A stretch of 63,130 bases of DNA from an uncultured Clostridium sp. (GCA_945949485.1 CAMFER010000001.1:68099-131228), one strand, 5' to 3'; counted from the stretch's first letter, positions 1 through 63,130 are shown. The notes: generated from the sequence alone by a model not told the origin. Numbers and translations are program-made.

Positions 1-567
1 ATCAAAAGAGTTGTATACTCTACTTACCAGGCAGTTTCTGGTGCTGGAAGAGATGCATTATTGGATTTAAAAAACACTACTGGAAAAGAACCTTTAAAGA
101 AATTTCCTTATCCAATATATAATAACTGTTTACCACATATTGATGTATTTATGGATAATGGTTATACAAAAGAAGAAATGAAAATGATAAACGAAACTAG
201 AAAGATTTTGCATCATCCTGATTTAAAAGTTACTGCAACTACAGTCCGAGTGCCTGTAGAAAATTCTCATTCTGAATCTATTAATGTTGAATTAGAAAAA
301 GATTTTAACATTGAAGATATTTTTGACACATTTAGAAACTTTAAAAATTTAATAGTAGTAGATGACCCAGAAAACAATATCTATCCTATGGCAATTAATG
401 CTAATGGCCATGATGAAGTTTTTGTTGGAAGAATCAGACGCGATTATAGTGTTGAAAATGGATTAAATATATTTGTAGTTGCTGATAATATTAGAAAAGG
501 TGCTGCAAGCAATGCTGTTCAAATAGTAGAGGAACTAATAAAACATAGTGAAATGGAGGAAAAATAA
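1..567 (+). CDS. asd: aspartate-semialdehyde dehydrogenase, 5'-truncated by window edge
   Basis: Frame 1 is open from nt 1 (IKRVVYSTYQAVSGAGRDAL...). C-terminal Asd-like sequence (VRVPV..SHSESINVEL, DNIRKGAASNAVQI). Stop at 565-567. Confidence 0.9.
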   Translation: MKRVVYSTYQAVSGAGRDALLDLKNTTGKEPLKKFPYPIYNNCLPHIDVFMDNGYTKEEMKMINETRKILHHPDLKVTATTVRVPVENSHSESINVELEKDFNIEDIFDTFRNFKNLIVVDDPENNIYPMAINANGHDEVFVGRIRRDYSVENGLNIFVVADNIRKGAASNAVQIVEELIKHSEMEEK

Positions 568-1554
568 ATGGAAAAAATTAAAATTGGAATTTATGGCTAT
601 GGAAATTTAGGAAAAGGTGTAGAAAAAGCTATTTTCAATAATCCTGATACTGAATTAGTAGGTATCTTTACTAGACGTAATCCAGAAGATGTAAAAGCAA
701 TACATGATAATATTCCTGTATATAATGTAAATGATGCTTCTAAAATGAAAGATAAAATTGATGTAATGATTCTTTGTGGTGGCTCAGCAACAGATTTACC
801 TAAGCAAACACCTGAAGTTGCGCAATTATTTAATACTGTTGATAGTTTTGATACTCATGCAAAAGTTCCAGAATATTTTGAAAGTGTAAATAGAGCTGCA
901 AAATCTTCAAATAATTTATCTTTAATTTCTTGTGGATGGGACCCAGGATTATTTTCTTTAAATAGAGCTTTATTTGAAGCCATTCTACCTACTGGTACAA
1001 ATTATGTATTTTATGGAAGAGGATTAAGCCAAGGTCACTCTGATGCTATTAGAAGAATTAAAGGTGTCAAAAATGCTGTTCAATATACAGTTCCTTATGA
1101 TAAGGCTGTAGAAAAAGTAAGAAACGGAGAAAATCCACAATTTGATTCTGTAAGAGAAGTTATGTGGAGAGAGTGTTTTGTTGTTTTAGAAGATGGAGCT
1201 AATGAAAAAGATATTGAAAAAGAAATAAAAGAAATGCCAAATTATTTTGAACCATATAATACTACTGTTCATTTTATTTCTGAAGAAGAATTAGAAAAAA
1301 ATCACAGCGGTATGCCTCATGGTGGATTTGTTTTAAGAAGTGGTGCGACTAGTGAAGATGTTAATCAAGTTGCTGAATTTTCATTAAAATTAGATTCTAA
1401 TCCAGAATTTACAGCTAGTGTATTAGTTGCTTATGCTAGAGGTGTTTATAAGTTAAGAAAAAATGGAAAGACAGGAGCAATTACAGTTTTAGATATTCCT
1501 ATCTCTTATATACTACCTAAAACAGATGAAGAAATATTAAAAAACATAATTTAA
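568..1554 (+). CDS. ddh: meso-diaminopimelate D-dehydrogenase
   Basis: 328 aa. N-terminal Rossmann motif IGIYGYGNLGKG and overall Ddh-like sequence. The ATG directly abuts the asd stop, with GGAGG inside the asd 3' end. Confidence 0.85.
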   Translation: MEKIKIGIYGYGNLGKGVEKAIFNNPDTELVGIFTRRNPEDVKAIHDNIPVYNVNDASKMKDKIDVMILCGGSATDLPKQTPEVAQLFNTVDSFDTHAKVPEYFESVNRAAKSSNNLSLISCGWDPGLFSLNRALFEAILPTGTNYVFYGRGLSQGHSDAIRRIKGVKNAVQYTVPYDKAVEKVRNGENPQFDSVREVMWRECFVVLEDGANEKDIEKEIKEMPNYFEPYNTTVHFISEEELEKNHSGMPHGGFVLRSGATSEDVNQVAEFSLKLDSNPEFTASVLVAYARGVYKLRKNGKTGAITVLDIPISYILPKTDEEILKNII

Positions 1555-1557
1555 TAC

Positions 1558-1604
1558 AAAACGAACAATTAATTTTTTATAATTAATTGTTCGTTTTCTT
1601 TTTA
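1558..1604. terminator. bidirectional rho-independent terminator between ddh and dapB
   Basis: Near-perfect 16-bp inverted repeat AAACGAACAATTAATT / AATTAATTGTTCGTTT, with T-run/A-run flanks. Confidence 0.8.
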
Positions 1605-1605
1605 T

Positions 1606-2346
1606 CTATACCATACTTCTCATATCATATAATCCACTATTTTTAGTAACAATAAATTTTGCAGCTTTTAGAGCTCCTTCTACAAATACTTGTCTCGAAT
1701 ATGATGTATGTTTTATTTCTAAAGTTTCATTCTCTCCAAAGAATTTTACAGTATGTTCTCCAACAATATTTCCACCACGAATTGATGAAAATCCTATTTC
1801 ATCTTTAGACCTTTTTTCTCTTTTTTGCATTCTGTCAAAAGTATATATTTTTTTATTTTCTAAAACTTCATTAATTGCATCAGCAAGTAATATTGCTGTT
1901 CCACTTGGGCTATCTACTTTTCTATTATGATGTGTTTCTATTATTTCAATATCAGTATCATTTAAAACTCTTGCTATTTCTTGTACTATTTTGGCCATTA
2001 AATTAATATCTAAAGACATATTAGAGCTTCTAAATACTGGTATTTCCTCTGAAGCTTCTTTAATAACTTTTAGTTCTTCATCTGAAAAACCTGTTGTTGC
2101 TATAACTATTGGAATTTTATTTTTTCTTGCATATTCTAAAATATTTAAAGAAGCTTTTGGGATTGAAAAGTCTATTATTACATCAACTTTTTCTTCTATA
2201 TCTTTTGTATTTTCATATATTGGAAATTTTTCATTGTTTTCACCAATTCCAACACCACAAGTAATATTTAAATCTTTTTCTTCTGCTACCTTTTTAATTA
2301 CTTTTTTTCCCATTCTTCCTGTTGCACCATTTAATAATATATTCAT
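1606..2346 (-). CDS. dapB: 4-hydroxy-tetrahydrodipicolinate reductase
   Basis: 246 aa. N-terminal GATGRMG nucleotide-binding motif and the E(T)HHxxKxDxPSGTA signature. Confidence 0.9.
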   Translation of the reverse strand: MNILLNGATGRMGKKVIKKVAEEKDLNITCGVGIGENNEKFPIYENTKDIEEKVDVIIDFSIPKASLNILEYARKNKIPIVIATTGFSDEELKVIKEASEEIPVFRSSNMSLDINLMAKIVQEIARVLNDTDIEIIETHHNRKVDSPSGTAILLADAINEVLENKKIYTFDRMQKREKRSKDEIGFSSIRGGNIVGEHTVKFFGENETLEIKHTSYSRQVFVEGALKAAKFIVTKNSGLYDMRSMV

Positions 2347-2359
2347 CTCTTTCTCCTTT

Positions 2360-3244
2360 TTAAATTAAATTATGTTTTTTCATTACATGTTCCATATTAG
2401 CTTTGTTCTCTTCACTTAATTCAACTAAAGGTAAACGTGGTTTTCCAAAATCATATCCTTTTAAATTTAAAGCATATTTAACTGGTATAGGATTAACTTC
2501 TGAGAACAGTGCATCTACCAAATCTAGAACTTCTAATTGCATTTTAGTTGCTTCTTTTTGATTTCCATCAAAATATTTTTTTGTCATATCATGTACATAT
2601 TTTGGCATTATATTTGATAATACAGATATAACACCTTTTCCTCCTAGAGATAACACTGGTATTATTTGGTCATCATTTCCAGAATAAATATCTAAACTAT
2701 CCCCACATAAGCTTGCTATTTTAGCAACTTGAGAAATGTTTCCACTTGCTTCTTTTATTCCAACTATATTTTCTATTTTTGAAAGTTCCAAACAAGTTTC
2801 AGGAGTAATATTTACCCCTGTTCTACTAGGTACACTGTATACAATTATAGGTAGTGTAACTTCTTTAGAAATAGCTTTATAGTGTTCCACTAAACCTCTT
2901 TTTGTTGTTTTATTATAATATGGTGTAACAACCAATAAAGCATCTGCTCCTACACTTTCAGCATATTTTGACATTTCGATTGCTGTTTTTGTATTGTTGC
3001 TCCCTGTACCTACTACAACTTTTGTCCTCTTATTTACTTTTTCAATTGCAAATTTTATTGTTTCCTTTCTTTCATCATCTGTCATAGTAGCAGATTCTCC
3101 TGTAGTCCCACATACTATTATTGCATCTACTTCATTTTGTATTTGTTCTTCTATTAATCTTCCAAACTCGGAAAAATTAACCCCATCTTCTGTAAACGGT
3201 GTTGATATTGCTGTACCACACCCTTCAAACACTGTTTTCTTCAT
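2360..3244 (-). CDS. dapA: 4-hydroxy-tetrahydrodipicolinate synthase
   Basis: DapA-like sequence (GTTGES, catalytic-Lys region GIKEASG). Start moved to the ATG at 3244 because GAAGGA lies 7 nt upstream; the ORF-track start at 3262 has no RBS. Confidence 0.9.
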   Translation of the reverse strand: MKKTVFEGCGTAISTPFTEDGVNFSEFGRLIEEQIQNEVDAIIVCGTTGESATMTDDERKETIKFAIEKVNKRTKVVVGTGSNNTKTAIEMSKYAESVGADALLVVTPYYNKTTKRGLVEHYKAISKEVTLPIIVYSVPSRTGVNITPETCLELSKIENIVGIKEASGNISQVAKIASLCGDSLDIYSGNDDQIIPVLSLGGKGVISVLSNIMPKYVHDMTKKYFDGNQKEATKMQLEVLDLVDALFSEVNPIPVKYALNLKGYDFGKPRLPLVELSEENKANMEHVMKKHNLI

Positions 3245-3318
3245 ATTAATTCCTTCTTTCATATATAAATAAACACTATATAAATTTAGTTAAATTTTAA
3301 GATTTATTTGTTAATATT

Positions 3319-4498
3319 TTAAATCAATTCATTATGTATTTTATTTATAAGTTCATCATCCATTTTATCCACAATCACTTCAATTTTTGATTGTGTTAAA
3401 TTTATATTTTGTATTATTATTTTATTTTCTTCTAAAATCTTAATAACTTTTTGAAGTACAATATTGTCTTGAATTATTCCATATCCAACTATAGTTAATT
3501 TTATGATTTCTTCTTGTGAAATATTATATTCAGAATAGTTTTCTTCCAAGATTTCTTGTACTTTATTTAGTTCAGCTTTTTGAATTCTAAATTCCGCACT
3601 GAAATCAGAACTATTTTTATCAAAATATTCTGCAATTATATTTTTTTCCAATAAATCTTTATATATTTTATATGATAAATTTATATTATTTTCTTTTTCC
3701 CCTTGGACTTTTATTTTTATTAAATTATCATTTTTTACTATACTCTTTATCTCTGTATTTTCTATCTCTTTACAGATTCGAGTCCCCCTCTTGTCAACAA
3801 ATGTTGATTTTGCTTCTATATCACAATTAAATTTTTTACCTATTTGTATACATCTATTGTGTAAGACCTTAGCTCCTGCATCTGCTATTTCTTGCATTTC
3901 ATCAAAAGAAATTTCATCTAATTTTTTTGCCATAGTAGTTATATTTGGATCTGAAGAATATATACCATCCACATCTGAAAATATATAACACTTTTCAGCT
4001 TCTAATGCTGCTTGTAAAGCAACAGCTGTTGTATCTGATCCTCCTCTACCTAGAGTTGTAATATCATTTTCTTCATCAATTCCTTGAAACCCTGCAACTA
4101 CAACAATATTTCCTTTTTCAAATTCTCTTGCAATCTTTTGAGTTTCAATTTGCTCAATTTTAGCCTTTTTATGAATTGAATTTGTTATTATTCCAGCTTG
4201 CCATCCGAGTTAAAGAAACCGCTTTATATCCTTCTCTATTTAATAAAATACTTAACTTTGCCGCAGTAATTTGTTCTCCTGTTGATAATAGCATATCTAT
4301 TTCTCTTTCATTAGGTACTGCTGACAACTCTTGAGCTTCCTTTAATAAGTTATCTGTAGTTTTTCCTTGTGCTGATACTACAACAGCAATATTTTTTGCT
4401 TCCTTCTTTAAATTAATAATCTTTTTAACTACTGCATTTAATTTAATATTATCAGCAACTGAACTGCCTCCAAATTTTAATACTATTGTGTTCATCAT
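3319..4498 (-). pseudogene. aspartate kinase, reading frame interrupted by one extra C at 4207 (frameshift or sequencing artefact)
   Basis: N-terminal 97 aa (KFGGSS...KAVSLT) run in one frame. The +1 frame from 4206 downward reads GWQAGIITNSIHK...VVAGFQGIDEENDITTLGRGGSDTTAVALQAALEAEKCYIFSDVDGIYSSDPN and then the ACT domains, ending at 3319. Confidence 0.85.
4205..4207 (-). other. zero-frame CGG codon at the aspartokinase frameshift site (ACT CGG ATG)
   Basis: Codon 98 counted from the ATG at 4498. Removing the C gives ACT GGA TGG = T-G-W, matching the conserved LTGWQAG block. Confidence 0.85.
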
Positions 4499-4740
4499 AA
4501 TATGTCACACCTTTTTAAATTTCAAAAACCTCAACTAATTATAGTCAAAGTTATTTTGTATGTTAGTATTATATTATATTTTTCTTATTCTTTCAAGCCA
4601 AATCATTATTTTTAATATCATTATAAATTATGCGTTCTCTTCAAATATAATTTTGCTGTATATCTCTTTCTGTCTTTCATATTAATTGATATAAAATAAA
4701 ATTGCATAAAGACCCCTAGAATTAACTAGAAGGTCTTATT

Positions 4741-4911
4741 TTATATTCCTATTATCACTGGTTTTTTTTTATTATCATTTAATGTTTTGTAATAATTGGC
4801 TATTAGTTCGTCTAATTCTATACTCAACTGATATGTAATACTATAATCTTCCCCATCTTCTATGCTTTTATTCAATTTATCCCTTAATTTACAAATTTCA
4901 TCATTTAACAT
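4741..4911 (-). CDS. Spo0E-family aspartyl-phosphate phosphatase-like small protein (56 aa, absent from the ORF track)
   Basis: MLNDEICKLRDKLNKSIEDGEDYSITYQLSIELDELIANYYKTLND... fits the Spo0E helical-hairpin pattern (I..LR..L ... S..LD.LI..Y). AAAGGAG lies 8 nt upstream of the ATG and a hairpin lies downstream (4708-4737). Confidence 0.6.
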   Translation of the reverse strand: MLNDEICKLRDKLNKSIEDGEDYSITYQLSIELDELIANYYKTLNDNKKKPVIIGI

Positions 4912-5043
4912 ACAAATCACTCCTTTTCCCTTTTTCTTCTTTAGTATGTTTATAAATTATCACACAACTTTTATCAAGTCAAGCATTTTCAACGGTTTTT
5001 AGCAACTTTCGTAAGACATCTTTTTCTTTTTTTCGACAAAATA

Positions 5044-5092
5044 AAATAATAAAAAACGGCTTTATTTTATTTAATTAATAAAAACCGTTTTT
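5044..5092 (-). terminator. rho-independent terminator after the M16 peptidase pair
   Basis: AAAAACGG ... CCGTTTTT stem enclosing an AT-rich self-pairing loop, followed by a T-run on the minus strand. Confidence 0.65.
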
Positions 5093-5130
5093 ACAACATA
5101 TTTCTTTATGAGTTTTTTATGCCTTTTATT

Positions 5131-6402
5131 CTATTTTTTCACAACCGATATCACCATTTTATCCTCTTTAAAGACATTTTCTATTATTTCTTTTAAAAAT
5201 TCTAAATCCACTTTCCAAATTTCTTCTAAATAGTCGAAACTATTTACTCCTTTAAAATAATCGGCTAGAAACATTCTAGATACATCTGAAACATTTTCAT
5301 ATTCTCTTATATATCCTCCATATATCGTCTTCTTTATTCTTTCGACATCTTCCTCTTTAATATCTTTTTTCAGTACTTCTATTTCATTCTTTATCTGTCT
5401 ATATATCTGATATGGGTCTTTACTATATCCAGAAATTAATATATGTGCATATGTTTTACTAAATTCATAATCAAAGTTTGGAACCATATGCAATGTTCCT
5501 TTATTATATAACTTTTTATATAAAGAAGAACTCTTTCCTATTAATAGATTTAATAAAATCTCAATTGCTATGTGTCTTTTCACTAACGTTTTTGAATCTC
5601 CATCTTTTATAATTTTATCTTTTATCCCTATTGCATAAATTGGTTGACTTACATCATGTTCTTCTAAAATCTCACTTTTGGCAATTGTTTCTGGCTCATT
5701 AGGATATATCCTCTTAGGAACATTTTTCTCTTCTTTTTTTATTAATCTTTCTTCTATTTCATGTATAATCTTTTCAGGTTCAAAATCTCCACATATTACA
5801 AGTAACATATTAGATGGAATATAAAAAGTATTGTAGCATTTATATAAAATTTCTTTATCAATTTTTCCTATTGTTTCTATAGTTCCAGTAATATCTATTT
5901 TTATAGGATTTTTATGGTACATTGCCTTTAATGCATTAAGATATACCTTCCATTCTGGTAAATCATCATACATCATTATCTCTTGGCCTATAATTCCTTT
6001 TTCCTTCTCAACATTTTCATCTGTAAAATACGGATGTTGAACATAATCCATAAGTTCTGTCATTGCTTCATAAAAATTATCTGTACATTCAAAAAGATAT
6101 GCCGTATGATCATTAGTTGTATACGCATTCGCTTCAACTCCTAAAGAAGTTAGTTTATCTAAACTATTAATCCCATTTTCTTGTTCAAATAATTTGTGTT
6201 CTAAAAAATGTGCAACTCCGTTTGGCACTTCTATAACTTCATTATCAACTACAAATTTATTATCATTTGATCCATAATTAGTTCCCCATATCATATATTT
6301 TTTCTTTATGTCTTTTTTGGGAATAATAATAACATTTAAACCATTATTTAATTTTTCAACATAAATCTTCTCTTTAACCTTAAGATTTTCAATTACTTTC
6401 AT
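5131..6402 (-). CDS. M16 family zinc peptidase (insulinase-like, active-site type)
   Basis: 423 aa with the inverted zinc motif HFLEH near the N-terminus. Paired with a second M16 gene, as in ymfF/ymfH. Confidence 0.8.
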   Translation of the reverse strand: MKVIENLKVKEKIYVEKLNNGLNVIIIPKKDIKKKYMIWGTNYGSNDNKFVVDNEVIEVPNGVAHFLEHKLFEQENGINSLDKLTSLGVEANAYTTNDHTAYLFECTDNFYEAMTELMDYVQHPYFTDENVEKEKGIIGQEIMMYDDLPEWKVYLNALKAMYHKNPIKIDITGTIETIGKIDKEILYKCYNTFYIPSNMLLVICGDFEPEKIIHEIEERLIKKEEKNVPKRIYPNEPETIAKSEILEEHDVSQPIYAIGIKDKIIKDGDSKTLVKRHIAIEILLNLLIGKSSSLYKKLYNKGTLHMVPNFDYEFSKTYAHILISGYSKDPYQIYRQIKNEIEVLKKDIKEEDVERIKKTIYGGYIREYENVSDVSRMFLADYFKGVNSFDYLEEIWKVDLEFLKEIIENVFKEDKMVISVVKK

Positions 6403-6420
6403 TTTCTTCCTTCCTTTTTC

Positions 6421-7689
6421 TTAATTTCTCAAAAAATAAATAGTATTTATCCTTACCTTATCAGCAATATTTTGTACATCTTCTTTAGTAACTTTATTTA
6501 TTCTTTCTTTATATTCCTCTAAGGTCTTTTTATCTTTAGACAATTCTTGCCCAAAATAATATGTTATTAATGAATCCTCTTCATCCTCAATTGACTCTAT
6601 AATTGAAACAACTCCTCTTTTGGCGTTTTTAATATCTATATCAGTAAAAATACCTTCTTTAATCTCTGTTATTTGTTCTTTTATTAAATCCAAAGCTTTA
6701 TTATAGTTTTCTATTTCAATACCACAAATTATAAAAATATTGTTTTTATGTCTTAAATAACTTGAACTAGCAACATAGGCTAAATGGCCTTTCTCTCTTA
6801 CATTCTGAAATAATTTTGAATTTGCAGTGCCTCCTAATATGCAATTATATATCATAACATCATACTTTAAGTCTTCATTGTCAATATCAATATCTAGTCC
6901 TATTATTAATTTTCCTTGATTTACTTCCATCTTTTCTTCAATTATTTTTTCTTTTGTATTATTATTGTTTTTCTCTAAAACAGTCATATTATATCCATTT
7001 TCTCTTTGAGGTAATTTTTCAACATCTTTATTCATACATATTTCTTCTGTTAAATCTTGCTTAATGTTTCCTGATATAAAAATATCAATTTTACATGTAT
7101 TTATTAATTCTACATATTGTTTATACAGATTTTCTTCATCAATATCTTTGACATCTTCAATATATCCATATTTATACAAACCATATGGCTTACCTTTGTA
7201 CATGTTTTCAATACAACTTTCTAAACTATACCTTGCTTTATTATCTCTTTTTGCGGATATTATCTGAACTAAGTTTTCTTTTTCTTGTTCAACGTATTCT
7301 TTATTAAAACCTCGTTTCTCAATTAATGGATTAAATACAATATCTAAAATACATTCTAAAGCTTTTGTTAATAAATTTTCTTTTTTAGGTAAAAAATCAT
7401 CATTAATTGTTTCTATATAAAATTTTAAAACTTGATTATCACCAATTTTATCTACACCACAATCAAAACTAGCACCATACATTTCTTCTAATTTTTTACT
7501 GATTTCTTCTTGTGTTTTAAATGTATTAGTTCCTCTGTTTAATACTTTTGGTATCAATGCATTTTTGGTAACTTCATCTCTATTTAGTTTTGAAGTTAAA
7601 AATATAGCTATTATATTTGTTTTAAATTTATTTGTACAAATCTGATGTAGTTGAATACCTTTTTTAATTTCAAGTTTTTTATATTCCAT
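6421..7689 (-). CDS. M16 family peptidase-like protein (no HxxEH motif, probably the non-catalytic partner)
   Basis: 422 aa with M16-like length and architecture. Lies 18 nt upstream of the HFLEH-containing partner. Confidence 0.7.
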   Translation of the reverse strand: MEYKKLEIKKGIQLHQICTNKFKTNIIAIFLTSKLNRDEVTKNALIPKVLNRGTNTFKTQEEISKKLEEMYGASFDCGVDKIGDNQVLKFYIETINDDFLPKKENLLTKALECILDIVFNPLIEKRGFNKEYVEQEKENLVQIISAKRDNKARYSLESCIENMYKGKPYGLYKYGYIEDVKDIDEENLYKQYVELINTCKIDIFISGNIKQDLTEEICMNKDVEKLPQRENGYNMTVLEKNNNNTKEKIIEEKMEVNQGKLIIGLDIDIDNEDLKYDVMIYNCILGGTANSKLFQNVREKGHLAYVASSSYLRHKNNIFIICGIEIENYNKALDLIKEQITEIKEGIFTDIDIKNAKRGVVSIIESIEDEEDSLITYYFGQELSKDKKTLEEYKERINKVTKEDVQNIADKVRINTIYFLRN

Positions 7690-7781
7690 TATTTTCTCCT
7701 TTCTAACATTACATATATATATAACAAAATTGGAAGTTTTCTAAGTATATTTTACCCCAAAAACTCCCAATTATTTAAATT

Positions 7782-7952
7782 CTAAAATTTTCTTTTTCTA
7801 GCTGCTTCTGATTTTTTCTTTCTTCTTACACTAGGTTTTTCATAGTGTTCTCTTTTACGAACCTCTTGTAGCACTCCATTACGTGCACATTGTCTTTTAA
7901 ATCTCTTTAAAGCATCTTCTATATTACCATTATTAACTTTTATCTCTGACAT
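7782..7952 (-). CDS. rpsU: 30S ribosomal protein S21 (56 aa, absent from the ORF track)
   Basis: Translation [56 protein letters not shown] is typical S21. GGAGG lies 9 nt upstream. Confidence 0.9.
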
Positions 7953-8014
7953 TTTATATTCCCCTCCTTCCGGCCATACGCGAATGTATGTGGGATAACC
8001 CTTATAACGTTATT

Positions 8015-8044
8015 ATTATACATTATTGTTATATTAGTTGTCAA
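8015..8044 (-). promoter_or_regulatory. sigma-A-type promoter for rpsU
   Basis: TTGACA (8044-8039), 18-nt spacer, TATAAT (8020-8015), read on the minus strand. Confidence 0.5.
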
Positions 8045-8047
8045 TAC

Positions 8048-8569
8048 TTAGATATCAAATAATATTGTTTTATTTTGTTTTAAAGATTCTTGAACATCAA
8101 TAATTCTTTGATTACTAGAACCTCTAAATTTTAATTTGATGTCTTTTTTCTCTTCTATAAACTTTCCATCAACTAGAACATCTATATATTTTAATAATTC
8201 TGGTGTCTCTTCCCATTCTTTGCACATTCTATCTAATAAATCTTTTTCAAATGTATACCCTGTATAACACCATATATTTTTATCAGGAAATTTCTCTTTT
8301 ACAAGCTTTACTAATGGCAAAACCCCTTTTTGATTTACATGCTCCAATGGTTCTCCACCCAATAGTGTTAATCCTGCTATATATGAATGATCTAATTCTT
8401 CAATTATTCTTTCTATTTCTTTTTCAGTAAATTCTTTTCCGTAATTAAAGTCCCATGCCTCTTGATTAAAACAATTTTTACAATGGTGTGTACATCCACT
8501 TACAAATAAAGAAATTCTAACTCCTACTCCATTTGCTACATCTGCTCTTTTTATATCCGCATAATTCAT
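8048..8569 (-). CDS. nrdG: anaerobic ribonucleoside-triphosphate reductase activating protein (radical SAM)
   Basis: 173 aa. VANGVGVRISLFVSGCTHHCKNCFN carries the CxxxCxxC cluster in NrdG-type context. Confidence 0.85.
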   Translation of the reverse strand: MNYADIKRADVANGVGVRISLFVSGCTHHCKNCFNQEAWDFNYGKEFTEKEIERIIEELDHSYIAGLTLLGGEPLEHVNQKGVLPLVKLVKEKFPDKNIWCYTGYTFEKDLLDRMCKEWEETPELLKYIDVLVDGKFIEEKKDIKLKFRGSSNQRIIDVQESLKQNKTILFDI

Positions 8570-8584
8570 ATTATTACCTCATTT

Positions 8585-9139
8585 CTAACTCATAAAAAAT
8601 AATTGTCTCATAAAAGTATTCGTTGCTGGTACAAACCACATTATTATTCCTACTATTATAACTATTACTGCTGTAATTATCATTGCTTGAATATCTTTTT
8701 GATCTAACTTTTTCTTATCTTTAAAGTCTGGCTTATGTTTAAATACTTCTTTAAGAACATCAATTATTCCCATTAAAGTTCCTACTCTATTTTTATCTTG
8801 CTCTTTTTCCATATTCTTTTTTCTTCTAGAATTATTCTCATCTACCACACTATTTTTGTTTTGTAAATCTTTTTTTACATTACTATTTTCATTATATATT
8901 TTCTCAAAATCTTTAATTTCTGCTTTTTTAAATTCTAAATTATATTGCGATCTTAAGAACTCATCTGATAGGACGTGATAAGCTTCATTTACTTCTTGAG
9001 TTTTTTGCTCAGCCAATATTTTTTCATTTCCTAAATATTGATCTGGATGATATTTTTTAATTAATACTTTATATGCTTTATCTATTACTTCCCTAGAAGC
9101 ATTTTTGTTTACTTCTAATATCTCATAATAATTCTTCAT
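8585..9139 (-). CDS. J-domain (DnaJ-like) protein with C-terminal transmembrane segment
   Basis: NYYEILEV...AYKVLIKKYHPD contains the HPD motif. A hydrophobic stretch AMIITAVIVIIVGIIMWFV lies near the C-terminus. Confidence 0.75.
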   Translation of the reverse strand: MKNYYEILEVNKNASREVIDKAYKVLIKKYHPDQYLGNEKILAEQKTQEVNEAYHVLSDEFLRSQYNLEFKKAEIKDFEKIYNENSNVKKDLQNKNSVVDENNSRRKKNMEKEQDKNRVGTLMGIIDVLKEVFKHKPDFKDKKKLDQKDIQAMIITAVIVIIVGIIMWFVPATNTFMRQLFFMS

Positions 9140-9186
9140 ATTCTATACCAACTTTCATACTTTTACTATTGTGATAATTTTATATC

Positions 9187-9223
9187 AAAAAAAAGAAAAT
9201 AGCAATATGTTTTGCTACTTTCT
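9187..9223 (-). terminator. rho-independent terminator after ftsH
   Basis: Minus strand reads AGAAAGTAGCAAAACATATTGCTATTTTCT followed by TTTTTTT. Confidence 0.6.
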
Positions 9224-9237
9224 TATATCATTTTCTA

Positions 9238-11085
9238 TTAATTATTTTCATTAAAAATTGCTTCAAATTCATCTGCTTCAATTTTCTCTTTTTCAAGAAG
9301 TATTCCAGCAACTTGATGTAGTTTATCTACATTGTCTGTTAATATTTTCTTTGCCCTTTCATAACCAGTATCAACAATTCTTTTTGTTTCTTCATCTATT
9401 ATAGCTGCTGTTTCTTCTGAATATTCTTTTGTATGTCCAAAATCTCTTCCTAAAAATACTTCTTCTTGGCTACCACCAAGCATTAATGCACCTATTCTTT
9501 CACTCATGCCATATTTAGTAACCATACTTCTTGCAATTTTTGTTGCTCTTTCAATGTCATTACTTGCTCCTGTTGAAATATCATTTAATATAAGCGCTTC
9601 TGCAACTCTACCACCTAATAATGATACTATATTTTCTTCCATTTCAGTTTTAGACATAAAAGATTTATCTTCTGTTGGACGATACATTGTATATCCTCCA
9701 GCCATGCCTCTTGGAACAATTGATATTTGATGAACTGGATCTTGTGTTTCTAGATAATGACTTACAACTGCATGACCTGCTTCATGATAAGCAACAAGTC
9801 TATTTTCTTTATCACTTCTAACTCTAGTTTTCTTTTCAGGTCCCATTGTAACTTTTACCATTGCATCTTCTATTTCTTTCATTCCTATTTCATTTATATT
9901 TCTTCTTGCTGCTAAAAGTGCTGCTTCATTTAATACATTTTCTAAATCTGCTCCAGAAAATCCTGATGTATTTTTTGCAATTACCTTTAAATCTATATCG
10001 TCTGATAATCTTTTCTTTCTACTATGAACTTCTAATATTTGTTCTCTTGCTTTAACATCTGGTAAACCCACTACAATTTGTCTATCAAATCTTCCTGCTC
10101 TTAAAAGTGCTTTATCTAAAACATCTGGTCTGTTTGTTGCTGCTAAGACAATAACACCTTCATTTGCTGCGAATCCATCCATCTCTACTAATAATTGATT
10201 TAATGTTTGTTCTCTTTCATCATGTCCTCCGCCAAGTCCGGCACCTCTTTGACGACCAACTGCATCTATTTCATCTATAAAGATTATGCATGGTGCATTT
10301 TTCTTAGCTTGGTCAAATAAATCTCTTACTCTTGAAGCTCCAACACCAACAAACATTTCAACAAAGTCCGAACCACTTATGATAAAAAATGGCACTCCCG
10401 CTTCTCCTGCAACTGCTTTTGCAAGCAATGTTTTACCTGTACCAGGTTGACCAACAAGTAGAACTCCTTTTGGAATTCTTGCTCCCATATCTGTAAATTT
10501 CTTAGGATTTTTTAAAAATTCTACTACTTCTTCTAATTCTTCTTTTTCTTCATCTACACCTGCCACATCATCAAATGTAATTTTGTTTTTATCTGCTGGA
10601 GTCATCATTCTAGCTTTGCTCTTACCAAAAGACATTGTTTTGTTTCCTGCATTACCATTTCCTACTCCACCCATCATAAAGAACCAGAATATAAAGAATA
10701 TTATTAATAAACCAAATGGTGTTAATAATGTTAAAATTGTCATAAATATTGATTGAGACTTTTCTTCTAATGTAAAAGCTCCCTCTTTTAAATATTCTTC
10801 AGTATATCCCATAAAATTTTCCATATTAGGAATATTTACTTCTTTTTTAACTTTATCATCTTTTAAAGTAACTGTGGCTGTTTTTCCATCTGCTTCAATT
10901 TGAATAGCCTCAACCTTTCCCGCATTTATATCGGAAATCAATTCTGAATATTTTAATTTTGAATTACTATTTTCAACAATAGAAGATAATACTACTATAA
11001 ATATCACTCCTATTATTAACCACATTGCTAATGTTTTAATTCCGTTTTTCAAATCAATTCCTCCTCGTTGTTTCTTAATTTTCAT
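9238..11085 (-). CDS. ftsH: ATP-dependent zinc metalloprotease FtsH
   Basis: Walker A GPPGTGKT-like motif ([13 protein letters not shown]), the second region of homology, the zinc motif HEAGHA, and two N-terminal TM segments. Confidence 0.95.
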
Positions 11086-11181
11086 ATGTTTTATACCATA
11101 TAAATTTAGCTTTGTAAATATTTTTTTTGTGTCTTTTTTGTTACAAAAAAGTGTCCTAAATTATTCTTCTACGGATACTCA

Positions 11182-12180
11182 TTATCTAGCATTTTGCTTT
11201 TTTAAATAAATTTTATGATTTTTTATTAAAACTTTTAAATTTTTATTAGGTGTTAAATATTTATTTCCTATATTATTTTCACAAAGCTTAATTAAATCTT
11301 CTATATGTATTTTTTCAATTCCTTTTGTATTGCCAAAAAGTCTTGATATAGTATATAGCAAAAGTCTTGATTTTATTACTTTTTTCTCTTTATTAAATTT
11401 TTTCAAATCCAACTGTATTTCTTCATTGTTTTCTTCTATAACCAAACTTTCAAATTTTTCTTTTATAACATCAACAAAATATTCTTCTTGATCTTTTACT
11501 AAAGTAGATAATCTATTTAATGTATTTATTATATTAGGATTAAATTCTTCTCTTATATACGGAATCACTATATTCCTTATTTTATTTCTTGTATAATCGT
11601 TTTCAAAATTTGTCTTATCAATTCTAGGATTCAATTTTTCTTCTGTACAATATTTTTCTATTTCTTCTCTATCACATTCTATTAAAGGTCTAATATATTT
11701 TCCTCTTTTGGGCTCAATTCCTCTTAAACCACTTACTCCACTTCCTCTTAGGATATTCATTATTAATGTTTCAGCATTATCATTTTTGTTATGCGCAATA
11801 CAAATTTTATTTGAATTTGTTTTCAATAAAATTTCATCAAAAAAATCATATCTAGCCTTTCTACCAGCTTCTTCTGTTCCTATTTTATTATTATTTGCCA
11901 TTTTTATTACGTCTATACTTTTAGTATAAAATTCTACATTCTTTTCTTTACAAAAATTTTTCACGTATTCTTCGTCTGTATCAGCTTCTTCTCTTATCAT
12001 ATGATTTATATGTGCAACTACTATATTAAAATCAATATTAATATTTTTATCATTTTTAATATCATTTAATATATTTAACATTGCAATAGAATCTGGTCCT
12101 CCTGAAACACCTAAAACCAATCTATCTCCATTTTCTATTAAATTATATTTTTTTATAACTTTCAGTATTTTCTCTTTCAT
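11182..12180 (-). CDS. tilS: tRNA(Ile)-lysidine synthase (short form, ~332 aa)
   Basis: PP-loop SGGPDS and TilS-like N-terminal and central domains. The ATG at 12180 is preferred over the TTG at 12189 on AGGTG spacing. Confidence 0.85.
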   Translation of the reverse strand: MKEKILKVIKKYNLIENGDRLVLGVSGGPDSIAMLNILNDIKNDKNINIDFNIVVAHINHMIREEADTDEEYVKNFCKEKNVEFYTKSIDVIKMANNNKIGTEEAGRKARYDFFDEILLKTNSNKICIAHNKNDNAETLIMNILRGSGVSGLRGIEPKRGKYIRPLIECDREEIEKYCTEEKLNPRIDKTNFENDYTRNKIRNIVIPYIREEFNPNIINTLNRLSTLVKDQEEYFVDVIKEKFESLVIEENNEEIQLDLKKFNKEKKVIKSRLLLYTISRLFGNTKGIEKIHIEDLIKLCENNIGNKYLTPNKNLKVLIKNHKIYLKKQNAR

Positions 12181-12225
12181 AAAATTCAATACACCTTTCT
12201 TTTTACAAAATAAAGCTATTAGTAT

Positions 12226-12254
12226 ATTTTACTATAGTTTCAAGTATTTTTCAA
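12226..12254 (-). promoter_or_regulatory. sigma-A-type promoter upstream of tilS
   Basis: TTGAAA (12254-12249), 17-nt spacer, TAAAAT (12231-12226), read on the minus strand. Confidence 0.4.
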
Positions 12255-12318
12255 GTAAATATATTTTTGACAATATTCTACAAGAAAATTGAGACAATTG
12301 GTTGGTGGAACCAATGTC

Positions 12319-13653
12319 TCAATCGTCAAATCTTTTTTCCAAATTAACAAATTTAGTATAATTTCCAAGCCACAATAATTCAACTGTACCTGTTGAACCT
12401 CCTCTGTGTTTTGCAATTATTACTTCTGCAATATCTTTTTTCTCACTATCTTTGTTATAATAATCATCTCTATATAAGAACATTACAATATCAGCATCTT
12501 GCTCTATAGCTCCAGATTCACGCAAATCTGATAACATAGGTCTATGGTCTGGTCTTTGTTCTGCAGCTCTTGATAATTGTGATAACGCAATTACTGGAAC
12601 ATTTAACTCTTTAGCCAGTATTTTTAAAGATCTACTTATTTCTGAAATCTCTTGTTCACGGCTTCCATTTCTTTTATTTGTTCCTTGTATTAATTGCAAA
12701 TAATCTATTACCACCATACCAATATTCTTTTCCAATTTTAACTTTCTACATTTAGCTCTTATTTCATTTATATTAATACCAGGTGTATCATCTATGTATA
12801 TTTCTGCTTCTGAAAGTGGCCCTATAGCCTCTGCAAGTTTTGTCCAATCATTTTCTTCTAATTTTCCTGTCCTTACTTTATTACTATCTACCATGGCTTC
12901 ACTAGATAAAACTCTGTTTACTAATTGTTCTTTTGACATCTCCAAACTAAATATAGCAACAGGAACTCTTCCTCTTATGGCTGCATTTGAAGCAATATTT
13001 AATGCAAATGCTGTTTTACCCATAGCAGGTCTTGCAGCGATTAAAACTAAATCAGAACCATGAAAACCAGCTGTTTTATAATCTAACTCAACAAATCCTG
13101 AAGGAACTCCAGTTATATGTTGTTTCCTATTGTATAGTTCTTCTAATTTAGTAAAACTTTCAACTAAGACATCTTTTATTGGGCTATATCCTTTTTTTGC
13201 TTTATTTTGCATAATATCAAAAATTTTCTTTTCAGCTCCACCCATTATATCTTCAACATCTTCAGTAGTATCATAACCAAGTTCAATTATCTCATTTGCA
13301 GTCTTAATCAATTTTCTTAAAGTTGATTTTTCTTCAACTATCTTTATATATTTAGTAGCATTTGCAGTTGTAGGTACATTTTCTGGTAAAGCTGCTAAAT
13401 ATTCTAATCCACCAACTTGATCAAATTTTCCCATTGACTCTAATTCAGCCTTTACTGTAATAATATCTATCGGTTCAGCTCTATTATATAAATTTAAAAT
13501 TGCAGTATATATTAACTTATTATCTTCTCTGTAAAAATCTTCATCTCTTAGCACTTCTATAGCAGCAATAACAGCATCTTTATCAGTAAGCATACTTCCT
13601 AATATAGCTTGTTCTGCTTCTATATCATGAGGTGGTACTTTTCCTAGCTCCAT
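12319..13653 (-). CDS. dnaB: replicative DNA helicase (DnaB family)
   Basis: 444 aa. PPHDIEAEQAILGSML N-terminus, Walker A ARPAMGKT, and the RecA-like C-terminal domain. Confidence 0.95.
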   Translation of the reverse strand: MELGKVPPHDIEAEQAILGSMLTDKDAVIAAIEVLRDEDFYREDNKLIYTAILNLYNRAEPIDIITVKAELESMGKFDQVGGLEYLAALPENVPTTANATKYIKIVEEKSTLRKLIKTANEIIELGYDTTEDVEDIMGGAEKKIFDIMQNKAKKGYSPIKDVLVESFTKLEELYNRKQHITGVPSGFVELDYKTAGFHGSDLVLIAARPAMGKTAFALNIASNAAIRGRVPVAIFSLEMSKEQLVNRVLSSEAMVDSNKVRTGKLEENDWTKLAEAIGPLSEAEIYIDDTPGININEIRAKCRKLKLEKNIGMVVIDYLQLIQGTNKRNGSREQEISEISRSLKILAKELNVPVIALSQLSRAAEQRPDHRPMLSDLRESGAIEQDADIVMFLYRDDYYNKDSEKKDIAEVIIAKHRGGSTGTVELLWLGNYTKFVNLEKRFDD

Positions 13654-13721
13654 TTATATTCCTCCAATTCAATTTTGGGACAGGTCCTTTTGAGACCTTT
13701 TGTCCAATTAGTGACATATAT

Positions 13722-14168
13722 CTATTTACTTATAACATCTATTTTCAAATTTCCAATAACACCTTCATAAAGTTTTATTGAAACAGTCTTTTCTCCTAAT
13801 TGTTTTATTGTATCCTTTAATTCTATTTTTTTCTTATCTACTTTTATTGAATAATTTTTATCTAAAAGTTCTGCAATTTCTTTTGCAGATACTCCTCCAA
13901 AAATTTTACCATTTTCCCCAGCTTTTACTGGAACTTTTAGCAATATTTTAGTTAACTTATCTGCTAATTTTAAAGCTTCTTCTTTTTCTTGTGATTTTTG
14001 AAAAGCTTTTGAATCTTGCTTGTCTTTTAATTTAGCCAAGTTTCCCGCATTAGCTTCTACTGCCAAATTTTTAGGAAATAAAAAGTTTCTTGCATATCCA
14101 TCAGATGCATTTATTATTTGATCTTTTTTACCTACTCCTTTGATATCTGCTTTTAATATAACTTTCAT
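13722..14168 (-). CDS. rplI: 50S ribosomal protein L9
   Basis: MKVILKADIKGVGKKDQIINASDGYARNFLFPKNLA is typical L9. Start set at the ATG at 14168, with GAAAGG upstream. Confidence 0.9.
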   Translation of the reverse strand: MKVILKADIKGVGKKDQIINASDGYARNFLFPKNLAVEANAGNLAKLKDKQDSKAFQKSQEKEEALKLADKLTKILLKVPVKAGENGKIFGGVSAKEIAELLDKNYSIKVDKKKIELKDTIKQLGEKTVSIKLYEGVIGNLKIDVISK

Positions 14169-14196
14169 AAAATCACGCCTTTCTTTCATGCTACAT

Positions 14197-14225
14197 ATTT
14201 TATACTATTTTCACATATTTTTCAA
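14197..14225 (-). promoter_or_regulatory. sigma-A-type promoter for rplI-dnaB
   Basis: TTGAAA (14225-14220), 17-nt spacer, TAAAAT (14202-14197). Confidence 0.45.
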
Positions 14226-14244
14226 GTTCATTATTAATATTTAA

Positions 14245-14288
14245 AATAAAAATGGATAAAGAAGACCTGGTCCAATTTATCCATTTTT
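14245..14288 (-). terminator. rho-independent terminator downstream of the FGE-like gene
   Basis: AAAAATGGATAAA / TTTATCCATTTTT 13-bp arms with a 15-nt loop, followed by TATTTT on the minus strand. Confidence 0.65.
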
Positions 14289-14615
14289 ATATGTTCTTTA
14301 TTTTCTACATCCTCATTGAATACAACACTAATTCACATCTTGAATTTTACTAACTTTAAAAGCTCTCTTTTAATATCATAAACTAGTTAGTCCTATTATA
14401 CATCCAGCTATGAGTACTCAAAAAGTAATAAAGTAGTGCCTTCGCCACTTTAAAACAAAATTGTTTCCTACCTACCTTGTAAATGGTAAAATAATATGTA
14501 GGAAAAACGACATATTTTTTTGCCAAAATCCTACAAAAACTATTGACATTTACAATATTAACTTTTAAAACAACTTTTCTACATGTTTAAATTTTAGTTT
14601 TCACAGCACTCAGTC

Positions 14616-15734
14616 CTACAAAATATAAAGTGTGGGGCGAAAAGTAACGTTGCCGCTGAGATAGTAAAAATTACTGCGACGAATGCTAGCTCTCTCGTTG
14701 CTGTCCCTGCTGCGAAGGCCTCCTCTATACACAAAGCTCGTATTTATTTTTTCTGCTACATATTCCAAACAATTTGATTCTAAGTCATATATATTTTGTA
14801 CTTTATCATAATCATTTAGTCCTGATTTAGTTACATCTGTTCCATTATGTCTATTTTCATCATATACTCTTACATCAAATAAATACCCTTTTGCATCATT
14901 TTTCCTGTCTACAAAATGCATTACCATATCCCATTGTATCCCTGAACACATTGCACTTCTTACATTTTGATTTGTATTATCATACATTGTTTTAGCTATT
15001 CTTTTACACTCAGTTTGTGTTTCTTCAACATACACTGTTGCATTTTGTTTACTTACTACATTTCCACCTTCTTCTCCTGCTTCATATCTTCCTATATAAA
15101 ATCCTTTATATTTTATTACTGCATTTCTTTCTGCTGTTTCACTGTTTTCTGCACTATCTGTTTCTGGCTTTATTCCTTCTGGTAAATATCCTGTATCTGA
15201 TATTGTCCCTTCTGGAGATGTTTCTGATGCGTTGCCATACCAACTTGGATATGTTAAATCTCTTTCATATTCTCCTTCTTCTATTGGTATCCATACAAAT
15301 TGGTTATATGTTGCTCGTATATTATCAATATCACTTTTCCAATCTACTTCTGTTCCTTTTGGTATGTCATATATTACTAATCCTGTTGATATTTTTTGCT
15401 CTTCTGATATTCCTGATACTGTAAATCCTGCTGGTACTGTTGCTGTGTCTGTTCCGTCATTATAATTATCTTTTTCTGTATTTTCTACAATTACTCCTGG
15501 TACTACATCTTGACTTTCTAAGTTTACTTTGTTATAAGCATTTTCCATTTCAGTGTTTGCATCAACCCCCTGATATTTTTCACTTAATTTATCAATATCT
15601 GAATTTTGTTTGATCAACTTGTTATTAGTTGAAGAATAAACAACTATAACAACTGAAAGTACTAAAAATATCGAAGTTATAACAAATATTGTAACAGAAC
15701 CCATTTGTTCTTTTAATTTTCTTTTTATATTCAT
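14616..15734 (-). CDS. membrane-anchored protein with C-terminal FGE-sulfatase / C-type-lectin-like domain
   Basis: N-terminal TM segment (GSVTIFVITSIFLVLSVVIVVY). FGE-like blocks GFYIGRYEAG, IQWDMVMHFV, NIYDLESNCLEYV, YRGG...FRPTLYI. GGAGG RBS lies 20 nt after the restored gdpP stop. Confidence 0.55.
   Translation of the reverse strand: MNIKRKLKEQMGSVTIFVITSIFLVLSVVIVVYSSTNNKLIKQNSDIDKLSEKYQGVDANTEMENAYNKVNLESQDVVPGVIVENTEKDNYNDGTDTATVPAGFTVSGISEEQKISTGLVIYDIPKGTEVDWKSDIDNIRATYNQFVWIPIEEGEYERDLTYPSWYGNASETSPEGTISDTGYLPEGIKPETDSAENSETAERNAVIKYKGFYIGRYEAGEEGGNVVSKQNATVYVEETQTECKRIAKTMYDNTNQNVRSAMCSGIQWDMVMHFVDRKNDAKGYLFDVRVYDENRHNGTDVTKSGLNDYDKVQNIYDLESNCLEYVAEKINTSFVYRGGLRSRDSNERASIRRSNFYYLSGNVTFRPTLYIL
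14628..14727 (-). other. GC-rich, NNC-codon-rich 3' end of the FGE-like gene (candidate DGR variable region)
   Basis: Hand count gives about 51 G+C in 14631-14730, against roughly 27% elsewhere. 15 of the last 37 codons are NNC (GGC CGC AGC GAC AGC AAC AGC CGC TAC CTC AGC GGC AAC CGC CCC). Confidence 0.5.
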
Positions 15735-15754
15735 TTACATTCCTCCATCTTTAG

Positions 15755-17783
15755 TTAATTTTCTATTTCTGAAAAATACTCATTGATTCTATTTATAAGC
15801 TCTTGTTTAGTTTCTTCCATAGTCATGCCTTCAACTTGTGCTCCAGCAAGTGTAATATGACCTCCACCACCGTAATTTCTCTAAAATTACTTGTACATTT
15901 ATATCTCCAATAGAACGTCCACTTATGCAGATTTTATCACCTGCATATCCCATTACAAATGAAGCTGTTATATCACTAATCGTTAATAATTCATCAGCTG
16001 CCTTTGCACAAACTAAATTTGCATCTTTAGTTTTATGATCATATATTGAAATTGCTATAGTATCATTTACTATTTCTGCCTTTTTAACAATATCGGCTAT
16101 TCTATTAAAGCTTTTTAAATCACTTTGGAACCATTTTTTTACTCTTATTATATCTACACCACATCTACGTAAATATGCTGCTGCTTCAAAAGTTCTAACC
16201 CCTGTTTTAAAAGTAAAATTTTTAGTATCCATCATTATACCTGCATATAAGCTTTCAACTTCTATTGTTTTTAAATTTATTTTTTTGCTAGAATATTGTA
16301 ACAATTCTGTAACTAATTCTGATGCTGAAGAAGCATATACTTCTTGGAATATTAATGTTGAATTTTCTATAAAATCTGCGCTTCTTCTATGATGGTCTAT
16401 TATTACTATATTTTTAGTTTTTTCCAAAATTTCTGGTGCATCAACATAGTTTCTTCTATGTGTATCAACTATTATAACTAAAGTGTCTTCATCAACATTT
16501 TCTAATGCTACTTCTTTATTTATTATTACATCTTCATATTCTACTTCTTTATCTATAGATTTTCTAAAAGATGTAATAGTTGGTGTATCTTCACTTATAA
16601 CTATGTATGCATTAGTATCCAATGTTTTTGCCAATCTATATATCCCCATACTAGATCCAATACTATCCATATCTGGATTAGTATGTCCCATTATCATTAC
16701 TTTTTTTGAATTTCTAATTAAATTCTCTAACGCATGTGCAACAACCCTAGCTTTTACTTTGGTTCTCTTTTCAACTTCTTGAGTCCTTCCACCAAAGAAT
16801 TTATAAATTTCATTTTCTCTAAGTACAGCTTGATCTCCACCTCTTCCAAGTACCACATCCATTGCTGCTTCAGCTGATTTGTATTTTTCCTTATCTGTTT
16901 TTCCTTCATTAGAAACAGCTATACTTAATGTAAATTGCACTTTTTCCTTTGTATCTATTTCTTTTATCTTATCTAATATACTAAATTTATCTTCTTTTAC
17001 TTTTTCAAGATATCTTTGTTCAAATAAATATATATATCTATCTCTATCTGATTTGATTAACACACCATTTGTCAAATCAGCCCATTGAAATATTGCTTTA
17101 TCAATTTCTGCTATTACTTGAGGCTTTTCTTCACTATCTAATCTTTGCATTGTTTCATCATAATTATCTACTATTATGATACTTACACATGATTTTGAAT
17201 CTTTATATTCTTTTTGTAATTTTATATTTTCTGTATCGTCTATAAAATAAAGGATTATCATGTATTCTTTTTTATTCTTTTTATCTCTATTTTTTACATT
17301 AACATATCTTCCTTTTACTTTATATACTTTATTATCTATTACTATAGTTCTAGAAATATCCTTGTTGTCTTTTTCTTTTACATCCTTTTTCTTCTTTATT
17401 TCATCTTTTATATCTATTACTAAGTCATTGACATATGTATTTATATCAACATTAGCAAATTCAGATATAAACTTTGAACTTCTCCAAATAAGATTTCCAT
17501 CTGTTTCTAATATGATTAATGGAAATGGAGAATTTATAAGACTAGTTTTTGCAGCTGAATCAACAGTTAAAGTTAAGTCCTGTAGAGTTTCTGATATTTC
17601 ACTTTTTCTCTTTTTATTTGTATAATATGTATATCCAACTACTATAGCAAAAAGTATAATTGCAGGTATTAATAACTCTATTTTTTCAAAACAAATTACT
17701 ATTAATAGAGCAAAAATTATAACAATATATATTTTTGTTCTAGAAACTAAATTTTCAAATAGTTTTCTATTATTATTTTGCAT
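15755..17783 (-). pseudogene. gdpP: cyclic-di-AMP phosphodiesterase GdpP (DHH/DHHA1), frame interrupted by one extra C at 15872
   Basis: Two N-terminal TM segments plus DHH (DHH..PD.DS) and DHHA1 regions. The zero frame ends ...EKLRWWRSYYTCWSTS*. The +1 frame reads GGGGHITLAGAQVEGMTMEETKQELINRINEYFSEIEN* (DHHA1 GGGH motif), stopping at 15755. Confidence 0.85.
15870..15872 (-). other. zero-frame CGG codon at the gdpP frameshift site (TTA CGG TGG)
   Basis: Removing the C gives TTA GGT GGT GGA GGT CAT = L-G-G-G-G-H. Confidence 0.85.
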
Positions 17784-17813
17784 AAGCTCTCTCCCTTATA
17801 TTTACTCTATTAT

Positions 17814-17842
17814 ATTTTACTAACAAATATACATTTTGTCAA
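17814..17842 (-). promoter_or_regulatory. sigma-A-type promoter upstream of gdpP
   Basis: TTGACA (17842-17837), 17-nt spacer, TAAAAT (17819-17814). Confidence 0.45.
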
Positions 17843-17894
17843 GAAAACTAGTCCTCACTTATTACCAATCTATATATCATCTATTTTTCTTTCC

Positions 17895-18101
17895 TTATTG
17901 TTCTTGTAATGTTTCTTCATATATTTGCTCAATGTCATTATTTGATTCATATTCTTCATGAATTTCATTTATCTTTCTTTCTTGATTAACCTTTTTATTA
18001 TTAATATTCATATATACTAATATTATTATGCTACACAAAAAAATCATTACAGTCAAAACCAATATAGTTGTTGAAGCTCTTTCTTTTTTTAACATTTGCA
18101 T
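17895..18101 (-). CDS. small membrane-anchored protein (68 aa) with N-terminus paralogous to that of the 14616-15734 product
   Basis: MQMLKKERASTTILVLTVMIFLCSIIILVYMNINNKK... GGAGAGGA RBS precedes the ATG at 18101. About 35% identity over about 48 aa with KEQMGSVTIFVITSIFLVLSVVIVVYSSTNNKL. Confidence 0.5.
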   Translation of the reverse strand: MQMLKKERASTTILVLTVMIFLCSIIILVYMNINNKKVNQERKINEIHEEYESNNDIEQIYEETLQEQ

Positions 18102-18171
18102 ATTTATCTTCCTCTCCATATTTTTTCTTTAATTTTATCAATTTTATTTTTTTTAAGCAACTCTATTTAAG

Positions 18172-18218
18172 AAAAAAAGACAAAACCCATTTTAATAATT
18201 ATGAATTTTGTCTTTTTC
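18172..18218 (-). terminator. rho-independent terminator after rpoC
   Basis: AAAAAGACAAAA / TTTTGTCTTTTT arms with an AT-rich loop and a T-run on the minus strand. Confidence 0.6.
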
Positions 18219-18237
18219 TAAATTATATGTTTTACTA

Positions 18238-21200
18238 TTATTTCATATCTTCTGCAACATTAGAAGTTTCTTCTAATTCTTTTTCTGTACTTATATGAAT
18301 ATTTTGATATTTCTTCATTCCTGTACCAGCTGGAATTAATTTACCAATTATAACGTTTTCTTTTAATCCAACTAAATCATCAACTTTTCCTTTAACTGCA
18401 GCTTCAGTAAGTACTCTTGTTGTTTCTTGGAATGAAGCAGCTGACAAGAAGCTATCTGTTGCAAGAGATGCTTTTGTAATTCCAAGTAATACTCTCTTAC
18501 CTGTAGCAGGTTCTTTTCCTTCAGCTATTGCTTGTTTATTCCTATCTTCAAATTCATACATATCTATTAATGAACCTGGGAACATATCTGTATCTTTGTT
18601 ATCTTCAACTCTAACTTTCTTAAGCATTTGTCTTCCGATAACTTCAATATGTTTATCATTAATATCAACACCTTGGTTTCTATATACTTTTTGTACTTCA
18701 GAAATCAAATATTCATAAACTCCTTCTGGACCTTTTATTGCTAGTATTTCTGATGGATTTATTGAACCTTCAATCAATGGTTGACCAGCTTCTACCATAT
18801 CTCCATCTTTTACTCTCATTTTTGATCCAAATGGTATCGTATATGATTTTGCTTCATCTTTTCCTTTTACAACAACTTCTTTTTTCTTCTTAGTTTCTTT
18901 TATTTTTACTTTACCGTCTATTTCAGTAACAATTGCAAGTCCCTTTGGTTTTCTAGCTTCAAATAACTCTTCAACCCTTGGTAAACCTTGAGTAATATCG
19001 GCAACACCTGCAACACCACCAGAGTGAATAGTTCTCATTGTAAGCTGTGTACCAGGCTCACCAATTGATTGTGCTGCTATAATACCAACAGCTTCACCAA
19101 TTGAAACTAAGTCTCTTCTTGCTAATCCCATTCCATAACATTTTTGACAAACACCATGTTTTGAACGACATCCAAGAACTGAACGAACTTTTAGTTTCTC
19201 TATTCCTGCTGCAACTATTTCTTCTGCTATTTTTTCTGTTATCATTGTATCTGTATCAACAATTAATTCTTTTGTTTCTGGATTATATACATTTTCGACT
19301 ACGTATCTTCCTAATAATCTTTCTTCCATTTTCTCAATTACTTGTTGACCGTCTTTGATATCATAAACTATAATTCCATCTTCTGTTCCACAATCATGTT
19401 CTTTAACAATAATATCTTGAGAAACATCAACTAATCTTCTTGTTAAATATCCAGAGTCAGCTGTTCTTAAAGCTGTATCTGAAAGTCCTTTTCTTGCTCC
19501 ATGGGCTGAAATAAAGTACTCTAAAGCATCTAATCCTTCAGCAAATGAAGATTTAATTGGAATTTCAACCGCTTTACCAGTAGTACTTGCCATAAGACCA
19601 CGCATACCAGCAATTTGTCTTAATTGGTTCATATTACCACGGGCTCCAGATTTAACCATCATATATATTGGGTTTAATTCATCAAAGTTATCTTCCATTG
19701 CATTACTTACATCTTTAGTTGTCTTTTCCCATACATCAATTACTGCATTATATCTTTCACTATCTGTAATTAAACCTCTAGCATATTGTCTTCTAATATT
19801 TTCAACTTTGCTATCAGCTTCGGCTAGTAATTGTTTTTTAGCTTCTGGAACTTGAACATCATCCATTGAGAATGTAATACCTGCAAGTGTAGAATATTTG
19901 AATCCTAAAGCTTTGATATAGTCAATTACTTCTGCTGATTCTGTTAATCCATGTGTTCTAATTACTTTTTCAATAATTGTTCCCATAGATTTTTTCATAA
20001 CTGGGAAATCTATTTCGTATTGGAAAGGATCTTTCTTTCTGTCAATAAATCCTAAATCTTGTGGAATACCTTGGTTGAAAATTATTCTACCAACACTAGT
20101 TTCTATCTTTTTGCTCTTTATTTCTCCATCAATTTCTTTTTCAATTCTTACAAAAATCTTTGCATGTATTCCAACATCATGATTTTCGAAAGCCATAATT
20201 GCTTCATCAGGGTCTTTGAAGTATTTTCCTTCACCTTTTTCACCTTCTAGAACCATTGTTAGGTAATATGAACCTAAAATCATGTCTAGTCTTGGTGTAG
20301 CAACTGGTTTACCATCTTGTGGTTTTAATAGGTTATTAGTTGATAACATTAAATATCTTGATTCAGCTTGTGCTTCTGGTGATAATGGTAAATGCACAGC
20401 CATTTGGTCACCATCGAAGTCAGCATTAAATGCTTCACAAACTAATGGGTGAAGCTTAATTGCTCTACCTTCAACTAAGACTGGTTCAAAACTTTGAATA
20501 CCAAGTCTATGTAATGTAGGAGCACGGTTTAACATTACAGGATGATCTTTTATAACCTCCTCTAATATTCCCCATACTTCTGGTCTTAATCTTTCTACCA
20601 TTCTTTTAGCATTTTTAATATTTTGAGCAATTCCTCTTCCTACTAATTCTCTCATTACAAATGGTTTAAATAATTCTACTGCCATTTCTTTTGGAAGTCC
20701 ACATTGATAAATCTTAAGTTCTGGTCCTACTACGATAACAGAACGTCCTGAATAGTCAACACGTTTTCCAAGTAAGTTTTGACGGAAACGTCCTTGTTTT
20801 CCTTTTAATAAATCTGATAAAGATTTTAAAGGTCTGTTTCCAGCTCCTGTTACTGGTCTTCCTCTTCTTCCATTATCTATTAGGGCATCTACTGATTCTT
20901 GTAGCATTCTTTTTTCGTTTCTAACAATAATTTCTGGTGCACCTAATTCTAATAATCTTTTTAATCTGTTATTTCTGTTTATAACTCTTCTATATAAATC
21001 ATTTAAATCTGATGTTGCAAATCTACCCCCATCTAATTGAACCATTGGTCTTAAATCTGGTGGGATTACTGGTACAACATTCATAATCATCCATTCAGGT
21101 CTATTTCCTGAAATTCTAAAAGCTTCAACTGTATCTAATCTTTTTACAAGTTTTACTCTTTTTTGTTCACTTGCATTTTCTAGTTCTTTTCTAATTTGAT

Positions 21201-21768
21201 GAGATAATTTATCTAAATCTATTTCTTTTAATAAATCATATAGAGCTTCTGCTCCCATTCTAGCTTTAAAAGAACCTTTTCCGAATTTTTCTTCTGCCTC
21301 ATGATATTCTTTTTCATTTAAAACTTGGCATTTTTCTAATCCTGAAGTTCCTTTATCTGTTACTATATATGAAGCAAAATATATTATTTTCTCTAAATTT
21401 CTTGGTGAAATATCAAGCATTAAAGCAATTCTGCTTGGGATTCCTTTAAAATACCATATATGTGCAACAGGTGCTGCAAGTTCTATATGTCCCATTCTTT
21501 CACGTCTTACTTTTGATTTTGTTACTTCAACTCCACATCTGTCACAAACAATCCCTTTATATCTAACCCTTTTATATTTTCCACAATGACATTCCCAGTC
21601 TTTTGTTGGTCCAAATATTCTCTCACAAAATAGACCATCTTTTTCTGGTTTTAATGTTCTATAGTTAATAGTCTCTGGTTTTTTTACTTCACCTTTTGAC
21701 CATTCTCTTATTTTTTCATCTGATGCAATTCCTATTTTTAATTTATTAAAAATATCTAATTCGTCCAC
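18238..21768 (-). CDS. rpoC: DNA-directed RNA polymerase subunit beta'
   Basis: 1176 aa with the NADFDGD catalytic motif and a zinc-binding CxC...CxxC N-terminus. GTG start preceded by AAGGGAG. Confidence 0.97.
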
Positions 21769-21943
21769 TATTTTTCTCCCTTCTTTATCCTATCAAGGTA
21801 GTTCCTATTATTAGGAACATACCTTATAGGTTATATTTTTGGGTAATTTCAAAACAGTTTTAAAGAACTTTCCACCGCCTGCGCAATTCCTTCCTGTCGC
21901 TTTATAACTTTTTGAAATTTATTCAGTTAATTATTGATTTTAA

Positions 21944-24900
21944 TTACATAATATCATCTTCATCATTTAGGTTATCTTCAGCTAAATCATTATCAAATAA
22001 CATATCTTCGCCTTCATCACCTAAATCTTCAAATAAATCTTCTGTTCCATCATCCATAGCATCGTCATCTTCTAGTAAAACATCATTTTCTACATCTTCA
22101 CTATATCCATTTAAATCTCCGTCTGCTATTACTTCTTCCTCTGACAAGATTTTCTTATCTTTTTCTGGATCATATTCTATTCCTTCTTCAATATTTTCTT
22201 TAAGCTCTAGTTCTTCGTTATTTTCAGAATATAATCTGACATCTAAGCCTAAAGATTGTAATTCTTTTACTAATACTTTGAAGCTTTCTGGAACTCCTGG
22301 TTCTGGAACATTTTCACCTTTTACAATTGCTTCATAAGTTTTAACTCTTCCCACAACATCATCTGATTTTACAGTTAACATTTCTTGTAATGTATATGCT
22401 GCACCATATGCTTCTAGTGCCCAAACTTCCATTTCTCCGAAACGTTGACCACCAAATTGTGCTTTACCTCCAAGTGGTTGTTGAGTAACTAATGAGTATG
22501 GTCCAGTTGAACGAGCATGTATTTTATCATCTACTAAGTGATGTAGTTTTAACATGTACATAACCCCAACTGTAATTGGGCTTGCAAATGGTTCACCTGT
22601 TCTACCATCATAAAGAATAGTTTTGCCATCTTTATTCATTCCAGCTTTTTCTAATAATTCTTGAACATCTTCTTGTGTAGCACCATCAAATACTGGTGTT
22701 GACACATGCCATCCTAATGCTTTAGCTGCTCCTCCTAAGTGAACCTCTAAAACTTGACCTAAGTTCATACGAGATGGAACTCCAAGAGGGTTTAATAAGA
22801 TATCTATTGGTGTACCATCTGGCATAAATGGCATATCTTCTTCTGGTAATACTCTTGAAATAACACCTTTATTACCATGACGTCCAGCCATTTTATCACC
22901 AACTGATATTTTTCTCTTTGTAGCTATATAACATCTAATAATTTGCTTAACTCCAGGTCCTAATTCATCTGAATTTTCTCTAGTAAATATCTTAACATCT
23001 ACTATTGTTCCAGCTTCTCCGTGTGGTACTCTTAATGATGTATCTCTAACTTCTCTTGCTTTTTCACCAAAGATAGCTCTTAATAATCTTTCTTCAGCTG
23101 TTAATTCTGTTTCTCCTTTTGGAGTAACTTTACCAACTAAGATATCACCTGGTCTTACTTCTGCACCAATTCTTATGATTCCGTTTTCATCTAAGTCTTT
23201 TAAAGAATCATCACCTACATTTGGAATGTCTCTTGTGATTTCTTCAGCTCCTAGTTTTGTATCACGGCATTCACAATCATATTCTTCAATATGAATAGAT
23301 GTAAATACATCTTCTTTAACTAATCTTTCATTTAGTAGAATAGCATCCTCATAGTTGTATCCTTCCCATGTTGAGAAAGCTACTAATACGTTTTTACCTA
23401 ATGCCATTTCTCCATTTTTTGTTGATGGTCCATCTGCTATTGCATCACCTTTTTTAACTTTTTCACCTTTTTTAACAATTGGTCTTTGGTCAATACATGT
23501 ACCACCATTTGTTCTTTTAAATTTGCGTAATTTATGTACTACAGTTTTTCCATTTTTATATTTTACAGTTATTGCATCACCTGTTACTTTTTCAATAACT
23601 CCATCATCTTCTGCAAGAACTAAAATTCCTGAATCTTTTGCTGCTCTATATTCAATACCTGTTCCTACTATTGGACTCTCTGTAATCATAAGTGGAACTG
23701 CTTGACGTTGCATGTTAGCACCCATTAGAGCTCTTTTTGCGTCATCATGCTCTAAGAAAGGAATCATAGCTGCTGCTATTGATACTAATTGTTTTGGTGA
23801 AACATCTACATATTGTACTTTAGTGTTTTCAACTTCTATAACTTCATTTTTAAAACGAACTCTAACTCTTTTATTTACAAAATTTCCATTTTCATCTACT
23901 GGTTCTGATGCTTGAGCTATAATATAATTATCTTCAACATCAGCACTCATATATTCTACTATATCTGTTAGTCTATGAGTTTCTGGATCAACTTTTCTAT
24001 ATGGTGTTTCGATAAATCCATATTCATTTATTTGTGCGAATGAAGATAATGCAGAAATAAGTCCTATGTTTGGTCCTTCTGGAGATTCAATTGGACATAA
24101 TCTACCATAATGTGTATAGTGAACGTCACGAACCTCAAATCCTGCTCTATCTCTTGTTAATCCTCCAGGTCCTAATGCTGAAATTCTTCTTTTATGAGTT
24201 AACTCTGAAAGTGGATTTGTTTGATCCATGAATTGTGATAATTGTGAACTTCCAAAGAACTCTCTTATAGCTGATGTAATTGGTTTTGTATTAATTAATG
24301 TTTGTGGTGTTACAACATCTAAATCTTGAATTGTCATTCTTTCACGAACAACTCTTTCTAGTCTAGTTAAACCAATTCTGAATTGATTTTGTAATAATTC
24401 ACCAACACAACGAATTCTACGATTTGCTAAATGGTCTATATCATCTGGCGCACCTAATCCATGTGAAAGGTTTAATAAGTAGTTTATTGAAGCTATCATA
24501 TCTTCTGTAGTGATATGTTTTGGCACTAATTCTTCCATTCTTTCTTCAATAATTTTTACTAAATCTTTTTCGTCAGTATTATCAATAATATTTTTCAATA
24601 CATTATAATTTACTAATTCTTTGAAATGTAATGAAGATAAATCAACATTTGGTAATACTTTGTGGATATTTACAGTACTATTTCCTATAATTCTTATAGT
24701 TTTATCATTTACTTTTATATCAACAATGTTTATTCCTGCATCTTGAATGTTTTCTGCCATTTCTTCTGATATAGTTTCTCCGGCTTGAACAAGAACTTCG
24801 CCTGTTTCAGCATCTACTATGTCTTCTGCTGCTATTTTATCTTTTATTCTTCCAGCAAGTCCTAATTTTTGATTGAATTTATAACGACCAACTTTTGCTA

Positions 24901-25711
24901 AATCATAACGTCTATTGTCATAGAATAATCCATTAAATAGATTTCTTGCTGCTTCTGCAGTTGGTAATTCTCCTGGTCTTAACTTTTTATAAATTTCGAT
25001 TAAAGCTTCATCTTGATCTTTAATTGTATCTTTAGCTATTGTAGCTTTTAACATTGTTTCGTCACCAAACAAATCTAATATTTGGCTATCTGTTTGAAGC
25101 CCAATTGCTCTTAGTAAAGTAGTTACTGGAACTTTTCTTGTTCTATCTACTCTAACCCAGAAAATATCGTTTCCATCTGTTTCATATTCAAGCCATGCTC
25201 CACGAAGAGGCATAACTGTTGAATTATATGTTCTCTTTCCTGTTTTAGTATCAAATTCTTCTGCATAATAGCAACCTGGAGAACGTACTAATTGGCTAAC
25301 TACAACTCTTTCAGCTCCATTAATAACAAAAGTACCACTATCTGTCATAAGTGGGAAATCACCTAAGTAGATTTCTTGTTCTTTTATTTCTCCTGTTTCA
25401 CGATTAATTAATCTTACTTTTACGTGTAATCTAGCAGAATATGTTGCATCTCTTTCTTTTGCTTCTTCAACTGAATATTTTGTTTTGTCTTCCATGTAAT
25501 AATCGAAAAATTCTAAGACTAAATTTCCAGAATAATCTTCGATTGGTGAAATATCTTTTAAAACTTCTCCTAATCCTTCTTCAAGAAACCAATCATAAGA
25601 ATCTTTTTGAACTTTGATAAGATTAGGCATTTCGATATAATCTCCAACCTTAGCGAAATCTTTACGAGAAGCTTTCTCGTACTTCACTTCTTTAATTTTC
25701 AAAAAAATCAC
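21944..25711 (-). CDS. rpoB: DNA-directed RNA polymerase subunit beta
   Basis: 1255 aa with canonical RpoB blocks throughout and an acidic C-terminal tail. The start is ambiguous: GTG at 25711 or TTG at 25702 after GGGGTG. Confidence 0.97.
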
Positions 25712-26218
25712 CCCATAAAATTAAATTAAGCAGATTGAAATATCAACGAAATGTTGATAAAAGAATATATCTTTTAAAAGAAGTCCCACTCACAATATGT
25801 ATTTTTTCTAAATTATCTAAAATCGTCTGCTCATACGAATTTAAATCACTTAGGGAAATACATATTTGATTCCTCTTCTTCTAATTTTAAACTTTTGAAT
25901 AAAACCTTTTAAAATGAATTTTTAGTGATTATGTTATCTGTAAAAATGACAACAAAAAAGCTGCTGAAAAAATATGTGTTTTCTCAACCTAGCTTCTTTT
26001 TATTAATTTTATTTCTTACCCTTTATTTTTATTTTAATCACCCTAACTAAACAAATTTGGGTCTAAAAATCCATTTTGCAATTATGTAATATGATATCAT
26101 ATTTTTTAATAAAAAGTCAAGCTTTTCCAGCTCTTTTTATTATTTTTTATTTTATTTTTTATTTCATTACTGTTTTTTTGCAATTTACATTATATAATCA
26201 CTTTTTTACTTAAAAATA

Positions 26219-26247
26219 TAGACATTTTATTTCTTTTATAGTAGAAT
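26219..26247 (+). promoter_or_regulatory. sigma-A-type promoter for the 26285 gene
   Basis: TAGACA (26219-26224), 17-nt spacer, TAGAAT (26242-26247). Confidence 0.4.
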
Positions 26248-26284
26248 ACCTTTAATGTTTAAAAATAATGACAAAGGAGGAAAT

Positions 26285-26785
26285 ATGGCAAGCTTACCAA
26301 TAGTAGTAAAATATATATTAACAGCTTTAGTAGGAATAGTTCCAATAATTGAATTAAGAGGTGCTATACCAATTGGAGTATTTACTTTCCATTTGAGTTA
26401 TCTTGAATCATTTATATGTAGTTTTATTGGAAATATTATTCCCGTATATTTCATAGTTAAATATATTAGACCATTATTTGATTTTTTTGGAAGATGGAAA
26501 ATTTTCAAAGTAGTAATTGATTGGGCTTCTGAAAGAGCCACAAAGAAAATAGAAGAAAGCGAAAAATTGCAAAATTTCGCAGCACTGGGCTTATTCCTAT
26601 TTGTTGCTGTTCCACTTCCTGGAACAGGCGCTTGGGTTGGTTCATTAATAGCAAACTTTTTAGACTTACCACCAAAAAAAGCAATTCCACCTATAATTGT
26701 AGGTGTTCTTACAGCAGGAATCATTGTACTTACCTTAACAGCTGTTGCAAATGGCGGAATACAATACATATTACAAAGAGGATAA
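26285..26785 (+). CDS. small multidrug-export-like membrane protein (COG2426 / Sm_multidrug_ex type)
   Basis: IIELRGAIPIG and VAVPLPGTGAWVG blocks. Start moved to the ATG at 26285, which follows AAAGGAGG. Confidence 0.7.
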   Translation: MASLPIVVKYILTALVGIVPIIELRGAIPIGVFTFHLSYLESFICSFIGNIIPVYFIVKYIRPLFDFFGRWKIFKVVIDWASERATKKIEESEKLQNFAALGLFLFVAVPLPGTGAWVGSLIANFLDLPPKKAIPPIIVGVLTAGIIVLTLTAVANGGIQYILQRG

Positions 26786-26787
26786 AA

Positions 26788-26823
26788 AATTAACTCATAC
26801 TAAAACTAGTATGAGTTTTTTAT
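26788..26823. terminator. bidirectional terminator between convergent genes
   Basis: AACTCATACT / AGTATGAGTT stem flanked by an A-run and a T-run. Confidence 0.7.
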
Positions 26824-26825
26824 TC

Positions 26826-27971
26826 CTATATATTTTTTATTTCTTTACTTTTCTTAACTGCTAATTTGTAATTAATATAATCTTCTACTATAATTCTTAT
26901 CACCGCAATTACTGGAACCGCTAAAAACATTCCTAAAATTCCAAAATATGCTCCTCCTATAGTAATAGCAAACAGAACTAATAAAGGACTTATTTTTAAT
27001 GATTTTCCTACAATCTTAGGATTTATTATATTTGCATCTATTTGTTGTAATATTATAACAACTATAAGCATCCAAATTGCTTGTGAAAGACCTCCTGTTA
27101 TTAATGTTATTATAGCTGCTATAACTGTAGCTATAATTGCACCTATATATGGAATCATATTAAATAAACCTATCATAAATCCCAAGAATGGTGCATATTT
27201 AATTCCCATAATACTCATTGCAATAGTAACTGTTATTCCAACTATAATTGCATCTAAAAATTGACTGGCTATAAACTTAAAGAAAATCGCATTAGAATTA
27301 TTATAATATTTATCAATATTTTTGTAAGTATTGTCCTTGAAAATTGCTTTTGCAAAATTCTTTAAAAATTTAACAATTGCTGTTCTTTCTGCAAGTATAT
27401 ATATTGACACTATAAAAGCAACAAACACATCAAAAATTCCTGTAGCTGCACTTATTGCGCTCATAATATATTCCATTATTCTATCTAAAGCAAAATATTG
27501 CTTAATATCTATTTGTTGAATATTCTGAATTAAATCATTTATAATTTCTCCTTTTAACAAAGAATCTTCTGGCAACGAATTATATCTGTTAATTGATATT
27601 TGATAATACGTTCCTATATTATTTAGTAGATCTACAATACTTTCAAATACTACTGGCAAAATGAAATTTATCAAAATAACTAGTACCATTAATATAATTA
27701 AATATACTGTTAAAATACTCAATCCTCTTGCTTTCTTTTTTATAAATTTATTTTTTGACTTTAATAAAGCTTCTTCTATTTTTTTGCATGGCATGTAGAA
27801 TATATAAGCTATAAAAACACCTGCTAAAAATGGTGTTAATATATTAAAGAATTTATTAAATATATCATTTATATTTCCAAAATTATCAACAGCTTTATAT
27901 ACCAATATTATTGCTACAGCTAGCAAAAACCAATACATCCATTTTTTCCAATGATTTTTTATTTCATTCAT
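26826..27971 (-). CDS. AI-2E family transporter (PerM/YhhT-like permease)
   Basis: 381 aa polytopic membrane protein with an AI-2E-like C-terminal block (NMIPYIGAIIA ... GMFLAVPV). Confidence 0.75.
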   Translation of the reverse strand: MNEIKNHWKKWMYWFLLAVAIILVYKAVDNFGNINDIFNKFFNILTPFLAGVFIAYIFYMPCKKIEEALLKSKNKFIKKKARGLSILTVYLIILMVLVILINFILPVVFESIVDLLNNIGTYYQISINRYNSLPEDSLLKGEIINDLIQNIQQIDIKQYFALDRIMEYIMSAISAATGIFDVFVAFIVSIYILAERTAIVKFLKNFAKAIFKDNTYKNIDKYYNNSNAIFFKFIASQFLDAIIVGITVTIAMSIMGIKYAPFLGFMIGLFNMIPYIGAIIATVIAAIITLITGGLSQAIWMLIVVIILQQIDANIINPKIVGKSLKISPLLVLFAITIGGAYFGILGMFLAVPVIAVIRIIVEDYINYKLAVKKSKEIKNI

Positions 27972-27986
27972 TATAATTCCTCCTTT

Positions 27987-28739
27987 TTAAAATATCTCTA
28001 GACCTACTGGGCAATGATCACTTCCCATTATTTCAGAATATATTTTTGCGTCTTTAATGTCTTTTTTTATATCTTCTGAAACAATAAAATAATCAATTCT
28101 CCATCCAATATCTTTTTCTCTAGCTTTCCTCATATATGACCACCAAGTATATGCATTTTCTTTATTAGGATATAAATATCTATATGTATCCACAAATCCC
28201 GAATCAAGTAATTCTGTCATCTTATTTCTCTCTTCATCTGTAAATCCAGCACTTCTTCTATTTGTACTTGGATTTTTTAAATCTATTTCTTTGTGAGCTA
28301 CATTTAAATCTCCACACATAATAACTGGCTTCGTTTCATTTAATCTTAATAAGTATTTTCTCATCTCGTCTTCCCATATTTGTCTATAATCTAATCTTTC
28401 TAACTCTCTTTTAGAATTAGGAGTATACACATTTACTAAATAGAATTTTTCAAATTCTAATGTAATTACTCTTCCTTCATTATCATGTTCTTCTATTCCT
28501 ATTCCATATGTTACACTAATTGGTTTGATTTTCGTAAAAATTGCTGTTCCAGAATATCCTTTTTTTTCAGCACTATTCCAATAGCTTGTATATCCTTCAA
28601 ATTCTAATTCTACTTGTCCTTCTTGGCATTTGGTTTCTTGTATACAAAACATATCAGCATCTACTTTTTTAAAAAACTCTTCAAATCCTTTTGTAAGGCA
28701 TGCCCTAATTCCATTTACATTCCAAGATATTAATTTCAC
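27987..28739 (-). CDS. xth: exodeoxyribonuclease III
   Basis: MKLISWNVNGIRA...FCIQETK...SDHCPV are typical ExoIII/APE1 family motifs. Confidence 0.9.
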   Translation of the reverse strand: MKLISWNVNGIRACLTKGFEEFFKKVDADMFCIQETKCQEGQVELEFEGYTSYWNSAEKKGYSGTAIFTKIKPISVTYGIGIEEHDNEGRVITLEFEKFYLVNVYTPNSKRELERLDYRQIWEDEMRKYLLRLNETKPVIMCGDLNVAHKEIDLKNPSTNRRSAGFTDEERNKMTELLDSGFVDTYRYLYPNKENAYTWWSYMRKAREKDIGWRIDYFIVSEDIKKDIKDAKIYSEIMGSDHCPVGLEIF

Positions 28740-28827
28740 TTATTCTACCTTCCTCTCCTCTTATTAGTATATATTTTACTATATCTTTTACAAAATATCA
28801 ATTACTAATAAAAGAAAAAGATAGCAC

Positions 28828-29310
28828 TTATTTGCTATCTTCTTGAGTTTTAAATATATTAATACTTTGCTCAATATGCTTTTTTTGGAGTCCATAATAA
28901 CTGTCAATTTCTATTGTATATTTTCTTAATTTTTTAAATCCTTCATATTCATCATCTAATATAAGAATAGCTTTGTCTTTTTCATTAAAACTTTTTAAAT
29001 ATTCTAAAATCTCACACTCTCTTCTGTTTTTTTCATAAACTTCTGGAGTTTTTCCAATTACATATTTAAAAATATCATATTCTTTAAGCTTTTCTGATAA
29101 GATTTTTCTTCCTTCTCTAAACGATCTCCACGAAGACGAAATTACTATTTTAGAATTTGTTTCTAAAACTATTTTCCGCAATACTTCAATAGATTCTTTT
29201 GAAAAAGGCCAATCTGTGCCTACAAAAGGCTCATGAGTTTTTTCATAATGAATTTCAGCATCTCTCCAATTATTTAGTACTCCATCAACATCCAGAAATA
29301 TTATATTCAT
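28828..29310 (-). CDS. HAD-like hydrolase-fold hypothetical protein
   Basis: FLDVDGVLN and ISSSWR blocks. Contains the only zero-frame CGG in the window that is not at a frameshift (29176-29178). Confidence 0.5.
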   Translation of the reverse strand: MNIIFLDVDGVLNNWRDAEIHYEKTHEPFVGTDWPFSKESIEVLRKIVLETNSKIVISSSWRSFREGRKILSEKLKEYDIFKYVIGKTPEVYEKNRRECEILEYLKSFNEKDKAILILDDEYEGFKKLRKYTIEIDSYYGLQKKHIEQSINIFKTQEDSK

Positions 29311-29398
29311 TATATTTCTCCTCCCACCTAGCTATCGCTATAATATTCTATCATAAAAAATAGAGTCAGTCAAAACTAACTCTATTTTATATGGTATT

Positions 29399-30319
29399 TT
29401 ATTGTACAACATTAACTGGTAAGTATCTAACTCCCCATTGTAAAGCTTCTGAGTGTGAACTAACATAAATGTCTATTTTGTTACCTTTTATTGCTCCACC
29501 TCTATCTTCAACAGTATATATATGTCCTCCGATATTTAACTTTGTACCAAATGCAAAGTTTGCTGGTGCAGCTACTGTTCTTCCTGCTGTAGCTGTTGTT
29601 CCTGATGCTGTTCTACCTGTTGATTTCCCACAACATTTAGAACATGAACAATATGCTGTTATTTTATATGTTGTTCCACCTGTAGTCGATGTTGTTCTTG
29701 GTAGTGATGATCTTGATGTCACTTTATTAACTTGAACTATTTTGTTTACAGGTTCTTTTATCACTACTTCAGATATTTGTGTTTTTTCAATTTCTATATT
29801 ATTTTGATATTTTACTTTATATGTTACTTCTTTTAATCCATCTTTTCCTTGTTGTAAAACCTTACTTGTTGTATTTTCTGATGAATTTGTAGTATTTTTA
29901 GTTACTGTTTCATAAGGTATTGTTACTTGTTCTACCACAATTTTCTCTGTTATTGGAGCATAGTTATCCAATAACTGATCTAAAGTTGTTTCAATTCCAT
30001 CTTCAGAAATTGTAGCAATTTGTACCTCATTATATGATTTATCTGTAATTTGTATTGTTTGACCTGCTGAGATTTCACTATTTACATCAGGTATTGTTTT
30101 TTGATTTTCATTTAAAACTATATTGTTTTCTTCTATTATGTCAGAAACTTTTGTTTTTGATGTCAAGGCTGTCATTTCATAACCATTTTGTAAAACTATT
30201 TTTACATCATTTAAATTAGTGTTCACCGCTAAGACAGCTATTCCTGAAATTAATATCATAATAACAGTTACGCATATAATTTTTATTATAGAAATTGAAG
30301 CTTTCTCTTCTTTTTTCAT
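29399..30319 (-). CDS. YabE/RpfB-like cell-wall protein (DUF348 + G5 + 3D domains)
   Basis: N-terminal TM segment, a G5-like block (VLQQGKDGLKEVTYKV), and a C-terminal 3D domain (ITAYCSCSKCCG...TASG...VAAP...YTVEDRGGAIKGNKIDIY). Confidence 0.8.
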   Translation of the reverse strand: MKKEEKASISIIKIICVTVIMILISGIAVLAVNTNLNDVKIVLQNGYEMTALTSKTKVSDIIEENNIVLNENQKTIPDVNSEISAGQTIQITDKSYNEVQIATISEDGIETTLDQLLDNYAPITEKIVVEQVTIPYETVTKNTTNSSENTTSKVLQQGKDGLKEVTYKVKYQNNIEIEKTQISEVVIKEPVNKIVQVNKVTSRSSLPRTTSTTGGTTYKITAYCSCSKCCGKSTGRTASGTTATAGRTVAAPANFAFGTKLNIGGHIYTVEDRGGAIKGNKIDIYVSSHSEALQWGVRYLPVNVVQ

Positions 30320-30354
30320 AAAAAAACTATTACCTCCTTCTTGGCAACAAGTAT

Positions 30355-30383
30355 ATTATACTATTTTTTTTCTTTTTTGTCAA
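30355..30383 (-). promoter_or_regulatory. consensus sigma-A promoter for the YabE-like gene
   Basis: TTGACA (30383-30378), 17-nt spacer, TATAAT (30360-30355). Lies about 35 nt upstream of the ATG. Confidence 0.6.
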
Positions 30384-30594
30384 ATTTCTCCTCCTTTTCT
30401 ATATTCTTACTCCTGCAAAAGTTCTACCATTTTGTCCTATTTTTTATTCTTCTAAAAGTCTATATATTCTAATATATGTATGTATTTTTAGAAATATTAC
30501 TCATTTTTCACAAATATTTCACATTATTATTGTATTAATAATACTAATATGTTATTATCAATATGTATATAATATTAAATAAGGAGGAATTATA

Positions 30595-31155
30595 ATGACA
30601 ATAGGATTAATTATATTGGCTATTATAGTCGTAATTGTTATTGCAATTATATCTATGTATAACAGTTTAGTAAAATCTCGTATAAAAGTAGATAATGCTT
30701 GGAGCCAAATTGACGTACAATTACAAAGAAGATTCGATTTAATACCTAACTTTGTAGAAACAGTAAAAGGATATATGACTCATGAAAAAGAAACTTTTGA
30801 AAAAATAACTTCTTTAAGATCTTCATGGTCTGACGCTAAAACAGTTAGTGAAAAAGCTTCTTTAGATAGCGAATTATCTAATACATTAAAAACAATTATG
30901 GCAGTTTCAGAAAACTATCCAGATTTAAAAGCAAATCAAAACTTTTCCGAATTATCAGAAGAATTGAGAAATACTGAAAACAAAATTTCTTTTTCTAGAC
31001 AATTCTATAATGATACAGTAACTATGTACAATACTAAATTAGAAGTATTTCCTTCTAATATTATTGCCGGAATGTTTAACTTTAAACCTCGTGATTTATT
31101 TGAAACTGAAAATGATGAAGCTAGAAAAAATGTAAAAGTAGATTTTTCTAAATAA
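30595..31155 (+). CDS. lemA: LemA family protein
   Basis: N-terminal TM segment followed by YNSLV..R..V.NAWSQIDVQLQRR.DLIPN, typical of LemA. Confidence 0.85.
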   Translation: MTIGLIILAIIVVIVIAIISMYNSLVKSRIKVDNAWSQIDVQLQRRFDLIPNFVETVKGYMTHEKETFEKITSLRSSWSDAKTVSEKASLDSELSNTLKTIMAVSENYPDLKANQNFSELSEELRNTENKISFSRQFYNDTVTMYNTKLEVFPSNIIAGMFNFKPRDLFETENDEARKNVKVDFSK

Positions 31156-31161
31156 TTTTTT

Positions 31162-31197
31162 AAAAGGGGTTGTACAAATATCAACCCCTTTTTATTT
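31162..31197 (+). terminator. hairpin terminator/attenuator between lemA and htpX
   Basis: AAAAGGGGTTG / CAACCCCTTTT stem followed by TATTT. Confidence 0.6.
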
Positions 31198-31215
31198 AAA
31201 GAAAGGATTTTTAAA

Positions 31216-32121
31216 ATGTTTGAAACCATAAGAAAGAATAAAATTGAATCTGGAGTTATTATTGCAATATTCATAATTGTCATAACTTTGATAGTGTACT
31301 ATATATGTAACGCCTTAGAATTAGGAGCTTTTTCAATTATATTTGCTTTAATTTTTTCAATTGCTTCTGCCTGGGGGTCATATTATTATAGTGACAAAAT
31401 TGTTTTGTCTTTAAATAGAGCTAGACCTGCAACTAAGGAAGAAAATCAAAAACTAGTAAATATATTTGATTCTTTAATGATACCTTCTGGACTAACAGTA
31501 AAACCTAAATTATATATTGTAGAAGATAATCAACCTAACGCCTTTGCAACAGGGAGAAATCCTGAAAATGCAGTTGTTTGCGTAACCACTGGACTTTTAG
31601 AAAAACTAGATTATTACGAACTAGAAGGTGTTTTAGCACATGAAATAGCACATATTAAAAACTATGATATTAGATTGAGTTGTGTAGTTTCTGTAATGGT
31701 TGGTTTTATTGTAATGCTTGCAGATTTATTTTCAAGATTAGTTTTTTGGGGTGGTCTAAAAGATAATGATAGTGATAATAATAATGGGAATGGAATATTA
31801 ATGTTAATTGGCTTAGTTTTCTTGATAATCTCGCCAATATTTGGTTCTCTTATGCAACTTGCACTGTCTAGAAGAAGAGAATTTTTAGCAGATAGTACTG
31901 CTGTTGAATTTACAAGAAATCCTGAAGGTTTAATATCTGCTCTTCAAAAGTTAGAAGATGATCCTAATCAATTAGAAACCGCAAACAGCGCAACAGCAAA
32001 TATGTATATTGTAAATCCGTTTAAGAAAAACACGAAAGAAGGAAAAAAGAAATCAACAAGTATATGGTCTACACATCCTAGTACAGCAGATAGAATAGAA
32101 GCATTAAGAAATTTAAAATAA
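31216..32121 (+). CDS. htpX: M48 family zinc metalloprotease HtpX-like
   Basis: HEIAHIKNYD HExxH motif, TM segments, and C-terminal STHPSTADRIEAL. Confidence 0.85.
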   Translation: MFETIRKNKIESGVIIAIFIIVITLIVYYICNALELGAFSIIFALIFSIASAWGSYYYSDKIVLSLNRARPATKEENQKLVNIFDSLMIPSGLTVKPKLYIVEDNQPNAFATGRNPENAVVCVTTGLLEKLDYYELEGVLAHEIAHIKNYDIRLSCVVSVMVGFIVMLADLFSRLVFWGGLKDNDSDNNNGNGILMLIGLVFLIISPIFGSLMQLALSRRREFLADSTAVEFTRNPEGLISALQKLEDDPNQLETANSATANMYIVNPFKKNTKEGKKKSTSIWSTHPSTADRIEALRNLK

Positions 32122-32176
32122 GAATAAAAATTAAAATTAGAAAATAAGAAATTAATAAGTAAAAATTTTAAAAAAT

Positions 32177-32209
32177 AAAAAGGACTTGCTATACAGTTAA
32201 GTCCTTTTT
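32177..32209. terminator. bidirectional terminator between htpX and tatD
   Basis: AAAAGGACTT / AAGTCCTTTT stem. Confidence 0.65.
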
Positions 32210-32228
32210 GAAACATTTGGTTCCGGGG

Positions 32229-33020
32229 TTAATATGTCTCAAATATTCTTTTGGCGTTATTATATGTAATATCTGCTACTTCTTCTAAAGTAATTCCTTT
32301 TACTTCACTAATCTTTCTAGCAATATATTTTACATTTCTTGGATCGTTTCTTTTGCCTCTTAATGGTTCTGGAGATAAATATGGACTGTCTGTCTCAATT
32401 AATATTCTATCATTTGGTACCATAGATATTATTTCATTTGCATTTTTTGAATTCTTAAATGTTACAGGTCCCGCAAATGATATATAAAATCCTAATTTAA
32501 GACCTTCTTTTACAAGTTCTCTATTCAAAGGGCAACAATGAAATACTCCTTTTTTATATACTTTATTTTTCTTTAATATATCTAGAGTATCCATTACCGC
32601 TTCCCTAGTATGAATTACTATTGGCAAATTAAATTCGTTTGCCAATTTTATTTGTTCTATAAATGCCTTTCTTTGAAGAATTCTTTTATCTTCATCTTTT
32701 TCCCAGTAATAGTCTAAACCAATTTCTCCAATAGCTACTATTTTTTTGTTTTCAATATTTTCCTTTACCAAATTCTTTATTTCTTTTAGCATTATCCACA
32801 ATTCTTCTTCAGTTTGTGGAATATCATTAGGCGATATCCCACAAGTTGCATAAATATATTCATATTTTTTAGAAAGTTCTACTGCTTTTTTCGAACCTTC
32901 TAAACTATATCCAGCAGAAACAAATCCTTCTATTTCCTCATGTATTTGTGATATTAATACTTCTCTGTCTTCATTAAATCTTTCATCATCTAAATGTGCA
33001 TGACTATCAAATAACTTCAT
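32229..33020 (-). CDS. TatD family metal-dependent hydrolase
   Basis: MKLFDSHAHLD..., GEIGLDY, and the ETDSPYL motif. Confidence 0.9.
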   Translation of the reverse strand: MKLFDSHAHLDDERFNEDREVLISQIHEEIEGFVSAGYSLEGSKKAVELSKKYEYIYATCGISPNDIPQTEEELWIMLKEIKNLVKENIENKKIVAIGEIGLDYYWEKDEDKRILQRKAFIEQIKLANEFNLPIVIHTREAVMDTLDILKKNKVYKKGVFHCCPLNRELVKEGLKLGFYISFAGPVTFKNSKNANEIISMVPNDRILIETDSPYLSPEPLRGKRNDPRNVKYIARKISEVKGITLEEVADITYNNAKRIFETY

Positions 33021-33051
33021 TTTATACTTTCTCCCTATTTATATTTACAAT

Positions 33052-33426
33052 CTATTTTGATATTACAGATACATTAGCAACTGCATATTGTTTGCAATGT
33101 GATAAACTTATATCTATACTTTCTACATCATTTAAATCTATTCCCAATATATTTAGACTTGGCCTTCCATCTTTATTGTTTATAACTTCAATATCTTTCC
33201 ATGTTACAGAATATTTATCTTTAAGTTTCCAAGAAAGAGCTTTAAAAGCAGCTTCCTTTGCTGCAAATCTAGCAGCATAATGTTGATATTTTTGCCCATT
33301 TTTTGATTCACAATATTTTATCTCATTTTCTGTATATATTCTTTCTAAAAATTTATCTTTTAATTGTTCAATACTTTCTTTTATTCTCTCAATTTCTATA
33401 ATATCTGTCCCACATGTAATTTTCAT
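33052..33426 (-). CDS. acpS: holo-[acyl-carrier-protein] synthase
   Basis: 124 aa. GTDIIEIERI...FAAKEAAFKAL is typical AcpS. Confidence 0.9.
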   Translation of the reverse strand: MKITCGTDIIEIERIKESIEQLKDKFLERIYTENEIKYCESKNGQKYQHYAARFAAKEAAFKALSWKLKDKYSVTWKDIEVINNKDGRPSLNILGIDLNDVESIDISLSHCKQYAVANVSVISK

Positions 33427-33475
33427 TGTATTTCTCCTTATACTAAAATTGGGATTAAAAGTATTCTCTTAATCC

Positions 33476-34711
33476 CTAATATCCTTTTTGAAGAGCTATA
33501 AAGTTTAATATGTTTAATATTAAAGATATTACTAAAATAACTCCCATAACTATAGTTAATGTTCTATCTTTTTCTATGTTCATTTCTTTGTATAGAACAT
33601 CATATTTATTTTTCACTTCACCAAAAATCTTTTCTAATTCAAATGTTTTTATAATTTTATGGTTTAAAAGTGTTCCTACTTCATCTTCTGTAACTTCTTG
33701 TATCCATAAATTTTTAGTAAATTCTATGAATTTTTTTCTTGCTTTTTTTACTGTTTTCTCAGATTTCAGCTCATGTTCTATTTTTTTCAAATATATTTTT
33801 TTGTATAGTCCTAAAATATATGTATATAAATATTGATTTTCATACTCATCCGGCAATATAGTGTAATTATTCATATCTGCACTTGATGCAAATAATACCA
33901 TCGCTTGTTTTGTGACTGCAATTTTTGCATATTTCCATTTTGTAAATACTTCTAGTCTTTCATCTTCATAGTTTCTGCTATTATCCGCTGGTAAGATATT
34001 TGCATATTTTATAAATTCATGTTTTATACTATCAAAACTATTTGTATTATTCCATGCTTCTTGATCAACACATACATATGAATATGTAAAGAATCTTTCA
34101 GTATTTATATCTAATTTTGAAGCTTCGATATTAGAGCCTGTAATTGAAGATATAAATTCACTTATCTGTTTAGTATCAGAAAACATATCTGTTTGCAATG
34201 TTATATTATCATATCCATCTAGAGATACTCCAGCTTGATTAATATCTCTAAACTTATAATTAAAATTCAAAATATTTGTAAAACTTGTTTCATCTTCTAA
34301 ATTTGTTTTCATAACTAAAAAACAAATTCCAGTATCAAAACAAATAATTTCTAATTTTCTAATTGAGAAAAATATTCCTTTTTTTTCACCAGTTTTTCCT
34401 TGAATATCCTTCTTTAAAGTATATTCAAATATATTGCAATGATATTTACTAAGAATTGCTGCTCTTGTTTCTATTGGTAATTCTTCTAACTTCTTTACTT
34501 TATTATTTCCTAATGTAAAACTTGAAAACAAGAATTCTCTAGTCTTAGGTAAAAAATATTTATACATTCTTATATCTTTTTCTTTTTGAAATATTTTTAG
34601 ATTACATCTTTTATCCTTTAATAATTTCAATATATAATTTTGATATTTTCCTTCTTTTATCACAAACGGATATATAAAATATGTATATTGATAATTTGTC
34701 TTTAGTTCCAT
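33476..34711 (-). CDS. hypothetical protein with single C-terminal TM helix
   Basis: About 411 aa with no recognised motif. The ATG at 34711 is preceded by AAAGGTGG, which overlaps the stop of the upstream WG-repeat gene. C-terminal LTIVMGVILVISLILNILNFIAL. Confidence 0.5.
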   Translation of the reverse strand: MELKTNYQYTYFIYPFVIKEGKYQNYILKLLKDKRCNLKIFQKEKDIRMYKYFLPKTREFLFSSFTLGNNKVKKLEELPIETRAAILSKYHCNIFEYTLKKDIQGKTGEKKGIFFSIRKLEIICFDTGICFLVMKTNLEDETSFTNILNFNYKFRDINQAGVSLDGYDNITLQTDMFSDTKQISEFISSITGSNIEASKLDINTERFFTYSYVCVDQEAWNNTNSFDSIKHEFIKYANILPADNSRNYEDERLEVFTKWKYAKIAVTKQAMVLFASSADMNNYTILPDEYENQYLYTYILGLYKKIYLKKIEHELKSEKTVKKARKKFIEFTKNLWIQEVTEDEVGTLLNHKIIKTFELEKIFGEVKNKYDVLYKEMNIEKDRTLTIVMGVILVISLILNILNFIALQKGY

Positions 34712-34723
34712 ATTTACCACCTT

Positions 34724-36250
34724 TTATATTTGATTATAATAATTCATATTTATGTCCTTTCCATAATGCCATCTACCTATAAAATCTATTTTTAGATAAT
34801 CTTCTAAATCATATATTGGTTCTTGTATTATATTTCCTTTGCTATCTATACTTCCCCATTTTCCGTCTTTTTTTATTCCACAATATCCATAATCATTTTG
34901 TTCTGTTGCATCATCATAAATATAATCTACAATTACATTTCCATCTTTATCTACGAATCCATATTTTCCATCTTTCTTATCCACAAACAATGTTCTTGAT
35001 GTAAATATTTCAGATGCTTTTTTATTTGATAATTTCAAATCAAAATAATTGTAATCATCACCTTGTCTTAACTCAATATATCCTTTATCTGTATTTAAAT
35101 CTATTAGTATTCCTGATTGTTTTACTTCAAATGTATTATCTAAAATATCATTTGTAAAATCTTCTTTTTCTGCAACATATAAATCTGATTTTTCATTATA
35201 TGATATAGAATTATATATAAATCCAACTTTTTCATTTTTCTCTAAATCAATTATTCCATATTTATCATTTTTCTTAGCTATTAATATTCCTGATTTTGAT
35301 TCTTTTAATTCATCATATTCTGCGTTAATTACAATTTCTCCTGTTTGTTTCATAACACCATATTTGTTATCTTTTACAAATATTATCCCAGAATCAGAAT
35401 TTTTTAATATTCCTTCTATTTTGTCATATCCTGAACTTAAAACTTCTGTCCCATCTTTTTTTATTAAAATTTCTTTTCCATCCTTTTTTACCACATATAA
35501 ATCATTATTATATATATTTTTTATTTCATCATAATTTGTATCTAATATTTTGTTATTTAAAAAGTCAACTAGCCCACATTTACCTTCGCTATTTTTTACT
35601 ATAATTCCTGTTTTTCCATTATTATTAAAAATTTCAACATCAGCATATTCTGGCTTTACAACTTCTTTTCCTTCTGTATCTAATATCCCGTATTTTCCAT
35701 CTTTTAATATTTTTAAAACATTATTATTAGTAGTATCTCCTAATCCTGTAATTTCTTCATATTGGCAACTTATAAGTTCTTTTCCATCCAGTGATATTAA
35801 TCCATATTTCCCATCTTTTGATACTTTTAATGCATTACTTACATACCATACATTATTATTTTCATCTATATTTTGTATTGGTTCAACTTTATCATAACCT
35901 GTTAATATCTCTTCATTTTTGCTATTTAAAGCCTTTGTCTTATATTCTCCTGTTTCATAATTAACATCATATGTACATAAGAAAACATCATTTTTACTAT
36001 TAGGAACTACTATCATCTCTGCATATGAAGGATCAATTACAACTGTACCCGTAGAATCTATAACTCCCCACTTGTTATCTTTATATGCTGCAAAATAATC
36101 TTTGCTTACTATTTTTTCTTGTTCATCATTTTTAGTTAATAATCCTTTCACTATAAAGATGCACATGATAAATACAATTATTGCTATAATAACTGCAAAA
36201 ACTTTTTTCATATTTAATTTTGGTTCCTCATATCTTCTTCCTCTGCTCAC
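34724..36250 (-). CDS. WG-repeat (KWG-type) protein with N-terminal membrane anchor
   Basis: Repeated DGKYG(L/I)(I/L)D..GKE(L/V)(I/V)...YE units. N-terminal TM segment. GTG start preceded by GGAGG. Confidence 0.7.
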   Translation of the reverse strand: MSRGRRYEEPKLNMKKVFAVIIAIIVFIMCIFIVKGLLTKNDEQEKIVSKDYFAAYKDNKWGVIDSTGTVVIDPSYAEMIVVPNSKNDVFLCTYDVNYETGEYKTKALNSKNEEILTGYDKVEPIQNIDENNNVWYVSNALKVSKDGKYGLISLDGKELISCQYEEITGLGDTTNNNVLKILKDGKYGILDTEGKEVVKPEYADVEIFNNNGKTGIIVKNSEGKCGLVDFLNNKILDTNYDEIKNIYNNDLYVVKKDGKEILIKKDGTEVLSSGYDKIEGILKNSDSGIIFVKDNKYGVMKQTGEIVINAEYDELKESKSGILIAKKNDKYGIIDLEKNEKVGFIYNSISYNEKSDLYVAEKEDFTNDILDNTFEVKQSGILIDLNTDKGYIELRQGDDYNYFDLKLSNKKASEIFTSRTLFVDKKDGKYGFVDKDGNVIVDYIYDDATEQNDYGYCGIKKDGKWGSIDSKGNIIQEPIYDLEDYLKIDFIGRWHYGKDINMNYYNQI

Positions 36251-36372
36251 TAATTTTTCCTCCTTTTTATACCTTTACAATATATCATAAATGTACCTTT
36301 GTTGCAATAGTAGAAAATAGAAAAATTAGGCATTTTTTTGAACTTTAACCGTTCTCCAAAAATGCCATTTTT

Positions 36373-38808
36373 CTATTTTTTAACAAATTTACAAACCATT
36401 ACACTCATATCATCTTTTGCCATTCCAAAGCTGTTATCAATAGCTTCATTCAAAACTAAATCTGCTATTTTTTGAGTATTTATTGTTTCTATATCTTCTA
36501 ACATATATTTAATCCATAATTCTTTGTTTTTATATTCTACATTTGAATCTAGGATTCCATCAGAGCACATTAGCATAATGTCTCCTGTTACTATATCTCT
36601 ATCAAAAACTTGTATTTTTGTATCTTCTACTATTCCAGTAGGTAACGAACTTGATTTTATCATTTGCACTCTTTTTTTATTCTTTATATATGTTGGACAA
36701 GCTCCACTTTTAATATATTCTATCTTTCCTTTATATAAGTCAATTATCGCAATATCCAAAGTAGCAAATATCTCTTCTTGTTGGTTTATTAATGCATTAT
36801 TTATTAAATCAAGTGATACATTTTTGTCAAATCCTGATTGTAATAAATTTTCTAATAATCTTAGAGCTTTTGTACTGCTATTTTTAGCTTTATTTCCGCT
36901 TCCCATACCGTCGCTTATTGCTACCAAATATTTACCATCTTTTAGTCTAATATTTAACATTGTATCTCCGGATGCCTCACTTTTAGACTTTGTAGCAACA
37001 GAGGTTCCAAGTGACATTTTATATATATCGTCTGACATATAGTTTAACTTTTTGCCAATAGTAGCTTCAGTATTTAACACTATTTTTTCTTTTAAAATAT
37101 CTGTTAATACTTTTTCTATTACATCTAATTTTTCTGTTTCTAATGTATCTTTTAGATATATATCAACAATAAATCTTTCGTTTTTATTTATTACTATGTC
37201 TTCAACTTCTATATCTTTTTGTTTTAATATTTCTAATATATTTTTTCTTTCTTCTATATATTTTTCTTCAACTTTAATGTCATTTTCTATTCCTTTTGCC
37301 ATATCTTTTATAGCTTTTGACACATCTTTTAACTGCTTTCCAGCATTTTTATTATTTTCTTCAACTTTTTTTTGCCATATAAAATCAGATTTACTAACTT
37401 TATATGAAACATTTATTATTCTTAATATTTGAGAAATATTATCCTCTAACTTCTTACTTATATCTTTATCTTCAAAACCTATTATATAACTATTACAATT
37501 CGCAAATATTTGTAATAAGTCTTCCCTTGATATCTCTTGCTTATCTAATAACATTTTGAAGATTTCTTCAATTATCCTTCCATTTACATCTGCTATATCA
37601 TCATAAAGCATATTTTCTTTATATGGTTCTAAATTATTAAGTAATTCTGTTATAAAAACTTGTCTATTTGTACATATATCTGCATTTTCTTCTGAATTTT
37701 TTTGATTTACACTTCTATATGTGCTAGCCATTTCTTCTATTGCTTCTGAGACATTATTAAGATCTTCCACTACTTGTTTGCTATTATTCAAAGCTCTACT
37801 TGGAATGTCTGGTAAAAATTTTGAATTTCCTATAAACTCTTCTAAATTAATAGAAAAACTTTTAGGTATTGCTAATAATCCAATTGAAGCTATTAATATT
37901 TCTTTAAAATGTATTAATTCAACAGTGTATCCATTTGCAACATATGCTAATACTATGTTTCCTAAAACAAACCCTATAATTACTCCTATTTTACCGAATC
38001 TACTAAGTAATCCTGCTATCATTCCAGATATAGCGTATGCTGCTATCATTATTGGCTCTGTTCCAAGTATAGTACCTAATGTTACACCTATTGTAACTCC
38101 TGATGTTGTTCCAACCAATATACCATTTTTCCATCCTAAAACCATTACAATTAATATACTAAGTACATTAGTTAAATTGATTCCAAATATATCTATTTTT
38201 CCAAAAGCTCCTACGGCTATTGAAAGTAAAAGACTTGCACCTACAACTTCTTCTATTGAAAAAGCTCTTTTTTTATAAAAATCTTGTAATACTACAATAG
38301 AATTAACAAATATCTTATAAAATACTAAAGCAATTATTGATATTGTTATTCCTAACAAGAAATCATATACTGTAAAACCAGATGTCATAACATTTGTTAA
38401 CTGAACTACTAAAGTTGCTATAAATATATTTTTCCCTATTTTTATTTTTTCGTTTCTTTCTTGTTCATTATATCTTGGTTTAAAAATAAAAAGAGAAATA
38501 ATCAATGCTATAGCAGTAAAAAAATAACCTACTGCACCTTCTAATCCAAATCTGACCAAATTTCCTATAAGTGAAACAATTATTATCCCTAAAGCTGGAA
38601 TTGAAGATGCAAAACAAGCACCTAATATACTTATACTGAAAATGGAAAATTCTCCTCCCAATCCAACTAGAGACACCATTAAAGAAACAATATATAACAA
38701 AATATTGTTTTTAGTAAATACATTTGAAAAAATATTTATATTCCCCTTATTATTTCTTTTTTCTCTATCTTTAAAATCTATCGTATCTTCATTTATATTT
38801 TGAAACAT
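36373..38808 (-). CDS. spoIIE: stage II sporulation protein E (PP2C phosphatase)
   Basis: About 10 N-terminal TM segments and a C-terminal PP2C domain (AISDGMGSG ... LMCSDGI ... DDMSVMV). ATG at 38808 follows GAGGTGG. Confidence 0.9.
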   Translation of the reverse strand: MFQNINEDTIDFKDREKRNNKGNINIFSNVFTKNNILLYIVSLMVSLVGLGGEFSIFSISILGACFASSIPALGIIIVSLIGNLVRFGLEGAVGYFFTAIALIISLFIFKPRYNEQERNEKIKIGKNIFIATLVVQLTNVMTSGFTVYDFLLGITISIIALVFYKIFVNSIVVLQDFYKKRAFSIEEVVGASLLLSIAVGAFGKIDIFGINLTNVLSILIVMVLGWKNGILVGTTSGVTIGVTLGTILGTEPIMIAAYAISGMIAGLLSRFGKIGVIIGFVLGNIVLAYVANGYTVELIHFKEILIASIGLLAIPKSFSINLEEFIGNSKFLPDIPSRALNNSKQVVEDLNNVSEAIEEMASTYRSVNQKNSEENADICTNRQVFITELLNNLEPYKENMLYDDIADVNGRIIEEIFKMLLDKQEISREDLLQIFANCNSYIIGFEDKDISKKLEDNISQILRIINVSYKVSKSDFIWQKKVEENNKNAGKQLKDVSKAIKDMAKGIENDIKVEEKYIEERKNILEILKQKDIEVEDIVINKNERFIVDIYLKDTLETEKLDVIEKVLTDILKEKIVLNTEATIGKKLNYMSDDIYKMSLGTSVATKSKSEASGDTMLNIRLKDGKYLVAISDGMGSGNKAKNSSTKALRLLENLLQSGFDKNVSLDLINNALINQQEEIFATLDIAIIDLYKGKIEYIKSGACPTYIKNKKRVQMIKSSSLPTGIVEDTKIQVFDRDIVTGDIMLMCSDGILDSNVEYKNKELWIKYMLEDIETINTQKIADLVLNEAIDNSFGMAKDDMSVMVCKFVKK

Positions 38809-39004
38809 CCTTACCACCTCATATATTTTTTATAGGCTTATTCTACTACTTGTCCTTCGTGGTTTTTGTCTTTTTTAGGTATCTATTCTAAAAAAGTTTT
38901 TTACATTTTTTTATTTATTTTAATAAAATCTCTTATTTTATTCTAATTTTCCTGTCCTTATTTTATTACACAATAGGGAAAAAAGCAATATATATGCGAA
39001 AAAA

Positions 39005-39048
39005 ATAGAGAATGATATATACCTTTATATATATATATCATTCTCTTT
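39005..39048 (-). terminator. rho-independent terminator after the surface-protein operon
   Basis: AGAGAATGATATATA / TATATATCATTCTCT stem followed by ATTTTTTT on the minus strand. Confidence 0.7.
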
Positions 39049-39061
39049 ATTTCTTACGGAT

Positions 39062-42000
39062 CTATTTATTTAAAGTTTTTCTTTTAATTAGATAAATTCC
39101 TACTCCTAAAATCACTAATGCTCCTATTCCTATTGCAATTGGTATTATGAAATTATAGTTTGCACCTGTACTTGGAGTTACTATTACAATCTCTGCTGTA
39201 CTATCATCTGTTTCTGTTTTTCCTGTTCCTGGTACATAATTACCTGGAGTTGTTGTTAAATCAGATCCTCCTGTTTTATTGATTTCTACTATTTCTGTTT
39301 CATTTCCTAATTCTATATCTTCTGATGTAGATAATATCTTTGAAACATTCAATGTAACTTCTGCTGATTTGGTTGGCTCTAATTTTTGTCCTTTTAATTT
39401 TTCAGTATATAGTATTGTTGTATTCTTTAGATTTGATTCTTCACTGTTATATACAACTTCTGCAACTAATGATTTCACTTCTTCTACTGTTACAACTTTC
39501 CAATCTTGGTTCTTATCTTGATCAAATCCCCAATCACTATCTAAGTAATCTATTACACCTGTTGGCTCTATTGTAACTACATCGTCTTCTATAATTCCAT
39601 ACTTATAGAAGTTTTCTGATAAGTAATCAAGTTCACTTATATTTGTTGCTTTAATTATATATCCTACTTCTACAGTAGCACCTTGAATCAACTCATTGTC
39701 TAATTCTACTCTTACAAATCCATTTGCTGGTTCTAAATTTGATGATGGTCCCATATATGTTACATAGCTCTTTTGACCTGTAAGTTTTCTGTTACCATTT
39801 TCATCTTCTTCTATCTTAGTATCAACAATTACTTGACCATTTGCTAATGTAACTTTAAATGTTCCTACACGTTTTGATAAATCCATTGCTTGTCTTGCTC
39901 TTTCTACAATACCAAAATCAACATTTCTAATTCTGTAAGTATATCTATCTCCACTTGATGCTGTATATGTAGTTTCATATTCTACTCCAATTCCCATTGT
40001 TGGTGTTGTAGAATTCATTTTATCTATAGTCGTTACTGTATTGTATTTAATGTTTTGCAATTCTTTATCAATATCTAATCTTGTTTGATAGTCATCTAAT
40101 GCATCTGTTTTTCTTGTATCTACATTTTGTTTATACCATTCTTTATTATTTTGATCTCTTGAGCTATCATATACTGTTCCTTTGTAATTTTGTACTGTAT
40201 ATGTTTTATCTCCCCAAGTATATGTTAATGTATAGTCACCTGGTATATATCCTGAAATATAGAAATCTCCATTTGCATCTGTTTCAGTTTCATAAACTTT
40301 TCCGCTTCCTGTATTTTCAGTTAATGTAACTTTAACACCTTGTATTCCAGTTTCTCCTTCTTCATAAGCTCCACTACCTTGTCTAACTTTACCTGTCATT
40401 AACTCTCCAGTAGTTGAATCTAAGAATACTTTACCTGTTAATTCTCTTGCATCTGCCACTTCTAATTTTAGTGCAGGGCTAGAATCTGTATCATCTTGGT
40501 ATGTTGTAGTATCTCCTGGTATAGCATTTGCTGGATTTGAATTCATATCAATACCTGCATATACTTTACCATTTTGATCAAATACAGAATATGAATTTAT
40601 TTCAGCAACATTATCTAAATTTTCACCATCATTTAAAATGTTTATTACGGCTTCTCTGTTTAATTCAAACTGTACATAAATATCTTCTTGACTTTGAGCA
40701 TTTAATCTTGAATTATTATTAATTGTTATTTTTGAGTATTCTGAATTATATGCTCCATTATTTTCATATTGAATATTATTTGCTACATTTCCTACATCAT
40801 CTAAGCCTTTTCCTACTGCAACTACAGAATATCTACTATCGTAATAGTCTACTATATTTTTTACTTCTGTTACTAAAGTTGTAGATCTGTTTTTTACAGA
40901 TAATCTATATGTAATATATACTTTTAATTCTTTGCTCTTATCATTTTCATTTATATATTCATAATCTGCTTTGTAAATTGCTCTTGTGTATGACATATTA
41001 CCATATTTGTTTCCAAATTTAACACCTACATTAAATCCATCACCATATTCTCCTTGGTTTAAGAACCTTTGTGAATATACATATGTGTGATTATATCCAT
41101 TAACAGCAACTCTTACATTTTCAATGTCTTTCATTAACGCTATATTTGGTTGTTCTCTTTCATACAATCCTAAATTTATGTATTTTATTTCCTCTTGTCC
41201 GTATGTAAAATGATCTTTTATGTAATATCCAGTTTCATTAGTATTTGCTGTTATTGTATATTGTCCATTATTTATTAGAGTTGATGTATGTGCATTTTTA
41301 TCTATATTGTATGCCAAATTATGCTTTTCATTTCCGTTAACATCTCTAGTAAATCCTGTATCAAAAGTTCTTCCTTCGACTACACTAAAGTTTTTATTAA
41401 ACTCATCTCTTACATTTTCATTTTCAGCTGATTTTGAACCGTTATCTTTGTCAATATGTGGTATTACATTTGAGTATGTTAGTCCATCATATTCGAATTC
41501 TACATAATAATCATCTAGTTTTCCTAATAATACATTGTCAAACTCGTAAGCACCACCATTAGCTGTTTTTGTTTCTCTTTCTGTGTTTCCATTTGTTTTA
41601 TCTTTAAGTCTTACTGTTATACCGTCTAATAAAATATCATTTGAATCATAATCTTTATCTTTATATAATCCATTTAATGTTGATTGTTTTCCTGATATTT
41701 TATCTACCCAAACATAACCTGATAATTTTACAGATAATTGTATGTCGTTCAATTCTAGATTTAATTGTTTCTTTGATGTAAATGGTTCACTAATCATTAA
41801 GTTTTGTGAATATCCCCCTTCTAGGAACCACATATTTACACCTTTTACATCCGCTTCAGCTTCTGCCTTTATACTTTTTATTTTAGTGATTTTATCCTCT
41901 AATGGTACAGATATATAGAAATCCTTGTTTGATTGTATTCCATCTGCTCCGTACCAATATTCTGTATTTCCACTAAAGCTGCTATATAATACTTCATCAA

Positions 42001-42658
42001 TGTTATTTCCGTTTTGGTCTTTCAATTCTATCTTAGTTATCTTACCTGGTAATGTCCAATTAAATGGTCCAACTCTTACATATTCTTTTCCATCTTTAAT
42101 ATATGAATCTACTTTTAATTTCTCTTTATTCGTATTATCTTTCATTTCCATTGATTCATATTGATTTGCATAATTATCAGCAGCTGCAATTAGTTTATCA
42201 GCACCACTTAGAGTATAATATACTGGATCTGGAGAATACATTGCAAAGCTTCTATATAATCCTGCGTGATGAGCTCCAACTACATTCATCCATGTATATC
42301 CATATGCCCAAATAGCATTTTGTAGTGGTCCATGTTCTTTATCATTACCATTATCAGCAGACATTATATATGCTAATTTCGAATTTTCTTTACTTGCTAT
42401 CTGCTTTCCTGTATGGTCAGTTGAAACATTTCCATCTATTCTTACATTTGATACCACACTATATATTGTTCCATTATTAATCAATTGTAAACGTTCAAAA
42501 CAGAATATATTAGTACTACTTAAATATTGATTCATATTAACTTGTAAACTTTGCCCAACATAATATGCATTTGACGTAGTATTAAATCCTAGTACTGCTA
42601 ATATAATTATTATAAATGCTATTATCGTCTTTATTATAATTCCTTTTTTATTACTCAT
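39062..42658 (-). CDS. large cell-surface protein: putative thioester domain + SdrD-B/CnaB-like domains + C-terminal sorting signal
   Basis: Signal/TM segment N-terminus. FCFE (Cys codon 42500-42502) and LQNAIW (Gln codon 42320-42322). Two GYVWVD/GKVFLD...GV.V.L prealbumin-like domains. Tail TPSTG + hydrophobic stretch + KRK. Start at ATG 42658 follows AAAGGAGG. Confidence 0.65.
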   Translation of the reverse strand: MSNKKGIIIKTIIAFIIIILAVLGFNTTSNAYYVGQSLQVNMNQYLSSTNIFCFERLQLINNGTIYSVVSNVRIDGNVSTDHTGKQIASKENSKLAYIMSADNGNDKEHGPLQNAIWAYGYTWMNVVGAHHAGLYRSFAMYSPDPVYYTLSGADKLIAAADNYANQYESMEMKDNTNKEKLKVDSYIKDGKEYVRVGPFNWTLPGKITKIELKDQNGNNIDEVLYSSFSGNTEYWYGADGIQSNKDFYISVPLEDKITKIKSIKAEAEADVKGVNMWFLEGGYSQNLMISEPFTSKKQLNLELNDIQLSVKLSGYVWVDKISGKQSTLNGLYKDKDYDSNDILLDGITVRLKDKTNGNTERETKTANGGAYEFDNVLLGKLDDYYVEFEYDGLTYSNVIPHIDKDNGSKSAENENVRDEFNKNFSVVEGRTFDTGFTRDVNGNEKHNLAYNIDKNAHTSTLINNGQYTITANTNETGYYIKDHFTYGQEEIKYINLGLYEREQPNIALMKDIENVRVAVNGYNHTYVYSQRFLNQGEYGDGFNVGVKFGNKYGNMSYTRAIYKADYEYINENDKSKELKVYITYRLSVKNRSTTLVTEVKNIVDYYDSRYSVVAVGKGLDDVGNVANNIQYENNGAYNSEYSKITINNNSRLNAQSQEDIYVQFELNREAVINILNDGENLDNVAEINSYSVFDQNGKVYAGIDMNSNPANAIPGDTTTYQDDTDSSPALKLEVADARELTGKVFLDSTTGELMTGKVRQGSGAYEEGETGIQGVKVTLTENTGSGKVYETETDANGDFYISGYIPGDYTLTYTWGDKTYTVQNYKGTVYDSSRDQNNKEWYKQNVDTRKTDALDDYQTRLDIDKELQNIKYNTVTTIDKMNSTTPTMGIGVEYETTYTASSGDRYTYRIRNVDFGIVERARQAMDLSKRVGTFKVTLANGQVIVDTKIEEDENGNRKLTGQKSYVTYMGPSSNLEPANGFVRVELDNELIQGATVEVGYIIKATNISELDYLSENFYKYGIIEDDVVTIEPTGVIDYLDSDWGFDQDKNQDWKVVTVEEVKSLVAEVVYNSEESNLKNTTILYTEKLKGQKLEPTKSAEVTLNVSKILSTSEDIELGNETEIVEINKTGGSDLTTTPGNYVPGTGKTETDDSTAEIVIVTPSTGANYNFIIPIAIGIGALVILGVGIYLIKRKTLNK

Positions 42659-42683
42659 TTTTCTAACCTCCTTTCTTCCTAAA

Positions 42684-45600
42684 TTATTTATCACCTAATT
42701 GTTTTTTCTTCTTTATGATTACTACTGCTACTACTGCTAAGATTGCTACTATTATTATAGCTATTGTTGTGTATAAAACAGCACCAGTTCTAATACTTAT
42801 AATTACTTCTGCCATTCCCATGTCATTTTCACCATTTAAATTATTTTCTGGAGTAGAATTACTGTCTAATAATCCTAATTCGTTATAGTCTTCAGCAATC
42901 TCTGCTGTATTTGGTATTAATCCTGTGTTGTTTTCATTCATCACCTTAGTTAGTGTTAATGTTATCTCTTTTGTTTCACCTGGATTGATTATTTCATTTG
43001 CTAACTTTGTACTATATATAGTATTTCCTACTTGATACCAGTCTTTATTTAATTCAGAAGTGAATTTAAGTTCTGTTGACATATAGTCCGCTATCTTTCT
43101 TGCATATCCTGCTACTTCACCATTGTTTGTTACAACTATCTTATATTCTATAATTACATTTGTTCCATTTAGTTTTTTAGCATCTAATTCAAACTTAGCT
43201 GTAGTTTCATTGTCATATTCTTTAACTGTAGTTCCATTACTATCTTGTATAACTATTTTGCTTACATATTTATCTAATTTCAAATCATAATTTTTAAGTT
43301 GTATCAAACCTAAATTAATATCAGATATATTTCCATCTTTTATCTCTAATATATCAGTTGCTGCAACATTTTTAGTTTCACCATTTATTGTTAAATCACT
43401 TAACATTACATCTGAATTATTTGTTTCTGATACACCTTCAACTTTATATTTTGTAATTCCGTATTTAGTTGTATCATAATCAAATACTACGATATATTTT
43501 CCATTTCCTATCTTGTCTAAAATATATACCCCATTTTCATTTGTTGTTACTTCTAATGTATTTCCATTAATATCTCTAACAAGATTATTTGTCTCTACAT
43601 TTAATAGTCTTACTTTTATATTTGATAAAGTACTTTCATTAGAATCTTTTTGTCCATTTGCATTTTCATCATACCAAGCAACACCTGTTATTGTTCTATT
43701 TCCTTGAGCTATATCATTATCTGGTACGTTGTTATCTCCTTCATCTACATTTCCATCATTTGATTGTATAATATGACTTATTTCTGATGTTCTTGCTATT
43801 TCTTCTCCGTATCTTTCTGCTGTAGCAACATTTGTTATCGCTTCTGACTCATCTCTATCTGCTGAATAATCAACTGTTGTAAGGATTTTTATTGTAGTAG
43901 TTTGTCCTGCAGCAATATCATATGAAATTTTTAAATTATTGCCTTGTACTTGTCCCATATCTTGTCCGTCAACAGTTACTTTATTTATTGTTAATTGACT
44001 TGGAACATTATCAGATATTGTTAATCCTGATGTTTTTGAAGAAGATTTGTTTTCTACTGTTATTGTATATTCTATTTGATCTCTAGTTTTTACATATTTA
44101 TTATCTGGAGTAGCTGTCATATTTAATAATATGCTTGTCTTATTAACAGTAGATTGTAAACTATTTGATCTGTATTCTGTATTTTGCTTATCTAAAGCTA
44201 TTACATCTGAATACATTCTATCACTATTAGTTAATTTATTAATAGTAATGTCGTAGCTTATTACTTTATTTTCCCCTGGTTCTAGTGAACCAATATCTAT
44301 TTCATCATTATATTCGATTTCTTCTGTTTTAAGTTCATTTTCTTGAATAGTTAATTCTTCTTCTGTTATTTCTCTTGGTTCTTCGTTTGTAGTTTTTCCT
44401 GAACCTGGTTCATATAAGTCATCATCTGATACATCATTTTTCTTCATTCCTGTTATCAACATTGTTCTTTCAACTGTAACACCTTCTGGTATATTAGTTC
44501 TTACTTTTACATTATCTTGTCTTTCATTAGAAATATTTTCTATAATTGCATAATATTGAACTACTCCACCTTCAGTTATTTCTAGTCTTGTATCTGTAAC
44601 TTGTTTTACTGTTGCTCTTAAAGTAGCCCCAGCTGTAGTATATGTGATTTCATTTGTTTGTTTTGATGTATCACCATAATCTACTTCTGCTTTATTTACC
44701 AAATTTGTTCCTGCTACTGTATCTGTTTTTACTCTTACTTCAAACTCTTTGTAAATACTTTCTCCTGATTTTAAATTTTCAATAGTTGTTTCATATGTTT
44801 TATTATCTAATTCTTTATAATATGAAACTCCTGTATATTCAAAATTTTCTTCAGGCTCTACTAGTACTGTTCCTTCTGGTATATTCGATTTTATAGATAT
44901 ATTTCCAGTATCTGCTGTTCCTGTATTAGAAACTTCTACTCTGTATTTTATTACTTCTCCATTTCTAACTGTTCCTGTGGCTTCTTTTCCACCTATGAAT
45001 CCAGTAAGTTTTGTTTCAATGTTTGGTCCTATTCCTGTTTGTAATTTTAAATCTGTTGCCTTTATTTCCCCAGAAACTTTAGTTTGACTATTTGTATATA
45101 TAACTTTGTATCCTATTGTCGCCTCTTTGTTATATTCTAGATTTGCTGGTATTTTAATTTTATGCTTTAATACTACACTTTGTCCAACGTCTATATTATC
45201 TATCTGTACTAAATATTTCTTAGCTTTAGAAATATCTAAAGAATCTGTCCAACCATTATCTTTGTTATTTAAATCTTCTTTTGCATTTTCATTTTCTGTA
45301 TAGTATATTTTAACATTTGCTGTTTCAGCAGTTAAACCTTCTATAACTGTTGCTCCCATATTATTTTTATTACTGTCTGTTACTAAAGTTCCTAACACTT
45401 TTACATTCTCAATTGCAGAATCTGCATTATTTATTATTTCAGATTTAACTTCTGATTGTTTTTCTTTTACTCCTCTTTCTAGCATTACATCTTTTGAATC
45501 TTCTTGTCCAAATGTCTCTATTGATAATTCTTCAATACTATTAATTGCTGTTATATCTTTTGGAGCTACTATTTTTATATTAGTAGATGCACTGCCATTA

Positions 45601-47561
45601 TTTTCATAGTTCACTGCTTTTTCATTTGAATATGTTAAATTAATTTTTTCTTCACTTGTTGCAGATTTTTTATTAACAGATGCAGTTAAATTGACAATTA
45701 TATTTGTTCCCTCTACTGTTTCTTCATTATATGCTGTTTGTTCTCCTTGTAAGTATATTTTTATATTTCTTCCATTAATTTCATAATTTTTAAGTTCTAA
45801 TCCATTTCCATATAATATATCAACACTAGAAACTTCTGCACTTTCAACTTGTTCTGGTAACTCAATTGTTAGTGTAGGATTCTTAAATAATTCATATTGT
45901 TCACTATTTGTTTTTAAAATCGCTTTTATTTGTAAATCATTTTTTGTAACTGTTGATAATGTATCTTTATTTGTTTCTATTCTTGCCTCTGTTTTTGATT
46001 CTTGTAAATCAATTTTTGAAACAGTTTCTTTTTTGCTTCCTTCTGTAAATGATTCATTACCTTCCATATTATATTCAGCTGTTATATTTGTCTCTATTTG
46101 AGTTGCTGATTTTACAATATCTGCTTCAGAAGCTTTTATTGTTTTTGTATGTTTAAATTTCAATTTTCCTTCTGAAGTTGGTGTAGAAAGTCTTATTTGT
46201 AATGCTGATGGTTCTTTTCCTGTATAATCAATTACAAAATTTCCATTCTCATCAACTTGACTATCTTTTGTTATTTTAGCCAATGACTCATTATTTTGAT
46301 TGTATATTTCTACACTTCCATTATCGCCTAAAACTTTTGTAAATTCTTCTTTGCTAATTATAGTTTTATTATATACAACATTTGCACTTTGTTGATTTTC
46401 TCCGTTAGTATATACTGGCTGATTTTCTACAACTTTGATATAATCTATTGGTTTAGCAAAATTAACATCAACATATGTATCTGTTACATATTGTCTATCA
46501 ATTTTAGAATATATTTTTCCTTTGAAAATGCTTGTCTCATTGTTTGATGATTTTATAGCTATTGTTTCATCTATATTTTCATCAATAAAACTCATATTTA
46601 CTTTTAAAGATAACTCTGCTTTATCATATAAATATACTTTTTCTTCTGATGAAATTCTAGCATCTTTAATATTAGCATCTTTACTATAAATACATGTTAA
46701 TATAACATTCTCATTTCCATAAGTTTTCCAATTTACTTTGTTTTGGTCATTTGCTTCATTTTTCATATTAAATGTTACAACACCATTTTCATACTTGTAA
46801 TCCCATTTATTAATGTTATTCACATTAACAACTTTTACGACTTCAGGAAATTCTCCATTAATCTCTGGTAAATTCAAAGTTGATTGTATTTCACTTATTG
46901 GATAATTATTTTCTTTTAATCCCATATTCCATGAAAATTGTACTACTCTTTTTTCTTCACCATCAATCTTTTGAATTTTATTTGTTATCAATTTAATTTC
47001 ATTAAGTACACTATCTCCTGTGTTACTTTCTGTCATCTTTAATTTAATTTCTCTCTTTGATGTTATTTCAATGTCTTTTTGCGAACTATCTCTATAAATA
47101 CCATTGATTTTTGCTGTTGTAACACAATCTAATAAACCTATATCATAAAATTCATCTTTTATAGGCTCTATCTTTATTTTGATTTCAGCTGTTGTTCCAG
47201 CATTTATTTGATTAAGGTAGATTGTATTTCCATCTATTTTATTTATAAAATCACTTTCATAATCTTTTAAAATAAAATTATTATTTTCAAGTGATATATT
47301 GCCATTAAAATACCCTTCCTTTTTTACATTTATTTTAATATATAGATATGTATCTACATTTGAAAATTCTCTTTCTAGATTGTCAGATTTATTTCCATTT
47401 TCATCTTCGAATCCAATTTCAAATTCAACATTTTTGTTATTAGTAGAAACATCTTCTGCAGCATATGTAACAAGTCCCGCTCCCACAAACACAAAATTTG
47501 TCATTGTCATTGTCAATATTAATATTGTCGCTATACATATTTTTAAAATTTTACTTTTCAT
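42684..47561 (-). CDS. giant (1625 aa) cell-surface protein with DUF11-type repeats, an SdrD-B-like domain and a C-terminal sorting signal
   Basis: Signal peptide. Repeated ...N(T/I)G..(x)...(I/V)...IPEG(T/V) DUF11-like units. GVAWYDENANGQKD...IKVRLLN domain. Tail SIRTG + hydrophobic stretch + KKKK. AGGAGG RBS. Confidence 0.65.
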   Translation of the reverse strand: MKSKILKICIATILILTMTMTNFVFVGAGLVTYAAEDVSTNNKNVEFEIGFEDENGNKSDNLEREFSNVDTYLYIKINVKKEGYFNGNISLENNNFILKDYESDFINKIDGNTIYLNQINAGTTAEIKIKIEPIKDEFYDIGLLDCVTTAKINGIYRDSSQKDIEITSKREIKLKMTESNTGDSVLNEIKLITNKIQKIDGEEKRVVQFSWNMGLKENNYPISEIQSTLNLPEINGEFPEVVKVVNVNNINKWDYKYENGVVTFNMKNEANDQNKVNWKTYGNENVILTCIYSKDANIKDARISSEEKVYLYDKAELSLKVNMSFIDENIDETIAIKSSNNETSIFKGKIYSKIDRQYVTDTYVDVNFAKPIDYIKVVENQPVYTNGENQQSANVVYNKTIISKEEFTKVLGDNGSVEIYNQNNESLAKITKDSQVDENGNFVIDYTGKEPSALQIRLSTPTSEGKLKFKHTKTIKASEADIVKSATQIETNITAEYNMEGNESFTEGSKKETVSKIDLQESKTEARIETNKDTLSTVTKNDLQIKAILKTNSEQYELFKNPTLTIELPEQVESAEVSSVDILYGNGLELKNYEINGRNIKIYLQGEQTAYNEETVEGTNIIVNLTASVNKKSATSEEKINLTYSNEKAVNYENNGSASTNIKIVAPKDITAINSIEELSIETFGQEDSKDVMLERGVKEKQSEVKSEIINNADSAIENVKVLGTLVTDSNKNNMGATVIEGLTAETANVKIYYTENENAKEDLNNKDNGWTDSLDISKAKKYLVQIDNIDVGQSVVLKHKIKIPANLEYNKEATIGYKVIYTNSQTKVSGEIKATDLKLQTGIGPNIETKLTGFIGGKEATGTVRNGEVIKYRVEVSNTGTADTGNISIKSNIPEGTVLVEPEENFEYTGVSYYKELDNKTYETTIENLKSGESIYKEFEVRVKTDTVAGTNLVNKAEVDYGDTSKQTNEITYTTAGATLRATVKQVTDTRLEITEGGVVQYYAIIENISNERQDNVKVRTNIPEGVTVERTMLITGMKKNDVSDDDLYEPGSGKTTNEEPREITEEELTIQENELKTEEIEYNDEIDIGSLEPGENKVISYDITINKLTNSDRMYSDVIALDKQNTEYRSNSLQSTVNKTSILLNMTATPDNKYVKTRDQIEYTITVENKSSSKTSGLTISDNVPSQLTINKVTVDGQDMGQVQGNNLKISYDIAAGQTTTIKILTTVDYSADRDESEAITNVATAERYGEEIARTSEISHIIQSNDGNVDEGDNNVPDNDIAQGNRTITGVAWYDENANGQKDSNESTLSNIKVRLLNVETNNLVRDINGNTLEVTTNENGVYILDKIGNGKYIVVFDYDTTKYGITKYKVEGVSETNNSDVMLSDLTINGETKNVAATDILEIKDGNISDINLGLIQLKNYDLKLDKYVSKIVIQDSNGTTVKEYDNETTAKFELDAKKLNGTNVIIEYKIVVTNNGEVAGYARKIADYMSTELKFTSELNKDWYQVGNTIYSTKLANEIINPGETKEITLTLTKVMNENNTGLIPNTAEIAEDYNELGLLDSNSTPENNLNGENDMGMAEVIISIRTGAVLYTTIAIIIVAILAVVAVVIIKKKKQLGDK

Positions 47562-47606
47562 AATAGCCTCCTTAAATTACAATTAATTACAATAGCTCTA
47601 TAATAT

Positions 47607-47635
47607 ATTATAACGTTTTTTCCTTATTTTTTCAA
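47607..47635 (-). promoter_or_regulatory. consensus sigma-A promoter for the surface-protein operon
   Basis: TTGAAA (47635-47630), 17-nt spacer, TATAAT (47612-47607). Lies about 45 nt upstream of the ATG. Confidence 0.55.
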
Positions 47636-47770
47636 CTGTTTCCGTCTCTTTTTCCTCTTTTTTTATTCTTTTTAATAAAATTTAATTAAAATGTAACCTT
47701 TTTTTGATAAATTCATACTATATTACATAGAATTAATCTTTACAGAATATATTGTATAGAGGTGATTTAA

Positions 47771-48202
47771 TTGGATAATATGAATTTTGACGCAAACGCT
47801 ATTAATAAATTAAAAGATATGATGAACAAAGGAGAATTAAATGATGTTATATCTCAAATTTCCCCTGATATGATAAAAAATTTCTCTTCAATGATGAATT
47901 CAAATAATAACTCTAATGGCAACGAACAAGAAAGTCATAAGTCTTCAAATCATAGCAATTCTAATAATAGCAATAATTTTGATTTTAGCAATCTTGATAT
48001 CAATACAATTCTAAAAATGAAATCTGTCATGGAAAAATTAAATAATAAAAATGATCCTAGATATAATTTATTAAACTCTCTAAAACCATATTTAAGAGAT
48101 GAAAAAAAAAATAAAATAGATCAATATGCTAACCTTCTTAATATAGCCAAGATAACAGAAATTTTTAACTCTGATAACAAGGAGAATAATAATGATATAT
48201 AA
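47771..48202 (+). CDS. hypothetical protein with Asn/Ser-rich low-complexity centre
   Basis: 143 aa. TTG start 6 nt after GAGGTG. C-terminal block LNSLKPYLRDEKKNKIDQYANLLNIAKI. Confidence 0.5.
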   Translation: MDNMNFDANAINKLKDMMNKGELNDVISQISPDMIKNFSSMMNSNNNSNGNEQESHKSSNHSNSNNSNNFDFSNLDINTILKMKSVMEKLNNKNDPRYNLLNSLKPYLRDEKKNKIDQYANLLNIAKITEIFNSDNKENNNDI

Positions 48203-48554
48203 TTTTCCTTTTGGAAGATTTTCTTATGGAAGATATTATAGATATAACAACTATTTTCCGTATGATAATCAAGTCAAAAACAGCAAAAATATATCAAATT
48301 CTAATACAGATATAATTAAAAAAGATTCCGAATATGAAGAAAAATCATCTAGATATAACAATTCTTCAAATTTCAATTTTATAAACTTTGATAATTTGTT
48401 TTCATCAAATATCAATGAGCCAATAATTGAAATTTTTGGAATCAAATTATATCTAGATGATCTTATTATACTTTCTATATTATTTTTCTTATATAAAGAA
48501 GGTGTACAAGATGAATTATTATTTATCTCTTTGATTTTATTATTACTAAGCTGA
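48192..48554 (+). CDS. hypothetical protein with C-terminal hydrophobic segment
   Basis: 120 aa. The ATG overlaps the upstream stop (ATGATATATAA). Tail LIILSILFFLY...LFISLILLLLS. Confidence 0.45.
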   Translation: MIYNFPFGRFSYGRYYRYNNYFPYDNQVKNSKNISNSNTDIIKKDSEYEEKSSRYNNSSNFNFINFDNLFSSNINEPIIEIFGIKLYLDDLIILSILFFLYKEGVQDELLFISLILLLLS

Positions 48555-48566
48555 ACCTTTGCATTA

Positions 48567-49178
48567 TTATTCAATAATAATTTGATCATTTTCAACACTA
48601 ACATATGCTTGTTTATGCATTGGTTCTTCATCTCTATCTATTTCTTTAACTATGTTTGCAATCCTTATTTGAACAGTATCTAATAATCCTGCTGAAATTA
48701 TTGCTTGCTTATTTCCTTTTGCTCCGGCATGAGCAAGTCCTCTCAAATTACCTAGCACAACTATATTATCTGATGCTATAACTTCTGCACCTGAATTAAC
48801 ATCTCCCAATATTACTAAACTTCCATCAGATTCTAATTTTTGCCCTGAACGTAAAGAACCTCTATGAAATTTAGTTTCTGAAACAGTTATTTTTTTATCA
48901 AAAGTTTTCTTAATACTGTATAATCCCAGGGTCTTAGGCGTATCAAATTCAACATCAACATCTATTTTTTCTTGTATTATTTCTTGTATTTCATCAATCT
49001 CTCTATTCTTCAACACTTTTCCTGTAACTCTTATTGGTGTTTTTTCATCTTTATATAATTTTTTTAATTCTTGTAATTTCTTTTTCAATCCTTCTATAAT
49101 ATCATTTCTTTCAGCATCTTCGTTTAATTTAATTAAAATCTCATCTTTTTTTAGGTTTATACTAACATAATTTTTCAT
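48567..49178 (-). CDS. minC: septum site-determining protein MinC
   Basis: 203 aa. C-terminal beta-helix block RSGQKLESDGSLVILGDVNSGAEVIASDNIVVLGNLRGLAHAG. Confidence 0.85.
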   Translation of the reverse strand: MKNYVSINLKKDEILIKLNEDAERNDIIEGLKKKLQELKKLYKDEKTPIRVTGKVLKNREIDEIQEIIQEKIDVDVEFDTPKTLGLYSIKKTFDKKITVSETKFHRGSLRSGQKLESDGSLVILGDVNSGAEVIASDNIVVLGNLRGLAHAGAKGNKQAIISAGLLDTVQIRIANIVKEIDRDEEPMHKQAYVSVENDQIIIE

Positions 49179-49208
49179 TTACACATCCTCCAATTTTGCC
49201 AACACTTT

Positions 49209-51335
49209 TTACGACATAATCTCTACATATGGCATTGCAGTCATATCTTCTTCCACATTTTGTGTATTCATTCCAAAGTATTCAGCCATTATATCTCTTA
49301 CAACTTCTGCTGTATAATTTCCATGTCCACCATTTTCAACCATAACTACTATTGCAATTTCTGGATTTTCAAATGGTGCAAATCCAACAAACCATGCATG
49401 TACAATATCATTTCCATTAGCATCTTTTCCTGCTTCTGCTGAACCTGTTTTTCCACCTACACTTATATTAAAATCTTTAAATCTAACATAAGCCGTACCG
49501 CCTTCATCCATGGCTACAGATTTCATACCTTCTAATACTGCATTTAAATTTTGTTGTTGTATTTGTAAATCCTCAGTTGTATCTTCTTCTAGGCCTAATT
49601 TCTGATTTACAAATTTATTTATTTCATCTTTTGATACTTCTGTTCCATCAGCATTTCTGATAGTTTTTACTATACTAACATCTATCTTTTTTCCACCATT
49701 TGTAAGCATACTAATATATCTTGCCATTTGTAATGGGCTAAATGAATTATCCCCTTGTCCTATAGCTGCCTGTAATGTATCTCCCGGATGCCAAGTAGGA
49801 TCATCTGTATGTAATTTTTGTTTTGTTTCTCTACTAGCTAATTGCCCAGAAGTTTCACTTGGTAATTCTATTCCTGTTTTTCCACCTAATCCGAAATATT
49901 TAGCAAACTTAGATAATGTATCTATTCCCATTCTATCTGAAGTTTCATAGAAGAAATAGTTACAAGATTTTTCGATTGCTCCTGAAACATCAAGCCACCC
50001 ATGTCCTCTTCCATAATCTGAATAATACCAACATTTAGGTTGATAGTCACTATATTTTCTATATACACCAACATCATTTATTTTAGTTGTTGTATCAATA
50101 ACTCCTGATTCTAATCCAGCAATTGCAGTTATCATCTTAAACGTTGAACCTGGAGAATATGAATTTTGTATCGCCTTGTTTAATAATGGTTTTGCCTCAT
50201 TATTTATATAACTATTCCAAGCCTCATTACTAATTCCTCCAACAAAATCTGCCGGATTATAATTTGGATAACTTGCCATAGCTAAAACCTCACCTGTGTT
50301 AACATCCATTACAACACAAGCTCCAGCTTTAGCATCAAATCTTTCTCCAAATCCACCACTTGCAATTTTATTTATATTATTTTCTAATGAAGTCTCTGCC
50401 ACTTTTTGTAAATTAGCATCTATTGTTAAAACAATATCAGATCCAGCTATTGCTTCTTCTGCTGTATATTCTCCTGTTATTGTTCCTTCAACATCCATAT
50501 CAATTTGTTTGACTCCATTTTTTCCTTTTAAATATTCTTCAAAAACATATTCTATTCCTGATTTTCCTATAATATCATTTTGTGAATATGTGCTTTTTTT
50601 CGTTTCATACTCTTCTGAACTTATTTGTGCTGCATATCCCAAAATATGTGAAGCAAGTGTTCCTGATGTATATTTTCTTACTGGTTTTACAACTATATTA
50701 GTTCCTGAAAACTTTTCAGAACTTTCACTAAATTCCGCAACTGCTTCTCTTGGAATATTTTCAGCTATAGTCACAGCTTTTGTACTACTATATCCATTTG
50801 TAGCAAGTTCATATCTTATTGAAATTATTTTTCTAACTTGTTCAATATCGTCATTTGTTATCTCATATTTTTGTTTAAATTTATTAAATGCTTCCTCAGC
50901 AGTTATATTCTCATCGAAATTATTATCTTCTTTCCACTTAGTTAATGTATCACCGGATATTGTAAATTGATATGGGTTTATGGAAATAGGAAAAGAATCC
51001 ACGTAAGAAACTCCATATTTTTCTAAAACTCCTATCATATTTAATATATCTTGATTTAATGTTGCTGTATCAACTTTTGTTTTATACATTTCTAAAGAAA
51101 ACTCCGCATCAGATGAAACTAGTTCTGCACCTGTCCTATCTAAAATTGTGCCTCTTGCTGCTTCTATAGTACTTTCTCTTGATAATCTAGTATTTGATTG
51201 TTCTCTATATTCCGCTCCATGTATTATCTGAAGGTTAAATAATTGAGCTATCAAGACAATTCCTACTAAATATGTTAGCACCGTTAATATATTAAATCTA
51301 AAATTAATATTGGCTCTTTTTCTTTCTTTTCTCAA
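49209..51335 (-). CDS. mrdA: penicillin-binding protein 2 (elongation-specific transpeptidase)
   Basis: N-terminal TM segment, SxxK (STFK), SxN and KTGS/KTG motifs. Lies between mreD and minC. Confidence 0.85.
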   Translation of the reverse strand: MRKERKRANINFRFNILTVLTYLVGIVLIAQLFNLQIIHGAEYREQSNTRLSRESTIEAARGTILDRTGAELVSSDAEFSLEMYKTKVDTATLNQDILNMIGVLEKYGVSYVDSFPISINPYQFTISGDTLTKWKEDNNFDENITAEEAFNKFKQKYEITNDDIEQVRKIISIRYELATNGYSSTKAVTIAENIPREAVAEFSESSEKFSGTNIVVKPVRKYTSGTLASHILGYAAQISSEEYETKKSTYSQNDIIGKSGIEYVFEEYLKGKNGVKQIDMDVEGTITGEYTAEEAIAGSDIVLTIDANLQKVAETSLENNINKIASGGFGERFDAKAGACVVMDVNTGEVLAMASYPNYNPADFVGGISNEAWNSYINNEAKPLLNKAIQNSYSPGSTFKMITAIAGLESGVIDTTTKINDVGVYRKYSDYQPKCWYYSDYGRGHGWLDVSGAIEKSCNYFFYETSDRMGIDTLSKFAKYFGLGGKTGIELPSETSGQLASRETKQKLHTDDPTWHPGDTLQAAIGQGDNSFSPLQMARYISMLTNGGKKIDVSIVKTIRNADGTEVSKDEINKFVNQKLGLEEDTTEDLQIQQQNLNAVLEGMKSVAMDEGGTAYVRFKDFNISVGGKTGSAEAGKDANGNDIVHAWFVGFAPFENPEIAIVVMVENGGHGNYTAEVVRDIMAEYFGMNTQNVEEDMTAMPYVEIMS

Positions 51336-51383
51336 ATTTAACCTCCTTTCTATATCATGTTACTATTTATTTAAATTCAATTT

Positions 51384-61345: not shown

Positions 61346-61882
61346 TTATATTGTTTTTTCTTCCAAAATATTTCCATCTACATCTTTTAATATTATTCTA
61401 TTTTCTTCAAGTATTATATAACTATTTTTTGTATTATTTTTAGGTAAAGATATTGAGCCTGGATTTGCATAAATTTTGCCTTCTTTTTCTTTAATGAATC
61501 CTGAATGAAAATGTCCATACATCATAATATCAAATTCTTCTTTTGGTAATTTCTCAATATTATATTTATGTCCATGTGTAAAAAATATTTTTCTTCCATT
61601 CTCATTTAATACTATATTATTTTCAAACCCAAATTCAGAAATCATTTCATCTACTTCTGCATCACAGTTTCCTTTAACTACTAACAATTTATCTTTTAGT
61701 GAATTTAATATTTCTGCCACTTTCATTGGATTATATTCTTTTGTAAGTGGATTTCTTGGTCCATGATAATATAAATCTCCTAGTAAAACGATTTTTTCAG
61801 GATTTTCTTTTTCATTAATTTCTAATATTTTCTCTGCATAATAACTTGAACCATGTATATCTGAAACAACTAATATCTTCAT
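61346..61882 (-). CDS. YfcE-family metallophosphoesterase
   Basis: MKILVVSDIHG, GDLYYHG, GNCD and THGH are calcineurin-like phosphoesterase motifs. Confidence 0.85.
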   Translation of the reverse strand: MKILVVSDIHGSSYYAEKILEINEKENPEKIVLLGDLYYHGPRNPLTKEYNPMKVAEILNSLKDKLLVVKGNCDAEVDEMISEFGFENNIVLNENGRKIFFTHGHKYNIEKLPKEEFDIMMYGHFHSGFIKEKEGKIYANPGSISLPKNNTKNSYIILEENRIILKDVDGNILEEKTI

Positions 61883-61927
61883 ACATTTTCCTCCTTTATT
61901 TTATAAAAGAGCAGATAAAATCTGCTC

Positions 61928-62989
61928 CTAGTCTTCTTCACCTTTTAATTTCTCTGCTCTATCTGCTGCTATTAAATTGTCTATCATTTCATCTATATCT
62001 CCATTTAAAAAATTCTCCATTTGATATATACTCATACCAATTCTATGATCTGTTATTCTACCTTGTGGATAGTTGTATGTTCTAATTTTTTCACTTCTAT
62101 CTCCAGATCCTACTTGAGATTTTCTAGCATTTGCAACAGCACTATCTTGTTTTTCTTTTTCTATTTCATATAATTTTGTTCTAAGCATTTTCATTGCATT
62201 ATCTTTATTTTGGAATTGTGATCTCTCTGTCTGACATTCTACTACGATTCCTGTTGGTTCGTGAATCAATCTTACTGCAGATGATGTTTTATTTATATGT
62301 TGTCCTCCTGCACCAGATGCTCTGAAAACTTCCATTTTTATATCTGAAGGGTTAATTTCAATCTCTACATCCTCTACCACTGGTAAAACTGCAACAGTAG
62401 CTGTTGATGTATGAATTCTTCCACTACTTTCTGTATCTGGAACTCTTTGTACTCTATGAACTCCACTTTCGAATTTCAATCTACTATATACACCTTTTCC
62501 TGTAACCATAAATGATATTTCTTTATATCCACCTAGTCCTGTTTCATTTTCATTTAGTACTTCTAATTTCCAATGTTTTTTCTCTGCATACATTGAATAC
62601 ATTCTAAATAGTGTTCCTGCAAAAAGAGCTGCTTCTTCTCCTCCAGCTCCTGCCCTTATTTCACAAATAATATTTTTGTCGTCATCTGGATCTTTAGGGA
62701 TTAATAAAAATTTAAGTTCTTCTTCTAACCCTGGTAATTTCTCTTTAGAACTATAATATTCTTCTTCTGCAAGTTCTTTCATATCCGGATCTTTTAATAG
62801 TTCTTCCGCTTCTTCCATTGCTTGTTTTACTTTTTTGTATTCTCTAAATTTTAGTACAATTTCTTCAATACTTGCATGTTCTTTCATTAATTTTTGCCAT
62901 TCTGTATGATTATTAATAACTTCTGGATCAGAAATCATTTTTGTTAATTCATCATACCTTTTTTCAACTGCTTCAAGTTTTTCAAACAT
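61928..62989 (-). CDS. prfA: peptide chain release factor 1
   Basis: PAT-equivalent region, the GGQ motif ([11 protein letters not shown]), and RF1-like length of 353 aa. Confidence 0.95.
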
Positions 62990-63130
62990 AATTTTTCTCC
63001 TTCTTTCTAATGCTTTTGTTATTATACTATATTTCTAACCATTTTACAAGTTTATATATATATATGTATGAGTTTTTATGAAAGAAATGTGATAATGTCT
63101 TAAGTAAAGAAATGAGAAAATGTCCCAACT

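Follow-up and report, generated by a model that had tools for sequence, protein, structure and literature searches.

Does the unusual C-terminal tail of a gene lodged between gdpP and rplI in an uncultured Clostridium sp. constitute the variable region (VR) of a diversity-generating retroelement (DGR), and if so, where is its writer? DGRs diversify the extreme C-terminus of proteins with a CLec or FGE fold, such as Mtd of Bordetella phage and TvpA of Treponema; replacement of template adenines, mostly in AAC codons, leaves a run of NNC codons and a raised local GC content. A first-pass annotation of the locus, made from the sequence alone, had pointed to such a tail at positions 14619-14727 and suggested a remote target as a possibility. 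In the following, the window denotes the whole analysed stretch of 63,130 nucleotides (GCA_945949485.1 CAMFER010000001.1:68099-131228), which is 63 kb of a 131-kb contig; other contigs are given by their L numbers.

We conclude, with a probability of about 0.88, that positions 14629-14738 are the VR of a remote ('orphan') DGR target gene that was written in trans by a cassette elsewhere. The system is of a known kind and involves no new mechanism: the gene belongs to a large, unannotated family and is a remote target with an FGE/C-type-lectin domain.

Target Gene and Genomic Setting

The target gene was called as an open reading frame of 372 aa on the minus strand (14616..15734). Its product consists of an N-terminal hydrophobic segment (probably an anchor), a conserved middle part and a C-terminal FGE-sulfatase/C-type-lectin-like domain ending in the VR. 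At E <= 0.001, 3174 proteins are homologous to the window protein; a precomputed Pfam domain is lacking in all 120 of these that were listed. The family is hosted by uncultured Clostridia, as represented by metagenome-assembled genomes (MAGs), with many copies per genome. A phage origin of the family was considered and is unsupported, no relatives having been found among IMG/VR viral contigs.

The window comes from the chromosome of a spore-forming bacterium with low GC content and includes rpoB, rpoC, gdpP, rplI, dnaB, tilS, ftsH, spoIIE and a penicillin-binding protein gene, with the target flanked by gdpP and rplI. At the orthologous locus, the target is also present in L001, L006, L063, L065 and L066. 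L065 and L066 are independent assemblies from other samples that repeat the order gdpP-target-rplI-dnaB over 10 kb on each side; the arrangement in the window is thus not an assembly accident. No DGR cassette was found within 10 kb of the target in either of the two.

Using queries from a related cassette, tblastn revealed no homologue of the reverse transcriptase (RT), Avd or the MutS-like protein in the 63-kb window, and an ungapped scan for a template repeat (TR) or a second VR copy, with 45% mismatch allowed, matched the VR alone. The annotated absence of a reverse transcriptase, an avd gene and a template from the window was thereby reproduced in both searches. The idea of a remote target fits these results as well as the gdpP-target-rplI arrangement without a cassette in two further assemblies. 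An Rfam scan of the window matched no family.

In an ORF of 74 aa between rpoC and gdpP (17895-18119, minus strand), the N-terminal part is a transmembrane module with homology to the target's own N-terminus (BLASTP E = 4e-12, 34% identity over 61 aa), and a 68-aa counterpart occupies the same place in L001, L006, L063 and L065. Farther away on the minus strand, two adjacent ORFs (39062-42694 and 42684-47561) of 1210 and 1625 aa, with SdrD_B, CarboxypepD_reg and DUF11 domains, probably encode cell-surface proteins; a link to the DGR target is not apparent.

Composition of the C-Terminal Tail

NNC codons account for 15 of the last 37 sense codons of the target versus 15 of the other 335 (Fisher p = 3e-9), and those in the tail are exactly the ones listed in the first-pass annotation. 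Their rarity in the rest of the gene and in the window was likewise reproduced, with NNC amounting to 4.9% of codons over all window ORFs of at least 200 aa. In the same set of ORFs, every 37-codon stretch with at least 10 NNC codons lies within 14622-14786.

The 100-nt GC profile at the patch reads 0.43-0.46, and the window-wide maximum over 100 nt, 0.51 as against a mean of 0.278 (sd 0.055), falls in the patch at 14602-14773; the tail had been described as GC-rich, and no other part of the 63-kb window reaches its value. Adenine makes up 24.5% of the coding strand in the patch versus 45.4% in the rest of the gene, which identifies the rise in GC as adenine depletion.

Variability between Strains

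The VR was placed at 14629..14738 on the minus strand via homology to the template repeats of two MAGs, L034 and L022, and via alignment of same-species alleles; the sites varying between strains extend over ~14646-14729. The region first annotated as 14619-14727 is real, but its boundaries had to be shifted ~10 nt upstream on account of the cross-strain variability and the homology to the template repeats of relatives.

Over 5-21 kb, the five assemblies with the orthologous locus share 99.0-99.7% identity with the window. Within the 110-nt VR, they differ from it at a rate of 0.11-0.32 per nt, versus 0.002-0.005 outside the VR in four assemblies and 0.012 in L006, and no other 110-nt stretch is as rich in differences in four of the five comparisons. 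At the protein level, 44 near-identical sequences were taken from 90%-identity clusters around the window protein, comprising 11 full-length tail alleles and one truncated allele. Residues 333-364 are variable in 23 of 36 alignment columns with a mean entropy of 0.895 bit, as opposed to 39 of 262 columns and 0.093 bit outside this segment. Hypervariability at the orthologous locus is confined to the VR, as anticipated for a diversified C-terminus.

Alleles 1-5 have the 3' half of the VR in common and differ only at adenine-type sites of the 5' half. This pattern is not predicted by the canonical model, because canonical homing rewrites from the 3' end. Six protein backgrounds, with up to 8 residue differences outside the tail, carry the window's own tail allele without any change.

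The target exists in a short (372/374 aa) and a long (424/426 aa) form, with ~900 nt of near-identical 3' sequence in common. For alleles 1, 2, 6, 8, 10 and the truncated one, short and long paralogues of one sample have the same tail; either gene conversion or collapse by the assembler could account for one VR allele in both forms. Target copies stand in tandem in L006 (3803-4921 and 5490-6764, separated by a 569-nt spacer) and also in L063, L064 and L068, and in L068 the long form is truncated by an IS91-type element. Nine of the 44 near-identical proteins (P0281, P0282, P0286-P0290, P0295, P0299), short and long forms alike, stop early in the VR (...NNPSHVVVGRGGYYVRDQLQ*), apparently due to a frameshift by which the conserved AGAGCTAGC is read as a TAG stop.

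Variation was also seen at residues 323 and 330 directly upstream of the VR, and a second, smaller mosaic patch is located at ~15190-15300 (minus strand), where target residues 165-174 read PSWYGNASETSPEG, PSLYGNESETTPEG or PSYYDEPLETTPEG, depending on the strain. This patch is outside any template homology and looks like the product of recombination.

Coincidence of Variable Sites with Template Adenines

Of the 39 VR columns that vary among four alleles, 31 correspond to an adenine in the template repeats of two relatives (Fisher p = 6e-8). A same-species template was inferred codon by codon from alleles 6, 7, 8 and 10, leaving the window allele aside. This reconstruction reads SNSFVNRGGKYNKNSNKRASIRNSNNDNANSNITFRPTL, nearly the same peptide as that of the relatives' real templates; as a searchable sequence, it is AGCAATTCTTTTGTGAATAGAGGAGGCAAATACAACAAGAACAGCAACAAAAGAGCTAGCATTCGTAACAGTAATAATGACAATGCCAACAGCAACATTACTTTTCGCCCCACACT, with CTAATACAA expected after it. 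Between the window tail and the inferred template, mismatches affect 18 of 45 A sites and 4 of 65 non-A sites (p = 1.8e-5). The four non-adenine changes are T>C in codon 341, G>T in codon 357 and GC>CT in codon 359, and a 6-nt deletion is present at the 5' edge of the VR. The variable sites thus coincide with template adenines, which agrees with the replacement of template adenines assumed in the first-pass annotation.

Exact-pattern scans for the VR/TR, with N at the variable sites, of viral, GTDB-representative and JGI metagenome contigs yielded no same-species template repeat, and a scan with the motif flanking the TR on its 3' side matched only DGRs with other templates.

DGR Cassettes in Relatives

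L034 and L022 each contain a complete cassette adjoining one target copy, in the order target, MutS_I gene, bAvd, RVT_1 and A-rich template repeat of ~120 nt. The Pfam E-values are 4e-7 for MutS_I, 2e-16 for bAvd and 5e-19 for RVT_1, and the motifs IGNYTSQ and YLDD can be read from the RT sequence. In the related MAG CAUWKC, a single TR matches 11 VRs, each on a contig of its own; the flanks downstream of these VRs differ from one another except for one stretch of ~470 nt common to L015 and L028. There, the adenine bias of TR/VR mismatches was observed directly: mismatches amount to 239/493 for A, 36/351 for C, 9/187 for G and 9/209 for T. With complete cassettes, A-rich templates and adenine-specific mismatches to the VRs in its relatives, the family is tied to DGRs. 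In non-diversified paralogues, the C-terminus is AT-rich and the motif after the stop codon is missing.

Conserved 3' Element

The VR is followed by a conserved element (14549..14628, minus strand) that comprises the last four codons, the stop codon and ~66 nt downstream; inside it, the motif GTAGGACTGAGTGCTGTGAAAAC is located at 14597-14619 (minus strand), as a single copy in the window where 0.01 would be expected by chance. The element follows every same-species copy, including those followed by a cassette, with 97-99% identity, and the diversified paralogues of other species with 78-86% identity, and it is absent after non-diversified paralogues. From this distribution, the element is probably a target-recognition (IMH-like) region. 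A hairpin or cruciform after the VR was rejected as a candidate feature, given a DNA fold z of +0.99 and an alifold result without consensus structure.

Fold of the C-Terminal Domain and the N-Terminus

The C-terminal domain (~residues 205-372; 14619..15122, minus strand) was delimited by homology to domains of the FGE-sulfatase/C-type-lectin fold. The window protein itself gave no Pfam match to PF03781 at E up to 1; two paralogues, L012:2255-3304 and L045:2539-4029, pass that model with 33.8 and 33.9 bits (cut-off 23.3). Using hhalign, the family profile A2 aligned with these two paralogues at 99.7% (E = 1.8e-26) and 99.9% (E = 3.3e-34), the alignment running through the variable tail to the C-terminus. 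A mixed profile, A4, built from the window's C-terminal domain and distant paralogues, retrieved SUMF2 (1y4j, 9e-6) and Treponema TvpA (2y3c, 4.6e-5) from the PDB, besides PorK, EgtB and FGE.

AF2 models were of low confidence, with a mean pLDDT of 63.5 for the full length and 49.6 for the C-terminal domain; Foldseek searches of PDB and BFVD with these models brought up nothing at E < 1, and the best-ranked BFVD entry was a phage FGE-like protein at E = 1.8. Homology, as distinct from structure, supports assignment as a divergent FGE-sulfatase/C-type-lectin domain. The FGE/C-type-lectin label of the first-pass annotation is hence retained at the level of profile homology to the PF03781 paralogues, SUMF2 and TvpA, but the window protein stays below the Pfam threshold.

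In alignment A1, a hydrophobic helix at ~residues 13-35 (15630..15698, minus strand) was recognised that probably serves as a membrane anchor; AF2 places, at low confidence, a long helix at residues 3-53. Instead of the window's version, most relatives possess a pilin-like KGITLIALVITIIVLLILAGVSIA N-terminus, reading KGITLIAL... without Glu5. Hints of a pilin class for the N-terminus were weak, all matches being sub-threshold (PDB geopilin E = 0.42; N_methyl 0.03-0.13 and Pilin_N 0.12 in distant paralogues), and prepilin N_methyl models did not match the window protein.

Cassette Traces in Contigs Probably from the Window's Species

In three contigs, L008, L046 and L047, a target 3' end plus downstream element is ~98% identical to the window over ~90-330 nt; judged by this identity over short overlaps, they probably stem from the same or a very closely related species. 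In all three, the start of a MutS-like cassette gene is present ~250 nt after the target region; it covers only the first 26-36 codons and is 74% identical to that of L034. The VR of L047 is identical to that of the window. In L046 (573-2375) and L047 (1451-2069), an IS66 element (TnpB_IS66 plus transposase) cuts the MutS-like gene after ~26 codons, and the same IS66 end was found in L007 (7227-7281), 55 nt past the target stop codon. These IS66 insertions are natural DGR disruptions.

A downstream element of ~119 nt is repeated after several different targets, which makes it ambiguous which target adjoins the cassette on these short, low-coverage contigs. L046 also carries, at 3-329, a different, canonical FGE-type target (…GNVWEWT…RGGGCNGSASSYPSYFRYVFSPDASSTYFGFRPAIYL) before the same downstream element and MutS-like gene, meaning either a second target family in the species or contigs that are chimeric across the repeat.

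The same-species cassette was sought by three routes. The MutS-like N-terminus led only to fragments ending in junk or IS66, and contigs of the long-form paralogues end in tandem copies, IS66 or IS91. Among RT homologues, 3528 matches were obtained, and 120 of them were listed; their identity to the query, 79-89%, does not allow species to be separated.

Proposed Mechanism and Alternative Explanations

According to the proposed mechanism, an RT-bAvd complex together with the small MutS-like protein would copy the A-rich TR into cDNA, with misincorporation at template adenines during cDNA synthesis, and the cDNA would replace the VR, guided by the conserved VR 3' end and the motif after the stop codon. 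AAC/AAT codons would thus be turned into NNC/NNT, depleting A and raising GC, and the diversified part would be a ligand-binding tail of ~35 residues at the end of the domain. The gene, which stands alone between gdpP and rplI, would be a target served in trans, one of a family with many copies per genome in gut Clostridia. We infer that the writer of the window copy is a cassette of the same type as that of the relatives.

Variation of the tail might instead come from recombination or gene conversion among paralogues, i.e. cassette-type antigenic variation without reverse transcription. The tandem long-form copies, the recombinational appearance of residues 165-174, the common 3' half of alleles 1-5 and the occurrence of one allele in short and long paralogues of a sample all speak for this, the last of these being open also to collapse of the 1-kb repeat by the assembler. 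What recombination leaves unexplained is the position of the variable sites on template adenines, the A depletion with its NNC pattern, and the full DGR cassettes of relatives with matching A-rich templates; as the source of the variation, we consider it very improbable, and it probably shuffles DGR-made alleles rather than creating them. An assembly artefact, whereby the true cassette adjoins the gene and the assembler skipped a repeat of ~1 kb (the 3' part of the gene plus the downstream element), is given just as little credence. Such an artefact would suit the observation that what comes after the downstream element is rplI, a further target copy or a cassette, depending on the contig; against it, L065 (42.9 kb), L066 (23.7 kb) and L001 give the same gdpP-target-rplI junction, and the long form with cassette-type downstream sequence sits elsewhere, at ruvB-queH-acetyltransferase.

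That the tail is a mere compositional oddity, be it through horizontal acquisition of a GC-richer segment, through local codon selection or by chance, has virtually no probability. Other 100-nt windows with GC >= 0.45 do exist in conserved genes such as ftsH and rpoC, but none of them reaches the GC content of the patch, which is the window's peak and the sole place with at least 10 NNC codons per 37; moreover, it is the most variable stretch between strains, and conserved genes behave in the opposite way. The initial interpretation as a DGR variable region is therefore upheld by strain variability, the coincidence with adenines and the cassettes of relatives.

As regards the present state of this DGR target, the VR in the window's lineage looks aged, and it is somewhat more probably quiescent than currently rewritten. 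Quiescence is favoured because of the four non-A changes, the 6-nt deletion, the same tail in six backgrounds and the IS66-cut cassette in L047.

A farther-reaching reading, which we regard as unlikely, is that in this group of uncultured gut Clostridia one chromosomal MutS-like/bAvd/RT cassette serves at least 10 scattered, membrane-anchored lectin-fold targets, with the pattern of alleles 1-5 reflecting not recombination but patchy, non-canonical cDNA integration that is possibly linked to the MutS-like protein. If true, this one-cassette repertoire of at least 10 targets would exceed any described DGR in remote targets per template, and the window's gene and similar copies lodged between housekeeping genes would be its orphan members.

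Relation to Known Systems and Significance

Remote targets are restricted to non-phage DGRs, with a maximum of seven non-adjacent targets, and MutS-like accessory genes occur in 16 DGRs, together with avd and without an HRDC gene (Wu et al. 2018, PMC5758913). The DGR of Treponema denticola with its target TvpA (2Y3C) resembles the present system in being chromosomal and non-phage, in its FGE-type C-type-lectin targets with the VR at the extreme C-terminus, and in serving scattered paralogous targets in trans, seven of them remote (PMC5758913). TvpA is the second-best PDB match of profile A4, a similarity at the profile level only. Differences concern the N-terminus, which is a lipoprotein signal in the Treponema targets and pilin-like hydrophobic here, and the MutS-like gene plus bAvd in the present cassette, unlike in the T. 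denticola DGR. The 11 VRs per TR in CAUWKC compare with at most seven non-adjacent targets (PMC5758913).

Adenine-specific TR->VR mutagenesis, an Avd accessory protein, a C-terminal VR in a C-type-lectin fold and AAC-rich template codons are shared with Bordetella phage BPP-1 (Mtd, Avd, TR, Brt). That system is phage-borne with a single adjacent target, whereas the present family lacks IMG/VR relatives; the flanks of VR and TR past ...CACT are unrelated here, as opposed to the near-identical IMH/IMH* pair of BPP-1, and no downstream hairpin was detected after the VR.

A small MutS-like gene with avd and without an HRDC gene is also found in the MSL-containing DGRs, such as that of Legionella pneumophila (PMC5758913). 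In comparison, the hosts here are uncultured gut Clostridia, the target family is a different one and an extra OB-fold/SSB-like ORF follows the TR. The pilus-adhesin DGRs of Bacteroides (bioRxiv 10.1101/2024.11.15.621889) are likewise gut-bacterial and chromosomal with surface or adhesive targets; they differ in phylum, in the type V pilus and in target architecture.

The locus illustrates that raw sequence can suffice to recognise a DGR target, by A depletion and a C-terminal NNC run, even with the retroelement located elsewhere in the genome. For a large human-gut Clostridia family of 3174 homologues, it suggests a role as diversified surface proteins that probably bind ligands and of which each genome has many copies. 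Of use for DGR biology are the MutS-like accessory gene, the OB-fold ORF and the count of remote targets that one template serves in relatives, and the IS66 knock-outs of the cassette provide a natural comparison of active and frozen VRs.

Further Features of the Related Cassettes

Directly downstream of the template repeat, an ORF of ~80 aa is conserved in six cassettes (L034 2942-3190, L022 3767-4018, L061, L054, L050 and L057). It shows weak OB-fold/SSB-like Pfam matches and may be an additional accessory gene; no description of such a post-template ORF was found in the literature.

Directly adjoining the template on its 3' side, DGRs that differ in their templates share the conserved sequence CACTCTAATACAAATTT(C/G)AG (L034 ~2755-2775, L022 ~3550-3570, L049, L050, L061 and L054-L057), which may be a spacer or priming region. 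In L054-L057, this motif is kept next to a template of only ~25 nt, and these look like degenerate cassettes.
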